A DNA stretch of 64,000 nt from an uncultured cyanobacterium (GTDB lineage Bacteria > Cyanobacteriota > Cyanobacteriia > Cyanobacteriales > Cyanobacteriaceae), in contig CAVVOP010000008.1 of assembly GCA_963749915.1 (NCBI GenBank), positions 832,001 through 896,000 of the forward strand, in the 5' to 3' direction. A program made the position numbers and the translations under genes. This document shows positions 1 through 64,000 of the stretch, in pieces. The notes below the pieces were generated by a model. That model was not told the DNA's origin and searched no databases. It saw only the letters and a list, made by a program, of their open reading frames with translations. Position 1 is the first letter of the stretch. Each line of letters opens with the position of its first letter.

Positions 1-1
1 A

Positions 2-679
2 AAAATAATCGAAAAACAATATCAAGCCATGAAAAATCCGCCCTTACGTCCCAATATACAAATACAAGGTACAGTTAAAAAAGTAGATAGTTTCCCCAAA
101 AATACACAGTTATTATTAACCCATCAATCCTTAACCTTACGGGAAATATTGCGATCGATGAACGTTTACAGTAACAATAAAATAGCGGAATCCCTCGCCC
201 AGCAAATCGGAGGGGGTGCAAAAGTAGCAGAAATAGCGGCAAAAATAGCCAATGTACCCAGAGAAGAAATCTTATTACATAATGGATCAGGTTTAGGAGT
301 CGATAACCGTATATCTCCCCGTGCAGCCTGTCGAATGCTTATGGCTTTAGAAACCCAATTAGAAGGCATTAATATTAATATAGCTGACCTATTCCCTGTG
401 GCAGGAGTTGATAAAAAAGGTACTGTGGAATATCGCAACATACCCTATGGCATCCCCGTGAAAACGGGTACATTATCGGTAGTAAGCGCCTTAGCAGGGG
501 TTCTCCCCACCACCAAGAGAAATCATGTTTATTTCGCCGTTGTCAATTACGGTAGCAATATAGAAGACTTGAGAAAAAAACAAGACATTTTACTGAGAAA
601 TCTTGAACAACATTGGACTTTAAAACCTCTATTGCCCACAAAATCAATTAATATTTCTTTCGGCGACAATGGATCATAA
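2..679 (+). CDS. dacB: D-alanyl-D-alanine carboxypeptidase/endopeptidase (PBP4, peptidase S13), 5'-truncated by the window edge
   Basis: SNNxxAE (SxN), NGSGL and KTGTL motifs; the frame is open from base 2. Confidence 0.85.
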   Translation, partial: KIIEKQYQAMKNPPLRPNIQIQGTVKKVDSFPKNTQLLLTHQSLTLREILRSMNVYSNNKIAESLAQQIGGGAKVAEIAAKIANVPREEILLHNGSGLGVDNRISPRAACRMLMALETQLEGININIADLFPVAGVDKKGTVEYRNIPYGIPVKTGTLSVVSALAGVLPTTKRNHVYFAVVNYGSNIEDLRKKQDILLRNLEQHWTLKPLLPTKSINISFGDNGS

Positions 680-817
680 CGGATGGTAATAAATTTTACT
701 TCCTTCTCATCTAGTTGGCACAGATTCCCATAGGTAGTGGATTTGCTGTCAATTTATTCTTGGTACTCGGCGGCTTTACTCAATACTGCTCGCAAGCGTG
801 CTGAAAAGGTTGCTGTG

Positions 818-852
818 ATTTAGAATTTAGAATTTAGAATTTAGAATTTAGA
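818..852 (+). repeat. Heptamer tandem repeat (ATTTAGA)x5, STRR-like
   Basis: Read directly; the same heptamer recurs at ~18818-18838 (reverse) and ~32330-32352. Confidence 0.9.
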
Positions 853-939
853 ATAAAAAGATTCAGATTCTGGCAGCACAAAAATATTAGATTGAACTCA
901 CGCTAATATAAGTAAAGTAATAAAACTTTAAGATAGTTA

Positions 940-2400
940 ATGTTTATTAATATTTATCAACCCGCGAAAATCAAGCAATATATAGAAGATAAGCTGTTAT
1001 TTGGCAATAAACTCACCCCAGAATTATTTGCCATCCTTACAGTATATTTTGTGCAAGGTATCTTAGGATTAGCTAGACTTGCCGTTAGTTTCTTCCTCAA
1101 AGACGAATTAATGCTTTCCCCTGCTCAAGTTTCCGCTCTCATGGGAGTAGCGGCTATTCCTTGGGTGACGAAGCCTATTATTGGTTTTTTGAGTGATGGT
1201 AAACCCCTCTTTGGTTATCGTCGTCGTAGTTATTTATTTCTTTCGGGCATTTTAGGTGCGATGGCATGGTTAAGTTTAGGTACGATCGTCAATAATGCTT
1301 GGGGTGCGACTATTGCTATTTTATTTACCTCTCTTTCTGTGGCTATGAGTGACGTTATCGTTGACTCGGTGGTAGTGGAAAGGGCAAAAAACGAATCTTT
1401 AGCTAAATCAGGCTCTTTACAATCCGTAACATGGGGATGTTCAGCTCTAGGTGGTTTAATCACCGCTTATTTTAGCGGCTCACTATTACAACATTTTAGT
1501 AGTAATACGATCTTTTTCATTACTGCCTGTTTCCCTTTATTGGTGGTAGGTATAGCCGGATTAATCATCGAAAAACCGGTGGAAAAAGCAACTACCTTAA
1601 ACCCTTTTCCAGAACAAATAAAACAATTATGGCAAACCATTACCAAACAATCAATTCTTGCCCCAGTTATCTTTGTTTCCCTTTGGCAGGCAACTCCTAG
1701 TGCCGATTCGGCCTTTTTCTTCTTCTCTACCAATGAATTAGGATTCACTCCGGAATTTTTAGGTAGGATAAGATTAATTACTAGTTTGGCGGCACTAATA
1801 GGCATATTTTGTTATCAAACATGGCTAAAACAAATCTCCTTCCGAGTCATGTTAGGTTGGAGTGTAGTGTTATCTTCCCTTTTGGGCATGACAAGCCTGA
1901 TATTGGTAACCCATTTTAACCGTGTTCTGGGTATTGATGATCATTGGTTTAGCTTAGGTGATAGCCTAATTTTAACGGTTATGGGACAAATCGCCTTTAT
2001 GCCTATATTGGTATTGTCAGCCCGTCTGTGTCCTGAAGGCATCGAAGCCAGTTTTTTCGCCCTATTAATGTCAATTTGGAATTTAGCCGGATTAGTTTCC
2101 CATGAATTAGGAGCGTTACTTACCCACTGGTTAGGGGTAACAGAAAGCAATTTTGAGCATCTTTGGTTACTATTATTGATTACTAACTTATCGAGTTTAC
2201 TACCCTTACCCCTACTTAAATTACTACCCAACGAAGATCCCCAAAAACAAAATAACCTCAAAAATTTACCAGTATCAGAAATTTATGAACATCATAGTCC
2301 AGGGGCAGTATTAGGTCAAGATATCATACCGGAAATCATCATCGACTTAAACTCCCACATGACTCAATCTCCAGTGTCAACTACAAAAGACCTTAATTAA
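940..2400 (+). CDS. Folate/biopterin transporter (FBT/BT1 family MFS)
   Basis: VYFVQG, PWxxKP..G..SD..P..GYRRRSY and LCPEGIEA motifs; about 12 hydrophobic segments. Confidence 0.9.
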   Translation: MFINIYQPAKIKQYIEDKLLFGNKLTPELFAILTVYFVQGILGLARLAVSFFLKDELMLSPAQVSALMGVAAIPWVTKPIIGFLSDGKPLFGYRRRSYLFLSGILGAMAWLSLGTIVNNAWGATIAILFTSLSVAMSDVIVDSVVVERAKNESLAKSGSLQSVTWGCSALGGLITAYFSGSLLQHFSSNTIFFITACFPLLVVGIAGLIIEKPVEKATTLNPFPEQIKQLWQTITKQSILAPVIFVSLWQATPSADSAFFFFSTNELGFTPEFLGRIRLITSLAALIGIFCYQTWLKQISFRVMLGWSVVLSSLLGMTSLILVTHFNRVLGIDDHWFSLGDSLILTVMGQIAFMPILVLSARLCPEGIEASFFALLMSIWNLAGLVSHELGALLTHWLGVTESNFEHLWLLLLITNLSSLLPLPLLKLLPNEDPQKQNNLKNLPVSEIYEHHSPGAVLGQDIIPEIIIDLNSHMTQSPVSTTKDLN

Positions 2401-2430
2401 ATTTAATCCTAAAAAAAGATTTCCTCCCTC

Positions 2431-2459
2431 TTGCACCTTCTAAAAAAGTGCGTTATACT
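2431..2459 (+). promoter_or_regulatory. Sigma70-type promoter of the tRNA gene
   Basis: TTGCAC-17 nt-TATACT about 30 bp upstream of the tRNA. Confidence 0.7.
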
Positions 2460-2490
2460 GGTCATCGTTGTGAAAAAATGAACAACCGAC

Positions 2491-2562
2491 GGGTCGCTAG
2501 CTCAGCGGTAGAGCACTCGGCTTTTAACTGATTGGTCCTGAGTTCGAATCTCAGGCGACCCA
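2491..2562 (+). tRNA. trnK: tRNA-Lys (anticodon UUU), CCA not encoded
   Basis: Acceptor stem GGGTCGC/GCGACCC, D arm GCTCAGCGGTAGAGC, anticodon loop CTTTTAA, T loop GTTCGAATC. Confidence 0.95.
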
Positions 2563-2730
2563 TTTTTAGTCTGTTGAGTCAGATTCAGGATATCGCTACA
2601 TAAGTAAAGGATGAGGGAAAATAGTGGGTATTAGTTTTCTCTGGAAACTTTATTAATGTCAGAATTCAGTGTTATCTTGTCCCCATTGCGTTTTTCATCA
2701 GGTCGTCAATTTTTGATATAGTTCCTCTTT

Positions 2731-3861
2731 ATGTTTTCATCTAACTTACCCACAGAAGAAGAAGAAGATTATTTCGATTATTCTTACGATGAACCGGGAA
2801 GTGAACCCGGTAGTATTACCATCGATCCTTTGGCGTTACCTTCTCATATTACTCTTATTGAATATGATCAACATAACGCTCATCGTCGAGTAAATGCTCA
2901 ACCTGAAGATTGTGTTTCTTGTCTGACTAATAACTTAGTTTCTTGGGCTGATGTTGAGGGATTAGGAACAGAGAATATTCTTCGAAGAATTGGACAAGTT
3001 TTTCAGTTACATCCTTTAATTTTAGAAGATATTGTCAGTGTTCCTCAAAGACCAAAAATAGAAGACTATTCTGATCAATTATTAATAATTATTCACTCCG
3101 TTAAAGCTAATGAAAATGAAATTGGTTTTACTTCTGAGCAAATTAGTTTTATCTTAGGAAAAGACTATTTACTGACTTTTCAAGAAGATAATATTGATAA
3201 TTTTGCCAAAGTCAGAGAACGTATCAGACTCAATCAAGGAAAAGTAAGACAATTAGGGGCCGATTATTTAGCTTATTTATTATTAGATACATTGATTGAT
3301 AATTATTTTCCCGTGTTGGAAGATTATGGAGAAAGAATCGGAGATTTAGAGGATCAAATAGTCTTACACCCCAGCAAAAAAACATTACAAGAGATTTATA
3401 ACGTGAGAAGGGAGTTATTGTCTTTGAGACGCTCAATTTGGCCTCTGCGTAATCTTTTTAATGAGTTAATCAGAGAAGATAATAATTTAATTACTAAAGA
3501 AGTCTATATTTATTTTCGAGATTGTTATTATCACACCATCCAAATTTTAGATATTTTAGAAACTTATAGAGAATTAGCTTCTAGTTTAATGGAAGTATTA
3601 ATCTCATCTATGAGCAACAAAATGAACGAGGTAATCACTTTATTAACAATTATTTCTAGTATTTTTATTCCCTTAACTTTCATTGCCGGACTTTATGGTA
3701 TGAATTTTGAATATATGCCTGAATTAAAATTACGTTGGGGATATTTTGCCACTTTACTGTTAATGTTGTTAGTGGCAGGGGTAATGACTTTTTATTTTTG
3801 GCGTAGAGGATGGTTTAAATTATTTTTGGAGAAACAGGAAAAATTTAATATTTATAAATAA
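2731..3861 (+). CDS. corA: Magnesium/cobalt transporter CorA
   Basis: HPLILEDI, QRPKIE and YGMNF signatures; two C-terminal TM helices. Confidence 0.95.
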   Translation: MFSSNLPTEEEEDYFDYSYDEPGSEPGSITIDPLALPSHITLIEYDQHNAHRRVNAQPEDCVSCLTNNLVSWADVEGLGTENILRRIGQVFQLHPLILEDIVSVPQRPKIEDYSDQLLIIIHSVKANENEIGFTSEQISFILGKDYLLTFQEDNIDNFAKVRERIRLNQGKVRQLGADYLAYLLLDTLIDNYFPVLEDYGERIGDLEDQIVLHPSKKTLQEIYNVRRELLSLRRSIWPLRNLFNELIREDNNLITKEVYIYFRDCYYHTIQILDILETYRELASSLMEVLISSMSNKMNEVITLLTIISSIFIPLTFIAGLYGMNFEYMPELKLRWGYFATLLLMLLVAGVMTFYFWRRGWFKLFLEKQEKFNIYK

Positions 3862-3988
3862 CTCGACTACTCAGGTTACTTAATTGCTCAGATTACCAAT
3901 GTAGGTAATAACTTTATTTCTTCTTTTTCTAACTGCAATTTTGGTTTTTTATCTTGCCATCTTTATACCACTCACTTATTTCTTTTCC

Positions 3989-5494
3989 TCACTGTGATAT
4001 TTCCGGCATCAACGGAGGAGTATTGACAAGTATCGGAGTAGGATCGGTAGTATTAGTAAGATTAGTAAGATTTTTTCTTGATTTAGTCATAAATTCTTCA
4101 TGGTAGGATCGCTCTGTGTTCACATCCCATAAATGATGATTTGCACCCATAATATTTTCTACGGCTAATAATGCTGATAACATCGAGTGGTCTTGATTAT
4201 TATAACAGTGCATTCCATTACGACCGACGGAATATAAATTCTCAAAGTCATCGATATAATTCTGAAGTACCTTTAAATGTTCTTGATATTGCTCATCGTA
4301 AACAGGATAAGCCTTTTTTTGTCGAATTACAGTGCCATCTATCACTTTATTGATGTCATCCACCAAGCCAAGATTAACAATTTCCTCACTGGCCAGTTGA
4401 ATTAAATCTCGATTATCCATGCCCCATAACTCATCCCCTTCGCTACAAAAATATTCCATGCCCAGGCAAGTTTTACTGTTATCGGGTACCATTTTCGGAC
4501 TCCAATTTTTAAAATTCTGAATCCGTCCTACCTTAAATTCAGGACTGTGAATATAAATCCAATTATCAGGAAATAGATATTCTTGATCGATGACAATGGG
4601 AACAATGAGAAAATCACGATATTTTAGACCACGAGCGGCTTTTAATACATTTTCTGGCGGTAGTGGTTCTAAACGTTGCATTAGAAGAGTTATCGGCATT
4701 GTATTAATGAAGTTATCTCCTGTAAAGATTAGGGTTTCATTACCTTTTTTAGCAACAATACTGGTAATACGTTTTCCTTTCCTATTCACCTTCAGCACTT
4801 CTGTATTTAATAGTACCTGAGAGCCTTTATCCTCCAACTTTTCTTGAAATCTCTCCCACATCATTCCCGGACCTAAAATGGGGTAATCAAATTCTTTAAT
4901 CAAAGTTTTAGTATCGCCTATACCAAATAAAGCATCAATGACAGCTTTTCTCAGAGATAATCCCTTAATTCTTTGTGCGGCCCAATCTGCTCGAATTTGA
5001 GTACAGGAAATGCCCCAGACTTTTTCAGTGTAAGTTTTAAAAAAAGTTTGATATAAACGTCCCCCAAAACGATTCGTCACCCATTGTTCAAAATTATCCT
5101 CCAAAGGTAAGGGATAAACCTTTATTTTGAGATAACTATAGAGGATCCTCAAACTATCGATAATTCCCAAATTAGTTAGGGCATTAATGGGTTCTAAAGG
5201 ATAACTGAAAAATTTGCCTTTATAGTAAATTCTGGAGAGACGGGGAACTTTAATAAATTCATTTCCCAAGACTTCATTCCACAGATTTTGTACTTTTCTA
5301 ACTTTAGTAAAAAAACGGTGTCCCCCAATGTCAAAACGATAGCCTTTATAGGTTTCAGTGCGAGAAATTCCGCCTACTCTATCGAATTTTTCTAAAGCTA
5401 AAACTTTGTGACCATTTTTAATTAATTCATAACCAGCAGTTAATCCAGCAGGGCCCGCACCGATAATAACAATTTTTTGAGGATGACTGTTCAT
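3989..5494 (-). CDS. FAD-dependent oxidoreductase (amine oxidase/UDP-galactopyranose-mutase-like family)
   Basis: GAGPAG Rossmann motif, DIGGHRFF, GRNGMHxYNNQDHSM. Confidence 0.8.
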   Translation of the reverse strand: MNSHPQKIVIIGAGPAGLTAGYELIKNGHKVLALEKFDRVGGISRTETYKGYRFDIGGHRFFTKVRKVQNLWNEVLGNEFIKVPRLSRIYYKGKFFSYPLEPINALTNLGIIDSLRILYSYLKIKVYPLPLEDNFEQWVTNRFGGRLYQTFFKTYTEKVWGISCTQIRADWAAQRIKGLSLRKAVIDALFGIGDTKTLIKEFDYPILGPGMMWERFQEKLEDKGSQVLLNTEVLKVNRKGKRITSIVAKKGNETLIFTGDNFINTMPITLLMQRLEPLPPENVLKAARGLKYRDFLIVPIVIDQEYLFPDNWIYIHSPEFKVGRIQNFKNWSPKMVPDNSKTCLGMEYFCSEGDELWGMDNRDLIQLASEEIVNLGLVDDINKVIDGTVIRQKKAYPVYDEQYQEHLKVLQNYIDDFENLYSVGRNGMHCYNNQDHSMLSALLAVENIMGANHHLWDVNTERSYHEEFMTKSRKNLTNLTNTTDPTPILVNTPPLMPEISQ

Positions 5495-5921
5495 AATTGA
5501 GACTACTTAATGGGTAATTTTGTATTAATACCAATAAAAATTGTGTCTTTGCATTGGGCATATTAAGGGATTAGGGTTCACAAATAGGTTCGGCGGGTTG
5601 GAGCTTATCTATTTTCCTTACCCATGCACTTAAGTGCTTTATCCTGAGTATAAAAGATTTTTTTGAGAATGACTGGATTTTTCCTGTATTTAACACAAAC
5701 TTCACAAATGCCCAAACTTTATACAATCTTTATATAAGGATTTTACAGAAACTCTACAAATTTATCTGCTCGCCAAATACCACGTAAGTAAATACCACGT
5801 AAGTATGGTGGGGTTGATCTCACAGGGGTAGGTTTTTTACAATAAGATTGTGAACATAACCCTCTCCAAGAAAATAACGGTGTGCCTATTGAATTTTTAC
5901 AAATAGCTAAAGATATTTAAA

Positions 5922-6672
5922 ATGGGGAAGAATATGGATTTTGAGTATTATTTGGCCTGTGGAAGTAAAGATGCGGTCTCAATCAGTTCTCAGCCAGGGA
6001 TTTTGTTGATTGGAGGAGCAGAAGGGGACAAATCGGGTGAGCATGAAGCAACTCAATGGTTTCTTGCACGAGCCAAAGGCGGTAAATATTTAGTGCTTCG
6101 CACTGGGGGTATAGGGGGTCAAGCCAAATGGATTTGTCAGCATTATCGAGATTGGGTTCATTCAGCGGCTGAACTTTCTATTGATGGTCGTGAAGCCGCC
6201 AATGAACCCAAAGTTATCGACTATATTCGTGAAGCCGATGCCCTGTTTATAGCGGGAGGAGATCAAACTAAATATAAAAAATATTGGGAAGGAACCGAGA
6301 CACAGAAGGCACTTAATTATTTGATTAATGACAAGAAAATTCCCGTGGCCGGGACAAGTGCTGGGATGGCTATTTTAGGAGACTATTACTATGCTCCCGA
6401 TAATAATGGAATTCTGAGTTCAGAGATTCTCGATGATCCTTTCCACTACAATACCCACAGCCTTTATCGAAGCCACTCCTGAGCAAATGGAACCTGGCTG
6501 GCCACTGATTTGGAATAACCAAGGGAAGGCCGTAAAAGTTTACCAAATTTCGGGAACTCGGGAAGGGAGTGGTTATTTTGACTTGAAAGATTGGTCTACC
6601 GCTAAGGATGGAACATGGGAATATTGGTACACAGTCGGCGGCAAGTCTGGATTAACAAAAAAACCATTCTAA
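5922..6672 (+). pseudogene. Cyanophycinase-like peptidase S51, internally deleted and frameshifted (ORFs 5922-6482 and 6433-6672)
   Basis: IGGAE, FIAGGDQ and GTSAG motifs are present; the DTH-type middle segment is absent and the C-terminus continues in another frame. Confidence 0.7.
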
Positions 6673-6723
6673 TTTCTCCTGTGCCAATGCCAATCAATTC
6701 GCTCAAAAATCCAGCACCCAAAC

Positions 6724-6829
6724 CTAGTGGTCTGTCAAGATAGTTTTGAGGGACTGGGAACGGGTAATTTTGGATTTTGGATTTTGGAGGATTGTTTTAT
6801 CCCTCATTTCAAAATTGACAGACCACTAG
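6724..6829. mobile_element. MITE with 15-bp terminal inverted repeats
   Basis: CTAGTGGTCTGTCAA ... TTGACAGACCACTAG, 106 bp, no ORF. Confidence 0.8.
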
Positions 6830-6954
6830 TAGAATAAAAACATAGTTTTTCCGTTAGTTGTTCCGTTAGTTGTTTCCTAATCTGCTTTTGCTACAATTTT
6901 AATGGAGCATAAGCCCATTGAAGGAAGAAAGATTGAAAGAGCCAGAATCTAAAA

Positions 6955-7341
6955 ATGGAAATAAACAAAATTCATCATATAGCTATTATTTCTTCTGATT
7001 ATGAAAAATCAAAGGACTTTTACACGAAGATACTTGCTTTTTCAATCATTAAGGAAACATTTAGAGAAGACAAAAACTCTTATAAGTTAGATTTGAGAGT
7101 TGGCAATAATGACATGATCGAACTTTTTTCTTTTCCCTCTCCTCCTGCTAGGCTTAGTAATCCAGAAAATTGCGGACTAAGACATTTAGCCTTTGAAGTG
7201 GAGAATATCGATAAATCCGTTGTTTACTTAAAATCCAAAGGGGTCAGTGTTGAACCCATTAGAACAGATGAATTGACGGATAAACGCTTTACTTTTTTTA
7301 AAGACCCAGATAATTTACCTCTGGAAATATATGAGAGATAA
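6955..7341 (+). CDS. VOC/glyoxalase family protein (YaeR-like)
   Basis: IHHIAII, GLRHLAFEV, FFKDPDNLPLEIYE. Confidence 0.9.
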   Translation: MEINKIHHIAIISSDYEKSKDFYTKILAFSIIKETFREDKNSYKLDLRVGNNDMIELFSFPSPPARLSNPENCGLRHLAFEVENIDKSVVYLKSKGVSVEPIRTDELTDKRFTFFKDPDNLPLEIYER

Positions 7342-7432
7342 AATAATAATTGGGTGTAGTTGGAAACAGAAGCTAGCTGTAGGCAAGGGATTACTCCAAG
7401 AAGTTGAGGTTAAGTATTTCAGTATTTTGTGA

Positions 7433-8182
7433 TTAATTACTTACGGCACCTTCGATGGTTCTTAAAAAGAAATGAGTATCAATGTTATCTTTTAAACGAT
7501 ACAATTTCGCGGGACGTTTGGCATCTTGACGCATTTCGGAGGTTTCCTCTAAAATTTCTGCTTTGGCAATACGACGACGAAAGGATTTTGTTTCTAAAGT
7601 ATGATCAAGAATTACCTCATAAACTTTTTGTAAATCCCCAAGGGTAAATTTTTCAGACATCAAGTAAGCTGGTAAGGAAGTATAAAGTACTTTATTGCGT
7701 AAACGTTCGATGGCCTGACTTAAAATTTCGTTATGATCAAAGGCTAATGACTCTATTAGTTTATTTTTGACGATGGGCGACCACTTGATCTCGATGGCAC
7801 CTTTTCCCGCTGTAAGTTGAATTTTATCATGGGGCAATAGGGCAAAATAAACAGTAGTTACGGACCATCCTCGAGGATCCCGGTGTTTATTGCCAACGGT
7901 AAAACACTGCTCTAAATAGGGCGTTTTTACGCCAGTTTTCTCCTCTAATTTACGTCTTGCGGTATCCTTTAAAGTCTTATCATTATCCAAGTCGATAAAA
8001 CCGCCAACTAATGCCCATTGATTTTTAAAAGGATAGTTTGCCCGTCTTACGAGGAGAACTTGCAAAGATTGCTCAAAAACTGTGAAAATTACGGTATCTA
8101 CTGAAGTACTGGGGCGATCAAATTTTCTCGGATCGTAATCTTTGAGAAATTCTGCTTCAGAACTGTAGTACTTTTCTTCCAT
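7433..8182 (-). CDS. nrtR: Nudix-related transcriptional regulator NrtR
   Basis: Degenerate Nudix box, RDPRGW, LAFDH and C-terminal wHTH (FTLxxLQxVYE, FRRR, RPAKLY); downstream of nadV. Confidence 0.9.
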   Translation of the reverse strand: MEEKYYSSEAEFLKDYDPRKFDRPSTSVDTVIFTVFEQSLQVLLVRRANYPFKNQWALVGGFIDLDNDKTLKDTARRKLEEKTGVKTPYLEQCFTVGNKHRDPRGWSVTTVYFALLPHDKIQLTAGKGAIEIKWSPIVKNKLIESLAFDHNEILSQAIERLRNKVLYTSLPAYLMSEKFTLGDLQKVYEVILDHTLETKSFRRRIAKAEILEETSEMRQDAKRPAKLYRLKDNIDTHFFLRTIEGAVSN

Positions 8183-8196
8183 GATCTATTTTTCCT

Positions 8197-9678
8197 TTAA
8201 AGATGACTCTCAATACGTTGGCGAATATCCGAAAGGGTATAACTTTTGACTAGCTTACCATCGAGAAACACGATTTTTAAAGCACCTTGTTTTTCCTGTT
8301 CTACTGTTTGTTGTTCATATAAAACATAAGTATTGCTGTTTTCCTCAACTCTCAATAAACCTTTAGCGGATTTTTTTGTACCTCCGTCGGTTTTAGGATT
8401 TTTAAAAATATCTCGGCGATCGCCATTAACTATACCGCTAGTGGCTTTTACGGCAAATCCGAGGTTATCCCTGGTGACGTATTGATAGGTATATGAACCA
8501 ATGCCAAAAACCACATTCCCCGAAGCAAATCCTTTTTTATCCAATCGTTGTAAGATGTTATCAGCCCGATCGAGGGTAATAGAATCACCGTAAATCAAAC
8601 CAATATGAGAATCAAGCATTTTATATCCTGTGGGGCTAAGACTACCGCCAAAAATTTCCCATAAACATTCTACAGCACCTTTATATTCAGGGCTACCTTG
8701 GGAGGCCCTAAAATCTCCACAAATAATTTTAACAGGATCTCCACTATCAGGACGGATAACTAACTTACCATCCCGTGCTAGAATTTTATTCTTGAGGATG
8801 ACCGTATATTCCGTTATCACTTTCCAAAAATCCCAGGTATCGGCAACAACGGAAATAATACCTTTGGGGTATAAATCTTCGATGAGTCGGCGAAAGGTCT
8901 CTAATTCTCCGTCTTGCATACCCATGGCCATGACAGAATGTTCCGTAGCTGCCACAGAAACACCGATCATCTCATGATCTGCATTGGCACTATAATAATT
9001 TTCTAGTAGATCGATTGCTAATACCGTATCAGTACCACAAAAAGAAGTAAGGTGAGCTGCACCACTAATTATGGCATCCTGTACACTGGATAAACCCCGA
9101 AAAGAAAAATCATGACATTGAAAGGGTATAAAATCTAAGGGCGTTCCTGTTTTTAAGGCATAATTTGTCATTAACTTTTTATATTGATAGGCTGTTGTAG
9201 CAGATGTTATCGGTTTCCATAAATAACAGGACATCACTGACTCAATATAATTAGTTAACCAGAAAAAATCAGGATGAGTATTTACCACTGTCAATAGAGG
9301 TATTCCTATGGAAACTAGACTTCCCTCCGGCAATGCCTTAATTTTGAGAGGTAAATATCCTAAATCGTAGAGGGCACAAATATGTTCGAGAGGAATTGCA
9401 CCCACTCCCAAGGAAGTATCCATGCGTCTTTGATAGGCGGAAATTACCGTTTTTTTATCCTGTTGAAAAAAGTTTTCGTTCCAACAATCAATTAGGTAAT
9501 CTTTGATAAAATATTGTAAGCCAAAAAACACGACTCGAATGTCATCGGAATCTAAAACTTTGGCAAGACGACCACTGCGAGGGGTAAAATTAGCATAAAC
9601 TTCCGTTGTACCTTGAGGATATTGACGACGGTGATCGGTTTTGTAAAAATCAATGGCATTAAGGGGATTTATTTTCAT
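8197..9678 (-). CDS. nadV: Nicotinamide phosphoribosyltransferase (NAMPT family); probable start 9678, ORF extends to 9732
   Basis: DFYKTDH, HDFSFRG, ATEHSV, VIRPDSGDP, GIGSYTYQ..TRD, KKSAKG. Confidence 0.9.
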   Translation of the reverse strand: MKINPLNAIDFYKTDHRRQYPQGTTEVYANFTPRSGRLAKVLDSDDIRVVFFGLQYFIKDYLIDCWNENFFQQDKKTVISAYQRRMDTSLGVGAIPLEHICALYDLGYLPLKIKALPEGSLVSIGIPLLTVVNTHPDFFWLTNYIESVMSCYLWKPITSATTAYQYKKLMTNYALKTGTPLDFIPFQCHDFSFRGLSSVQDAIISGAAHLTSFCGTDTVLAIDLLENYYSANADHEMIGVSVAATEHSVMAMGMQDGELETFRRLIEDLYPKGIISVVADTWDFWKVITEYTVILKNKILARDGKLVIRPDSGDPVKIICGDFRASQGSPEYKGAVECLWEIFGGSLSPTGYKMLDSHIGLIYGDSITLDRADNILQRLDKKGFASGNVVFGIGSYTYQYVTRDNLGFAVKATSGIVNGDRRDIFKNPKTDGGTKKSAKGLLRVEENSNTYVLYEQQTVEQEKQGALKIVFLDGKLVKSYTLSDIRQRIESHL

Positions 9679-9761
9679 GGTTTTTTCTCTGGTAAAAATT
9701 TGATAAATTTGGGATTTCGATAAATTTGGCATAGGCTTTTGGCCTGTATCGTTAACCTAAG

Positions 9762-10592
9762 CTATATTAGGGAGTGGGGTAAAATGGTCAAAAAATTACT
9801 ATCTTGTTCTTCTGGGAATAGCATGGTGTGACAACAATAAATTTGATTAAAATATGGCCGTAATGGCTCTAATCCTTTAGAAAAAATGCCATGGGTAACA
9901 TAAAGAGCAATTTCCTGAACCTCTTTTTCTTGAAGTACTTTTGCCAATTCGATAAAGGTTCGCCCACCATCACAAATATCATCTACTAAAATCACTTTTC
10001 GCCCTCTAACATCATCATGAAAGGTGCTAAAGAGAATTTTCCCTGTTTTTGTATCACGAATTTTACTGGCACAAAAAACATCAAGGTATTGCCCAGATTT
10101 TCCTATACGTTTAGCTACTTCAAGGGTTTTTTTCTCTGCACCAGCATCAGGGGCGATCAAAGCCCAGTTTTCTTTTTCAAGCCTTTTTCCTAAGTCACTA
10201 TCAGCTAAAATATCAGCTTGGGTTACTACATGACAGTTATTTAATAAAGCGGGAGTCACATCAGAATGAGGATCAATAATTACAATGCGATCGCACTTTA
10301 AGCCGTTGATCAAATTTGCCATTACTTTAACACTCAGAGGTTCCCCTGGATTACAAACTCGATCCTGTCTAGCATAGGGAAAATAAGGAATAATCAAATC
10401 AATAGTGACGGTGGTTAAAATACGGCGAATAGCATCAACGGTAAGTAATAAAGCGATAATATCGTTAGCACTGTTTAAAATACCTTTAATTACTGTTTTT
10501 GGGATCACAGTCCGCGGTGATAAGGTCACCTGGCATTCTCCTCCGGGAAAGTTAAAGGTTTTTATCTCGCAATCATTGACTAATATGGGCAT
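9762..10592 (-). CDS. prs: Short ribose-phosphate pyrophosphokinase family protein
   Basis: FPGGE, PYFPYARQDR, DPHS, PDAGA, VDDICDGGRTF, THGIFS. Confidence 0.85.
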   Translation of the reverse strand: MPILVNDCEIKTFNFPGGECQVTLSPRTVIPKTVIKGILNSANDIIALLLTVDAIRRILTTVTIDLIIPYFPYARQDRVCNPGEPLSVKVMANLINGLKCDRIVIIDPHSDVTPALLNNCHVVTQADILADSDLGKRLEKENWALIAPDAGAEKKTLEVAKRIGKSGQYLDVFCASKIRDTKTGKILFSTFHDDVRGRKVILVDDICDGGRTFIELAKVLQEKEVQEIALYVTHGIFSKGLEPLRPYFNQIYCCHTMLFPEEQDSNFLTILPHSLI

Positions 10593-10638
10593 TTTTTTAC
10601 TCTCTTTGATAAATTAATGGCTTTAAGCCATTAAATAT

Positions 10639-10668
10639 ATAATGTCATAGAGACACTTATAATGTCAA
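10639..10668 (-). promoter_or_regulatory. NrtR operator overlapping the prs-nadV-nrtR promoter
   Basis: Imperfect palindrome ATAATGTCATAGAGACACTTAT with the GT-N7-AC core typical of NrtR sites; it lies between TTGACA (-35) and TGnCATTAT (-10) on the minus strand. Confidence 0.75.
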
Positions 10669-10700
10669 GGAGTTATCCCAGAAAACTCATCGAATTAAAG

Positions 10701-11291
10701 TTATGGATAAATAAGAGGGTAATTTTCTGGAGGAAGATAAACCCCGTCACAATCAGGCTTATGGCGATATTCGTTTAATTCAAAAGCTGAATTATGCCAT
10801 TTATACTGAGCAAAACTACCACAATCCCCTAAACCTCTAGTTTTCGTCTCTAGTATTAAAATTTGACTGAGGGGATCAAATTCTGCTGTACCGGTTAAAG
10901 TGTTAGTATTAGTTAGCCTTAAATTGTCACTAATATTGCTGTCAAAGGTGGTAAAGTCAATCACCCTAATTTCTGAAGATGCTTTATCAAATAAAATATA
11001 TTGATAGTTGCCCTGATAAGCACCGAAAAAGCATAAAATCTCTACCAAATATGTTTGGTTATTTAATCGATATATATTAGCAGAATTTTTTGATAACTTA
11101 TTATCTCGCTCTTGATTACATAAATTTAAAGTTTTTTGTTGACTGTAAATTATCTTGATTATTTCTTGCTTTTTTTCAGGAGTTATAGTTACTAATTCTT
11201 CCGATTTTTTTGCTTCTAGTTGACAGCCCAAACTATTTACTATTAATCCATAAATGATACATTTTAAAATTTTGAAAGAGAAATTGGACAA
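10701..11291 (-). CDS. DUF1176-like exported lipoprotein
   Basis: Lipobox-like LGC, CFFGAYQ, KxRGLGDCG and C-terminal CDG motifs. Confidence 0.7.
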   Translation of the reverse strand: MSNFSFKILKCIIYGLIVNSLGCQLEAKKSEELVTITPEKKQEIIKIIYSQQKTLNLCNQERDNKLSKNSANIYRLNNQTYLVEILCFFGAYQGNYQYILFDKASSEIRVIDFTTFDSNISDNLRLTNTNTLTGTAEFDPLSQILILETKTRGLGDCGSFAQYKWHNSAFELNEYRHKPDCDGVYLPPENYPLIYP

Positions 11292-11389
11292 TTTAGTTAT
11301 AGAGTAAATTTAAAAAAGTTTAGTCTATGGCAATATTAACTTAATATAATGTAAAATCGGATCCAAAATCATCGAGGGAAAAAAAAGAA

Positions 11390-12646
11390 TTGAGTCGTAA
11401 CTATTTATTTACATCCGAGTCCGTCACAGAAGGGCATCCTGACAAAATCTGTGACCAAATCTCTGACACTATTTTAGATGCTTTGTTAACTCAAGATCAA
11501 TCTAGTCGGGTGGCCGCAGAAGTAGTAGTTAACACTGGTTTAGTTTTGATTACTGGAGAAATTTCTTCTCAAGCCCACGTTAATTACATAAATTTGGCAC
11601 GCAAAAAAATTGCGGATATCGGCTATACTGACGCTAGTAACGGTTTTTCTGCTGATAGTTGCTCTGTTTTAATAGCTTTAGACGAACAATCCGCCGATAT
11701 TGCCCAAGGAGTTGATCAAGCACAAGAACAACGACAAAATCTCAGTGATGATGAACTGGATAAGATTGGGGCTGGGGATCAAGGCATTATGTTTGGTTTT
11801 GCTTGTAATGAGACTCCGGAGTTAATGCCTTTACCTATTAGTCTAGCTCACCGCATGGCCAGACGTTTAGCATTGGTTAGAAAGTCTGGAGAACTACCCT
11901 ATTTAGGTCCTGATGGGAAAACTCAGGTGACGATCGCCTACGAAAATGATCAACCTGTAGGTATTGACACTATTTTAATTTCTACTCAGCACACTGCTAC
12001 CATCGGCAATATTACTGATAATAATTCTATTCAGGCGACTTTAAAAGAGGCAATTCAAGAAGTGGTAGTTAGTCCTGTTTTCCACGATTTACAAATTAAG
12101 CCGACGGATAAAACCCGTTTCTTACTGAATCCCACAGGCAAATTCGTCATTGGTGGGCCTCAAGGGGACTCTGGCTTGACAGGGCGTAAAATTATTATTG
12201 ATACCTATGGCGGTTATTCTCGTCATGGTGGTGGTGCTTTTTCGGGCAAAGACCCTACTAAAGTCGATCGTAGCGCTTCCTATGCCTGTCGTTATGTCGC
12301 TAAAAATATTGTAGCCGCTGGATTAGCTAGTAAGTGTGAAGTGCAAGTAAGTTATGCCATCGGTGTGGCTCAACCTGTGAGTATTTTTATTGAAACTTTT
12401 GGAACGGCAACTATCCCCGAAGAAAAACTATTGCCCTTGGTTAAGGCCCATTTTGACTTACGCCCCGCAGGTATTATTCAAATGTTCAACTTATGTTCTT
12501 TACCTTCTCAACGAAATGGTCGTTTTTACCAAGATGTTGCCGCTTATGGGCATTTTGGACGTACTGATTTAGATCTACCTTGGGAAAGAACTGATAAAGC
12601 CGCTTTACTTCTGGATTCTATTGGCCAAAAATTGGCGATCGCCTAG
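11390..12646 (+). CDS. metK: S-adenosylmethionine synthetase
   Basis: [28 protein letters not shown]. Confidence 0.98.
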
Positions 12647-12766
12647 AGTAATTAACAATTAACAATTAGCCATGAAGAAAAAACTGCGAAAGTGTAGAAA
12701 GTATAATTATAGATCATTGTGAACTACCTAAATCGAACTTAACGTAACTGTGAAACTTTTTTACTT

Positions 12767-14212
12767 ATGACACCCAAATTCACTACTTTTATGGTCGCTA
12801 TTAGTATTAATATTCCCGTACTATTACTATGCCATCCCACTCAAGCCCAATCCTCTGCCATGGAGGAAAATCCTGGTTTGAGCCCTTTATTACCGCCTCT
12901 TCAACCCCTTACTCCACCGAAAATCTTACCAGAAACGAAGCCCTATGCTTTAGGTCCAGGTGATATCATTCGGGTTAGTGTGTATGAACTACCGGATCAA
13001 GGGGGCGAATTTCAAATATCTACTGACGGCACAATTTCTATTCCCTTGATAGGTACTTTGAACATTGAAGGAAAAACCGTTGAACAAGTCTATCAACTTT
13101 TAACGGAAGAATATAGTCTGTTTCTCAAGCGTCCAGTGGTTACTGTCACCCTCATAGCACAACGCCCCCTGAAATTGGCCATCGCAGGAGAAATAAATGT
13201 ACCAGGAAAATACACCCTAAGTCCTGACTTAGGAGATAGAAAACGACCAAAAGTAACCGATTTACTTGAACAAGCAGGGGGTTTAACCGTCTCAGCCAAT
13301 GTGAGAGAAATTCTCTTAAAAAGAAATGAAAATAACGGTGAAAGAATTTACACCATAGACTTTTGGCAACTATTACAACAGGGAGACTTAAAACAAGATG
13401 TTGACTTACAGGACGGAGACGTAATTATCATACCCAAACAAGAAATAATCAATGCCAGAGAAAATCGTCAATTAGCCGATGCCAATTTTGGGATTAAATT
13501 TGCTCAACCGCCCAATGTTACCATTGTAGGGGAAGTTAACCGCCCCGGTGCTTATACCATACCCATTGAAACAGGATCTCCTCGACTTACGATTGCTTTA
13601 CAACAAAGTGGCGGTATCCGAGAAATGGCTAATATTCGTGAAATTACCGTTAATCGTATTACTAGAGATGGACAAGAGCAAACCATTGAGATCAATCTAT
13701 GGGAAATGCTAGAAACAGGAGATGTCAATAAAGATATTGTTTTACAAGATGGAGATACAATCATCGTACCAAGAGCGGAGGAAATTGATCCCGCCGAAGC
13801 ACAAACCATTGCCTCTGCTAACTTTTCTCCCGCCGAAATTATCGTTAACGTGGTGGGTTCAGTGAGAAGGCCGGGGGGCCTACAAATAACTCCCAATAGC
13901 CCTTTAAATAATGCGATATTAGCTGCTGGCGGTTTTGATGATCGTCGTGCTAATAAGAGTGTAGTGCAACTGCTGAGGGTTAATCCTAATGGTACAGTTA
14001 CCAAAAGGGATGTTTCTGTAGATTTAGCCGCGGAGGTTAATGAAGAAACAAACCCTATTCTTAAAAATAATGATGTGATTATCGTTAATAGGAACGTTTT
14101 CGCCGCAATTGGCGACGGTTTTGAGACGGTTTTTGGACCGATCGGTAGAACTTTTTCTATTTATAATTTGTTTAATAATGCCTTTGATAATAACAATAAT
14201 AATAGGAGATAA
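12767..14212 (+). CDS. wza: Polysaccharide export outer-membrane protein (Poly_export plus SLBB repeats)
   Basis: YxLGPGD, DGTISxPLIG and three GEVxxPG...AGG repeats; adjacent to wzc. Confidence 0.85.
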   Translation: MTPKFTTFMVAISINIPVLLLCHPTQAQSSAMEENPGLSPLLPPLQPLTPPKILPETKPYALGPGDIIRVSVYELPDQGGEFQISTDGTISIPLIGTLNIEGKTVEQVYQLLTEEYSLFLKRPVVTVTLIAQRPLKLAIAGEINVPGKYTLSPDLGDRKRPKVTDLLEQAGGLTVSANVREILLKRNENNGERIYTIDFWQLLQQGDLKQDVDLQDGDVIIIPKQEIINARENRQLADANFGIKFAQPPNVTIVGEVNRPGAYTIPIETGSPRLTIALQQSGGIREMANIREITVNRITRDGQEQTIEINLWEMLETGDVNKDIVLQDGDTIIVPRAEEIDPAEAQTIASANFSPAEIIVNVVGSVRRPGGLQITPNSPLNNAILAAGGFDDRRANKSVVQLLRVNPNGTVTKRDVSVDLAAEVNEETNPILKNNDVIIVNRNVFAAIGDGFETVFGPIGRTFSIYNLFNNAFDNNNNNRR

Positions 14213-14332
14213 CTTCCCATCTAGCAACAGAATTATTTTTCTAATTTCACAGTTTTTCAAGAATAATTTTGGACTGCTATCATTCCTTCTTCTCTTTCCT
14301 TTTTCCCTTATCAACTATCAATTATTTAAAAA

Positions 14333-16666
14333 ATGTCCCCAAAAAAAGACTCAGATTATGAATTAGGATCTAACAATAATGATCTTCAGGATATAGAAAA
14401 TAATGTCGTCTCCTCTTTATCAATGATCTCCCAAAAAGCGGATCAAGAAGCTGATAATGTTAATAGTTTTTCCCGGTTTTTCTCATTACTAAAAAGACGC
14501 TGGATGGTTTTTACCAGCGTAACAGTGGGGGTTACTGCTGCCATAAGTTTTTGGACTTATCAACAATCACCAATTTATCAAGGTAAGTTCCTGTTATTGG
14601 TGGACAAATTCGAGGAAAAAGGAAAAAGTGATGCTAATATAAATGGCTCGATATCCCCATCTCAACCATCAGAAATTGACTACAATACGGAAATAGAAAT
14701 TTTGGCTAGTACCAGTGTTTTGCTACCTATTTTAGATAAAATTTCTGTTGAATATCCCGATATTTATGAGGATATTAACCTCGAAAAATTAGACAATTTA
14801 ACCATTAAACCCTTAGAAAATACGAAAATAGTAGAAGTTATTTTTAAAAATAAAGATCCTCAAAAAATTAAATATGTTTTAGACGAAATTGCGAGTAGTT
14901 ATTTAGCTAACAATTTGGCAGAAAATAAAAATAATATTAATGAAGGTTTAAAATTTGTCCGAAATCAAGTGCCACAATTAGAAAATAAAGTAACATCTTT
15001 ACAGACTCAATTACAAACTTTAAGACAACAATATCAGTTTATCGATCCCCAAGTTAAAGCCACAGAATTAACTCAACAATTATTAGCTGTGGAACAAGAT
15101 TATTTAGCGACTCAAGTTCAGTTAAAACAAGCCAATTCTGCTTATATTAATTTACAACAACAGTTAAATTTATCTCCCGAACAAGCCATTGCTGTTAGTT
15201 ATTTAACGGAATCACCAAAATACCAAAGTTTATTAAAACAATTACAAGATTTGGAACTAGAATTAGCAGTACAATCCGCTATTTTTACTGACAAAAGTCC
15301 TCAAATTATTACTTTAAAAGAAAAAAGAGAAAATGTCACCCAATTATTAAGACAAGAAAGTCGAAATGTCCTAGCTCAAGAATTTGGCAATATTACTGAT
15401 CAAGAATCGATCGCCTTATCTTCTCCTAATCAAATTCGCACGAAATTAACAGAAGAATTACTGTTAAAAGCTAACGAACTAAAAATGTTTCAAACCAAAG
15501 TTGACAGTTTAAAAATAGTATTAGAAGAACTGAAACAACGCACTCAACAAATGCCCACGATTACCAGACAATATGCCGATTTACAGAGAGAATTGCAATC
15601 CACCACTGACAGTTTAAAACGTTTCTTAGAAATCAGAGAAAAACTGGAATTAGAGCAAGCCCAAAAAAACGTAACTTGGCGCATAATAAACCCTCCTAAA
15701 ATTCCCGATGAACCTGTTTATCCCACCCCATTAAATAATATCATTATTGGTTTTCTAGGAGGATTAATTTTAGGTATGACAACGGCTTTAATCGTTGATA
15801 AATTAGACGTTTCAATACATACATTAGAACAATTAAAAGAATTAATAAAACAACCTATTTTAGGAAAAATACCCATTCATAAAAACATTAATTCCGTAGA
15901 GGAAGTCATCCGCAAAGCCTTACCCTCCCTTCACTCTAGCCCTGAATCTGCCCTTAGTTGGATGCCAAAAACCACCCAACCTCAAGAATACACCTCATCT
16001 TATTGGATTGAATCTTTCCGTAACCTTTATACCAACGTCAGTTTATTAGGCTCGGACTCTCCTGTTAACTCCTTGGTAATTAGTTCCGCTAATCCCGCCG
16101 AGGGTAAATCTACCATCAGTCTTAATTTAGCACAAGGGGCGGCGGCTATGGGGCAAAAAGTATTGTTAATCGATGCGGATTTACGATTACCTCAATTACA
16201 TCGCCTCTTGGGAGTGGATAATGAGAATGGTTTAACTAACGTTTTAGCTACGGGAGTTGACTTGGTGTCGGCGATCAAAGAAGTGCCTCAATGGGAAAAT
16301 TTATCAGTCATCACCGCCGGACAAATACCACCAGATCCTACTCGCTTGTTACACTCGAAAAAAATGCAACAGATTATCAAAGAATTAAAGGAATCTGAAA
16401 AATTTGACTTTATTATCTATGATAGTCCTTCAGTGTTGGGTTTCTCCGACGCCAAAATTCTCGCCCCGAATACCAATGGTTTAATTTTAGTCGTGAAATT
16501 AGGTAAAACAGAGAGTTCTGATTTGCAGCAGGTCACAGAACAATTAAAAATATCTCATATTCCTCTGTTGGGTATTGTTGCTAATGGAATCAAATATAAT
16601 GATCAAGGAGGATATTATCGCTCTAACTATCATAATTATTATAAATCTCATCGAGGTAAGGTATAG
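14333..16666 (+). CDS. wzc: Polysaccharide co-polymerase/tyrosine autokinase
   Basis: Two TM helices flanking a coiled coil, EGKST Walker A, IDADLR, Tyr-rich C-terminal tail. Confidence 0.9.
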   Translation: MSPKKDSDYELGSNNNDLQDIENNVVSSLSMISQKADQEADNVNSFSRFFSLLKRRWMVFTSVTVGVTAAISFWTYQQSPIYQGKFLLLVDKFEEKGKSDANINGSISPSQPSEIDYNTEIEILASTSVLLPILDKISVEYPDIYEDINLEKLDNLTIKPLENTKIVEVIFKNKDPQKIKYVLDEIASSYLANNLAENKNNINEGLKFVRNQVPQLENKVTSLQTQLQTLRQQYQFIDPQVKATELTQQLLAVEQDYLATQVQLKQANSAYINLQQQLNLSPEQAIAVSYLTESPKYQSLLKQLQDLELELAVQSAIFTDKSPQIITLKEKRENVTQLLRQESRNVLAQEFGNITDQESIALSSPNQIRTKLTEELLLKANELKMFQTKVDSLKIVLEELKQRTQQMPTITRQYADLQRELQSTTDSLKRFLEIREKLELEQAQKNVTWRIINPPKIPDEPVYPTPLNNIIIGFLGGLILGMTTALIVDKLDVSIHTLEQLKELIKQPILGKIPIHKNINSVEEVIRKALPSLHSSPESALSWMPKTTQPQEYTSSYWIESFRNLYTNVSLLGSDSPVNSLVISSANPAEGKSTISLNLAQGAAAMGQKVLLIDADLRLPQLHRLLGVDNENGLTNVLATGVDLVSAIKEVPQWENLSVITAGQIPPDPTRLLHSKKMQQIIKELKESEKFDFIIYDSPSVLGFSDAKILAPNTNGLILVVKLGKTESSDLQQVTEQLKISHIPLLGIVANGIKYNDQGGYYRSNYHNYYKSHRGKV

Positions 16667-16756
16667 ATGATGGTTGATTGATGGAAAGAAATATTCAAAA
16701 CCTACCCTTGTAAACTCTTGGTGGCTCATATTTTAGCAATTATTGATTATTAAACT

Positions 16757-17281
16757 ATGGTTTCTACATTATTACTCACAATATTGTTAATGATCGGTCT
16801 GTTTTTCTTCATCAGAGGAAGTATCAAAGATCGTACAGAAATTGTGACTCTGGCCTGTCAAGATACTGAAGATAATATTCTGAGTTATTTAAGAAATTAT
16901 TTTCAAACTAGATCCTATAAAGTCACGGCTATCGATGGTGAAACTAATAAAGTATCCTTAGAAGGACTTGTTTCCCCTAGCATTTTTTTAGCAGTTTTTC
17001 TGAGTTTTTTAGCAGGTTGTGGTTTATTTTGTTTTGCGTTAGTTTTATCGATGTTATTTTCTACCGAAAGTAATCTATTTTTAGGGTTACTAATTCTTGC
17101 ACCCCTTGCAGGTTTTTTCTATTGGAAAGGTGCCGGTAGAGTTGAAAAAGTAGTTTTTCGTTTAGATAGCAATACTCAAGAATCTGCCGATACGATTATT
17201 ACAATTCAAGCACACAGGGACGAACTAATACAATTACAAAATACTTTTCCTTTTATTTATTCCGTGAAGGAAACTGTTTAA
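16757..17281 (+). CDS. ccb1: Cofactor assembly of complex C subunit B (CCB1/DUF3529)
   Basis: STLLLTxLLxIGLFFFIRxSxKDRT and AHRDELIQL motifs. Confidence 0.85.
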   Translation: MVSTLLLTILLMIGLFFFIRGSIKDRTEIVTLACQDTEDNILSYLRNYFQTRSYKVTAIDGETNKVSLEGLVSPSIFLAVFLSFLAGCGLFCFALVLSMLFSTESNLFLGLLILAPLAGFFYWKGAGRVEKVVFRLDSNTQESADTIITIQAHRDELIQLQNTFPFIYSVKETV

Positions 17282-17360
17282 AACTATAAATCTTCTCTCC
17301 CAACTCCCACCGCCCTTCTCCCCTGCTACCACAACCCCTAATTTCAAAATTGTTCAAGCA

Positions 17361-17475
17361 CTAGTACTCTGACATTTCTAATTTGAGGGGTAAAACTATT
17401 TTCGAAAATCTAACATCTAAAATCCAAAATTATCTTAACCAGTCCATCAATATGGTGCTGTCAAAACAATACTAG
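17361..17475. mobile_element. Degenerate inverted copy of the MITE at 6724-6829
   Basis: CTAG termini and shared internal blocks TGAGGG.TAAAAC, AAAATCCAAAATTA and CCAGTCC.TCAA. Confidence 0.6.
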
Positions 17476-17568
17476 TGTCACTGGTCAGTAATCAGTTGAT
17501 TCTTTATTGACTTATGGTTGTCTCAATAGGGAATCTAGGCTAAAATTTTAGACAAAATAACTGGAATT

Positions 17569-18747
17569 ATGATGTTAATTCGTCGATTCATCATTGCCCT
17601 TGCTTTTGTTTATCCTCTTGTTAGTTCTTTCCCTCTAAAAGCTCAAGATCATTTCTCCGAACCTCCTTCTTCATCGGAAACTAAAACAGATTTACCCTCT
17701 AAATTACGGGTGGGATTTGCAGGAGGAGAACCGGCTGTGATTGTCTCTGGGACTGGAAAAATAACTGGAATTACAGTAGAAATGTGGCACGAACTGGCCG
17801 AAAAACTGAATCTTAACGATGAAATGGTTTTCTATTCCTCTGTTCCTGAGATGTTAGTTCACTTGGGACTGGGGAAAATTGATGTGGCGTTTGGGACAAT
17901 TTCGATTACGCCAGAGCGATTAGAACTCTTTGATTTTACGCAACCCGTTGGCCAAGACCATCTCACCTTACTGTTACCCTCTTCTCCACCGACGTTGTGG
18001 GGTATTGTTCGCCCCTTCTTGGGATGGGCTTTTATTTCCTCCGCAGGAGTCATTTATCTTTGTCTGTTCACCGTTGGCAATTTGCTCTGGTTAGCGGAAC
18101 ACAAGGACAACCCTGAACAGTTTACCCCTGAATATTTTAAGGGAATTAAAGAAGGAATGTGGTGTGCTGTCATGACCTTTACCACTGTCGGCTATGGCGA
18201 TCGCTATCCCATTACCCCCTTAGGACGCATCATTGCCTCATGGTGGGCGATTATTTCCACCATTATTGTTAGTTCATTAACTGCTGGAATTGCTACAACC
18301 TTGGCTTTGGCGTTTTCCCCTCGTTCAGTTGAGGAGTTTAGTAAACCCCAAGATTTAAACAATGCCCGTATCGCCGTGATAACCGGTTCAAATGCGGCAA
18401 AATGGGCGACATACTATGGAGCACGTCTGGTGCCTATCAAAGATCTAGCATCTGGTATTACCCAGTTGAAAAACAAACAGGTGGACGCAATTCTTTATTC
18501 CCGTTTATTTTTAGAAAATTACCTCCATCAAAATCCTCAGATTGATTATCGAATGGCCAATTTTAGTCTAGGAACTGAAGACTATAGTATTGCTCTGACC
18601 GCCAATAATCCTTTAACTAAAAAATTGAATGAGCAGTTATTTAACATTGATACGCAAATTAAATTTCAACAAATTGCAGAGAATTGGTTTCAGTTTAAAA
18701 ACGACGATTCCCGTTATAACAATCGAGGATCTAGCAATACTAAATGA
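17569..18747 (+). CDS. GluR0-like ligand-gated K+ channel
   Basis: Split SBP family-3 domain (ITPER..FDFT) around TM-pore-TM with TTVGYGD filter. Confidence 0.85.
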   Translation: MMLIRRFIIALAFVYPLVSSFPLKAQDHFSEPPSSSETKTDLPSKLRVGFAGGEPAVIVSGTGKITGITVEMWHELAEKLNLNDEMVFYSSVPEMLVHLGLGKIDVAFGTISITPERLELFDFTQPVGQDHLTLLLPSSPPTLWGIVRPFLGWAFISSAGVIYLCLFTVGNLLWLAEHKDNPEQFTPEYFKGIKEGMWCAVMTFTTVGYGDRYPITPLGRIIASWWAIISTIIVSSLTAGIATTLALAFSPRSVEEFSKPQDLNNARIAVITGSNAAKWATYYGARLVPIKDLASGITQLKNKQVDAILYSRLFLENYLHQNPQIDYRMANFSLGTEDYSIALTANNPLTKKLNEQLFNIDTQIKFQQIAENWFQFKNDDSRYNNRGSSNTK

Positions 18748-18837
18748 ATAAACATGGATTAATCTCTATTATTCATGCAATCATTAAAAATAGTAAAGCT
18801 AAAAATTAATTCTTCATTCTAAATTCTAAATTCTAAA

Positions 18838-19656
18838 TTACCCTCCAGAGAGTCTTTTTCGGGCAAATCCCTTGCAGTATTCAGCAAGGCCCACAATTTC
18901 TATGTCATCGAGAGAAGTGGGTAAATTTTGATCTAATTCCGATTCCGTTGATAAATTAGGAAAATTATGACGATGGGGGCAAGTTTCACAGTTATTATGA
19001 TGAGGAAAATTAAGTCTATTTTCGATATATTCTGCGGTTAAATACTCTAGTTTTTCTAATAAATAATTTAACTCTTTTCTGGTTTTTTCGTGTTTCGTTT
19101 TATTATATTTAATGGTCTGTCGTTGCGGCTTATTGGGTAACTTAACAAACCAATAAGTAAAAGAAAGTTGGTGAGGTCTATAGTCAAGTTTCTCTGCTAA
19201 AATATATAGATATAGTTTTGTTTGCCAATTATTAATTAATTTATCCTCATCTTGAGGTTTTAAATAAGTTTTCCAATCAAAAATTACCGCCTTATTTTTA
19301 TATAAAATTAATAAATCATAAACTGAGGTAAATAAATAATTATTAAGGGTATAGTTAACCTGATATTCTGCCTTTTTCGTAATAATTTCAGAAGAAGTCC
19401 ATATATCTTCAGTGGCATTAATTAAAGCCTTCACAGAAAGTTTTAAATCGTCATTATCTGTTTGAATATCATCGATAGGTAAACCTAAATTATGTTGTTG
19501 CATCAACAGATGGAACTGTTTTCCCCATTGGGTTTTTTCTTCTTGGATTAAATTAAAAGGAATTTTTAACTGTTGTAAATAAATTTTTTGAAATAGTGGC
19601 GGACAAGTTTCTAATGTATTCAAATGTTTTTGGGATAAATGCCAATGTGATGTCAT
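18838..19656 (-). CDS. PD-(D/E)XK nuclease family protein
   Basis: LSQxHL..CP, G..FH, YDLL..IFDWKT, WQTxLY, CxxC. Confidence 0.75.
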   Translation of the reverse strand: MTSHWHLSQKHLNTLETCPPLFQKIYLQQLKIPFNLIQEEKTQWGKQFHLLMQQHNLGLPIDDIQTDNDDLKLSVKALINATEDIWTSSEIITKKAEYQVNYTLNNYLFTSVYDLLILYKNKAVIFDWKTYLKPQDEDKLINNWQTKLYLYILAEKLDYRPHQLSFTYWFVKLPNKPQRQTIKYNKTKHEKTRKELNYLLEKLEYLTAEYIENRLNFPHHNNCETCPHRHNFPNLSTESELDQNLPTSLDDIEIVGLAEYCKGFARKRLSGG

Positions 19657-19713
19657 AAGGCAATATACTGATAGTTAGATAATTTTGTATAAACTTATTA
19701 TTAATAACTCATC

Positions 19714-20412
19714 ATGTCAGAAGTAGAAAGAATATTATTAGTGGATGATGAACCCGGTATCAGAGAGTCAGTACAAGCATACCTAAATTATAACGAAAAT
19801 TGGCAAGTAGAAGTGGCCAGTAATGCCAAAGAAGCGTGGCAAAAGTTAGAACATGATACCCCTGATTTAATTATCTCCGATATTATGATGCCGGAGGTTA
19901 ATGGGTTACAGTTTTTGGCACAACTAAAAGAAGATAGTCGTTTTTGTTCAGTACCTGTGGTATTTCTGACAGCTAAAGGAATGACAACTGATCGCATAGA
20001 GGGATATACTGCCGGATGTGATGCGTATTTACCAAAACCCTTTGATGCCGATGAGTTAGAAGCTATTGTCAGAAACTTATTGGCGAAAAAAAGAACCCAG
20101 CAAGAAAATACTGAAGGGAATGTTCAATTAGAGGAGTTAGTTAAAGATGTGAAAGACATCAAAGATAAACTCAAAAACAGTAGTAGTAAGTTTACCATTA
20201 CAGAGCCTCCCATAGCCATTGATTTAACCCCAAGAGAACAAAGTGTCTTAGATTTAGTGGCACAGGGTTTAATGAATAAAGAAATTGCGAAAACCTTGGA
20301 AACCAGCGTTAGAAACGTCGAAAAATACGTTAGTCGTCTTTTCAGCAAAACGGGTACTAATAGCCGCACTGAATTAGTCAGATTTGCATTGAAACACGGA
20401 TTGACAGATTAA
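19714..20412 (+). CDS. NarL/LuxR-family response regulator (Ycf29/Rre1-like)
   Basis: Receiver domain (LVDD, DIMMP, FLTAKG, KPF) and LTPREQ..GLMNKEIA..RNVEKYVSRL HTH. Confidence 0.9.
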   Translation: MSEVERILLVDDEPGIRESVQAYLNYNENWQVEVASNAKEAWQKLEHDTPDLIISDIMMPEVNGLQFLAQLKEDSRFCSVPVVFLTAKGMTTDRIEGYTAGCDAYLPKPFDADELEAIVRNLLAKKRTQQENTEGNVQLEELVKDVKDIKDKLKNSSSKFTITEPPIAIDLTPREQSVLDLVAQGLMNKEIAKTLETSVRNVEKYVSRLFSKTGTNSRTELVRFALKHGLTD

Positions 20413-20520
20413 CAATGAACAAAGGAAAGGCAGAAGAGAATACTAACCCATCTTTCTAGTTAAATAAAAAAAGGGGCGAGACAATAATGCCCACCCCCAG
20501 AGATTAGTTAAATAAAACGT

Positions 20521-22992
20521 TTAAACACTAGCTTTGACTAATAAAGGATTTTCTCTTTCGGCTTTAATAGCAACTTTTCCTTCTTCGTCAATATCTACTG
20601 TGGCAGTATCTCCTTCTTGAAGACGTTTCGAGAGAATTTCCTCGGCTAACACATCCTCTAAAAGTCGCATAATTGCACGACGTAAAGGACGAGCACCATA
20701 GGCAGGATTAAAACCTTCTTCTACTAAACGCTCTTTGAATTTGTCTGTTACTTGTAAGTAAATTTCTTGCTCGGTTAAACGGGCAAACACTTCTTTGAGT
20801 AAGATTTCGGAAATTTCCTTGACTTCTCCTTTGTTAAGTTGACGGAAGACGATAATTTCATCGAGACGATTAAGAAACTCAGGACGGAAGTAGTTTTTTA
20901 ACTCCTCATTTACTAGGGACTTAATACGGTTGTATTGAGATTCGTTTTTGTCATCTTCGAGTTCAAAACCTAAACCGCCTCCACCTTTTTCGATTACTTT
21001 TGAACCGATATTGGAAGTCATGATCAACAGGGTATTTTTGAAATCAACAGTACGACCTTTAGAATCGGTCAAACGTCCATCTTCGAAGATTTGTAATAAG
21101 AGATTGAAGACATCGGGGTGGGCCTTCTCAATTTCATCGAAGAGAACCACTGTGTAAGGACGACGACGTACAGCTTCGGTTAATTGTCCACCCTCATTAT
21201 AGCCGACATAGCCCGGGGGAGAACCAATTAATTTCGATACTGTGTGACGTTCCATATATTCCGACATATCCAAGCGGATCATAGCATCTTCCGAACCAAA
21301 AAAGTAAGTTGCTAAGGCTTTGGTAAGTTCGGTTTTTCCTACTCCAGTAGGTCCAGAGAAAATGAATGAGGCAATGGGACGGTTAGGATTTTTCAAGCCG
21401 ACTCTTGCCCGACGAATAGCCCGTGAAATAGATTTCACCGCGTCTTCTTGACCGATAATTCTCTGATGGAGAGTATCTTCCATGTGTAAGAGTTTATCCG
21501 CTTCAGATTCTGTTAATTTTTGAACGGGTACACCAGTCCAAGAAGCCACAATATGAGCGATTTCTTCTTCGGTAACTATGGGATTATCATTAACTTGAGG
21601 ATTTTTCTTCTTCTGATCCGCCAAAGCCCGAATTTCTCCCTTAATTTCCATTTCTCGATCACGTAATTCCCCAGCCTTATCAAAGTCTTGAGATCTCACA
21701 GCTTCGTCTTTTTCTTTTAGTACCTGTCTCAATTCCTTGTCTAACTCTTTAGCTTCGGCGGGTAACTGAGAATTCATCAAACGAACTCTTGAACCCGCTT
21801 CATCAACTAAGTCGATGGCTTTGTCAGGCAAATAGCGATCGCTGATATAACGATCAGATAATTGAGCTGCCGCAGAAAGAGCTTCATCGGAAATTTTGAG
21901 CTTGTGATGTTGTTCGTAACGTTCCCGTAGTCCGAATAAAATCTCGATGGTTTCTTCCACACTGGGTTCACCTACCATCACAGGCTGAAAACGCCGGGCT
22001 AAAGCCGCATCTCTTTCGATGTGTTTGCGGTATTCATCAAGGGTCGTAGCCCCGATACATTGCAGTTCACCCCTTGCTAAAGCAGGTTTAAGGATGTTTG
22101 CCGCATCTATGGCCCCTTCAGCCGCCCCAGCACCGATAAGGGTGTGAACTTCATCAATTACAAGGACGACATTTCCTGCTTGGCGAATTTCGTCCATGAT
22201 TTTTTTGAGTCGCTCTTCAAATTCCCCACGATACTTAGTACCAGCCACTAATAAACCAATATCAAGGGTGACGACTCGTTTGTCTTCTAATAAATCCGGC
22301 ACATCTTTATTAGCAATGCGTTGAGCTAAGCCTTCAGCAATGGCAGTTTTACCGACACCGGGTTCACCAATTAAGACAGGGTTATTTTTGGTACGACGAC
22401 CTAAAATTTGGATAACACGCTCAATTTCTTTTTGACGACCAACCACAGGATCCAATTTCCCTTCGGTAGCCATGATAGTTAAATTAGAGCCGAACTCATC
22501 CAAAGTAGGAGTTTTGTTAGAGCGACTACCACCACCAACACCCACAGGAGTAGTTTCGGTTTCCCCTAGCATACGAATAACCTGAGTGCGTACTTTACCC
22601 AAGTCCACCCCGAGATTTTCTAAAACTCTTGCCGCAACACCCTCACCCTCACGGATTAAACCGAGAAGTAAGTGTTCCGTACCAATATAATTGTGTCCTA
22701 ATTGACGAGCTTCTTCTAAAGATAACTCTAATACTCGTTTCGCTCTGGGAGTAAAGGGAATTTCCACCGCTACAAAACCAGAACCTCGACCGATAATTTT
22801 TTCAACCTCAATCCGAGCATCTTTTAGGTTAACACCCATAGATTTAAGAACTTTGGCGGCGACACCAGTTCCTTCTCCAATCAAACCAAGCAAAATTTGC
22901 TCAGTACCTACGAAGTTATGACCCAAGCGACGAGCTTCCTCTTGGGCTAACATGATCACCTTGATCGCCTTTTCTGTGAAGCGTTCAAACAT
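20521..22992 (-). CDS. clpC: ATP-dependent Clp protease ATP-binding subunit ClpC
   Basis: [11 protein letters not shown] start, two AAA+ modules ([16 protein letters not shown]), UVR domain. Confidence 0.98.
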
Positions 22993-23987
22993 AATTTTTC
23001 TTTACTCACCCTATGCCACGTTTAATAGCGATTTTAACACAGGATTAAGGTTAGTATGTGCCAGTAAGTACAGTAATTAGTTCGGAAATCAGTATTCCTA
23101 TGCTGAAGATTTAGGTAAGAACAGGATAAGGTCGAGTAAAACATAAAAAATATTGAGAGATTTAGCTAAAAATTATAATACTAGTTAATTACCGTGTTAT
23201 CTAACAATTAATCTACTAATTTTAGCTGTTTAAGAAACAAATAAATTTTAGAGAAAATTATTGTTAATATAAATCAATTGAATACTGGATTCTGGATTCT
23301 GAATCCTTTTAAAACAATTATTTGATTCTCACGAATGATTCCTGATTGCTATATTACTTGCAATATAAATATTATGAATATTTAATAAGTATTTACTTTT
23401 ATTTCTATTTAAGTTTAAGCTAAAATCAATTAATCACAATCTAATAGTTTCAAATAGCTAAAAGTCATGGTTGATTTACAAAATATAATTTTGAAGTTTT
23501 TGTAATTACTTTGATAAAATCTTAGAGTTGTGGTCGAACAACTTTAACTCTTAATTGACTAGAAAAAGAAACAGATTATTTTAAAAGTGAATTAGCTAAT
23601 AATATTAAATTAGAGGCGATAAATATTTTTGGATTTAAGATTTCGGACATCGAACAAAGCCAATATCTATGTACTTGAGTGGTAAAACCTCCAATACTGG
23701 TAGAGTTTTGGAAATATGTTCGTCGGCGGTGGTAAGGCAGGAGGCAGTGCTCACAGGTGTAGGTTTTTTACAATGTAACTTAAAAGTGGAGGAGTAAGGA
23801 GTAGGGAGTGGGGAGAGAATTAACGCAAGATTTTCGAGCTCATTTCCTCAATCTTAATACTACTCACTTATTACTTATTACTTATTACTTATTCCTTATT
23901 ACTTATTACTTCCATTGATAGTTGCTATACTTTACCTGAATGTTTGATAATAAGCATGGGAAACAAGATTATATCGCAATCATTATC

Positions 23988-24983
23988 ATGGCAACGGAAA
24001 TAGAATCGCAATTGAAAATATTAGCGGAATCGGCTCAAAAAGCGATCGCAACAACTGATAGTTTGCAGAAGTTAGAGGAATTAAGAGTAAGCTATTTAGG
24101 GAAGAAAGGTCAATTATCCTTAATTTTAAAGGAAATGGGCAAATTGTCCCCTGAAGATCGTCCTCGTATTGGTGCAGTTGCCAATGATATTAAAACAGGA
24201 ATACAAACCCGTTTAACGAATCAACAACAGCAGTTACAACAAAGGGAAATTAACGATCAAATACTGACTGAAACCCTTGATGTCACTATGCCCGGTGTTG
24301 GTCGACCCCTGGGTAAATCTCACCCCTTACAAAGTACCATCGATGGCGTAATAGATATTTTTGTAGGCTTGGGATATACCATCGCTGAAGGTCCACAAAT
24401 TGAGAGCGACTATTATAACTTTACCGCCTTAAATACCCCTGAAGATCATCCGGCTAGGGATATGCAAGATACTTTTTACTTTGAAGATGGAAGTTTATTG
24501 AGGACTCATACATCATCAGTACAAATTAGATACATGGAAAATCATGAACCACCTCTAAGAATTATCGCCCCGGGTAGGGTATATAGAAGAGATACCGTGG
24601 ACGCAACCCACTCCGCAGTATTTCATCAAATCGAAATTTTAGCCATCGATAAGGGTTTAACTTTCTCAGATCTCAAAGGTACAATCAAAGAGTTTTTGCG
24701 TCAAATGTTCGGCGATGATTTACCAACGGTATTCCGTGCGAGTTATTTCCCTTTTACCGAACCGTCAGCAGAAGTTGACGTACAATGGCAAGGAAAATGG
24801 TTAGAAGTGTTAGGCTGTGGCATGGTTGATCCCAATGTTTTAAAAGCTGTAGGATATGACCCAGAGGTTTATAGCGGTTTTGCCGCAGGGTTAGGAGTTG
24901 AGCGTTTTGCCATGATTTTACACAAAATAGACGATATCCGCCGATTGTATAACAGCGATCTCCGTTTTTTACAACAATTTTAA
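23988..24983 (+). CDS. pheS: Phenylalanine-tRNA ligase alpha subunit (probable start 23988)
   Basis: [32 protein letters not shown]. Confidence 0.97.
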
Positions 24984-25031
24984 CAATTAACAAAACAATA
25001 GATTAGGATTAAATATAATTATTTCTGGGGT

Positions 25032-25967
25032 TTGCTTGTGTTTTTCAGCGTTGTTATTCCTACTTATAATCGTTTGCCAATTTTACAAAAATGTCTCCTT
25101 GCTTTGGAGAATCAACAATTTGATCCAGATTTAATTACTGAACATGAAATTGTTGTAGTAGATGATGGATCGACAGATGAAACTATATCATGGCTAACCA
25201 GTGAAAAAGCCCATTTACCCCACGTTAAACTTTTTACCCAAAATCACAAGGGAGCAGCCGCCGCTCGTAATTTAGGCGTAGAGAAAGCCAAAGGAGATTG
25301 GATTATTTTTATTGATAGCGACTTAATCGTAACACGTTCTTTTTTACAAGCCCATAGTCAAGCCTTAGATTCCGCTCAAAAAAGTACTAATAGCGATCGC
25401 ATTTTTACCTATGGTGCGGTAATTAATACCTGTAACTTTGATGATCCCACATCTGAGCCTTATAAAATAACGGATTTTTCCGCTGCTTATTTTGCCACGG
25501 GTAACGTGGCGATCGCCAAAAAATGGTTATTATCGGCAGGATTATTTGACACCATGTTTAGCCAATACGGTTGGGAAGATTTAGAGTTGGGAGTTAGACT
25601 TAAAAAACTAGGCTTAAAATTAATTAAATGTCCTCAAGCAGTCGGCTATCACTGGCATCCACCCTTTAATCTTGAACAAATACCGAAGTTAATTGATCAA
25701 GAAATTCAAAGAGGAAAAATGGGGGTATTATTCTATCAAAAACATCCTAGTTATGAAGTTAAAATGATGATTCAAATGACATGGATACACCGACTACTAT
25801 GGGGCATTTTATCCTTAGGAGGCACGTTGAACGAAAAAACTCTTAAACCCCTTCTCCAATGGCTAATCAATCAAGGAAAACCTCAATTAGCATTAGAAAT
25901 AGCCCGTATTTTTCTTAACTGGTATAACGTCAAAGGAGTTTATGCTGCCTATCAGGAAATTAAGTAA
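25032..25967 (+). CDS. GT2 family glycosyltransferase
   Basis: SVVIPTYN, VVDDGSTD, ARNLG, FIDSD, GWEDLE. Confidence 0.9.
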   Translation: MLVFFSVVIPTYNRLPILQKCLLALENQQFDPDLITEHEIVVVDDGSTDETISWLTSEKAHLPHVKLFTQNHKGAAAARNLGVEKAKGDWIIFIDSDLIVTRSFLQAHSQALDSAQKSTNSDRIFTYGAVINTCNFDDPTSEPYKITDFSAAYFATGNVAIAKKWLLSAGLFDTMFSQYGWEDLELGVRLKKLGLKLIKCPQAVGYHWHPPFNLEQIPKLIDQEIQRGKMGVLFYQKHPSYEVKMMIQMTWIHRLLWGILSLGGTLNEKTLKPLLQWLINQGKPQLALEIARIFLNWYNVKGVYAAYQEIK

Positions 25968-26090
25968 TAATACTGAATTTATGGAAAGATGATAACTAAA
26001 TAAAATTTGTCCATATAATACTTTTAGATTAGAAATAAGAAAAGTAAAATAACGGATTCTTATAAAAAAAAAAATTACGGAGGAAAAATC

Positions 26091-27383
26091 ATGGAAGCGG
26101 TTTTTATTATTATTGGTGGATTTATCGGTGCAGGTATAATGTTTTTTGTAAAACCAAATCAAACAGATAACGCTGTTATCGAAGAGGAAAGACAAAAGGC
26201 GTTAAATCAAGCAGAAAAAGATTTCGAAATTCGTAAACAAGAATTAATTGCATCTCTAAGCCAGCAATATCAGGCTGAGGCTAATCAGAAAATTGCTGAC
26301 ACGGAGAAAGAATTTGAAGCACAAATTCAAAACTATCAAAATCAAATCACCGAATTAGAGACAACTATTAGTAACTCGCCCCCTATCGAAGATCAAAGTG
26401 TTGAGTTACGAAATACCATTTTAGAATTACAAGCTAGAATCAGTGAATTAGAGGCGGGAGTTGCAACTTCTGAATCAGATGATAGTGTTAGGGTAGCAGA
26501 ATTAGAGCAACAACTCCAACAACAGGCACAAGAATTTGCAGATAGACAAGCCGAACTGCAAGAATCTTTCCAAATTCAAATCGAACAATTACAATCTGGT
26601 CATCAAGAGGAAATTCAAGATTATCAAATCCAAATCGACAATTTAAGAAATAGTTTTGCCAATATTGCTACTCCAGTGGAAGAAAGCACTAATGTGGTTG
26701 AAGAATATCCAGTTGAAGAAACTAATTATTCTGAGAATACTGTTGATGAAATTTCAGCGTCACCCGAAGAAGAAATTACTCCATCTGCAGAAGAAACTTT
26801 TGATACTTTTGATACTGGGTCAGATTTATCTCCAGAGAATGAATTAGAAGAAATTGCTACCTCGGAAGAAGATTTTAACCTCGATGCTTTTTCTGAATCT
26901 GCTTCTGCTTCTGTGGAATCTGATGTAGAAATATTTAGCGAAGGTTTAGATTTATCTCCAGAGAATGAATTAGAAGAAATTACTACCTCGGAAGAAGATT
27001 TTAACCTCGATGCTTTTTCTGAATCCGCTTCTGGTTCTGTAGAATCTGATGTGGAAATATTCAGCGAAGGTTTAGATTTATCCCCAGAGAATGAATTAGA
27101 AGAAATTGCTACCTCGGAAGAAGATTTTAATTTCGATGCTTTTTCTGAATCTGCTTCTGGTTCTGTAGAATCTGATGTGGAAATATTTAGAGACAATTTG
27201 GATTTATCTACGGAATATGACTTTAATCTCGACTTAGAGTTATCTGAGATTTCTGATGATGAGAATGACTTAGATTTATTTGCTTTAGTTGATGACGACA
27301 ATTCTGTTTCTTCTGATGAACATAGCAATGACGATTTCGATTTCGATGCTTTATTGGACGACGAATCTGAGAATAAATCATAG
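26091..27383 (+). CDS. Membrane-anchored coiled-coil protein with acidic 42-aa tandem repeats
   Basis: N-terminal TM helix, Q/E-rich coiled coil, three 126-bp repeats starting at 26822, 26948 and 27074. Confidence 0.75.
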   Translation: MEAVFIIIGGFIGAGIMFFVKPNQTDNAVIEEERQKALNQAEKDFEIRKQELIASLSQQYQAEANQKIADTEKEFEAQIQNYQNQITELETTISNSPPIEDQSVELRNTILELQARISELEAGVATSESDDSVRVAELEQQLQQQAQEFADRQAELQESFQIQIEQLQSGHQEEIQDYQIQIDNLRNSFANIATPVEESTNVVEEYPVEETNYSENTVDEISASPEEEITPSAEETFDTFDTGSDLSPENELEEIATSEEDFNLDAFSESASASVESDVEIFSEGLDLSPENELEEITTSEEDFNLDAFSESASGSVESDVEIFSEGLDLSPENELEEIATSEEDFNFDAFSESASGSVESDVEIFRDNLDLSTEYDFNLDLELSEISDDENDLDLFALVDDDNSVSSDEHSNDDFDFDALLDDESENKS

Positions 27384-27405
27384 ATGAATCACAGGAAATT
27401 AGATA

Positions 27406-27492
27406 AGCTAAGACGCACTTATTTCGCAATGCTTAACCTCTTACAGCAAGGAGCTCATAGCTTTAAAAAGCAAGGTTAAATGCGTCTTAGCT
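27406..27492. mobile_element. 87-bp MITE-like element
   Basis: Perfect 12-bp inverted termini AGCTAAGACGCA / TGCGTCTTAGCT. Confidence 0.65.
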
Positions 27493-27737
27493 GAAGGGGT
27501 GATTAGCTGTTAAATTTTAAATATTTGCTGTTATTGATCATCGATTTTCATGGCAATAATTCATTAGCTGATAAGATTGATGTCATAAATCAAAGTAAAA
27601 AGTAAAAAGTAATAAGTAATAAGTAATAAGTTAGTAATATATAACTTCAGATTTTGAGTCCAAAATTTTACTCTTAACAACTCCCGTTGCTGGAATTTGT
27701 ATTAATGTTCATATCGGGGTTACAATTTAGAAATACA

Positions 27738-28082
27738 TTACCTAAATTTAACCTTATTATGAAGCCAATTAGTAACCTTACTTGGTAAATTTTTTTTCAC
27801 CCATTGCCATGCAATAATTTTCACTAAAGGTTTAGGAGTACGGGCGATAAATTTAGCTAATTTATTCATCAATCGGTTAGGAATTTTTTTGTTTATTATA
27901 TTGATAATTCCTATATCATAAAGACAATCAATTATCAGCTTAATGGTCACTTCTTCTTGTAAAGCTAAATTTTCTAAGAGTAAATAAACATCTCTTAATC
28001 TTTCCTGTTGGAAACGCTTCTCTTCTGGCGTTAATTCTTGTAAAGCCACTATTTTCACTGTTTCTTTTTGACGACTCAGCAT
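27738..28082 (-). CDS. Hypothetical protein
   Basis: Intact 114-aa ORF filling the gap downstream of secA. Confidence 0.6.
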   Translation of the reverse strand: MLSRQKETVKIVALQELTPEEKRFQQERLRDVYLLLENLALQEEVTIKLIIDCLYDIGIINIINKKIPNRLMNKLAKFIARTPKPLVKIIAWQWVKKNLPSKVTNWLHNKVKFR

Positions 28083-28298
28083 CAGAATAATAATTGATAA
28101 TTAGCAGTTGATAATTGATACTTCACAGTTGATAATTGATACTTCACAGTTGATAATTAGGGAAGATAAAAGGCAAGAATAAATATTTTTCTTCTCGCCT
28201 TCTTGTCTACTTTCCCTCCTTGTCCACCTTGTCTCGTCTTAACGAGTTCGTAAAAAACCTACCCTTGTAAGGTGAGTCCCTCTCCCTGTTGCCTTTCC

Positions 28299-31118
28299 CT
28301 AAACTGTTTGGGGTTGTGCTTGGGGTTGAAATTGGAATAGAGAATAAACCACATTTCGGCGAATGTCAATCATCATCTCTAAAAACATTTCGTAACCTTC
28401 TTGTTTATATTCGATTAAAGGATCTTTTTGTCCATAACCCCTCAAACCAACAGATTCTCGTAAGCCGTCCATTGCTTGTAAATGTTCACGCCACAGGGTA
28501 TCAATTTGTTGGAGGATGAAGAATCTTTCCGCTTGACGCATTAACCCTGGTTGTAATTGTTCAATTTGATACTCTTTCAAATCATAGGCTTTGTGTACTT
28601 CTTCATGGAGAAAAGTCTTCATCTGAGTAACCGTCATGTCTTCTAAGTCTTTGACGGTTATATCTTCGAGTAAGTAAATAAACTCTTTGGCTTTGTTGAC
28701 TAATCCTTCTAAATTCCACTCGTCTGGGGGTAATTCGGGGTTGACGTAAGCATCGACAATTTCATCTGTGGTTTTAGTGGCATATTGAAGTACTTGTTCC
28801 TTCAATTCACGCCCTTCTAAGACTCGACGACGTTCAGCATATATGGCACGACGTTGGTTATTCATTACCTCATCATACTCGAATACACTCTTACGAGCAT
28901 CATAGTAGAAGGTTTCTACTTTTTTCTGAGCACCTTCTAATGAGCGAGTTAACATCCCTGATTCGATGGGCATATCTTCTTCCACTCGAAAGGCATTCAT
29001 TAAACCAGCCACTCTATCACCGCCGAAAATTCGCAATAAATTGTCTTCTAAACTTAAAAAGAAACGTGTTGAGCCTGGATCACCTTGTCTTCCTGCTCTA
29101 CCTCTTAATTGGTTGTCTATACGTCTTGATTCGTGTCTTTCTGTCCCGATGACGTGTAAACCTCCTTTCTCGACGACTAACTTATGTTCTTCATCTGTAA
29201 GCTTGTCGTATTCTTGGCGAATGGATTTATAAACCTTTCTCAAGGCTTGAATTACAGGATCCTCCGTAGGGGCTTTTTCGGCTGCGATGGCAATTTTTTC
29301 TTCAGCGTCTAACTCCGATAAACTTTGTTGACCATAGATTTCAACGGCAAGTTTCACCGCATCCTTAAGTTTAGTTTCCGTTTCGGAAGACAACTCACAG
29401 GGGAAAATATCCGAAGAAGGCTTCCAATTTTTCACCTTTTTACCGTCACCGTTGCCGCCGAAACCTTGCCCTTTAGAACGTTTATTCACGTCAATTCCAG
29501 GCACACTTACCATAAATTGATCATCTTCAGGGGTGACAATTTGGGGCATAAAATACTCGCGAATTTTTAACCTTGCCATATAGTCAGAGTTACCACCGAG
29601 GATAATATCTGTACCACGCCCTGCCATATTAGTAGCGATGGTAATTGCACTTTTTCTTCCAGCTTGAGCGACAATTTCTGATTCTCTTTCCACGTTTTCC
29701 GGACGCGCATTGAGGATATTATGGGGAATTTCTCTTTCTACTAACAATTTGGCCAATAATTCTGATTTTTCGACGCTAGTAGTACCAATTAGTACAGGCC
29801 TGCCAGATTCATGCATTTCTGTGCATTCTTCCGCAACGGCTTTCCACTTGGCAATCTCATTTTTATACACCACGTCGGGCAAATCCACACGACCAGAGGG
29901 ACGATTAGTAGGGACGATAGTTACCTCTAATTTATACACTTTCTCAAATTCTGTCTCCTCCGTTTTGGCAGTACCCGTCATGCCCGATAATTTAGGATAG
30001 AGTAAGAAGAAGTTTTGATAAGTAATACTGGCCAAAGTTTGAGTTTCCTTTTGAATTTCTACCCCTTCTTTGGCCTCAATAGCTTGATGTAAACCATCAC
30101 TCCACCTTCTACCAGCCAAAACCCTTCCCGTAAACTCATCGACGATAACGACTTCATTATTTCGCACAATATAGTTAACATCGGCAGTAAATAATTCTTT
30201 GGCTTTAATAGCGTTAAATATATAATGAGCCCAAGGATTTTCTTGATCATATAGATCTTTAACTCCTAACAATTCCTCCGCCTTGGCGAAACCCTCATCG
30301 GTTAACAAGACATTACGGGCTTTCTCGTCCACTTCATAATCTCCTCCGTCACCCTCCTGTATTTGTTTCGTGAGTAACTGAGCGATTCTGGCCGCTTCCA
30401 TGTATTTCTCCATCGGACGCTCAACTTGTCCAGATATAATTAACGGGGTACGTGCCTCATCCACTAAAATAGAGTCAACCTCATCAATGATAGAATAATT
30501 CGGCACTCTTTGCACCACCTCAGCAATGTCGGTAGCCATATTGTCCCGTAGATAGTCAAAACCCAATTCGCTATTGGTGGCGTAGGTAATATCAGCATTG
30601 TAGTTTTTCTGCCTTTCGGAGGATGTCATACCACTTTGAATCAGGCCGACACTCAAACCTAAAAAGCGGTGAATTTGCCCCATCCATTCCGCATCCCTAC
30701 GGGCGAGGTAATCGTTAACGGTGACAATATGAACACCTTTTCCCGTTAAACCGTTAAGGTAGGCGGGTAGAGTCGCCACTAGGGTTTTACCTTCACCTGT
30801 TTTCATCTCTGCAATTTGCCCTGTGTGTAAGACAACTCCCCCCAACATTTGCACATCATAATGACGCATTCCTAAAACTCTTATTCCCGCTTCTCTGACC
30901 AAAGCGAAGGCTTCCACCAAAATTTCATCTAAGAGGATATCTCTTTCTTCCTGATTTTTGGCCTTGGCTAACATTTCCTTAAAAGAAGAGGTTTTCGCCC
31001 TCATTTCGTCGTCGGTAAGTTTTTTAAAGTCTTCTTCTAATAAGTTAATTTCTGTAACTAGAGGGTGTAGTTTTTTAAGTTTACGAGCGTTAGGATCTCC
31101 GAATAGCTTTTTAAACAT
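28299..31118 (-). CDS. secA: Preprotein translocase ATPase SecA
   Basis: [45 protein letters not shown]. Confidence 0.98.
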
Positions 31119-31363
31119 ACTTCGTTTTTATAATTTCTTTAAATATATCGATTAATCTCTCATCATATCATTTATAGCAATGGACAATGGACAATTGATG
31201 ATTGACAATTAATTTTTTATTTACATCCTACATGGTCTTAAATATCTAGCCTGAACGGTAGCGAATATCAGTAGTATTACTGTTGTATCTATGCTAATTA
31301 AATGTAGTCCGCTCAAATGTCAGAAACTGGAAAAAACATTGTTCATCTTACACGGCATTATTG

Positions 31364-32194
31364 TTATAAATAAACTAAATTTTCAGGTAATTCCGACAAC
31401 TTAAAAAGACTATCTTCCTGAATAATAATATCCCGAAAAAGTTTCTTAGTTTGAGAAGGTAAAATTAACACTTTCTCTGATTTGACCACCGAATTTTTAA
31501 ACCCTCCTAAATCTTGATTAGTTTCTACATAACTCACCAGACGACGAAACAATTTAGGTAAAATAATGACGTTTTTTTCTTCATCAAATAAATCCCAAAC
31601 ATGAAAACCTTTATTCGTATAATCAAATTCCCAGACCCCCTTATTTTGTTTCCTTGCATGATTAACCCCCACCGTCATTTCTCTTCTTAAAGTAGGGGCT
31701 AAACCACGATAATAAGTGGGGTAAGATTCTCCGTGTAAGAGACTTTGATAATTAACTGATTGGACAAATAACTCTATAGGTAAAAAGAAAATATCCCCAT
31801 CTTTAACATCAATTTTCCCCTTAAACACAAAACCTAAAGGACGACCATGTTGGTCGGTTTTTTTTGCCAGAATAAAACCTTCAATATTATCTTGTGCTTC
31901 GATGATTAAATTTTCTTCTTCATGCCATTTTACTCCATCAATTTCTAGGTATTTTAATAAAAAATCAGCCGCACTCAATGCCCATTTAGTACTCTGTTGA
32001 CACTGACGAAAATGAGTTTCTAAACTATCAATACCAATCAGGCGAATTTGTACATGATTATACTCGTTTAATTGTGGAGAAATACCAATTAATTTTGACC
32101 AATTTTCAGGATTATCGGCTTTGAAACGAATTGAATCACCATCAGGAGAATAGCCGACAACATGAAATGTGCCCTTGATTAATGTAAAAGACAT
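31364..32194 (-). CDS. Thermonuclease (SNase)-like protein
   Basis: DGDSIRF, IRLIGIDSLE, DQHGRPLG, A..NKGVW. Confidence 0.7.
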   Translation of the reverse strand: MSFTLIKGTFHVVGYSPDGDSIRFKADNPENWSKLIGISPQLNEYNHVQIRLIGIDSLETHFRQCQQSTKWALSAADFLLKYLEIDGVKWHEEENLIIEAQDNIEGFILAKKTDQHGRPLGFVFKGKIDVKDGDIFFLPIELFVQSVNYQSLLHGESYPTYYRGLAPTLRREMTVGVNHARKQNKGVWEFDYTNKGFHVWDLFDEEKNVIILPKLFRRLVSYVETNQDLGGFKNSVVKSEKVLILPSQTKKLFRDIIIQEDSLFKLSELPENLVYL

Positions 32195-32514
32195 GATATT
32201 GATAATTGACAGTTAATAATTAACAGTAGACAGTTGCTTGCCGTTACTAACTATAGTAAATGGTTACGATCTTTTCTCTTATTTTAGGATGAAGTTCGGA
32301 AGCGTGCCAAAAAGGTTACTGTGAGGGTAATTTAGAATTTAGAATTTAGAATTAAAATTTCACCGAATTTATTCCCTTCTGTCTCCCCTCTTGGGGCGCT
32401 ACCAAGTGCGTCTTTCGCCGAAGACGATGAAAAGCAATGGGGGCAAGCTGTTGATATTGTAGAGAAAACAGATCAGTTTTTCTTAAATGTGGTCGATGTC
32501 TAATAATTAAATCC

Positions 32515-33357
32515 TCATTCCTTATCCATAACGGCGGTAAATTTTAATAAAGGTGTCATGTTCTCATGATTGAGAGTTAAAACATTATCCTTCATAGCAT
32601 AGTTATCAACTTGCTGCAAGGTTTCCATAAAAGTAGTTTCCATTTCCATATTTTCACAAGCCATCATCGTCGAAGCCATTTGCTCAAATTTAATTTTATT
32701 ACCCTCTTTCATCTCAAAGCCACCCATAAAATTATTACAGCCAGCAAAGCCATTTACTTTATTATTTTCAGGGTCAAAAGTAATAAAAATTGCCTTTGTT
32801 TGAGTGTCGGTTTTCGCCACAGGTTCACCCATCATTTCCACTAATTCCCACCTAGTATTTCCCATTGTTGCTTCCATGTCACTAATTTTACTCAGCACAT
32901 ATTTATCAGCTAAATCTCCAGCAACCCTATTACCTGACATATCCAATTGAATCAAGGTATTTTCGCCGACAAGAAACTGATTTGGGGCCTCTTTAATGCC
33001 ATCCAAAGTGATAGTATTTTCTGCCTCATTCCATTTAAAAGTGCCTTTTACCTCAAATACCTCATCACTTTTACCTAAATATTGGGTGAACAAGACAAAA
33101 GAAAGATCTTCATTGAGAATAAGAGTAGTTTTAATTCCTTCACAACTAGCACAAGGAACAACACCTTGATAAGTACCATTCCAATCTAAAGAATTAGCAC
33201 TAGTATCGCCGACACTTTCCACCATTGTAGGCTGATCTGACTCCATTTTCATATCAGCATCAGCCTGAGATGGCTGGATATAACTACTCAAGGATAATGA
33301 GCTTAATAGTGCTAGAGAAATAATTAGGGATTGATTTTTCATGATGTTTGTTAACAA
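32515..33357 (-). CDS. NlpE N-terminal plus META domain secreted protein
   Basis: Signal peptide, SLDWNGTYQGVVPCASCEGI, GFAGCNNFMG..STMMAC. Confidence 0.85.
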   Translation of the reverse strand: MLTNIMKNQSLIISLALLSSLSLSSYIQPSQADADMKMESDQPTMVESVGDTSANSLDWNGTYQGVVPCASCEGIKTTLILNEDLSFVLFTQYLGKSDEVFEVKGTFKWNEAENTITLDGIKEAPNQFLVGENTLIQLDMSGNRVAGDLADKYVLSKISDMEATMGNTRWELVEMMGEPVAKTDTQTKAIFITFDPENNKVNGFAGCNNFMGGFEMKEGNKIKFEQMASTMMACENMEMETTFMETLQQVDNYAMKDNVLTLNHENMTPLLKFTAVMDKE

Positions 33358-33606
33358 TTAGACCTGTAATTTTACCAAAGTTATATCAATGACGTTTTTT
33401 TTGTTTACAAAAGTTCCCCATTTCTACCTCTAAATTATCTCGCAATTATCCAACGCCTTCGATTTTCCCTCGCATGTTAGCATTAAATTAAATACACATT
33501 AAAATCCCTTAAAAATTTTTTTTGTCCTGTACTCAGAAGGGCATGGTCTGTTATGTCCCTACTTGCCTATCTATTGTGCAACTTCTGAAACAAATATATT
33601 CTATTC

Positions 33607-36600
33607 CTAAAACCGCATTTGATAACGCACCTTAAATTCACCATAAATATAATCATAGGAAACTGTGACATTAGAATTATCTTTTATCTCATAAACCCCC
33701 TCAACTAACGGGAAAAGCCGTAAATCTTTCATTCCTACTGGTTTACCCCAAGTACTGACTTTTTCATTTACCCCAAAACTGATATTATTAGCTAAAGGCA
33801 CTAAGATAAATTGTATCAGACCATTTTCAAATAATTCCTCACCGCTTAACTGCTGTAATTGAGTCGCTAAGTTTAACAACTGTCCCCCCACAATTAAGTT
33901 AATTAACTCCCCTTCAGTGCGGTTAGGACTACTACTTAAAGACACTAATGGCGAGTTTAACAGATTCAAATTTGTACCTTGTTGATTAGTTAAAACTGCT
34001 AAATTGATACATTGCGATACTTTGCTTAATTGTGAGGGTGATAGTTGAATATTCTCAGCAATAGGAGTAGAAGACGGCACACGACACACACCATAACCAT
34101 CATCCGATAAAACCGGGAATAGTTGAGCTAACCTTCCATAAATTCTTAACACAACCTCTATATTTTCAGCTCTCCCACCCCTTATAATCGGATCTGATAC
34201 TTCATTTCTCTGAATATTGGGTAATTGTCTTGAATAATCGGCAATGTCAGCTTGTAATTCTATATCAATATTGGGATTAAGAATGCTTTCTTCTGGTCTG
34301 AATGTTATTATATTCTCATTAGTACGAGATAAAAAGAATGTAGTCTGTCCTATAGACGAAACAGATGTTAAACTTGTCAGTGGGCTAGCACCGCCCAAAT
34401 AAATTCGCCCTCTACGGACGTTTATTGCCCCTTCAGCCTTAAGATTTTGCCAATCAAATACACTCCCATTAAGGGTAAGTTCACCCCCAAATAAAAACCG
34501 ATAAAGTCGCCGTTGACTCGCTTCTGTATTATCTAGTTTGAGAGTAAAATTGTTTAATTGTGGCTGGAAGAAACGGGAATTTGAGGCGGAGGTATCTCCA
34601 AACCAATTCTGCCATAGCTGTTTATTTTCTGGTTCTGTGATGATTGTTTCGGCTTCGGGAAGGGTATTGTTAACTATTTTTGAGAAAATATCTTTGACTG
34701 CTTTGGGAAGGTTTGTTTCAAAAAGGGTAAAGTTCCCATTATTTAAACTTACATAACCGGCGATTCTAGGCTCTAATACTGTACCATCGATTGTTATATC
34801 TGCATCGACTTTTCCTGAGTAAATATTTTTCACTTGTAAGGCTTGATTAGGAATATTTAATGTGAGGAGATTTTCGTTACCTTTTAATGGTTTAATTAAT
34901 GGTAAAATTCCTGATATATTAACATCAGTATCATTAATTTTAGCCTGTAAATTAGTTACATCGATGGCTTGTTTTTCTTTTAATAAGTTTATAGTACCCG
35001 AGAGATTCAAGGGAGTATTTAAAGCAATACTATTAATTCTTGCCCTTTCAAAATTTATATTTCCCCCTAGGGCTATTTGCTCTAAATTAAATTTATTAAA
35101 TAACTGTGATAATGATGCTATTGTTATAGTTAAATCAGTAGATATATTTCCTTGAGTTAGTTGCAGTTGTCCCTTAGTAAGTAGCTCCAAAAATCTTATA
35201 TTTTCGGTGTTTAATTGTACATTAATTATTGCCGGTTTATCCGTTAAAACTAAAGGATGATAAGGTAAAGAGGCGTTAAGTTTAATATTTTTATTGTCGA
35301 TAGTGGCTATATCTAATTGATAATCTTTATAGGCAAAATTAGTATCTATTTTATCCTCAATAATTGATCCATCTATGGAGGTATTATTTAAACTTAACTT
35401 CCCTTTTATTTCAGGATTAAGTAAATTTCCTTCCAATTTCCCTTCCAAATCAATTAAACTTTCAACATCGAAAGGTAAAGGGAAAAAAGCTGTAATATAA
35501 TCTAGGGAAAAGTCTTTTATTTTAAAATTACTTTCTTGACTTTTTGGTGACAAATTTCCAGCGAATAAAATTTCACTATTCCCAATATTTAAACGAAAAG
35601 GTTTTACCGTTAAATTATCATTGTTAAAGTTAGCGTTGACGAAGATTTTTTGAATAGGAATTGTTTGACTTTCTTGGATAATTAAACCTAACCCATCGAC
35701 AATATTCGGGAAGCGTTGTTGGGGTAGCCATTGCCATTGATTGCCCTCAAAGTTAACGTCAATCTCCGGCTGAGTTAGTTTCCCGCTGAGAAGAATCTCC
35801 CCTTGATAGCCACCAGTTATCTCTAAATTGTTAGGCATTGTACCAGATTCTATCTGTTTTGCGATCCCACGGATCTGTTGATCTATACTGGAGAGTAAAT
35901 TTACTTTGGTTTTAAGAGAATCGTCTTCCTTGCCAACAGATTGCGGAGGAATGGAGGAAGCGGCGGCGAAGAAATCTTGATTTTGGAATTGTTTTACTAA
36001 ACCCGTTAGGGTAGCGACATCGGTTATTTTCAACGTGTTAAAAATGTCTTCCACGTTGCCTTGTAAGTTAACTTTACCGTCAATATTTTGCGTCGCTAAG
36101 TTTATTTTTCCTTGGAAATCATAGATAGTATCACCAAATTTTAGTCGCCCGTTATTTAATTGTGCAATGTCATTTTGGTAGTTAAAATTCGTGGTGAATT
36201 GTTTGCCGATAATATTCCCAATGCCGAGATTGTCTAACTTTAAGTCACCTTTGGCGGTTAAGTCAGTTAAATTAATAGTAAAATTTGTCGTCAAGTTTCC
36301 CTGAATTTTACCGTCTATACCATAATTAATGACTGGTTGGATTTGTAGATTTTCTAAGGGGAAATTATTAACGGAAGCAATAAACTGGTTATCTTCTCGT
36401 CTTCCTTGAAAGTTGAAAGGAAAGTTACCGGTTTTATTAATTTCCAAACTATTAGGTGTAAAGGGAATAGTTAAATTAACAGAGGGAATTGATAAGGTTT
36501 TTTTTAGGAAATTGGCAGCGATAATATCTTCTTTGCCTCGTAAATCTAAGACAATTTTTTCACTGGGATTAATAATAACTTTTCCCGTCAAAGAAGATTC

Positions 36601-39600
36601 AAATTCCAGTTGATTAAAGTTAAGGTTAGTTAGAGTTAAATTTCCCTGAATATTAAGATTATTTTTACCTAGGGGATTAGTTAATAAATTTTGTGCCGTG
36701 ACAACTCCTTGAAATTTAGCATTGCCACCAAGATTCACCGATTGAGGAAGAAAACTGATACGTTGATTATTAGATAAAGAGGAAAAGAATTGATTAACAG
36801 GGATAATATTTAAGTTAGAGTCGGCCGTTATTTGCAGTTGTAAATTATTTAGGTCCGGTTGAGTCAGAATATTGACAAGATTAAATTTACCTTGGGCGTT
36901 AATAGTATTTTTTCCCGACTCGATAACCGCTGACTCAACATTAACAGGAAAAGAAACAGCCTTCTGAGAAAAAAGAGGAAGATTCCCACTAATATTTATT
37001 TGACTATTGATATTCTCTAAATCACGGAGACTGATCTTCGAGTTACCATCAAGAAAAGACAATTGTTGATTGAGACTTTCAAGGTTAAGGTTTTGGGTAT
37101 TAATTTGACTTTGCCATTGATTATTATTAACTTTCATGGTGAGATTGAAATTTCCCCCTGCTAACCCGCCTCGAAAATTTCCCGTCAGGTTGAGACTATT
37201 AATGGTGGCAAAATTATTAAAGTTAAAGGGTTGTTTTACTAATTGATATAACTCCCTTGTTTTCGCCGACAGGTTTATCTGACCGGATTTAACTTCCCCT
37301 TCAAAGGCAGGAAAGATTTGATTAACACTGAGTTGACTAACATCCGTAAAAAATTCTGTCTTTTCCTCATCAATTTTAGCGACAGTATTTAGTAAACCGT
37401 TTTCGATTCGCAGTTGACTATCAGCAGTAATGATTAAACTAGGAGGAAGATTTCTCCTTTCTTCATTGCCAATGTCGATTAATTGTACAACATCGCCAAC
37501 AATCTCAAATTGACTATTAACAATATGAGTCGTCGTCGGTAAAGAAGGGAATAACTTATTAACAGATATTTGATTAAGGTCACCGTTGATAAACAATTTA
37601 CTATTAACCAAACGAGTGTCCAACTGTAAATTACCACCATCAATAACAAGGTTAACTTTTCCCTGCCCTTCTATATTATTAAAGTTGATTTTTCCTTTCT
37701 TTTCTGCTATCTGCTGTCTACCCTCTGCCTTTCCTAATTTTCCCCTCACACTAATATCCAAGTCTTTCGCATTCATCGGCAAATTGACATTAATGGGAAG
37801 ATTCTCACAATTAGAAGGGTTTTGACAAAATTGATCGAGCAAAGGAGTTAGATTAACATTATTACTGACCGCCGAAACTTGCCAGGTTTTTTCCTTCAAG
37901 TCACCATTACCACCAACTTGGATGCGACTTTCATTAACCACTAACTCGGTGTCAAGAAGATTAACTCGATTCTTGTCGATAACTAACCTTCCCCTTGCTG
38001 AGAAGATTCCCAAATTTTCACCGTTCATATTCACCAAAGAAAAAGAAACTCTTCCTTGGGGTTGGTTAAGATTCCCTTTTATTTCTCCTGCTGCCGATAA
38101 ATTACCAATATCCACCCCAGGGGATAAAAAATTATAACTATCAATTAACTGACTCGATGGTAAATTGGCAGTGAATCGAAAATTGAAAGGAATCTTCGAA
38201 CCTTGAACGGGTTTTCCTGAGGCAAGATTTTCACGGAAATTAGTATTAATAATGCCCTGAGTAACGATTTTCCCACCCTTTGGTGGTTTAACAGCGATTT
38301 CTTTAACGGTAACTTTATCTAAATCCGCCAAAAATTGACTATTAATTTCTCCCAAATCTAATCTATCAACTCGACTATTTTTTACCTTAATTTTTCCTTG
38401 GATTTTCGGATTATCTATGTCTCCTTTGACTTGAAAATTCCCTGACAACAATCCATCAACTAAAACAGAAGACTTAATACTTAAACTCGGTAAAACTCGA
38501 CTGAGAACAACAGGGTTAAGATTCGCTGTCAGATTGTACCCTGATTTGATACCAATATCACCGTCAACAGAACCTCCTAAATCCCCTAAAGTAAAATTAG
38601 CAGTGGCAATGTTAACAAATTCTTCCTCTAGATCTAAAGATACATTTGCTGTAAAACTTTTTCCTAGGAGGGGAATCTTCCGCACTTTTTCATTATCACT
38701 AATCTTGCTACCATTGAGTTGTCCTTCTACATCCTCTAAACTAATTTTTCCCCTAATAATTGTCTCTTTAATTTTCGGCAGGGAAGAAGTCATCAACTCT
38801 AAATTACTGTTTAATCTCCCTTCCTTTATCTCGAAGGGTAAGTTAGGAATTAAATAAGCCACCTCCGGTAGATAAAGATAACGAATTTCTAGCTGATTTT
38901 TACTCTTGGTGTTGCTTAATAAGGTTTCTCCCTCAATATCAATGTGACTGTTATTGATAGTATTCTCTAGCTGATAGCTTAAGGGTTGAGTGTCATCATC
39001 ATAAAGTAACTTCAATTTTCCCTTTGTCTTTATCTCTACCGCCTTCGTTTGTGCATTGGGAGTAACGGCAATCTTCCCGTGATTTAACCGTAAATTAATT
39101 CTCGTCTCTATCGGGATCGGTAACGGCGGTAACTTGAGGGAATCTGGTAAAGGCTTTTGTTTGTCCTTCAATAATAAGGTGTCTAATTGCCCATAACCGA
39201 CGGCATCATTAACAATAACATTAACGAATAGACTGTGGCGCAAAATTATCGACAATAAATCTACACTAATTTTAACCGCATCTATTTCCAAAAAGCTTGG
39301 ATCTTCCTGGGTTGGTGGAATCGCTAAATTTTCAAAAATAACTTGATTAAAAGAAAAACTACTAACCTCGCCTAAACTAACATCTCTGTCCAGAATTTTT
39401 TCTAACTCTTCTTCCACCCTTAAAGGAATAACCGTTGTGACTAAATGCCTACCTCCAGCGTAACCACCTACAACCATAGCCGTTAACGTTACCAAAGAGA
39501 TAATTTGAGTCTGGGGTTTTTTGAGAATTCCTATTATCCTATCGGTGAAAGCCAATGGGGATTCATTATAATCCGAATCTGGTGGTTGTTGATTAGTCAT
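33607..39600 (-). CDS. tamB: Translocation/assembly module TamB (DUF490) family protein
   Basis: About 2000 aa, N-terminal TM helix, beta-taco repeats, C-terminal LSSSPNRTE..L..L motif. Confidence 0.8.
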   Translation of the reverse strand: MTNQQPPDSDYNESPLAFTDRIIGILKKPQTQIISLVTLTAMVVGGYAGGRHLVTTVIPLRVEEELEKILDRDVSLGEVSSFSFNQVIFENLAIPPTQEDPSFLEIDAVKISVDLLSIILRHSLFVNVIVNDAVGYGQLDTLLLKDKQKPLPDSLKLPPLPIPIETRINLRLNHGKIAVTPNAQTKAVEIKTKGKLKLLYDDDTQPLSYQLENTINNSHIDIEGETLLSNTKSKNQLEIRYLYLPEVAYLIPNLPFEIKEGRLNSNLELMTSSLPKIKETIIRGKISLEDVEGQLNGSKISDNEKVRKIPLLGKSFTANVSLDLEEEFVNIATANFTLGDLGGSVDGDIGIKSGYNLTANLNPVVLSRVLPSLSIKSSVLVDGLLSGNFQVKGDIDNPKIQGKIKVKNSRVDRLDLGEINSQFLADLDKVTVKEIAVKPPKGGKIVTQGIINTNFRENLASGKPVQGSKIPFNFRFTANLPSSQLIDSYNFLSPGVDIGNLSAAGEIKGNLNQPQGRVSFSLVNMNGENLGIFSARGRLVIDKNRVNLLDTELVVNESRIQVGGNGDLKEKTWQVSAVSNNVNLTPLLDQFCQNPSNCENLPINVNLPMNAKDLDISVRGKLGKAEGRQQIAEKKGKINFNNIEGQGKVNLVIDGGNLQLDTRLVNSKLFINGDLNQISVNKLFPSLPTTTHIVNSQFEIVGDVVQLIDIGNEERRNLPPSLIITADSQLRIENGLLNTVAKIDEEKTEFFTDVSQLSVNQIFPAFEGEVKSGQINLSAKTRELYQLVKQPFNFNNFATINSLNLTGNFRGGLAGGNFNLTMKVNNNQWQSQINTQNLNLESLNQQLSFLDGNSKISLRDLENINSQINISGNLPLFSQKAVSFPVNVESAVIESGKNTINAQGKFNLVNILTQPDLNNLQLQITADSNLNIIPVNQFFSSLSNNQRISFLPQSVNLGGNAKFQGVVTAQNLLTNPLGKNNLNIQGNLTLTNLNFNQLEFESSLTGKVIINPSEKIVLDLRGKEDIIAANFLKKTLSIPSVNLTIPFTPNSLEINKTGNFPFNFQGRREDNQFIASVNNFPLENLQIQPVINYGIDGKIQGNLTTNFTINLTDLTAKGDLKLDNLGIGNIIGKQFTTNFNYQNDIAQLNNGRLKFGDTIYDFQGKINLATQNIDGKVNLQGNVEDIFNTLKITDVATLTGLVKQFQNQDFFAAASSIPPQSVGKEDDSLKTKVNLLSSIDQQIRGIAKQIESGTMPNNLEITGGYQGEILLSGKLTQPEIDVNFEGNQWQWLPQQRFPNIVDGLGLIIQESQTIPIQKIFVNANFNNDNLTVKPFRLNIGNSEILFAGNLSPKSQESNFKIKDFSLDYITAFFPLPFDVESLIDLEGKLEGNLLNPEIKGKLSLNNTSIDGSIIEDKIDTNFAYKDYQLDIATIDNKNIKLNASLPYHPLVLTDKPAIINVQLNTENIRFLELLTKGQLQLTQGNISTDLTITIASLSQLFNKFNLEQIALGGNINFERARINSIALNTPLNLSGTINLLKEKQAIDVTNLQAKINDTDVNISGILPLIKPLKGNENLLTLNIPNQALQVKNIYSGKVDADITIDGTVLEPRIAGYVSLNNGNFTLFETNLPKAVKDIFSKIVNNTLPEAETIITEPENKQLWQNWFGDTSASNSRFFQPQLNNFTLKLDNTEASQRRLYRFLFGGELTLNGSVFDWQNLKAEGAINVRRGRIYLGGASPLTSLTSVSSIGQTTFFLSRTNENIITFRPEESILNPNIDIELQADIADYSRQLPNIQRNEVSDPIIRGGRAENIEVVLRIYGRLAQLFPVLSDDGYGVCRVPSSTPIAENIQLSPSQLSKVSQCINLAVLTNQQGTNLNLLNSPLVSLSSSPNRTEGELINLIVGGQLLNLATQLQQLSGEELFENGLIQFILVPLANNISFGVNEKVSTWGKPVGMKDLRLFPLVEGVYEIKDNSNVTVSYDYIYGEFKVRYQMRF

Positions 39601-39698
39601 TTCCTTACCCTCACAATATCAATTTGATTCTGATATTTTCTTTCAACTATAACTATAACAGGTTGTCAAAAATTAAAAGTTATTAATTAACCTTATAT

Positions 39699-41823
39699 CC
39701 CACATTCCGCACGTCAAACTGTATAATTTCAGATTATGAAATTAGAGACTGAAAAGTGACTATCAAAAGAAACTCTCAGTATGTTTTTTAAGTAAAAATA
39801 CTCAGTTACAAGTTAGTTCTCTAAATAATTAAGAGAACTTAGATAAATTATTATAAAACTAAGCCTATTAAAGGGATAATTAAATTAAGTTTTTAAGGGA
39901 ATTTTGATGATGATTTCCTCAGAAGAAATACAAGTTCAAACTATTAATCATTTAGGATTAATCGCTGGAATTATAGATGAAATTGGCCTTGAAAAAATTA
40001 TTAATGATGCCCTTGGGATTGACGAGAGGGAAATTGTCACAGCTGGTCAAATAGTCAAAGCAATTATACTTAATGGATTAGGATTTATTTCTCGCCCTCT
40101 TTATCTATTTCCACAGTTTTTTGAAGACAAAGCCACGGAACATTTAATCGGAAAAGGAATACTACCAGAACATTTGAATGATGATAGGATTGGGAGAATA
40201 ATGGATAAACTTTATGAGAAAGGATTATCTTCATTATTTTTAATAATAGCTTTGGCCGTAGTAAAAAAATATAAGATCAACATCGATTTTTCCCATTTGG
40301 ATTCAACTTCTTTTGCGGTAGAGGGCAAATATAGTCAAGAAAAAATTACCGGCAATTTTGTTAAAGAAAATACACAACAAGAGCTAATAAATCAAATTCC
40401 AATTAAGATAATTAGAGGTTATTCCCGTGACCATAGACCAGATTTAAAACAATTTATTCTGGATTTAATTGTAAGTAGTGATGGCGATATTCCCTTATTT
40501 TTAAGAGTAGCAGACGGCAATGAAAATGATAAAGCAATGTTCGGAAAAATAGCTTCTGAATACAAATCAATGATAGATTTTGAGACAATGATAGTGGGTG
40601 ATAGTGCTTTATATACAGAAAATAACCTCAAATTAATGAACGGAATGGAATGGTTATCAAGAGTTCCATTATCAATAAAAGATGCCCTCAATTTGGTTTC
40701 AGAATTACCATCATCTGATTTTATTCCTAGTAGTTTAGAGGGATATTCATGGTATGAAGTAAGGAATAATTACGCAGAAATTGAACAGAGATGGCTAATA
40801 GTAGAAAGTGAAAAAAGAAAAGTATCAGAGCTAGAAAAACTTAGAAAAAATATAGAGAAAGAAAAAGAAAAAACGGAAGAAAAATTGAAGAAATTGATGA
40901 AAGAAGAATTTAGCTCGTCACCAGGAGCAGAAGAAATAATATTGACACTGAATAAGACGTTAAAATATCATCAAATAACCGAGATAAAAATTAGCTGCAT
41001 TGAATTAAATAATCAAAAGAAAAAAACAAAAAAGAAAGAAGAAAAATCGGGAAAAACTTATCAAGTTACGGCTATTTTGAAATCAGATTTAACGAAAATA
41101 AACGAATCAAAAAAAAGAGCAGGAAGATTTGTGTTAGCTACAAATAGATTGGATAAAAGTAAATTTAATTCTGATGAAATTTTAATTAAGTATAAAGAGC
41201 AACAAGCCGCAGAAAGAGGTTTTAGTTTTCTGAAAGATCCATTATTTTTTGCCGATAGTGTGTTTTTAAAAACCCCAAAAAGAATCGAAACAATGGCAAT
41301 GTGTTTTTGGGGTTATGTCTGTTAGTCTATTCTTTGGGGCAAAGAGAAGTGCGTCGCTTATTAGAGGAGAGAAAAACGGGGATAAAAAATCAGCTAGGAA
41401 AACTAACGGAACGTCCAACGTTAAGATGGATATTTCAATGTTTTCAGGGGATTCATTTAGTAATAAATCAAGGAATAAAACAGATAGTAAATCTAACAAA
41501 TGAACGAAAACTAATTTTAAGTTTTTTCCCGATTTCTTGTCATAATTATTATATTTTATCTGGATAACTTATGGGATTTAAGAGTCTAAACATTCTCAAT
41601 TATAATACCATAAATAAAGAATAGAAAACTGATAGATTTGCTCTGTTTATTTATTCTCATTAAAGGTGAAGTTATTGACAATGAGATTTTAATTTGAGCA
41701 AAGTTCGCAAGTACAAAACGCGAATAAAGAAGATATTGAGTATGATTACTTATATTTTGTCCAAAATAAGTTGCTTGGTTTTAATACTTTTATCATCTTA
41801 CAAAGTGACGTGCGGAATGTGGG
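39699..41823 (+). mobile_element. IS1634-family insertion sequence
   Basis: 18-bp TIRs CCCACATTCCGCACGTCA / TGACGTGCGGAATGTGGG around the transposase; no target duplication. Confidence 0.9.
39904..41567 (+). pseudogene. IS1634 transposase with a frameshift near 41305 (real or sequencing error)
   Basis: HLGLIAGIID, HLDSTSF, GYSRDHRPDLKQ, ERGFSFLKDP; C-terminal LCLLVY..PTLRWIFQCF lies in a second frame. Confidence 0.85.
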
Positions 41824-42124
41824 TTACAGATTAACTAAATCATTTCCCAAAGAAGAAATCTATGGTTTAACCAGTCAGATACGCCGATGCTCTGTAAGTA
41901 TCAGTAGTAATATAGCTGAAGGTTACGGACGCAGAAGCACAGCTGAATATATCAGATTCTTAAACATAGCTCAGGGAAGCTGTAATGAATTGGAGACTCA
42001 ATTAATTATTGCTCAGAGAATTGGTTACTTAACGGTTGAATCTATCAGAGAGATTAACCAAGAATTATTAAGCATTACCAGAATGTTGATTAGTCTTACC
42101 AACAAACTTAAAGAAAAACTCTAA
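41824..42124 (+). pseudogene. Four-helix-bundle protein (23S rRNA IVP family), N-terminus removed by IS1634
   Basis: FPKEEIYGLTSQIRR, SNIAEGYGR, IAQGS..ELETQL; the coding match begins exactly at the IS end. Confidence 0.8.
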
Positions 42125-42186
42125 CACTACTCCCCACTCCCTACTCCCCACTCCCCATCATTATCATTAAATTAAGGAGAAAAACC

Positions 42187-42714
42187 ATGAAACTATATGA
42201 ATTAACCAGTAAATTACAGGAATTAGAGGACACTATAGAGAATCTGGAGGGTGTAGATATACCTGCTGATGTACACTTGGAATACTTAAAATTATTAGCA
42301 GAAGCAGAAGAAACAAATGATAAATTTATTGATAAAATTGATTCAATTTTATGCTTAATACAGTCGAGAAAAAGATGGTTGGAAATGAGAAAAGCAGAGG
42401 CAGAAAGACTGAACAAATTAATTAAAAAGGATGAGAAAACTATTGACTGGTTACAAGAATATCTTAAACAACATTTAGAGAAAATAGGTAAAACTAAGTT
42501 CAGAACAAATAAGTTTAATGTATCCATCAGAAAAGCTAGTATAGCTCCCTTACATTTACTCAGAGAAGATGCTAAAAGCTATCCTCAACAATACCAGAAG
42601 GTAACAATAGAAGTAGATAAAAAGGCACTTAAAGAAGCAGTAATTAATGGTGATGCAGAAGCCTTAAAGTATGCAGAACTAGGAGAAAAATCAACTTATC
42701 TATCAATTAGATAA
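42187..42714 (+). CDS. Siphovirus Gp157-family protein
   Basis: MKLYELT start, EAERL coiled coil, DKKALKEA..G; AAGGAG RBS. Confidence 0.75.
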   Translation: MKLYELTSKLQELEDTIENLEGVDIPADVHLEYLKLLAEAEETNDKFIDKIDSILCLIQSRKRWLEMRKAEAERLNKLIKKDEKTIDWLQEYLKQHLEKIGKTKFRTNKFNVSIRKASIAPLHLLREDAKSYPQQYQKVTIEVDKKALKEAVINGDAEALKYAELGEKSTYLSIR

Positions 42715-42739
42715 ACTATATGGGGCTTTAAATAGCCCT

Positions 42740-42787
42740 AGTAAAATACTAAGTAAAATACTAAGTAAAATACTAAGTAAAATACTT
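42740..42787 (+). repeat. 12-bp tandem repeat (AGTAAAATACTA)x4
   Basis: Read directly; a related inverted array lies at 55253-55280. Confidence 0.9.
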
Positions 42788-42971
42788 GGCAAAAACTATT
42801 TATTACTTGTAACGAACCGGAATATGCGAAGCGGAAGACGAGAAGGCTAGAAGGCGAGCTTTGACCTAGATTAAGGTTTAATAGAAAATATATTGTTACT
42901 TGAATAGCGATCGCTCGCTTACTGAAATAGGTTAAGATTATAAGTAATTACTTATAATCTGGAGAAGCAAG

Positions 42972-43337
42972 TTGTCAGAAACCAGTGAAATTAAATCAGT
43001 TATTTGGATGGGAGATAGTCTCGAACAAGTTAAAAAATTTCCTGATTTTGTTCGCCGTGAAATTGGTTCATCTCTGTATGATGCGCAGTGTAGAGACAAG
43101 CCATCTGATGCCAAACCTTTTAAGGGAGTTGGCAGTGGAGTGTTTGAAATTGTAACCAGATTCGATTCTGATACTTACAGAACAGTTTATGCTGTACAAA
43201 TCGGCGACTGTATTTATGTTCTTCATGCTTTTGTTAAAAAATCACCGAAAGGAATTAAAACTGCCCAAAAAGATGTGGATTTAATTAAAAAACGGTACAA
43301 ACAAGCATTAGAAAAATCTAAGGAGAAAAATCAATGA
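42972..43337 (+). CDS. RelE/ParE-superfamily toxin (Gp49/HigB-like)
   Basis: KPFKGVGSGVFEI, YRTVY, IYVLHAFVKKS; overlaps the antitoxin start. Confidence 0.85.
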   Translation: MSETSEIKSVIWMGDSLEQVKKFPDFVRREIGSSLYDAQCRDKPSDAKPFKGVGSGVFEIVTRFDSDTYRTVYAVQIGDCIYVLHAFVKKSPKGIKTAQKDVDLIKKRYKQALEKSKEKNQ

Positions 43338-43666
43338 CTGAAGAAATCATGTCCTTTGAATTTACACAAAGTAGTGGTAATGTTTTTGCTGATATGGATT
43401 TAGATGATGGAGATGAACTTCTGACTCGTGCTAAACTCGGTTTTGCTGTCCGGAAGATGTTAGAAAATCGTAATTTAAAACAACAAGAAATAGCTAATTT
43501 ACTCAATATTAAACAACCAGAAGTTTCTAATTTAATGAAAGGGAAATATCATCTATTTTCCGAAAGTCGTTTGTTTAGTTTTTTGAATAAACTAGAACAA
43601 AAAATAATGATTCAGATTACCCCTCATCATACAGGAGAACCTTTAATTGATGTTGCAATTAGATAG
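43334..43666 (+). CDS. XRE-type HTH antitoxin
   Basis: SSGNVFAD, LKQQEIA.LL.IKQPEVSNL..GK..FS. Confidence 0.85.
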   Translation: MTEEIMSFEFTQSSGNVFADMDLDDGDELLTRAKLGFAVRKMLENRNLKQQEIANLLNIKQPEVSNLMKGKYHLFSESRLFSFLNKLEQKIMIQITPHHTGEPLIDVAIR

Positions 43667-43833
43667 ATGACATAAGAAGAATAACCTATGAGTCGGCGAA
43701 AATAGAAGGTTCTTGCAACGAGGGGCAAGTGACAAACAGTTCTTCTCAATTAAATTTTTAATGTCTCTGTCTTTTACCCATATCATTTTCGATCGCGCAG
43801 CGGCAGGCAAAGCCTGGTCGCCTCTCAATTTCC

Positions 43834-43922
43834 CACTAACGTTGCCCATCACCCACCGCAGATAACCTTTGCATCAATACCGAATCACTTTCGTCGGTCG
43901 GTGTGCATGGGCGTTGTTAGCT
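43834..43922 (-). other. attC-like integron cassette recombination site
   Basis: Minus strand CTAAC..GCCCATGCAC..ACCG / CGGT..GTGATGGGC..GTTAG folds into a long hairpin with an unpaired G in the L box. Confidence 0.6.
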
Positions 43923-44066
43923 GCAATCGCTTGCTTCAAGGAATTTATAAGAATAGTGAGTTCCCCAAAATTTATCGGTGGGGTAGTAGGAGTTGAAGTG
44001 GGGAACGCACCCTACAAGATCGGCGATCTAACCTCGACGGGTTGCCCATTCGGCTCTCTTGATCGC

Positions 44067-44747
44067 TCAGGTCAGACCTTTGGTGTCATCTTCGAGTTCC
44101 TCGACCATCCACTCACCACCGACCTTATCCCACTTCTTGACCTTAGCCAGTAAGTAAGCAAAGCAGGTGTTCTCGGGAATCTGAACTTTGCTAGAAGTAG
44201 TTGATGAGGAACTGGCTCCAACGTTCAAAGTGAAGCCCGATGTTCCCAGGGGGGCGCTCACCGAAACGCTGCCGCCAGTAGTCACCCGTGACGCGAGCTC
44301 CGCCTCCATCACGATCCACACGTCGCTCACGATCCGCGCGTCTTTCCCTTCTTCCTTAAGATTATTGCGTGCGACGTCCGCATGCTTGTTAAGCAGTCTT
44401 TTCAACGCGTTGCTGGGTACGCTGAGCTTGATCAGAACCAGGTTGGCTGATTTGGCTGCGCCGCGGCTGAAGGCAACCTGACCACCGGCAGCGGTCAGGT
44501 ACTTGATCCCAACGTTCACTTCCTTGTCGGAGAAGTTGTCCCATTCAATGAGGTAGGGGCCGGATGTCGTGACGTCAACCTTTGCAAGGTTAGCCGGACT
44601 GACGGTTCCTGCAAGGTATAAGTAAGGCGCTTTGCCCAAAGGCGTCTTCTTCTCTCCAAAAGACACAAGGTTGACATCTTCGCAACCACCTCGGAAATAG
44701 CTCTTGCCGGAGTAGACAAATTTGGAGTCAGAGATTTTAACTGTCAT
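44067..44747 (-). CDS. Gasdermin-like pore-forming protein (candidate)
   Basis: By-eye similarity to the gasdermin N-domain (LSVPSNALKRLL, ARIVSDV, KVQIPENTCFAYLLAKV); GGAG RBS; GC-richer than host genes. Confidence 0.6.
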   Translation of the reverse strand: MTVKISDSKFVYSGKSYFRGGCEDVNLVSFGEKKTPLGKAPYLYLAGTVSPANLAKVDVTTSGPYLIEWDNFSDKEVNVGIKYLTAAGGQVAFSRGAAKSANLVLIKLSVPSNALKRLLNKHADVARNNLKEEGKDARIVSDVWIVMEAELASRVTTGGSVSVSAPLGTSGFTLNVGASSSSTTSSKVQIPENTCFAYLLAKVKKWDKVGGEWMVEELEDDTKGLT

Positions 44748-45069
44748 GATACTTAACGTGTCTCCATAGAATTCAGATTTTTCAATTGTGCCGGACGTAC
44801 TTCATCGTTAATCAGCACTCTCAGGATATTAACCCCATACAGGATGATATCCCGAAATTTTCTGTATATTCTGTGATAATAGCAAGAAACTTTCTGGGTA
44901 ACATGCTAAATAGTTATACTATCAAGAAATATTCTGGATATCATATTAGGTAGGTCAAAACCTCCTAAAAAATTTCTTATAAATTTGTTTTATTCAATAT
45001 AACTGAAAAACCATTACCGAGATATTTTTCTTAACATATATTTATATCTAGCTTGAAATACAGTTAAAA

Positions 45070-45306
45070 ACATAGTCTTTTTGCCTTCGGTTTATCTCAA
45101 AGGCTACTGTTTCCGACCCTAGGTCACTGCGTGGCTGGAACTGGTGAGACAATGACACGACCGCTTTTCTATTATACCCGTTCTGTGGTGCGACTAGGCA
45201 ACACCTTAATTGAAGTCGCTCCGCCGCCATAGTTTAGTTCTACTTGCCTATAGTCTTCGTAACGGCTACGCTCCATTTATTTATTTTTGCCTTGCGCACA
45301 GATCAA
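45070..45306 (-). repeat. ~235-bp structured non-coding element, copy 1
   Basis: Near-identical inverted copy at 55795-56031. Confidence 0.9.
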
Positions 45307-45369
45307 AGTTCACTGTGAAAAATGAGAACGGGTGAAAAGAAGCTGTTCTTTCGTTGGGGGTTTGTTCCC

Positions 45370-45654
45370 GTGGTTTCTTTCCGTGTTGTTTCTGGTTCTG
45401 CGTTGGCTTGTTCTGCGGTGTCTTGGTGGTTGCGTCCGGGGCGTTCTGGTGGTGGCTTCCGTCTGGTTGCCCGTTTTCCTTCCTTGGCTTTGGCTTCTTT
45501 GTTTGCTCGGCGCTGGGCTGGTGCTTGTGGTTTCTCGGCGGTGGCGGTTCGTCCTTGTCCTGCTGTTCCGGGGTGCTGGGTTGTGTCTGTTCCCGTTGTT
45601 GTTCCTGCGTCCTCGCCCGTTCGTGGGTGGGGTGCTTGGTCGGCTCTTCCCTAG
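45370..45654 (+). CDS. Adenine-free gene, 94-aa hypothetical protein (frame also open from ATG 45322)
   Basis: GGGGG-9 nt-GTG start; no A from 45342 to 45652; the sole A is in the in-frame TAG; terminator follows. Confidence 0.65.
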   Translation: MVSFRVVSGSALACSAVSWWLRPGRSGGGFRLVARFPSLALASLFARRWAGACGFSAVAVRPCPAVPGCWVVSVPVVVPASSPVRGWGAWSALP

Positions 45655-45661
45655 TGGCTCT

Positions 45662-45694
45662 GGTGGGGGTTGTTGCCCCTGCCTTCTTTTTTTT
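45662..45694 (+). terminator. Intrinsic terminator of the A-free gene
   Basis: GGTGGGGG-TTGTTG-CCCCTGCC hairpin followed by TTCTTTTTTTT. Confidence 0.7.
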
Positions 45695-45947
45695 GTCGTT
45701 AAACTTTAACTGCCCTTCTGCCTTCTGCCTTCCTGCCTTCTTTAAGATCCCAAGTATATGTGATACATACAATAAATTTAGGGTATGCTAATGCAACCTT
45801 TTCGTACCCTTTGACAGCAAGACTCTTTTTCCCTACAGTTATTTATATAAAAAGTCGATGATTTTTTATTATCAGCAAAACCCCTGAAGTGTAAAATAAC
45901 TACCAAGGGCTTGGTAGCTATCGATTTTAATCTGATTAATTAATATT

Positions 45948-46469
45948 ATGACACAGTTAGCTACTGCCAATGGTGGCTTGATTCAGCCTTTGAATCAGTC
46001 ACTCGATTGTATTATTGAGGCTTTAATTGCTTCTAAGCATAAGGCTTCTACCCGTCTAACTTATCGTCAAAATCTCAAGTATTTTGCTCATTATCTGATT
46101 CATGGGTTCTTAAATAAATGTCAGAAGATAGTTTTACCTGACATCCAAATCAAAGCGGTTATCGGTGAGTTTTTAGGTTTTGAAAAGGTGAGGGCCATCG
46201 CTTACACTGCTCAATATCAATTAGATTTAATTGAGGCTGATTATACTCCCAATAGTATCGGTAAACAGGTCATTCATTTAGCACCGAAGACGGTATCAGC
46301 TTTAAATAATTGGCTATCTTGTTACTCTAATCCTCAACCTGAATCACCCCTGTTTATTAGTCTAGCCAACAATACTAGAGGCAATAGATTAACAGGAAAA
46401 AGTATTTACTGCATTGTCAGAAAATATAATGTACCTAAACCTAATACTGTTACTGTAGGGAAAACATAA
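45948..46469 (+). pseudogene. Tyrosine recombinase remnant (internally deleted)
   Basis: STRLTYRQNL SAM-like start and ALNNWL..PLFISL..RLTGKSIY..VRKY; the catalytic R and HxxR/Y segments are missing. Confidence 0.7.
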
Positions 46470-46487
46470 TCTATTCTTATGTGGCAC
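46459..46487. other. dif-like tyrosine-recombinase site
   Basis: GGAAAACATAA-TCTATTC-TTATGTGGCAC: CATAA/TTATG arms with a 7-bp spacer. Confidence 0.5.
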
Positions 46488-46928
46488 TCAGTTAATTTAA
46501 TCATTATACTGCTACGCGATCGATCTAGGAATTATAAATTATGAATGTAGAAGAAAGTGATGAAACTTAAAAAGTTAAGTTGATGATTATTAAGAGTTTA
46601 GTTTGTTTTCCTAATTTGATACTCTACATTTAAAAATCTTTTACCCTTGCCCGACTCTCTTCCTTTACTTTTAATGGGAGGAACTCGTGATGGAGTTATC
46701 GCTAATAATACTCAACTTTATGGAATGACGGAAAAAGACCCAATCTACTCAAATGAACATAATTTGCTCATTGGTTACGACATTCCCATATCACTGAGGC
46801 GATTAAGGGTGGTTGTGATTTATCACTTTTTCACCAGTCATTAGGACATTCAAGTATTACTACTACCCAAATGGCTCTTCAAAATAGTACAGAAGAATTG
46901 ATTGCCCCATGTCGCACCAACCTTCTAT

Positions 46929-47375
46929 TTAGGCCGTATAAGTAGAGAAATATGCCTTGGGTTGATATCCCAGTCGTTTATACACAGGAACTCCAGCAGG
47001 TGTAGCATGAAGAATAGTGCGACTCTTCCCAAATTTCTTCTCTGCCTGTGCTAGGCAATGTCTAATTACGGTTTGAGCATAGCCATGATTACGATATTCG
47101 GGTAATGTTGCCACAAACGCTACATAAAATTTCCCCTCGAGCCACAAAACCATAGCAGTGGATACAGGCTTATTCTCTAAGTATCCCACCGTGCCCAATA
47201 CAGTTTTTCCCCAAAATTCTTCTCTTTCTAAAGGTTCACAAAACTGTTCGGGTCGCATCTGATAACTAACTGCATTAATATAACCCACTGCTTTTCTTGT
47301 TTCTTGATTATCAACACAGACACACTCAAGAGTTGGAATTGGTTTGACTGATGGTATAAGTTGATCCGTCGCCAT
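46929..47375 (-). CDS. GNAT acetyltransferase (probably a C-terminal fragment)
   Basis: VATLPEYRNHGYA, LHATPAG..VYKRLGY. Confidence 0.75.
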   Translation of the reverse strand: MATDQLIPSVKPIPTLECVCVDNQETRKAVGYINAVSYQMRPEQFCEPLEREEFWGKTVLGTVGYLENKPVSTAMVLWLEGKFYVAFVATLPEYRNHGYAQTVIRHCLAQAEKKFGKSRTILHATPAGVPVYKRLGYQPKAYFSTYTA

Positions 47376-47473
47376 TAGTTCATACTGAAAATATTTATGA
47401 AAAATAAGTTTTTATGTGCTATCTTAGTTTCGTTTGATTTCCGTAAATCTGTATTTAAAGATTTCTGTAAATA

Positions 47474-48259
47474 ATGATAATCAGTATTCAAAGTCAAAAA
47501 GGAGGGGTAGGAAAGACTACTCTCTCCATTAACCTTAGTTATGCTTTAACCAAAAAAAGGTCGCCCAATAAAGTATTACTCGTTGATTCAGATCCTCAAG
47601 GTTCAGCTAGAGATTGGGCTAATGCTAGAGAAGATGAATTACCTTTTATGGTGGTGGGATTACATCGTCCTACTATTCATCGAGATTTACCAAAAATGGC
47701 TCAAGATTATGATTATGTGGTTATTGACGGTTCACCTAGAGTATCAGATTTAGCTAGATCTGGAATCCTTGCCGCTGACTTAGTTGTTATTCCTGTGCAA
47801 CCATCTCCTTATGATATTTGGGCAGTAGCAGAAACAGTTAAAATAATCGACGAAGCTTCTGTATTTAAAGAAACACTGAAATCTGTATTTGTAATTAATC
47901 GTAAAATCGTAAATACGGCGATCGGTAGAGATATAGCGGAAGCTCTTGAACAATACTCCATTCCTGTAGCGAAAACTCAAATTTGTCAACGAGTTATTTT
48001 TGCTGAATCGGCCGTTACTGGTCAATCTGTATTGGAAACCAGTCGTACTAATAAAGTTGAGCAAATGGAAGAGTGGGTATCTAATCGTAATCTAGAAGAA
48101 GTAAAACAAGAGTCGCCAAAACCAAAAGTAAAGATGAAAAGATTAACTCTTGATATTAGTGAAGAGCTTCATAAAGCAATCAAACTTAAATCAGTTCAAG
48201 AAGGGATACCTATGGCTGACTTACTAAGAGAATTATTACAAGAGTATTTCTATAAATAA
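47474..48259 (+). CDS. parA: Type Ib ParA ATPase fused in frame to a ParG-like ribbon-helix-helix protein
   Basis: QKGGVGKTT, DSDPQGSA, PVQPSPYD; C-terminal KRLTLDISEELHKAIK..MADLLRELL. Confidence 0.8.
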   Translation: MIISIQSQKGGVGKTTLSINLSYALTKKRSPNKVLLVDSDPQGSARDWANAREDELPFMVVGLHRPTIHRDLPKMAQDYDYVVIDGSPRVSDLARSGILAADLVVIPVQPSPYDIWAVAETVKIIDEASVFKETLKSVFVINRKIVNTAIGRDIAEALEQYSIPVAKTQICQRVIFAESAVTGQSVLETSRTNKVEQMEEWVSNRNLEEVKQESPKPKVKMKRLTLDISEELHKAIKLKSVQEGIPMADLLRELLQEYFYK

Positions 48260-48305
48260 ATAAAGAAATACAGATAATTGTATTTAAAGAAATAAAGATT
48301 TACAG
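48258..48305. promoter_or_regulatory. Putative centromere-like array of 8-bp repeats (second array 47437-47468)
   Basis: AAATAAAG AAATACAG ATAATTGT ATTTAAAG AAATAAAG ATTTACAG downstream and ATTTCCGT AAATCTGT ATTTAAAG ATTTCTGT upstream of parA. Confidence 0.55.
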
Positions 48306-48380
48306 AAAGATGAAATGCTCTAATTTTTTGATTCAATCTATAAATATAATAAAAGTAGGAATAAAAATAAAAGTAAAGTT

Positions 48381-48584
48381 ATGACATTAAGCGATATCAA
48401 AGAAACTAAAAAAGACGCTGAATATTACCGAAAAAAAATAGGAGTAAAAAAGAAAAATCCTGAAGAACTCCGAAAATTATTTGATGAGATCAATAAAAAT
48501 CTAGAAGAAATGGCAAAATCTAGTGGTATGAGCGTAGAAGAATTAATTGAAGTCTTAGATCCTAGTAATCCTTCTCCTTTTTAA
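48381..48584 (+). CDS. Small protein, probable antitoxin of the PIN toxin
   Basis: 67 aa, ends 2 bp before the PIN gene. Confidence 0.55.
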   Translation: MTLSDIKETKKDAEYYRKKIGVKKKNPEELRKLFDEINKNLEEMAKSSGMSVEELIEVLDPSNPSPF

Positions 48585-48586
48585 TT

Positions 48587-49030
48587 ATGCTTTTGGTTGT
48601 CGATGCCAACATTTTAATTGGTGAATTATTAAGGAAAAGAGGACAAGAATTAATCCAAGATTCTCGACTAATTCTGTATATTTCTGAAAGAGTTTTTAGT
48701 GAAGCAAACCACGAGTTAAATAAAAGAATCAAGTTAATGATCCAACAGGGGAGAGTATCTTCATCTGAAGGAGATTTACGGTTAATTAATGCTCAATCTA
48801 TCATCGATAATGTTGTTAATATAGTACCTTTAATTGATTATCAACACTTAGAAGAAGAAGCAAAAAATCGTATTCCTCAAGATCCTAATGACTGGGAAAC
48901 AGTAGCGATTTCATTATTGCTCGATGTTGATATTTGGACAAAAGATAGTGACTTTCTCGGTTGTGGTCGTGCCACTTGGACAACGGAAACTTTAATATAT
49001 TATTTGAATAAACATAAACCAAATTCATAA
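48587..49030 (+). CDS. PIN-domain (VapC-like) protein
   Basis: LVVDANIL, DPNDW..VA, IWTKDSDF. Confidence 0.85.
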   Translation: MLLVVDANILIGELLRKRGQELIQDSRLILYISERVFSEANHELNKRIKLMIQQGRVSSSEGDLRLINAQSIIDNVVNIVPLIDYQHLEEEAKNRIPQDPNDWETVAISLLLDVDIWTKDSDFLGCGRATWTTETLIYYLNKHKPNS

Positions 49031-49783
49031 ATCAAAAACAACCTGGGTTAGATGTAGCAAATCAGTTTCTAAGAGCAAAATTCCTTAAGGATTTTCCCGA
49101 TTTGTTAATGCTTCTTTAATAGATTTAGTAAAGTTGTTGCCGCCCGTAACGCTTATCTTCCTCATCCCGAACATGAGCGGGTTAAAGCTGTATTACTGGA
49201 ATGTATCGATGATGCTGTCGCTTTCGACTTTGAGGCTTGAATATAAATAGTAACTCTAACCGTAACCCACAGACAGGACAAGCTCAAATTCTGGCACTTT
49301 ACGTCCGGTTAAAGGTCTCGGTCAATATCCGCCATCCTTTGGATGATCGTCTTTGTAGTTGGAGATGTGATATATGCCCAAAATAAAGCAATGCGATCGT
49401 GCAGCGCTACTTCGTGATCGTTGTAAATTCTACTCAAACAATCCTAATTTAGTATGTGCCGTTAATCCTGGTGGCGTGGACACGGATACTTGTATTGATT
49501 TTAGAAAGTTTTTTCGTCTTATTTAGTACTACTTGTTTCTCAGAGATAGGCTAAATCTTCGGTTTTTTTAAGTTTTCTCCTCAAAGTCTCCTTCGGGAAC
49601 AATCCCTAGACAGAAGCACTCAGAAGTGATTGGAGCAAAATCCGCCCCTTCTCCAAACAAACCGAAATCTGAGTTCAGTTTTTCCCTTTGTAACAATTTG
49701 CCCAGTTTTATTAAGATTTGTTGCATTAACTTGTCAAACTTGTTAGGCTGTGCGTGAACAGTGCTAATAAAGGAGTAACTTTC

Positions 49784-49891
49784 ATGACAACTATGACGAT
49801 CGCTTTAATTTCCGTGTTGGTTCTCGGCTGGCTTCTAGCTGCCACCATTGGGACTTGGGCCTACTTTGCCAATGAACGACCCGACTCTTGA
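49784..49891 (+). CDS. 35-aa single-TM protein, Psb35-like N-terminus (not in the ORF track)
   Basis: AGGAG RBS; MTTMTIALISVLVLGWLLAATIGTWAYFANERPDS. Confidence 0.6.
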   Translation: MTTMTIALISVLVLGWLLAATIGTWAYFANERPDS

Positions 49892-50281
49892 GGGTATGAG
49901 AAAAACCCCGCCGAGAATGATGAAAATTCTCGATGCCAGGGCTTTCCATTACCCTAATCAGTAATTTAGTTGTGAGTTTTCTCAACACAAGTAATTAACT
50001 TTCAATCCCGTAAACCGACTAGTCCAGAAAGTTTACGGTTAATATCATACAATATTCTCGCTCTCTACTTTCCTTTAATTCGCTACAGAATTCAAGAGCA
50101 GTAATTGGTGATTAATTTCTGTGTTTTCTAGTAGTTGCTTTTCATCCATACTGTCTAAACTACCATATTTCGTTACCCCTCTGAACGGTTACGATATTTC
50201 TCTACTGGTGGAATGCAGAATTAAGAATGTAGAATGCATCAGTGGAAAACCTTTTATTTTGAATCATGCCCAATTTACATT

Positions 50282-50881
50282 TCAAAAAAAGGAAATTTGA
50301 CACCATTCGCACTTTTCTCCGTCGTTACCATTATGATCGATAGCCCAGACTCTCCATCTTAAGCTATCGCAACCTACATCTTTTGCTCTAAGATGTATTT
50401 TTGAACTATAAATAGGATTATTCATCAGACGAAACGCTACCCCACGTTTGATGAACCATGGATGATCTTCTGACCCACGCCATGCAGTTGGATCATCTTT
50501 GCTACTACGGCAGTCAATCTCGATTCCATAGGATGCCGCTCCTTCTACAGGATGCCAGTAAATAGGAAAAAAATAATTATCCGGTGGCCATTTCCTGGCT
50601 GAGTTGCACTTAGGTTCTTTCATCACAGGTGGAGGTAATTTAGCTGTCAGATCAGATGTCGATTCCGATGAGGTCGATGGTGGCAAAGAGGAAGGTTCTG
50701 GTATCGTTGAGGAAGGAGGAGTGTCTCTTGTTAGCAATGGACCTATTACAGCAGAGATTAATGTTGTAATAACTGTGACTACTCCTGTAATAATGGCAAT
50801 CGCGACAGCCTTGTCTCTTCCTTGAGAAGATTTCTTATTTTCTGGAGATTCATTTATCTTTGAAGGCTCTTGTTCGTTCAT
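50282..50881 (-). CDS. Membrane-anchored protein with a Pro/Ser linker and FnIII-like C-terminal domain
   Basis: TM helix, PS-rich linker, W.PVEGAASY.IEI and WRVWAID..G. Confidence 0.6.
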   Translation of the reverse strand: MNEQEPSKINESPENKKSSQGRDKAVAIAIITGVVTVITTLISAVIGPLLTRDTPPSSTIPEPSSLPPSTSSESTSDLTAKLPPPVMKEPKCNSARKWPPDNYFFPIYWHPVEGAASYGIEIDCRSSKDDPTAWRGSEDHPWFIKRGVAFRLMNNPIYSSKIHLRAKDVGCDSLRWRVWAIDHNGNDGEKCEWCQISFF

Positions 50882-50974
50882 AAAAATTTACTCCATCGCT
50901 TGCCCATAAAATCATGATAGATATAGATATTCAAAGTAGAAATAAACTTCACAATCTTCCAGATTAAAACAGTA

Positions 50975-51151
50975 TTAGCTGCAACAGTTTCCGTTCAAGA
51001 TTCGACGATCGTCCTCAAAGATATAGTTATTTATGATAACTCCTCCCATTCCAAATTCGAAAAGCTGCGACGGCACAAGAGAGGTAGCTTTAGCTAATCT
51101 CTTTACAAATACAATTCGCTTTTGTCCTAATGATTGCTTGAGGAGTCTTAT
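50975..51151 (-). pseudogene. Degenerate member of the leader-peptide family (ATA in place of ATG)
   Basis: IRLLKQSLGQKR..SLVPS|QLF matches the leader pattern of the neighbours; AAGGA upstream. Confidence 0.55.
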
Positions 51152-51198
51152 TGGCAATGTTCCTTCGCTCTCTTTTATTTTGGAAAAATAGATTAGAG

Positions 51199-51531
51199 TC
51201 AAATTCTAGAAAAGGGAGAACAAGGTCTTTCAACACAGGGACCTCGACGAACCTGAATACCTCCAAACCGAGAGTCGAAGCAATAAGTAACTTCTCTGAT
51301 GCTTTGTCGAAAGCCAAGAAATCCAAATGGTGGAATGGGCTGAAGCCGGCAACGGCTACATTCTTCAAACAGGCTAAAACAATTAAAAGGTGCTACTGGA
51401 ACTCCTTCTAGAATCTCTCTTGGGTCAAAGAAACCTGAATCAAAATTTGGTTGAGATGGAGCAATCTTGGCAGTAAGTGGTCTCATGTTACTGTTTCGAT
51501 TGGTGCCAACAGATTGTATTGGAATTTTCAT
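51199..51531 (-). CDS. Cys-rich precursor peptide A
   Basis: MKIPIQSVGTNR..KIAPS leader; 6 Cys in the core. Confidence 0.7.
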   Translation of the reverse strand: MKIPIQSVGTNRNSNMRPLTAKIAPSQPNFDSGFFDPREILEGVPVAPFNCFSLFEECSRCRLQPIPPFGFLGFRQSIREVTYCFDSRFGGIQVRRGPCVERPCSPFSRI

Positions 51532-51878
51532 CTTTCTCTTCTAGAAATAGTTCGGGTATTAATTTTACGTGAGGCTATATTAGGCTTTGATTCGATTAAG
51601 ATCACGATACTTTGCCTTTTACCAAACGGACGAAAAAGGGTTCTGTCTAAAACCAAATACTTGCTCAGGTAATCTAATTAGTAATACTCCTTAAATTGAT
51701 AAATTTTTCGAATAAAATCAATTATCGTTTGTTTTTGTGTATTGTGCTGTCGCTAAAACACTTAACACCTTACTAATAAGATCACAAAGAGCAATTAATC
51801 TTTTTTACCAATTTGTTTCAACGAGCAAGTAACCTCTTCCAAAAACCTGAAAATAGGTAAATTTTCTATTGTCCCTTT

Positions 51879-52136
51879 TTAACCAAAGCCAATAGTAAAG
51901 TTTTGTGCTATGCAAAACCCAAAAGGAATACAACCAAAAGTATTGTTGCAGATGCTAGTTAATCGGCAAGCAAAACCTTGGGGACAGTTAACGTATCCTA
52001 AAATCTCGCGACAAATACGACGATTATCACCAGGGCAACATGCCGCAGGATGCACTCCTACTTTATCTAGATTACTAGCGTGAACACTAATGATACTAGC
52101 TCTCACAGTAGAGTTAGCCTGTTTGGGAAGTTTCAT
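51879..52136 (-). CDS. Cys-rich precursor peptide B
   Basis: MKLPKQANSTVR..GVHPA leader; 8 Cys; GAGG RBS. Confidence 0.75.
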   Translation of the reverse strand: MKLPKQANSTVRASIISVHASNLDKVGVHPAACCPGDNRRICREILGYVNCPQGFACRLTSICNNTFGCIPFGFCIAQNFTIGFG

Positions 52137-52381
52137 TTTTCTATCCTCTTAAACAAAAATTTGAACGAATAAGTAATATAAGGTAGTTAATATTGCTAAA
52201 GACTCGTTATCTAATAAACCACGATCGCACTATTTTTTCAGCACTATTATCTGGACAAAAAGCACATCAGGCGATCGCTAATTCTAACTGAACGACTTTC
52301 TTTCCCTAACTCAAACACTTACGGTTTAAGAAATTCTGCCGTTTAATCTACCATTGTAAGATTGAGAGGTACGTACGCTAC

Positions 52382-52684
52382 CTAAGGGAAAACTGGCACG
52401 GGTCTTGGCCTCGCTTGGAATGGGAAAGGTGGGGATGCCGGATCCTCAGGAGGAAGCCCAGCAATCGTGCACGCAAAAGTGCAGCCGTCATGACAAATAT
52501 CAGGAGGAACCCATATAGGACAGGCAAGCTTGCAGAGATCTCGGCACAAGTTGCCGGGACCCTGCGGTTGCGGTTCGCGTAGGATAGTACCGAAGCGACC
52601 AACCCAAGCTGCATTAATGCCAGTATAAGAGGGCATTGCTCTTGTGCTGCGCGTAACATTGACGGATTGAACTGGGAGTCTCAT
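52382..52684 (-). CDS. Cys-rich precursor peptide C
   Basis: MRLPVQSVNVTR..GINAA leader; CX3CX3C-X8-CX3CX3C; AGGAGG RBS. Confidence 0.75.
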   Translation of the reverse strand: MRLPVQSVNVTRSTRAMPSYTGINAAWVGRFGTILREPQPQGPGNLCRDLCKLACPIWVPPDICHDGCTFACTIAGLPPEDPASPPFPFQARPRPVPVFP

Positions 52685-52849
52685 TTTTGCCTCCTTTTAC
52701 TAGATGATTGAATTAATTGGAAGTTTCATTTTTGTATTCTTCTTAAAAAGTCTAAATTTATCGAGTTGTAGTTTTACACGAAGACTACGAATTAAGCAAA
52801 TTCACGATCGCACTAACACACCCTACAAGATTAGCGATCGCACTAGGTT

Positions 52850-54441
52850 GGTGTCTTGAATTTTTCGCCACAGATATTAACCATAAAAAGGCGATCTGCT
52901 TGCAGCAGCGCTTCGCTCCGCCAAATCTCAAAGGCGATCATTAAACCTCAAAGGAGATCGTTAAACCTCAAAGGCGATCATTACCACGAAAAGATGGTGG
53001 TCTGCTTCATTAAATAATAGATGTCAGTAATTCAAAATTAAGGGAACAGTGAGTCAAGCCTCAGGGAAAGGGTCGGTTGTGTTTCGCGTGTTCTCGTTGG
53101 ACAACGAGGAAGAACAAAGTCAGACAACTCATTTCATTGGGAAAAGAGCCGATTTCATCAGCCTTACGACGAAATTCTTCAAAGAGGCGTTCGAGCAAGT
53201 TGGATGTCCGAATTCGGGGATGCAACTCCGCTTCAAATTGGTAAAAGGTGAAAGTCAGCTCAATATCTCGCAGAAAGACTTCTACCGCTTTCGCTTCTAA
53301 GTTTTGCCACTTTTTGACAAAAGCATTGAGTCGTTGCCGGGCCTCAATCCAAGACTGAGCACGATAGATATCATAAGCGTCTTCTTGAATCTCAAAGCGG
53401 CGTTGCTGTTTGGCTTGCTGCTCATCGAAGTCGGCAGTTGTTGTCTCGGACGAGGGAGACAACTGTTGATAGGTGAGATAGCGCTTCATTCCTCTCACCT
53501 TGTGAGTTGTGCATCGTTGCTGTTGGGCATTGGGTAAGCACTGTGTCATCACACCTGGCAGTCCTGAAATCCCATCACTGACTATGAGCTTAACCGCTTG
53601 GGGGTCGAGTCCTCGCTCAGTTAAGTGAGTGAAGAAATTTAGCCAAGATTGACTGTTTTCTCCTTCAGCTATTTCATAGTGCAACAACTGGTAGGTGCCA
53701 TCGGGCCAGACCGCCATAGCGGCTAAGATAACCCGCTCTTGAGCTTGGCGTACTTGACGAAGATGTCCAGCTCGGTCAAGTTTCTTCTCATCCAGTGTGT
53801 ATAAAATATCTATCCAGACTCCATCCACAATCAGAATCGGTGGGGTTACCTCAATCAGAGACTGACGCCGGATTTCCATCTGTTTTTGAGCCTCCAGAGT
53901 TACACGATTGACGGCAGTTAGTGAGAGAACACTGCCAAGTAGATGATACAATGCTTCTTGGAGATTTCGTAGAGATAATCCCAAGACATAAAGACACAGT
54001 GTCATGTCTAGTAAGCTCTGAAGCCCTCTTTGATAACGTTTGAGAATCTGCCATTCTCGTTCATGATTGGAGTCGCGCAGTTTGGGGACTCGTAACTCAG
54101 GGATTCTCCCATACTGAGTGTCCAACAGACGATGGAAATAACCTGAACGTCTTGCCTGAGGACCACTTCGGCTAGAGCGAAACGACTCTAACTCTTCCAC
54201 TAGGGCTGCTTCGACGGTGGCTTTGATAACTCCTGTAACTTCAGTACGCAGAGTGTTTTCCAGTTCTGAAGTAATTTCTGACTGAAAGCTTTGAGATTTG
54301 ACACGGAGAATTTGCTGTTCTCGTTCTGCGAGCTTCATAAACGAGTCCTTAAATATCAAGTTTAATTTCTTGGTTTATCTTGTTTATCTTGTTTATCCTG
54401 CTTTCATCAGCTTGTCAAGGTGGCGAAAAATTCAAGACACC
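52850..54441 (-). mobile_element. IS256-family element (transposase 53061-54359)
   Basis: 22-bp TIRs GGTGTCTTGAATTTTTCGCCAC / GTGGCGAAAAATTCAAGACACC; RSGY..T.YG...LRVPKLR, VDG, SDG..GL, QRC..H, RTSNLLER. Confidence 0.9.
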
Positions 54442-55042
54442 AACTAAAAAGATAATCAATCCCTTCCTGCCTTAACTCTTGTAACTCCTCCCACAGATTC
54501 CGAATGACTAAAATAGTTCTTTGTTTACTTCCCTTACCAACGATCGATAAATTAACTAAATCATCATCAACCCTAAAATTCGACCACTTCAAATTAACCG
54601 TCTCACTCACCCGTAAACCCAAACCAAACATCACCTTAACTAATAGCTTATCTCTAGTCGTTTGGGCATGGTCAATTAATTTCTGTATATCCTCCACCGT
54701 TAACAACTTCTGAGAAATAGTCTCATTTACCTTGGGACTCTCAATCATCGATGCAGGATTAACCTTGAGATAGCCTGTCTTCACACAGTAGGAAAACAAA
54801 CTCTTAATAATCATCAACTTCACCTTAATAGTTGATGCCTTTTGTTGTCTTAATTGTAGAGATCGCAGATAATCTTGAATATCCTCTAACATAATCTCCG
54901 ATAAATCCTTACCCGTAAATGCCATAAATTGTTGTATCGTACAGGTATATTGACTTTGCGTATGTACAGACCGCTTATTGGTTAACCAACTTAAGAGCAT
55001 TTCCGAGTCGTTGTTAGCACGAGTGACTTTCTCCGAGCGCAT
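54442..55042 (-). pseudogene. XerC/D-like tyrosine recombinase truncated by IS256
   Basis: SAM-like N-domain, GLRVSE and GKGSKQR; the frame runs into the IS256 TIR before HxxR/Y. Confidence 0.85.
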
Positions 55043-55094
55043 GATGACCCCAGGATTTTAGAGAATGAAATTATTATATCTGAGTGAGGATTAC

Positions 55095-55123
55095 TTTGAA
55101 CATTATATATAGTTATGTTCAAT
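55095..55123. other. dif-like site upstream of the recombinase
   Basis: TTTGAACATTA-TATATAG-TTATGTTCAAT; the right arm resembles the XerD box TTATGTTAAAT. Confidence 0.6.
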
Positions 55124-55496
55124 CCGACCTGGCACAGACAAACTTATTGAGTCAGAATAATTCACCCTAATCTTTACGGTCATTACTTTTCAGCCTGTTG
55201 CCACCTGGCTCAAATAACCTTGACTCTTTTGACACCAAAACTCTTGATTTCACCAAGTATTTTACTGAGTATTTTACTAGTATATTATTAGTTTGACGGA
55301 CGGGCGATCGCTTTTTTGAGAATAATAAAATTAATTATTTCACACTTCTAAATCAATATTTATGGCTCTACTGAAAGAGTCAAATAACTCTTAACCCCCT
55401 GTTGCCGCACTAGTAAGCATCACCAAAGTATTTCACTTCTTTTCCATCAAATGCCATCAATAAGTGCTGACCTTCTTCGTCTTCAATCTGATATAA

Positions 55497-55794
55497 CCCA
55501 CATTCCGCATGTTCTTTTAGAAAACAATCATATTTTAATGACTTTTACGCAACTTTACTATAGGTAATACATATATTTATTGTTTTTTGCGAGCAGCTTC
55601 GCTGTGCCCTTGGCATCGCATAGTGACAATTGGCGAGCAGCTTCGCTGTGCCTTTGGCATCGCCATATACAGATTTTTACAGTATTTATATTTGTTTAAT
55701 CTCAATTTCGTTGTTTTATTACTTGGGGAATATTTTGTAAACAAGGCGTTAAGGTATTACATGGCATAGTGCAAATTGACGTGCGGAATGTGGG
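55497..55794 (+). mobile_element. Non-autonomous IS1634 derivative (MITE, 298 bp)
   Basis: Ends CCCACATTCCGCATGT / TGACGTGCGGAATGTGGG match the TIRs of the IS at 39699. Confidence 0.85.
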
Positions 55795-56031
55795 TTGATC
55801 TGTGCGCAAGGCAAAAATAAATAAATGGAGCGTAGCCGTTACGAAGACTATAACTAAGTACAACTAGACTATGGCGGCGAAGCGACTTCAATTAAGGTGT
55901 TGCCTAGTCGCACCACAGAACGGGTATAATAGAAAAGCGGTCGTTCATTATCCCCACAGTTCCAGCCACGCAGTGACCTAGGGTCGGAAACAGTAGCCTT
56001 TGAGATAAACCGAAGGCAAAAAGACTATGTT
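55795..56031 (+). repeat. ~235-bp structured non-coding element, copy 2
   Basis: Inverted near-identical match to 45070-45306. Confidence 0.9.
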
Positions 56032-56139
56032 CTTTAGGGGTGACAACAACAAAACACTGTAAGCCGCTCTAGTTCTCGCTTATAAGTAGAGAATTAGTAC
56101 ATGCGTTTTGGTGAAGTTTAGTTTCAAATTGGGGTGAAG

Positions 56140-56320
56140 TGAGTCGAAGAACTGTTCGGCTAATGCTTACCAAGCTCCCCGACTCGGTTTGATTTTTGGA
56201 TGCTGTTACCAGCATCACAGGAACAGGCTGGACTCTTCGGATACACCCTCGACAGATTCCCACCTGCCAACTCTCGCGATGAAGAGACCTCCCGCCAACG
56301 CACACCACACGAAAACCGTT
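56140..56320 (-). ncRNA. 3' remnant of a DGR template repeat and downstream structured spacer RNA
   Basis: AACGGTTTTCGTGTGGTGTGC (NGFRVVC) followed by hairpins GATGCTG-GTAA-CAGCATC and GAGTCGGGGAGC..GTTCTTCGACTC. Confidence 0.7.
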
Positions 56321-57213
56321 CAGTCTTCGTCTTCCCCGATGTAAGTTACTATTTCTGACCCGAATTCGATCGCCTAAAATGCGGAAGCCAAGGAAGCTAG
56401 CACCGTATTTAGTGGCAAATAGTTGACTCTTGATGGGATGAATTTTTAGTCTGAGTATTGCCAAATACTCTTCTATTGCTATTCTGGCATCGGCGAGAAA
56501 ATCTCGTTCGTCGGCAAATAAAGCGAAATCATCAACGTATCTTACGTATTGAGAAGCTTTGAGAGTTTCTTTGACAAAGTGGTCAAAAGGATTGAGTATG
56601 ACGTTCGACCAGAATTGACTGGTTAAATTGCCTATAGGTATGCCTTTTCGCCTTTGTAAGGGGGTTAGCAAATCATCACCTGGAAAATATTCGATGACGG
56701 GTTCTTGTTCATTACTATTATCGATGATGGTATCAATCAGCCACAAAGTATCAGGACATTTGATTTTACGTCTGATTTGTCGTTTGAGAATTTGATGGTC
56801 GATACTGGGAAAATACTTCTTGATATCGCATTGCAAGACGTAGCGGCTGCGACGAAAAAACTCGATAAATCTTCTCAAAGCTCGATGGGTGACAAATCCC
56901 ACTCGGTTGGCATAAGAATCACGAATGAAAGTACGCTCAAAAATGGGAACGATTATATTACACAGGCCATGGTGAACCACTCTATCTCGGTAGGGAGCGG
57001 CAGAAATCAGACGGCTTTTAGGATCTCTGATATGAAAAGTTCGGTAATTTCCTGGTTGATATGTTTTAGCCGTAAGCTCCTGTTGTAATTTGATTAACTC
57101 CCCTTCTAAGTTGTAGTTGAAGTCTAAAATATTATCTCTAAATCTTTTGCCCAATTGTGCTTTTCTAGCGGCTAAATAGAGGTTATCAAATGTGATAATT
57201 TGGGGGTAGAGAT
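56321..57213 (-). pseudogene. DGR-type reverse transcriptase, clipped at both ends
   Basis: [51 protein letters not shown]; the first codons come from the IS1 end. Confidence 0.85.
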
Positions 57214-58166
57214 GGTCGTGCATCAAATAACTGTGGGATAGCTAATTAAGTCATGCCAAGTCCATCTCTGGTCACTCAATCCCGATCTTTGAGCGGCTGT
57301 TGTCCCTAACCGAATATTTTTCCAAATCCAGTTGAAATAGCTGACGACTAACCTTGCCGTTACTTTCGTTTGCTCCCAGACCTTGGCAAATTTATTTTGT
57401 TGCCGATGCCATCTTCCTGTCTGTTGCCGGAGAATTCCATTAGTCCTCTCCAGCCTTTGGTTTCCTTTTTTACTGATCTGGTGCTCTATCTCCTCTGTTA
57501 ATACCCTTTGATAACCCCTTAAGCCATCAGTATTCCAGTTTTGGCATTGGGTTTTTCCTTCTGTGGTCACGAGCATCTCCTCCAGAAGTTGATCCTTCCG
57601 TTTTCCTACACGAGCTGCCAGAATCAAGCCACTATCTTGAGCTAAACTAATTCCTATCCAGCAATCCCCGGCTATTATTTCGTCTGGTTCGCATTGGCAC
57701 TGTTTTGTCTTGGTGCGCGTTCCCTTGCGTCTTACGCCGACGCGGGGTCGCACCGCTTTTCGACAAATGACCACATTTCATCAGCGCTTACTTGTTCTGT
57801 TTCCACTTGTTGAACCTCAGCATTATGTATCATTTGAGCTTTTTGGCTAGCATCCCTAATCAAAGAAACTACGGTGCCGTAAGCCCTGCCACTGATTCGA
57901 CTCACTCCTCTCAGGCTACTGCCTTCAGCATGAGATTGAAGAATGGTATGAACTTCGGCCGGATTGAGATGGCGGTTATAGTAAAGAGTCTCAAAATGTT
58001 CAGGAAAAGTTTTACCACAATGAGGACATTTATAACCCTGGTGTCCTTTCTCAGTTTTGCCATGTTTGTAAGCTTTATGGTGACCGCAGAGAAGACATTT
58101 CATAGAAATAAATAGAATACTACTTTTCTCTCATACTCTCATCCCACAGATTTTTGTTTCACGACC
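57214..58166 (-). mobile_element. IS1-family element (InsA-like 57732-58103, InsB-like 57223-57774)
   Basis: TIRs GGTCGTGCATCAAATAACTGTGGGA / GGTCGTGAAACAAAAATCTGTGGGA; CxxC..CxxC, HTH, DEMWSFV, TDG, LERTNGILRQ. Confidence 0.9.
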
Positions 58167-58480
58167 GAATTATGTTTGAGAACCCAAGTTGGTATGAGAT
58201 CCCACCAGCCCACTAAGGAAAATTGTCCGGCGAAGCGAATTTTTGAGTGCGACTCGACTGTCCAGCACTAGACCACAGACAACTTCCTGCCAGCTAATTA
58301 AGCACCAAAAACGGCAATTTTCCGTCTGCACCTTTTCCTCATAAAAAATAAAATCCTCAAAAGTTTGTTTCAGCCAAGTCAATTCGATTTTAGATTTTTC
58401 TTTTGACAACTAGGTTTTCAATCTGCAAACATAGATAATAAGTTTGTTCGCAGAAAATCAGACTGAGGATCTATGCCACA

Positions 58481-58783
58481 ATGCACTTAATTTCGGCAGG
58501 TAAACTGAAACAGGTAGCATCTAAATATCCAGATGTAACTAAAACGATTCAAGCCTTTTGCAAAACGATCAAACAAGCCCAATGGCAAAATTTAATTCAA
58601 TTACAACAGGTTTATCGAGATGCCGAAGCTGTGGGAAGTTTTACCGTTTTAAACATTAAAGGGAATAAATATCGTCTCATTCTCGACATCGACTATGAAG
58701 AACAAGTAGCATATTTTAAATATTTTCTCACCCATGCAGAATATGATAAGGAGCAATGGAAAAATGACCCTTACTTTAAATGA
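58481..58783 (+). CDS. higB: HigB-family toxin
   Basis: MHLIS, VLNIKGNKYRLI, THAEYDK. Confidence 0.9.
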   Translation: MHLISAGKLKQVASKYPDVTKTIQAFCKTIKQAQWQNLIQLQQVYRDAEAVGSFTVLNIKGNKYRLILDIDYEEQVAYFKYFLTHAEYDKEQWKNDPYFK

Positions 58784-59183
58784 AAAAAATTACCTCAAAC
58801 TTTTAGCTCAAATCAAGATTATTCCCAAAATAATTGAATCAGAAGCTGAATACGAACAATATTTAGCAGTAGTTGAAAGGCTCATGGCTAAGAAAAATAA
58901 CCGCACCCCAGAAGAAACAACCTTATTTCGATTGCTGGTCAAATTAATTGAAGACTATGAAGAAGAATCTTATTCTTTAGAGGATTGGAGTAACCTTTTA
59001 CCTCATGAAATTTTACAACACCTTTTAGAATCGAGCGGCAGGAAACAAGCAGATTTAGTCGGAGTTATCAGTTCTTCTAAAGGGTTGATCTCATCCGTAG
59101 TCAATGGTAAACGAGCCATTAGCATTGAACTGGCGAAAAAGTTAGGGGCATATTTTAAGGTGAATCCTAGTTTATTTATTTAA
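58764..59183 (+). CDS. higA: HigA-family antitoxin
   Basis: PKIIESEAEY, L..LIEDYE, KQADL..SKG..S..VNGKRAIS. Confidence 0.9.
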   Translation: MTLTLNEKNYLKLLAQIKIIPKIIESEAEYEQYLAVVERLMAKKNNRTPEETTLFRLLVKLIEDYEEESYSLEDWSNLLPHEILQHLLESSGRKQADLVGVISSSKGLISSVVNGKRAISIELAKKLGAYFKVNPSLFI

Positions 59184-59321
59184 TCCCTTTTTGGCAGATT
59201 CCCACCAGGGAATCGCGAGCGCAGCGAAGCCCGAGAGCGATGCACCCAGCTTCAACCAGCAAGACTAACTTTGGCGGGGAGTGCCACCATGATTCTTACT
59301 GAATTGATAATTGATTTTAAA

Positions 59322-59798
59322 TTAGATGTTTTTTGTCCGTTTGCTGTTGGATGGCCACCACTGACGAAATTCTTGTTCGTATTCTGACCCCGACAGTTGA
59401 TAGGTCTTTCTTGCCTCAAAGGCTAATCCAATTCCCCAGCCTAGTATAGGCCAGTAAGACCAGTCGAGGCTGCCATCGGTAATCAGGTCGATAATCACTA
59501 AGAAGGCGTTAACGACCAAATAAGAGAAAAGATGTTTCTGGAATTTTTCCCGACGATAGCTAATAAAGGCACGTCTGGCTTTTTGCTCGTGTTTTTGCTC
59601 GAACCACTGCTGTTCAGCTCGCTCAAGCTTCTGGGGGGAAATGCCAAGTTCCGCCGCCATTTCCAAAAGTTGCTCTGGGGAAAAATCCGACTGTTCCCAT
59701 TCCTGCTTCATAGCCAGAGCGAGAATTTGCTGGATATCCTCTTGACTGTACGAATCCGTCATCTCCTTTCTCTCCTGCGCTCTTCGTCCATTGAGCAT
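59322..59798 (-). CDS. 2TM-domain protein
   Basis: YSQEDIQQIL..A, EMAAELGI, HL..Y..VN.FL..ID, W..WP..GWG.GL. Confidence 0.8.
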   Translation of the reverse strand: MLNGRRAQERKEMTDSYSQEDIQQILALAMKQEWEQSDFSPEQLLEMAAELGISPQKLERAEQQWFEQKHEQKARRAFISYRREKFQKHLFSYLVVNAFLVIIDLITDGSLDWSYWPILGWGIGLAFEARKTYQLSGSEYEQEFRQWWPSNSKRTKNI

Positions 59799-60063
59799 AA
59801 TTTTAGCCTGATATTTCGATACTTCAAACAGAATTTTAAAAATTGCCAGCCAAAATTTCGTCCACCCTCTTACCCCTAATTCGCTCTAGCGTAGTCTACT
59901 TAAATTATCAAATAGAGCTCCTCTCTCAGAGAGGGATTAACTCTTCAGTTTTTTTCAGTTTTCTCCTCAAAGTCTTGTGAGGAAAGAATCCCTAGACACA
60001 AGCATACGGTTACAATAAGTTAAACCTTCTACCTCAATAAAACTTAAAACAAGGATAAAAGTC

Positions 60064-61025
60064 ATGGCTATATTACAACAAGATCAGTTTGATCTGAGGG
60101 TTCTCCAGCTTGTTAATCAATTTCGGGCACAAAATGGTCGGACACCTCTCACATTATCTGAAAAACTAGATAAGGCCGCCGATAAATACGCCAATCTCAT
60201 GGCAAATAAAAACATCCTGTCTCATACTCTTAATAACTCGACTATTGGTTCAAGAACAACAGCAGAGGGCTATATTTGGAATAGTGTACGTGAGAATATA
60301 GCGAAAGGGTATACAACCCCAGAACAGGTAGTTGGAGCTTGGATCAATAGTCAAGGACATCGCAACAATATGTTAGCCACCGATATTACCCACATGGGAC
60401 TGGGATACTCATCGAATGGAAATTATTGGTCTCAATCGTTTGCTCGTGGAGATGCCAATCCAGGAACGTATGTGGCCCAAACAAATGGCGGTTCTGGAGG
60501 AGGAGGAACGACTCCAGGAACGTTCAATGGAACTAACGGTAATGACATCTTAAATGGTACAACGGGTAACGACAAACTTTATGGATATGGAGGTAATGAC
60601 AAACTTTATGGATATGGAGGTAATGCAAACTTTATGGTGGAAAAAATGACACCTTAATAGGCGGATCTGGTGATGACACCTTAATAGGCGGATCTGGTGA
60701 TGACATCTTAAATGGAGGAAGAATTGCAGGAACAACAGCTGGTGAACTTGATGTTCTTACAGGAGGTTCTGGGAGTGATACCTTTGTTTTGGGAGGTTCT
60801 TGGGGAGTTTCTTATTTAGGGGCTAGCAATGCTGTCATTACAGACTTCGATTTTAACTATGATTGGATTCGAGTGAAGGGTAGTGCTAGCGATTACCGCA
60901 TGACAACGGGTAATTGGGGAGGAACTTCCGCGACAGATACAGCTCTCTACAAAGGTAATGATTGTATTGCTCTGATCCAAGATACGACTAATGTTAATTT
61001 TGGACGGGATTTTCATTTTGTTTAA
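60064..61025 (+). pseudogene. CAP-domain protein with RTX Ca-binding repeats, frameshifted near 60626
   Basis: VNQFRA, ENIAKG, WINSQGHR.N; GGxGND nonapeptides continue in the next frame after a 1-nt loss in a 27-bp repeat (AATGACAAA to AATGCAAA). Confidence 0.8.
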
Positions 61026-61232
61026 TATCCAATTTGCCTAGCGACTTAACTGTAACTTATAGTTGGTAGCAGTATTGTCACTTCTGTTGCTACTCCAGGC
61101 TTTGGTCAGATTACCCTTAATGGATTCACAGGATTAGATGCGGGTGACTTCATCTTTGTATATGTATAATCACCTCAAATCAGACGCTGAGCTAACTCAG
61201 AGTTAGGTTAAACAACTTTTTATGTTTTATCT

Positions 61233-61643
61233 TCACTTGAGAGCCTCTAAAGCTTTTTGGTTGACAATTCCTTTCTCTTCGGCGAGAAATTGGAAGAATT
61301 TTCGCAAAGCCACTCTCAGATCATTTTCGGTGGCCGAATCCCACACCTTTCGTTTATACCATTTTCGGAAATGAGAATTGACCATGCCCTTGGTAATTTC
61401 TTCAATCGACTCAACATCAGTTTGCCGACAAATGAAATGGACAAATGTATCCACGATATTAGTATGCTTTCTTACCGTCTTCTTGGTATATTTGTCGCTA
61501 AGATAGTCAGCAAAGTCCTGATTGAGACTTTCAAGGTGGTTCCGGAAGGGTTCTCTAGCTGCTTCTGCCTTAGCTAGTGCTTCTAAGTACTGTTCAATCT
61601 GATCGCCGGGGATGGCGACTTTACCAGTAAACACTTTGGCCAT
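61233..61643 (-). CDS. Stand-alone integrase SAM-like (core-binding) domain protein
   Basis: F..YL...Y..KT..KH and ALRKFFQFL patterns; GAGG RBS; no catalytic domain. Confidence 0.6.
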   Translation of the reverse strand: MAKVFTGKVAIPGDQIEQYLEALAKAEAAREPFRNHLESLNQDFADYLSDKYTKKTVRKHTNIVDTFVHFICRQTDVESIEEITKGMVNSHFRKWYKRKVWDSATENDLRVALRKFFQFLAEEKGIVNQKALEALK

Positions 61644-61759
61644 CGGTTAACCTCATCAAAAAAAACACCGAATAATCTACCTTGATGAGAGATTATTCAT
61701 TTTCTCTTTAATTATTGTAGAATGGGGTTTTTTGCACAACCCCCCAAAAAGCGGTTCTG

Positions 61760-61940
61760 TTTGTCTGCTCTGGTCATATATGTTTTACTGATAATTTGTT
61801 CGACCTCAGCAATAAATTGTGGGTAGACTTTCCAGCCATCTGTAACGTAGAAATAACACTGCCACTTTTTTACTTCTGCCCACAATGGTTCAAAGGTTTC
61901 CGCACTATGATCTCCAATTACCCAGTCTAAAATACCTCTT
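61760..61940 (-). pseudogene. IS1-family InsB fragment
   Basis: Minus-strand translation GILDWVIGDHSAETFEPLW..YVTDGWKVYPQFI..SKTYMTR; an orphan IS1 end lies at 62066-62085. Confidence 0.75.
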
Positions 61941-62165
61941 TTAAGTAGCTGAGAAAGATGTTATGGAACAAAAGAATTTTGTGGAGTCTCTCTCCGGGAT
62001 TGCTGTCTAAAAAATAGAGTACTCTTAGGAGTGTTATGCACTTCAAAAGTTTTTGCAACAGAACCCAGATTTTTGTTTCACGACCGCTTGTCTTTGGGGC
62101 TGATTGAAGGTATGGTGAAGAAGAGAAAAGACATCAGGAAAAGTGATTGACCCTCCCAAGTTATT

Positions 62166-64000
62166 GTGAGCAAGCATCGAGTACGAAAAAAGCAGAACCG
62201 CCCTCAAGAGCTTTCCCCTTCTGGGGAAAAGCTCCCCCAGCAACTGCAAAGTCTGATTGGGCAAAAGAGATATAGGGAAGCCTTGAATAAGCTCTCCCAA
62301 ATCCGCCGCTCTTATCCAGAGCTCGAAATTACTCCTTCAGAAGAAATTCTTTGGTCTCTACAGGGACAGCAGGAATGGGCTCAGGGGCACTATCGCTTAG
62401 CAGAGAAATCCTTTCGAAAATCCCTAGAACTAGGTCTTAATGGAGAAGCACACTATTGGTTAGCCAAGTGTCTTCTCTCTTCAGAGCGATTACAAGAAGC
62501 CGTCGAGCTGTTCCGCACCGCTTTCGAAACTCGGGTTCTGCCGACCGATTATGCAGGATGCTACTTGAAGCTTTTATTTCTGGCGGGTGAGACGGCAACA
62601 GTTCAGGAGTTGATTAGTTCTCAGCAGCAGCGGTTTGAGCCCTCTCAATTACACTGGGCCCGAGGAATGCTAGCTGTAAAAGCAGGAGAGCCGGCGAGAG
62701 CCTTAGTTCACTGGCAGAAAATGCAGCAGCCCGTCACCCCGGAAGATTGTCCTGACGCTTGGCTGGTCTATGCTCACCAGCAGATGGAAAACTGGTCGGC
62801 GGCTTCCTCGCTGCTGGGCTGGCAGAAAGGAACTGATGGGGTCAGGTTATCTTTGAGCAATACTGAGCCCAGCCACCCAGCCGAGCAGCGGTTATTAGTG
62901 GTGCAAGCCATAGCCACGGGGAATTCCCTGAGGGAGACAATGATTGTCGAGGAGCGAAAGCTCCCTAACTCGGAAGCCATTCTCGTGTTAGAAATGCTTC
63001 GCCTAATTGACGAACAAAACTTCCACGAGGCGGCCCATATAGCCTTAAAATTAGCTCGCCCTTGTCGGCAATTTCCCGAAGTCGATACCCTCTATCGCCC
63101 ACTCATGATCCTAGCTGGCGAGCAGGCTTGGCGAGAAGGAGAGCCAGAATGTACCCAAGAGTTCTGGTGGGGAATTGCGGTTGAGACCCCCTTTAACCCC
63201 CAGCTGGCAGTGAGACTAAATCAGATCTTGATGGAGATGGGTTCTTATAGCCAAAGCCAGCGCTTATTGACGAGACTGCTGAATTGGCTCAAAAAAGAAG
63301 CACAACAAAATCCCTCGGACTGGCCGTCAAGCCGATTGAAACCGACTCTAGCCCAACTTAACTGCCAGCTGGCGGATAGCTGTATGGCAGCGGATCAGCG
63401 AGAGAAAGGCTTCGGGTACCTGCGATCAGCTGAGCGTCTGTGTCCCAACTTGCCGGACGTGGTCGGGCGCCAAGGCCTGAGAGCCTACGCTCACGATCAG
63501 ACCCAAGAATCTATCACTCTGCTGACCAAGGCCCTGGAGTCAGGCTGTCGCTATGAGGAAGTCTACACCACCTTAATAGAGTGTTTGCAGGAAATCGGCG
63601 ACCAGTCAGAGAGAGCGGAAGTTCGCCGCCGTTTCGGCAAGCAATTTGGGGATCTCACCGCTGACCTAGAAATTGAGGTACCCGCCTGGGTTGAGGCCTT
63701 ATCCCAGCCCAGTTATCGAAGCTTTGAAGGTTTGGCTGTAGAAATCCGCTCGCAAGAGCCTGCATTGCAGGCCTGTCGCATTTTCCTTCGAGGGGCAGTA
63801 GATGAGCCCAATCGGGACCAGCGGGTGACCTTGGCCCAAGAACAAGTGGCCTCACATTGGGAGCAACTGCTCGAGAGCTTAGACCCCGACGAACAAATTC
63901 CCGTGCTCCAGGCCATCGGTCTGTGCCTGCTCCGTTTTGCCAAGCGTAAAAAAGGTCTGGCTGGTTTAATCAATGATTATTTGCAGAAGCTGTTGGATTT
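62166..64000 (+). CDS. Large TPR-like helical-repeat protein, runs off the window (not in the ORF track)
   Basis: GTG start MSKHRVRKKQ..; translated parts at both ends are in the same open frame; AEKSFRKSLELG..AHYWLAKCLL TPR pattern; GC-richer than host genes. Confidence 0.75.
   Translation, partial: MSKHRVRKKQNRPQELSPSGEKLPQQLQSLIGQKRYREALNKLSQIRRSYPELEITPSEEILWSLQGQQEWAQGHYRLAEKSFRKSLELGLNGEAHYWLAKCLLSSERLQEAVELFRTAFETRVLPTDYAGCYLKLLFLAGETATVQELISSQQQRFEPSQLHWARGMLAVKAGEPARALVHWQKMQQPVTPEDCPDAWLVYAHQQMENWSAASSLLGWQKGTDGVRLSLSNTEPSHPAEQRLLVVQAIATGNSLRETMIVEERKLPNSEAILVLEMLRLIDEQNFHEAAHIALKLARPCRQFPEVDTLYRPLMILAGEQAWREGEPECTQEFWWGIAVETPFNPQLAVRLNQILMEMGSYSQSQRLLTRLLNWLKKEAQQNPSDWPSSRLKPTLAQLNCQLADSCMAADQREKGFGYLRSAERLCPNLPDVVGRQGLRAYAHDQTQESITLLTKALESGCRYEEVYTTLIECLQEIGDQSERAEVRRRFGKQFGDLTADLEIEVPAWVEALSQPSYRSFEGLAVEIRSQEPALQACRIFLRGAVDEPNRDQRVTLAQEQVASHWEQLLESLDPDEQIPVLQAIGLCLLRFAKRKKGLAGLINDYLQKLLD

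Follow-up and report, generated by a model that had tools for sequence, protein, structure and literature searches.

Why should a gene be written almost without adenine, and what would exclude that base from it? The question is raised by a window of 64,000 nucleotides (the whole stretch of cyanobacterial DNA that was analysed), in which adenine accounts for 30.9% of all bases. The longest A-free run in the window extends over 311 nt (45342-45652) and is followed by a single adenine at 45653, which belongs to a TAG stop codon, and by a further 47 A-free nucleotides (45654-45700), giving the span 45342-45700 a composition of A1 C85 G124 T149, or one A per 359 nt. Outside this span, the window has no A-free stretch longer than 34 nt, and the chance expectation of such runs is approximately 1e-43 per genome. 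These base counts reproduce the layout given in the initial annotation of this DNA, and the A-free Shine-Dalgarno-like GGGGG, the GTG start at 45370, with nine bases between the two, and the hairpin with a U tract that it had described were all recovered (Table 1). Equally correct was its statement that the tract is not a simple repeat. Both CCGG and GCGC are present inside it.

Table 1. Coordinates of the features of the locus and of related loci (window positions unless a locus is named).
Feature	Position	Strand	Remarks
Left arm, predicted Frpo-like promoter	45150..45205	-	-35 TTGCCT 45201->45196; -10 TATAAT 45176->45171; then AGAAAAG and closing stem
Right (template) arm of hairpin	45285..45348	-	Pairs with -35 (plus-strand TTGCCT 45287-45292) and with stem 45325-45333; mismatched opposite -10
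Predicted transcript	45342..45700	+	+1 = G45342, 7 bases past the -10 hexamer in the hairpin register
Shine-Dalgarno-like GGGGG, A-free	45356..45360	+	
CDS, 94 aa, WWLRP family	45370..45654	+	Small alpha/beta sandwich
Intrinsic terminator, GC stem and U tract	45662..45693	+	Stem 45662-45683, -16.5 kcal/mol
Shortened copy of post-cassette gene	45948..46469	+	Full form 331 aa in C23; no Pfam integrase match for the window piece
bAvd-like gene	41771-42124		
Reverse transcriptase (RT), DGR-type look	56069-57226		
Second leader copy, truncated	55795..56034	-	Left arm and part of right arm, without A-free gene; abuts RT
AlkB-like gene, almost C-free on sense strand	L040 7850-8536 (pSYSX); L093 5981-6687; L153; L094; L049		

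An assembly artefact is ruled out by multiple copies within the same genome and by coverage in public data. The window's genome (G000) carries four full copies, on C8 (the window contig), C7, C13 and C23, together with two partial ones, at 89-96% identity and spread over the chromosome and small contigs. The tract is also covered by contigs from four public runs of four studies. Among the differences from these contigs that fall within it, the 21 listed include no A, 22 further rows lying beyond that listing. One contig of 383 nt from an RNA run maps to 45340-45693 and offers a weak hint of a transcript.

The translated product contains no K, N, D, E, Q, H, I, M, T or Y, as the initial annotation had it, and no codon of the gene requires A. 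The protein belongs to an unnamed family for which the working name WWLRP is used here, after the motif WWLRPGRSGGG...VSVPV. An alternative in-frame ATG at 45322, giving a 110-aa form, is present in records; it sits 5' of the predicted +1 and is absent or out of frame in the C7 and C13 copies. Conservation of the coding frame, a check suggested by the initial annotation, is seen in pN/pS values of 0.28-0.73, below 1 in 10/10 pairs, against 0.55-1.63 and 1.06-3.65 in the two other frames, so that only the 94-aa frame lies below 1 in all pairs (sites were counted on a C/G/T alphabet, values are uncorrected and the alignment was made in the 94-aa frame). At synonymous positions, none of the 78 optional A codons is used, whereas 27.7 would be expected from the codon usage of the genome. 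Together with purged untranslated regions (UTRs) and homologues of ordinary composition, this bears out the proposal that selection acts on the nucleic acid, and the locus is almost certainly a real gene under selection at that level.

Relatives of the protein comprise seven close members (56-77% identity) and 47 distant representatives, several of which hold 22-49% A-requiring residues, and the family is present in 20 of the 121 genomes of the order. The A content of homologues, which the initial annotation had treated as decisive, proved to be mixed: among 22 loci outside G000, the purge is shared by eight (at most 4% A), five lie at 7-12% and nine are ordinary, at 16-35%. Since relatives of ordinary composition exist, the WWLRP fold does not demand the odd alphabet. 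The AlphaFold (AF2) model of the 94-aa protein has a pLDDT of 90.6, and fold searches with it returned no clear structural relative, the best match (Z 6.0) being a common alpha/beta sandwich; a match to the SPOR domain PF05036 was obtained for 1/44 members (E 2e-4), beside the same generic best fold match at Z 6.0. Pfam and Rfam searches gave no family for the protein, and the ESM Atlas gave unnamed clusters only. Plasmid sequences gave no match in tblastn searches with the 94-aa protein or with P0049, and neither did genome contigs searched with an alignment of close relatives. The sole viral match (L009) was rejected as an antisense false positive, and a metagenome match (L055) falls on the same stretch. 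Its neighbours and its basic composition, devoid of acidic and histidine residues, make a role in nucleic-acid binding, or as an accessory domain, more probable for the protein than that of an enzyme. In L027 and L028 (1501-1810), another unnamed A-free open reading frame (ORF) with its own hairpin terminator lies 5' of the WWLRP gene.

The region upstream of the tract indicates how such a unit might be transcribed. When the minus strand of the leader is folded as DNA, TTGCCT is paired with its complement, TATAAT is left in a bubble, and the seventh base beyond the -10 hexamer is paired at G45342, where the A-free tract begins; the linear spacer between the -35 and -10 boxes is 19 nt, with two bases bulged in the fold. 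A template-strand stem-loop that rebuilds -35 and -10 boxes is the layout of the Frpo single-strand promoter, according to the available text of PMC9849209 and 10.1101/2023.02.15.528439. The leader (45070-45345) is common to the C8, C13 and C23 copies, though not C7, and to a congener, in which it precedes a different A-free gene that is DprA-like and carries A only in Asp, Met and stop codons. In G001, the same promoter hairpin is followed by an ordinary A-containing gene, which counts against the reading as a promoter; at L003 (~1505-1722) of that genome, the hairpin lies directly 5' of a gene of ordinary composition resembling the recombinase-like neighbour of the cassette. The GGGGG motif is also found 8 nt 5' of the start codon in L058 (ATG) and L060 (GTG).

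Covariation across eight aligned leaders (alignment A5) was assessed against a structure taken from the window's own fold, the window's leader being one of the aligned sequences and the eight leaders being related; on this basis, 87% of cells are paired and 9/23 pairs have changed on both sides, compared with 32-42% for slid controls and 0/500 shuffles as high. In 8/8 leaders, the template holds 0-1 T in the first 12 transcribed-side columns versus 2-7 in the nine columns upstream, and the -10 pattern NAnnnT is likewise kept in 8/8. Ten matches, several of them from Nostoc-group records and therefore related, were obtained for a second leader family, in which both arms carry CCCTTGA; the +7 arm match is seen in 9/10, and in 8 of these 9 the base before it is A, with 2-8 A in the following 100 nt. 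Other results speak against the promoter. The window hairpin is not unusually stable (z -1.0), some relatives reaching z -5.6, -3.1 and -3.0; the +7 offset is the best match (at least 5/7) in seven of 14 scoring loci out of 24 tested, the window itself scoring 4/7; the arm score per locus is not significant (p 0.03-1.0), and A-poor homologues are weakly separated from ordinary ones (p 0.017, 11 versus 10 loci). No such hairpin was found near the start of several Nostoc and Synechococcus genes for the DprA-like protein, and Rfam returned no match at E up to 5. Taken as a whole, the leader is probably a single-strand promoter with its +1 at the start of the tract. No relaxase was present among 92 neighbour ORFs scanned, and no relaxase or oriT was seen near any locus; because neither was located, assignment to a leading region rests on gene content.

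The gene content in question is best seen around the A-free DprA-like gene, whose product has a fold of the SLOG type. It matched 21 plasmid records, all cyanobacterial; of the 13 looked at in detail, most have it at the head of a cluster that includes ArdA, ArdC-like, SSB, Gp157 or Rad52/ERF genes. When one genome per species was scanned, 77 SLOG loci were recovered, distributed over Cyanobacteria, Bacteroidota, Chloroflexota, Acidobacteria, Gammaproteobacteria, Desulfobacterota and others, and the trait is also found in genomes of Chlorobium and Competibacter. After removal of two duplicates, 64 of 75 loci contain less than 5% A and 51 contain at most 3% A at four-fold sites, the search motif favouring A-free residues and not synonymous sites. 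In 28/88 loci, a WWLRP gene is found no more than ~7 kb from the SLOG gene, either directly upstream with coupled stop and start, or fused to it (L111, L117, L135, L153 and P0025), or kilobases off on the other strand. The idea of a plasmid counter-defence gene, raised in the initial annotation, is thereby strengthened, the family being found in plasmid anti-defence neighbourhoods. By comparison, a plain search for 120-nt A-free patterns matched 124 of 401 genomes, a figure that is not taken as prevalence, as only 7 of 30 fetched loci (G000 included) are gene cassettes and most of the remainder are simple repeats.

The model of the SLOG protein (pLDDT 93) has DprA as its best structural match (Z 10.9, rmsd 2.7, 127 aligned), the top seven rows of the fold search are all SLOG-type proteins, with ShosA at Z 9.3, and the model has the Rossmann-like fold of SLOG proteins; the profile match to DprA has an E value of 0.006. 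The invariant Asp is kept, GSR and GxAxGxD motifs are present, and 31 of 74 SLOG proteins end in a QLSLF-type C-terminal tail, which we take to be a beta-clamp-binding motif. Among 74 SLOG genes, the stop codons are TAG in 56, TGA in 13 and TAA in five. On Picosynechococcus plasmids (L043 8767-9290 and L051 5767-6335), a SLOG homologue that faces away from the ArdA cluster is T-poor and not A-free; T occupies 14/140 third positions in L043, and the homologue is followed by a T-poor intergenic stretch. In the records of L041, L044, L046, L045 and L048, the A-free SLOG gene is overlapped by an annotated ORF of the other strand or left without any call. Operator-like palindromes lie over TATAAT boxes at L040 8770-8795 and 9690-9765, L041 8805-8835, and L044 1600-1630 and 3160-3235, and recur 5' of genes for SLOG and AlkB-like proteins and of the ArdA cluster, separated by a small divergent ORF. 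This arrangement points to a common repressor and to induction when the element enters a cell.

A second base is missing from a neighbouring gene. Of 11 complex C- or G-depleted segments near SLOG or WWLRP genes, 10 proved to be an AlkB-like gene. The L093 copy contains two C in 465 nt, both within its two His codons, and uses none of 106 optional C; the pSYSX copy has four C in 465 nt. In both L040 and L093, a leader of ~140 nt is purged of C as well, and a minus-strand hairpin upstream resembles that of the A-free genes. Elsewhere, the depletion of C in several of the AlkB-like neighbours is mild or absent. The HxD...H...R motif is visible, while Pfam matches are weak and below cut-offs (E 0.005-0.03). 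In the accessible text of PMC3265494, slr6021/slr6080 is listed as an AlkB homolog; presumably this is the C-free pSYSX gene, and slr6022/slr6081 the A-free pSYSX SLOG gene. At L045 (6431-6988), an AlkB-like gene of ordinary composition also has a QLSLF end.

What the exclusion follows can be judged from its limits. In 73 SLOG loci, the purge fades 3' of the stop codon, from 9% A in the first 15 nt to 26% by 45-60 nt, and A-free genes face both directions on one plasmid. Selection has kept adenine out of the span between the predicted +1 and the terminator, and only there. Because the purge tracks transcription units whichever way they face and ends at +1 and terminator, protection of a whole strand for replication is excluded, and because UTRs are purged along with synonymous sites, so are codon or tRNA effects, including tRNA or amino-acid shortage and ribosome-dependent AAA cleavage. 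Motif-only RNases such as MazF (ACA) are rejected on the ground that A is removed in every context. Several agents offered in the initial annotation, namely thymine dimers, tRNA depletion, AAA cleavage and MazF, are accordingly disfavoured, leaving DarT-like attack on the template, attack on adenine in mRNA and ATP depletion as candidates. The same limits bear on avoidance of restriction or methylation, whereby an A-free strand would offer neither A/T-containing palindromes nor type I sites; ArdA and ArdC-like anti-restriction genes among the neighbours speak for it, but the purge would then not end at +1 and terminator, the flanks are unpurged and CCGG and GCGC persist in the tract, so that this account has very little probability.

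The surroundings of the gene raise a non-selective origin. The contig is cyanobacterial by gene content, and the tract lies in an island with transposases, toxin-antitoxin pairs, parA, Gp157, RT and integrase-like genes, in which the shortened gene after the cassette is tyrosine-recombinase-like by reading of the C7 and C13 neighbours. With an RT, a bAvd-like gene and a leader copy abutting the RT, the tract could be a legacy of adenine-specific mutagenesis by a diversity-generating retroelement (DGR), or of strand-biased damage. Searches of G000 nevertheless gave no match to an A-containing template repeat, for want of which a DGR variable repeat was rejected; moreover, the edges at +1 and terminator are sharp, the trait recurs across phyla, needed A codons are kept (the invariant Asp and the tail Gln of SLOG proteins) and a C-free neighbour exists, all of which leave this origin scarcely credible. 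Further elements were noted in the same genome. On the minus strand, 44067-44747 holds a 226-aa ORF with a weak gasdermin pore-domain match (E 0.003, below cut-off). At 44844-44944, 5' of the leader, a 25-nt inverted repeat and a 40-nt direct repeat occur, with several similar copies in G000. A 140-nt A-poor, hairpin-rich element is present in three copies (C10 32002-32140, C12 13809-13952 and C15 15904-16052), located in plasmid-like clusters with SSB-like and Gp157-like genes.

Non-enzymatic damage to an exposed template, above all UV pyrimidine dimers, would select against template T, and template TC is indeed the most avoided context; slr6022/slr6081 alleles, moreover, rose in a high-light evolution experiment, according to the accessible part of PMC13515095. 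However, A is used at none of the 348 synonymous positions that are dimer-proof because purines would flank the template T, and template CC is not depleted. These two results largely refute dimer avoidance, and with the trait also found in Desulfobacterota, Chlorobium and Competibacter genomes, the reading is highly unlikely.

The explanation preferred here places the attack on single-stranded DNA. The gene would serve the establishment of a conjugative plasmid, or of an integrative element, of cyanobacteria that enters the recipient as ssDNA, where the hairpin would act as a Frpo-type promoter and RNA polymerase would copy a naked single-stranded template free of thymine. Such a template would escape a host agent that modifies ssDNA thymine and blocks transcription, DarT2-like ADP-ribosylation being the known example. 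The WWLRP protein, usually co-made or fused with the A-free SLOG protein, may help to protect or rescue the incoming strand, and the C-free AlkB-like gene, whose template is free of G, may counter a guanine-directed agent such as DarT1; on this principle, a gene that counters a defence would be spelled without the very base at which that defence is aimed. The missing template bases, T for the WWLRP and SLOG genes and G for the AlkB-like gene, are the targets of DarT2 and DarT1, respectively, which ADP-ribosylate these bases of ssDNA and can block replication and transcription, as stated in the available part of PMC11825919. DarT was found in 27 of 121 genomes of the order and none in G000. Pfam and fold searches list no macro or NADAR similarity for the WWLRP or SLOG protein, and absence from the list does not exclude one. 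Known DarT2 enzymes prefer motifs such as TNTC, so the removal of every T would not be required of them, which counts against the template reading. The missing DarT of G000, the nine WWLRP loci of ordinary composition, the T-poor SLOG gene of Picosynechococcus and the AlkB-like neighbours with little or no C depletion weigh on the same side.

An RNA target within the same early unit is the principal competitor: an A-free message would evade an adenine-directed mRNA modifier or nuclease, and the C-free AlkB message a cytosine-directed one. Candidate agents are CmdT-type ADP-ribosylation at GA and collateral cleavage by cOA-activated Csx1/Csm6 or of the Cas13 type. The purge edges coincide exactly with the transcript edges, and residual synonymous A is rarest after G (17/2504, 0.7%), compared with 36/2145 after T and 179/4742 (3.8%) after C, a bias that fits a GA preference in RNA and equally a TC preference on the template. 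A and C are moreover the classical substrates of AlkB in single strands. Several cyanobacterial AlkBs rescued an RNA phage in the portion of PMC3265494 available. Against an RNA target, the partner is DprA-like with a clamp-type tail and points to DNA, long 5' UTRs are purged beyond the ribosome footprint (~140 nt before the C-free gene), and such an attack would still strike ribosomes, tRNAs and every other message; the reading is possible but on the unlikely side.

Alternatively, the unit may have been shaped to remain transcribable when a nucleotide-depleting defence drains ATP (CTP for the AlkB-like gene) or replaces it with a toxic analogue. The near context-free exclusion from +1 to terminator, a +1 that is G or C, the GTG start and the dominance of one-A stops would all suit such a setting, and nucleotide phosphoribohydrolases are among the proteins with a SLOG fold; ShosA, an antitoxin of the DprA type, acts against a toxin disturbing purine metabolism, as given in the accessible text of PMC11961720. 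Yet translation would still need ATP for tRNA charging, and the context bias of residual A is not expected. To our knowledge, no link between AlkB and CTP exists. Nucleotide depletion is consequently improbable.

Sense and template targets are indistinguishable by sequence alone. Attack on the template is placed first because of the match between the missing template bases and the targets of DarT2 and DarT1, the single-strand promoter and the DprA-like, clamp-tailed partner; that the template strand, and not RNA or the nucleotide pool, is the target has slightly better than even chances, and the full account, with evasion of an ssDNA-template attack by an establishment gene, is held tentatively, at just short of even. 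With the same reserve, mobile elements of several phyla may carry "three-letter" transcription units, read from the incoming single strand, in which the transcribed span omits the base attacked by a defence and the product remedies that damage.

The feature itself is real and striking and represents a new kind of gene design, in which the promoter is well supported and the attacking agent putative; what the initial annotation lacked are the predicted promoter, the partner gene of DprA type and the AlkB-like neighbour free of C. No description of base-excluding genes was found in the literature searched, which was mostly open-access text without supplements. The accessible text of a composition study of leading regions, limited to Enterobacterales, deals with GC content, palindromes and codon adaptation and contains the word "adenine" 0 times (10.1101/2025.04.03.647016). 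If the proposed explanation is true, defence would be evaded in a new manner, by alphabet instead of inhibitor or motif loss; the absent letter would indicate what chemistry a defence uses, whether or not that defence is already known, and the two protein families, both unnamed, would count as new factors that counter the modification of bases in ssDNA. Synonymous recoding offers a direct test of what hits a plasmid in its first minutes as ssDNA. The leaders provide a candidate family of single-strand promoters for cyanobacteria, whose plasmid transfer is poorly mapped, the proteins are natural examples able to fold from ten amino acids, and the records that call the opposite strand as a gene, or nothing, reveal an annotation gap.

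Comparison with known systems helps to place this design. ACA-free mRNAs escape MazF by lacking its motif, and the present units would similarly escape by lacking the target; here, however, the whole base is gone, UTRs and ribosome-binding site included, at the cost of ten amino acids. The SLOG partner shares its fold and the GSR and GxAxGxD motifs with DprA/Smf and ShosA, from which it differs as a single domain of ~170 aa with a QLSLF-type tail, A-free and carried on mobile elements; the WWLRP gene of this locus is not itself a SLOG. With the Frpo/ssi elements of F and ColIb-P9, the locus has in common a template-strand stem-loop with the -35 and -10 boxes in register and ArdA, ArdC-like and SSB neighbours. 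This likeness is one of layout and neighbours and would extend to early expression from ssDNA; base exclusion is absent from the available text of PMC9849209 and 10.1101/2023.02.15.528439. DarTG1 and DarTG2, with the orphan phage antitoxins AdfN and AdfA, involve the same two ssDNA bases and a counter-defence borne by mobile elements, whereas the immunity proposed here would be provided by the gene's own alphabet, a route that the available part of PMC11825919 does not describe.

What the first reader, a model, noticed from the sequence alone, without database searches (positions are those of the whole stretch)
50975..52729. Tandem library of Cys-rich precursor peptides with a shared cyanobactin-like leader
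Seen: co-oriented small ORFs share M-[KR]-[LI]-P-x-Q-x5-R and a later (G/K/S)-[VIL]-x-[PA]-[SA] motif (KIAPS, GVHPA, GINAA, SLVPS), followed by unrelated cores with 6, 8 and 6 Cys. Two relics extend the array: an ATA-start copy (50975-51151) and a stub MKLPINSII* (52700-52729). Known: cyanobactin PatE leaders contain LPQQGQPVIR (same P-x-Q-x5-R spacing) and the PatA cleavage signal G(L/V)E(A/P)S. These peptides lack the LAELSEE heterocyclase site and the AYD follower. Inference: a possibly undescribed class of protease-released, disulfide-stapled miniproteins (toxins or bacteriocins) matured in trans; no maturase is in the window.
Basis: partly seen in the sequence, partly recalled or inferred. 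Interest (0 to 1): 0.82.

Follow-up and report, generated by a model that had tools for sequence, protein, structure and literature searches.

The report
Orphaned cysteine-rich peptide precursor array
Three small neighbouring genes of a cyanobacterium encode cysteine-rich peptides with a shared front tag that in other genomes sits next to a cyanobactin-type protease predicted to cut it off; no such protease was found in this genome, so the array is likely a stranded piece of a widespread, apparently undescribed peptide-making system.

Summary
Real. Three intact co-oriented ORFs (110, 85, 100 aa; 6, 8, 6 Cys) share a leader M[KR][LI]PxQx5R...[GK][VI]x[PA][SA] and are the top 3 of 9.4 million genome positions for a family profile. 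The 9-codon stub is a genuine remnant; the ATA 'relic' is unproven. The leader defines a large family (173 clusters at 50% identity). All 23 other cyanobacterial genomes with a strong leader hit carry the PatA/PatG C-terminal domain (background 80 of 300); the usual locus is ONE PatA-type S8+DUF protease followed by precursors with even-Cys or amphipathic cores, without macrocyclase or follower. This 100%-complete genome has no such protease. A Mutator-family IS without target-site duplication, joined to a truncated integrase, sits 117 nt upstream, where relatives have the protease. Best reading: a decapitated single-protease cassette, probably unprocessed here, not matured in trans. Cleavage, disulfides and activity are inferred. 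Nine literature searches found no description; this scan had already noted the module in at least 9 other genomes.

The parts
52382..52684 (-). Precursor C, 100 aa: 26-aa leader ending GINAA, 74-aa core with Cx3Cx3C-x8-Cx3Cx3C and a Pro-rich tail; predicted helix-loop-helix hairpin
   Evidence: AlphaFold2 helices at core 17-28 and 35-48, pLDDT 75-78 there; no homologue outside this genome
51879..52136 (-). Precursor B, 85 aa: 31-aa leader ending GVHPA, 54-aa core with 8 Cys
   Evidence: one homologue P0002 (79% identical) keeps all 8 Cys and 30 of 31 leader residues while the loops between Cys vary
51199..51531 (-). Precursor A, 110 aa: 26-aa leader ending KIAPS, 84-aa core with 6 Cys
   Evidence: hit by the family HMM as P0094; no homologue outside this genome
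52700..52729 (-). 9-codon stub of a fourth precursor gene (leader start only, no core); most upstream gene of the array
   Evidence: start and upstream DNA 81% identical to B's over 31 nt (D2); confirmed base for base in public run X1
50975..51151 (-). Possible decayed copy with ATA start; not established as a member
   Evidence: 2372 (or 102) genome positions score as well; invariant Pro missing; 2 Cys
52847..54444 (-). Mutator/IS256-type insertion sequence (transposase 53061-54359) with perfect 25-nt terminal inverted repeats and no target-site duplication; lies where relatives have the protease gene
   Evidence: PF00872 E 2e-59; inverted repeat I1; flanks differ
54407..55042 (-). Tyrosine integrase cut off at the IS end; its missing C-terminal half cannot fit in the 117 nt on the other side, so the IS joins two formerly separate sequences
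   Evidence: PF00589 matches only positions 2-86 of 172

Best explanation
The three genes encode precursors of a widespread single-protease peptide system in which a PatA-type subtilisin is predicted to cut after the G(V/I)x(P/A)(S/A) site and release a cysteine-rich core that likely folds with disulfide bonds; this genome lacks the protease, likely lost in an IS-associated deletion just upstream, so the array is probably stranded and unprocessed here. Shown: the genes, the two-box leader, the family, its linkage to one PatA-type S8+DUF protease elsewhere, the failure to find that protease here, the IS junction. Inferred: cleavage at the predicted site (new N-termini QPNF, ACCP, WVGR), disulfide pairing (3, 4, 3 bonds), loss by deletion rather than arrival without the protease, and a role of the released cores as a diversifying set of exported competition or defence peptides.
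For: Family: leader HMM finds 173 clusters at E<=0.001 among 1.84 billion representatives (of the 150 listed, 2 are window peptides and 1, P0125, is an unrelated repeat protein). Linkage: 23 of 23 other genomes with a leader hit at E<=0.001 carry PatG_C (7 supplied seed sequences, 16 did not), against 80 of 300 overall; in 15 of the 16 non-seed genomes a leader hit lies within 1 kb downstream of the domain. Of 26 fetched loci of 6-19 kb, 21 hold exactly one S8 and one DUF, 2 also hold a YcaO, 1 is a true multi-protease cyanobactin cluster, 1 is cut by a contig end and 3 hold peptides only. These proteases pass TIGR03895 (6 of 6 tested, 698-843 bits against cut-off 421), keep Asp/His/Ser in 18 of 18 aligned and are nearer to N-terminal proteases (514 bits, 4h6w) than to macrocyclases (278 bits, 4h6x). 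Site: GVEAS 27, GINPS 8, GVDPS 5 of 140 parsed. Parity: 87 even, 4 odd (83 and 4 without window-related rows). The window leaders lack the usual Pro9 (144 of 147), but Pro9-less leaders elsewhere also sit behind the protease: 4 of 4 genuine matches among 32 in genome contigs and 6 of 6 assessable among 11 in metagenomes. Absence here: PF18065, PF18047, TIGR03895 (85 bits, a generic S8), tblastn with 7 family proteases, and a DUF HMM at E<=10 all negative. IS junction. Natural precedent: L137, L140 and L143 keep the peptides and only the DUF's last 124 codons, a 2.4-kb loss against the intact L079.
Against: No cleavage, disulfide, expression or activity data. A, B and C are still intact with full Cys sets, which fits recent loss but also continued use. 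No close relative of this array with its upstream DNA was found, so deletion is inferred from the junction only; the array may have arrived already without protease. The assembly has 34 contigs, so a small unassembled replicon could carry the enzyme. Peptide-only loci exist in genomes whose protease lies elsewhere (L087, L081), so action in trans is plausible in the family. Kin are not independent, so the co-occurrence counts overstate.
Confidence: 0.65

Rival explanations
1. The array is active here: the precursors are matured in trans by a PatA-type protease on unassembled DNA, or by an unrelated host protease.
For: All three ORFs are intact. Peptide-only loci occur in genomes with a protease elsewhere (L087). 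The genome has three other S8 proteases and is in 34 contigs.
Against: Genome is 100% complete by markers and five searches found no PatA-type S8 or DUF; none of the three S8s has the DUF; this is the only one of 24 strong-hit genomes without the domain; the first gene of the array is already a stub.
Confidence: 0.14
2. The cysteines bind metal (metallothionein-like or zinc-ribbon-like peptides acting in the cytoplasm) rather than forming disulfides.
For: The precursors have no signal peptide and no exporter or oxidase is conserved beside them; the cytoplasm is reducing (general knowledge); CxxC and Cx3C pairs can bind zinc (general knowledge).
Against: Strong even parity of Cys counts (87 against 4) is expected for disulfides, not for metal sites; 49 of 140 parsed cores have no Cys and look like amphipathic helices, so the leader carries non-metal cargo as well.
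Confidence: 0.1
3. The array came in on mobile DNA as a cargo fragment and never had its protease in this lineage (same biochemistry, different history).
For: It lies in an island of IS, integrase, ParA and toxin-antitoxin genes with pieces shared with small contigs; array DNA not found in 6 of 6 congeneric genomes; 0 of 15 genomes of the family have leader or PatG_C.
Against: The IS without target-site duplication and the cut integrase mark a deletion or rearrangement exactly at the protease position; this could still have happened in a donor.
Confidence: 0.2
4. The cores are heterocyclised (thiazolines) by a YcaO enzyme, as in canonical cyanobactins.
For: The genome has a YcaO-type gene on C21 (TIGR03604 over cut-off); 2 of 26 related loci have a YcaO nearby.
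Against: That gene is split over two reading frames and sits in a separate kinase-type locus; no LAELSEE-type site in the window peptides or in 148 family sequences; 24 of 26 loci have no YcaO; even parity is unexplained.
Confidence: 0.03

Closest known systems
Cyanobactin pathways (PatA leader protease acting on PatE-type precursors; patellamide, and the heterocyclase-free anacyclamide/piricyclamide group)
   Same: Partner enzyme in relatives is a PatA-type S8 protease with PatG_D/PatG_C DUF; cleavage-site consensus matches G(L/V)E(A/P)S; family leaders hit TIGR04446 and TIGR03678 weakly over the N-terminal box (E 1e-4 to 1e-2); several precursors per cluster; some piricyclamides have a disulfide (PMC4663559, passage).
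   Different: One protease instead of two; no macrocyclase, follower, LAELSEE site or prenyltransferase seen; cores of 54-84 aa against 7-20 aa for heterocycle-free cyanobactins (PMC4663559, passage); window peptides hit no Pfam or NCBIfam model; this genome has no protease at all.
PatB/AcyB/McaB small proteins (TIGR04220)
   Same: Begin with the same box (L010 starts MRLPKQAAPVKR, 120 bits); PatB-like genes with a Cys-rich tail sit inside several single-protease loci (L076, 80 bits).
   Different: Window peptides lack the PatB body and have a cleavage-like site and unrelated cores.
Disulfide-stapled mini-proteins of eukaryotes (alpha-hairpinin-type helical hairpins; cystine-knot peptides) - names recalled, not from a call
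   Same: C core has Cx3Cx3C-x8-Cx3Cx3C and is predicted as a helical hairpin; the B model's 19 structural matches are all small disulfide-rich chains (best Z 3.2, rmsd 1.8, 31 residues).
   Different: No sequence homology shown; Z-scores are at noise level and the models are of modest confidence (mean pLDDT 64-66); no signal peptide; bacterial leader.

Membership tests
Cyanobactins | Cluster encodes both an A (N-terminal) and a G (C-terminal/macrocyclase) protease (PMC4663559, passage) | tested here: not met
   Neither in this genome; 21 of 26 related loci have one protease only
Cyanobactins | Leader ends in a PatA site G(L/V)E(A/P)S | tested here: inconclusive
   Family consensus matches (GVEAS 27 of 140); window variants KIAPS, GVHPA, GINAA are degenerate; cleavage untested
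Cyanobactins | C-terminal follower (AYD/SYD/FAGD) after a short core | tested here: not met
   0 of 3 window peptides, 0 of 148 family sequences
Cyanobactins | Precursor scores over TIGR03678, TIGR04446 or Pfam DUF5837 cut-off | tested here: not met
   No hit for A, B, C; 4 of 10 family peptides hit weakly, below cut-off
Cyanobactins (heterocyclic group) | LAELSEE-type heterocyclase site and a PatD/YcaO in the cluster | tested here: not met
Cyanobactins | Product is macrocyclic or prenylated/heterocyclised | not testable with these tools
   No chemistry available
Single PatA-type protease / LPxQ-leader module (unnamed) | N-terminal LPxQx5R box | tested here: met
   Pro9 variant shared with other protease-linked members
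Single PatA-type protease / LPxQ-leader module (unnamed) | G(V/I)x(P/A)S-type site 9-15 residues after the box, then a variable core with an even number of Cys or none | tested here: met
Single PatA-type protease / LPxQ-leader module (unnamed) | S8+DUF protease gene directly upstream | tested here: not met
   IS and cut integrase instead; none elsewhere in the assembly
Cystine-knot peptides | Knot fold and disulfide connectivity (B core) | tested here: inconclusive
   Best Z 3.2 on a pLDDT-66 model

The most novel reading that the evidence does not exclude
The LPxQx5R box is a universal docking tag read by the PatA-type protein itself (protease domain or its unexplained DUF), older than cyanobactin chemistry, that routes any cargo - disulfide mini-proteins, amphipathic helices, PatB, PatE - through one processing and export path; bacteria use it to run hypervariable, venom-like libraries of disulfide mini-proteins, and protease-free arrays such as this one stay functional by being processed in trans.
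Probability: 0.15. Interest if true: 0.82.

Novelty: new variant of a known kind. Interest (0 to 1): 0.55.

Why it matters
The module is a stripped-down cyanobactin pathway (one leader protease, no tailoring) whose cargo is hundreds of unrelated disulfide-type and amphipathic peptides that no Pfam or NCBIfam model covers: an unmined source of bacterial disulfide mini-proteins. Because it has no heterocyclase or macrocyclase, it isolates two old cyanobactin questions for direct test: what reads the conserved N-terminal box shared with PatB and PatE-type precursors, and what the PatA/PatG DUF does (PatG-DUF did not bind PatE by NMR, PMC4259220; the DUF of a PatA-type enzyme was not tested in that paper). 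This particular locus is probably a stranded copy, so it is more useful as three extra cores and as a case of cassette decay than as the place to study the system.

Tried and rejected
Complex prediction of a native pair (protease L039 with residues 1-30 of its first peptide, both as alignments): score 0.00 in two runs, no verdict. Expression: the one RNA run found (X7) has no contig over the array; contigs cannot show absence; the 13 runs hold only 5-13% of the words, mostly IS and repeats. Close relatives of A and C: none in 5.8 billion proteins; of B: only P0002, none in JGI-type metagenome contigs; protein C against 40 relatives gave 2 chance hits. ESM Atlas: only sub-0.9 hits for C (DUF5837 at 0.76) and for the 199-aa downstream ORF. 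Fold searches for the C core: nothing above noise. 199-aa ORF 50282-50881 is not similar to the 210-aa gene in L079; not counted as part of the system. Promoter/terminator scan: no excess over shuffles. First DNA-pattern screen: 22 of 401 genomes matched, about half by chance as shown by translation; 28 of 32 genome contigs matches and 3 of 11 metagenome matches were chance and were dropped. Three weak HMM genomes (G557, G559, G600; E 0.003-0.006, open frames of 33, 20 and 420 aa) lack PatG_C and were left out of the 23-of-23 count. The apparent orphan in G486 is a contig break. The genome's YcaO gene was considered as a trans-acting maturase and rejected. Literature: searches gave no paper describing this module; most subscription journals are not covered and Leikoski et al. 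2013 (Chem Biol), which surveyed clusters with unknown products, was not held.

Full report
Observation. The window lies on contig C8 of a 4.69-Mb, 37.5% GC cyanobacterial genome in 34 contigs, 100% complete by markers. The N-terminal motif has exactly three matches in the six frames of the genome, all here, and a two-box profile made from 147 other family sequences ranks them 1-3 of 9.38 million positions (those sequences were found with an HMM that included the three window leaders). None hits Pfam or NCBIfam. The stub at 52700-52729 shares its start and ribosome-binding region with B (81% over 31 nt) and is confirmed base for base by a contig of public run X1; it has no core. The ATA-start ORF 50975-51151 scores no better than 102-2372 other genome positions, lacks the invariant Pro and has 2 Cys: unproven.

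The family. A degenerate DNA pattern over 401 genomes of the phylum led to loci in which such peptides follow a protease gene. A 17-row leader alignment found 173 clusters at 50% identity. Among 152 sequences parsed (150 hits plus B and P0002), 140 had a recognisable site; the commonest were GVEAS (27), GINPS (8) and GVDPS (5); 49 cores had no Cys and look like amphipathic helices, 87 had an even and 4 an odd number (12 not parsed). PatA-type enzymes are reported to cut after G(L/V)E(A/P)S (PMC10885120, passage). No sequence of 148 has a LAELSEE-type site or a follower. B's only homologue keeps 30 of 31 leader residues and all 8 Cys while the loops change, the pattern of a fixed scaffold with variable loops.

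The partner. In 300 other genomes of the order, 23 have a leader hit at E<=0.001 and all 23 have PatG_C, against 80 of 300 overall; 16 of the 23 gave no seed sequence, and in 15 of these a hit lies within 1 kb behind the domain. Three weaker hits without PatG_C were judged chance and left out. Of 26 loci fetched, 21 have exactly one S8 and one DUF; 2 have a YcaO nearby; one (L091) is a true cyanobactin cluster. The proteases are S8+PatG_D+PatG_C, pass TIGR03895, keep the catalytic triad and resemble N-terminal proteases more than macrocyclases. Neighbours vary: patatin, Tle1-like and GDSL lipases, an LCM-type methyltransferase, a glycosyltransferase, STAND or sigma/TPR regulators, PatB-like genes. 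The window leaders lack the usual Pro9 (144 of 147); Pro9-less leaders elsewhere also sit behind the protease: 4 genuine of 32 matches in genome contigs (three lineages, one a planctomycete record), and 6 of 6 assessable among 8 genuine of 11 metagenome matches.

This genome lacks it. PF18065 and PF18047 find nothing (the built-in controls were silent, but PF18065 rang in 80 other genomes); TIGR03895 finds only a generic S8 at 85 bits; tblastn with seven family proteases and a DUF HMM at E<=10 find no DUF remnant; the three S8 proteases present have other architectures. It is the only one of 24 strong-hit genomes without the domain. A Mutator-type IS (52847-54444, perfect 25-nt inverted repeats) ends 117 nt before the stub; its flanks are not duplicated and on its other side is an integrase cut in mid-gene whose remainder is not beside the stub. 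That an IS of this family normally leaves a target duplication is my own knowledge. The IS therefore joins two formerly separate sequences at the place where relatives have the protease. The region is an island of mobile genes with pieces shared with small contigs, and the array was not found in 6 congeneric genomes. Loss of the protease with retention of the peptides is seen elsewhere: L137, L140 and L143 (one lineage) have lost about 2.4 kb relative to L079 and keep only the end of the DUF. A YcaO gene on C21 is split over two frames and belongs to another locus type.

Mechanism. Most likely (0.65): in the intact module the precursors are made in the cytoplasm, the PatA-type protease removes the 26-31-residue leader, and the core folds as a disulfide mini-protein (C predicted as a helical hairpin with Cx3Cx3C pairs; B a compact 4-disulfide domain whose model resembles small disulfide-rich chains only at noise-level Z) and acts outside the cell, plausibly in competition or defence. 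Export and oxidation routes are unknown: no exporter or oxidase is conserved in the loci read. Here the enzyme is gone, so the array is probably stranded. Rivals: maturation in trans (0.14), metal binding (0.10), arrival without protease (0.20; same biochemistry), heterocyclisation (0.03).

Known or new. It works like the first step of cyanobactin biosynthesis but fails membership: active cyanobactin clusters always encode both A and G proteases (PMC4663559, outline and passages), and there is no follower or short core. PatG-DUF did not bind PatE by NMR (PMC4259220, parts 1-3 of 4 read). PMC5460452 (passages) describes only a canonical cluster. Nine searches (listings and abstract starts only, except the papers named) found no description of the single-protease, Cys-rich module; subscription journals are mostly not covered, the 2013 survey of clusters with unknown products was not held, and I read no supplements, where such clusters may be listed. 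This scan had noted the module before: 11 findings in at least 9 other genomes, none in this genome or on a look-alike sequence. Verdict: new variant of a known kind; interest 0.55, held down because this copy lacks its enzyme and no function is shown.

Noticed in passing
window 44067-44747 (-): 226-aa ORF with a weak Pfam Gasdermin hit (E 0.003, below cut-off); no PADLOC or PDB sequence match.
   Followed up: partly
window 50282-50881 (-): 199-aa ORF directly downstream of the array: N-terminal membrane segment, Pro/Ser linker, Cys/Trp-containing C-terminal domain; no Pfam, NCBIfam, PADLOC or strong Atlas hit.
   Followed up: partly
window 56069-57226 (-): Stand-alone reverse transcriptase (385 aa) behind an IS1-type element; best PADLOC hits a generic RT model and UG17/DRT models; no class assigned.
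   Followed up: partly
window 52923-52983: Three 20-21-nt direct repeats inside the IS end; one RNA-run contig shows a joint going back 44 nt here.
   Followed up: no
G000:C21:163302-177662 (L145): STAND regulator, frameshifted YcaO, toxin-antitoxin pair, amidohydrolase and large kinase; in L076 a PatA-type peptide operon sits between the equivalent YcaO and amidohydrolase genes.
   Followed up: partly
L038, L039, L074, L076, L088 (e.g. L076:8852-9088): PatB-like genes extended by a CGC...C...C tail inside single-protease loci, suggesting PatB is itself a decayed or specialised precursor of this family.
   Followed up: no
L038, L039, L074, L077, L083, L086, L088, L089: Subtype with Cys-free amphipathic cores after GVEAS plus an LCM-type methyltransferase and often a patatin or Tle1-like lipase: candidate C-terminally methylated helical peptides.
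   Followed up: no
L088:13062-13804, L089:5024-5759: The same N-terminal box on 105-126-aa acidic, nearly Cys-free proteins without an obvious cleavage site.
   Followed up: no
L040 and L082: Glycosyltransferase directly behind a Cys-rich precursor; possible glycosylated disulfide peptides.
   Followed up: no
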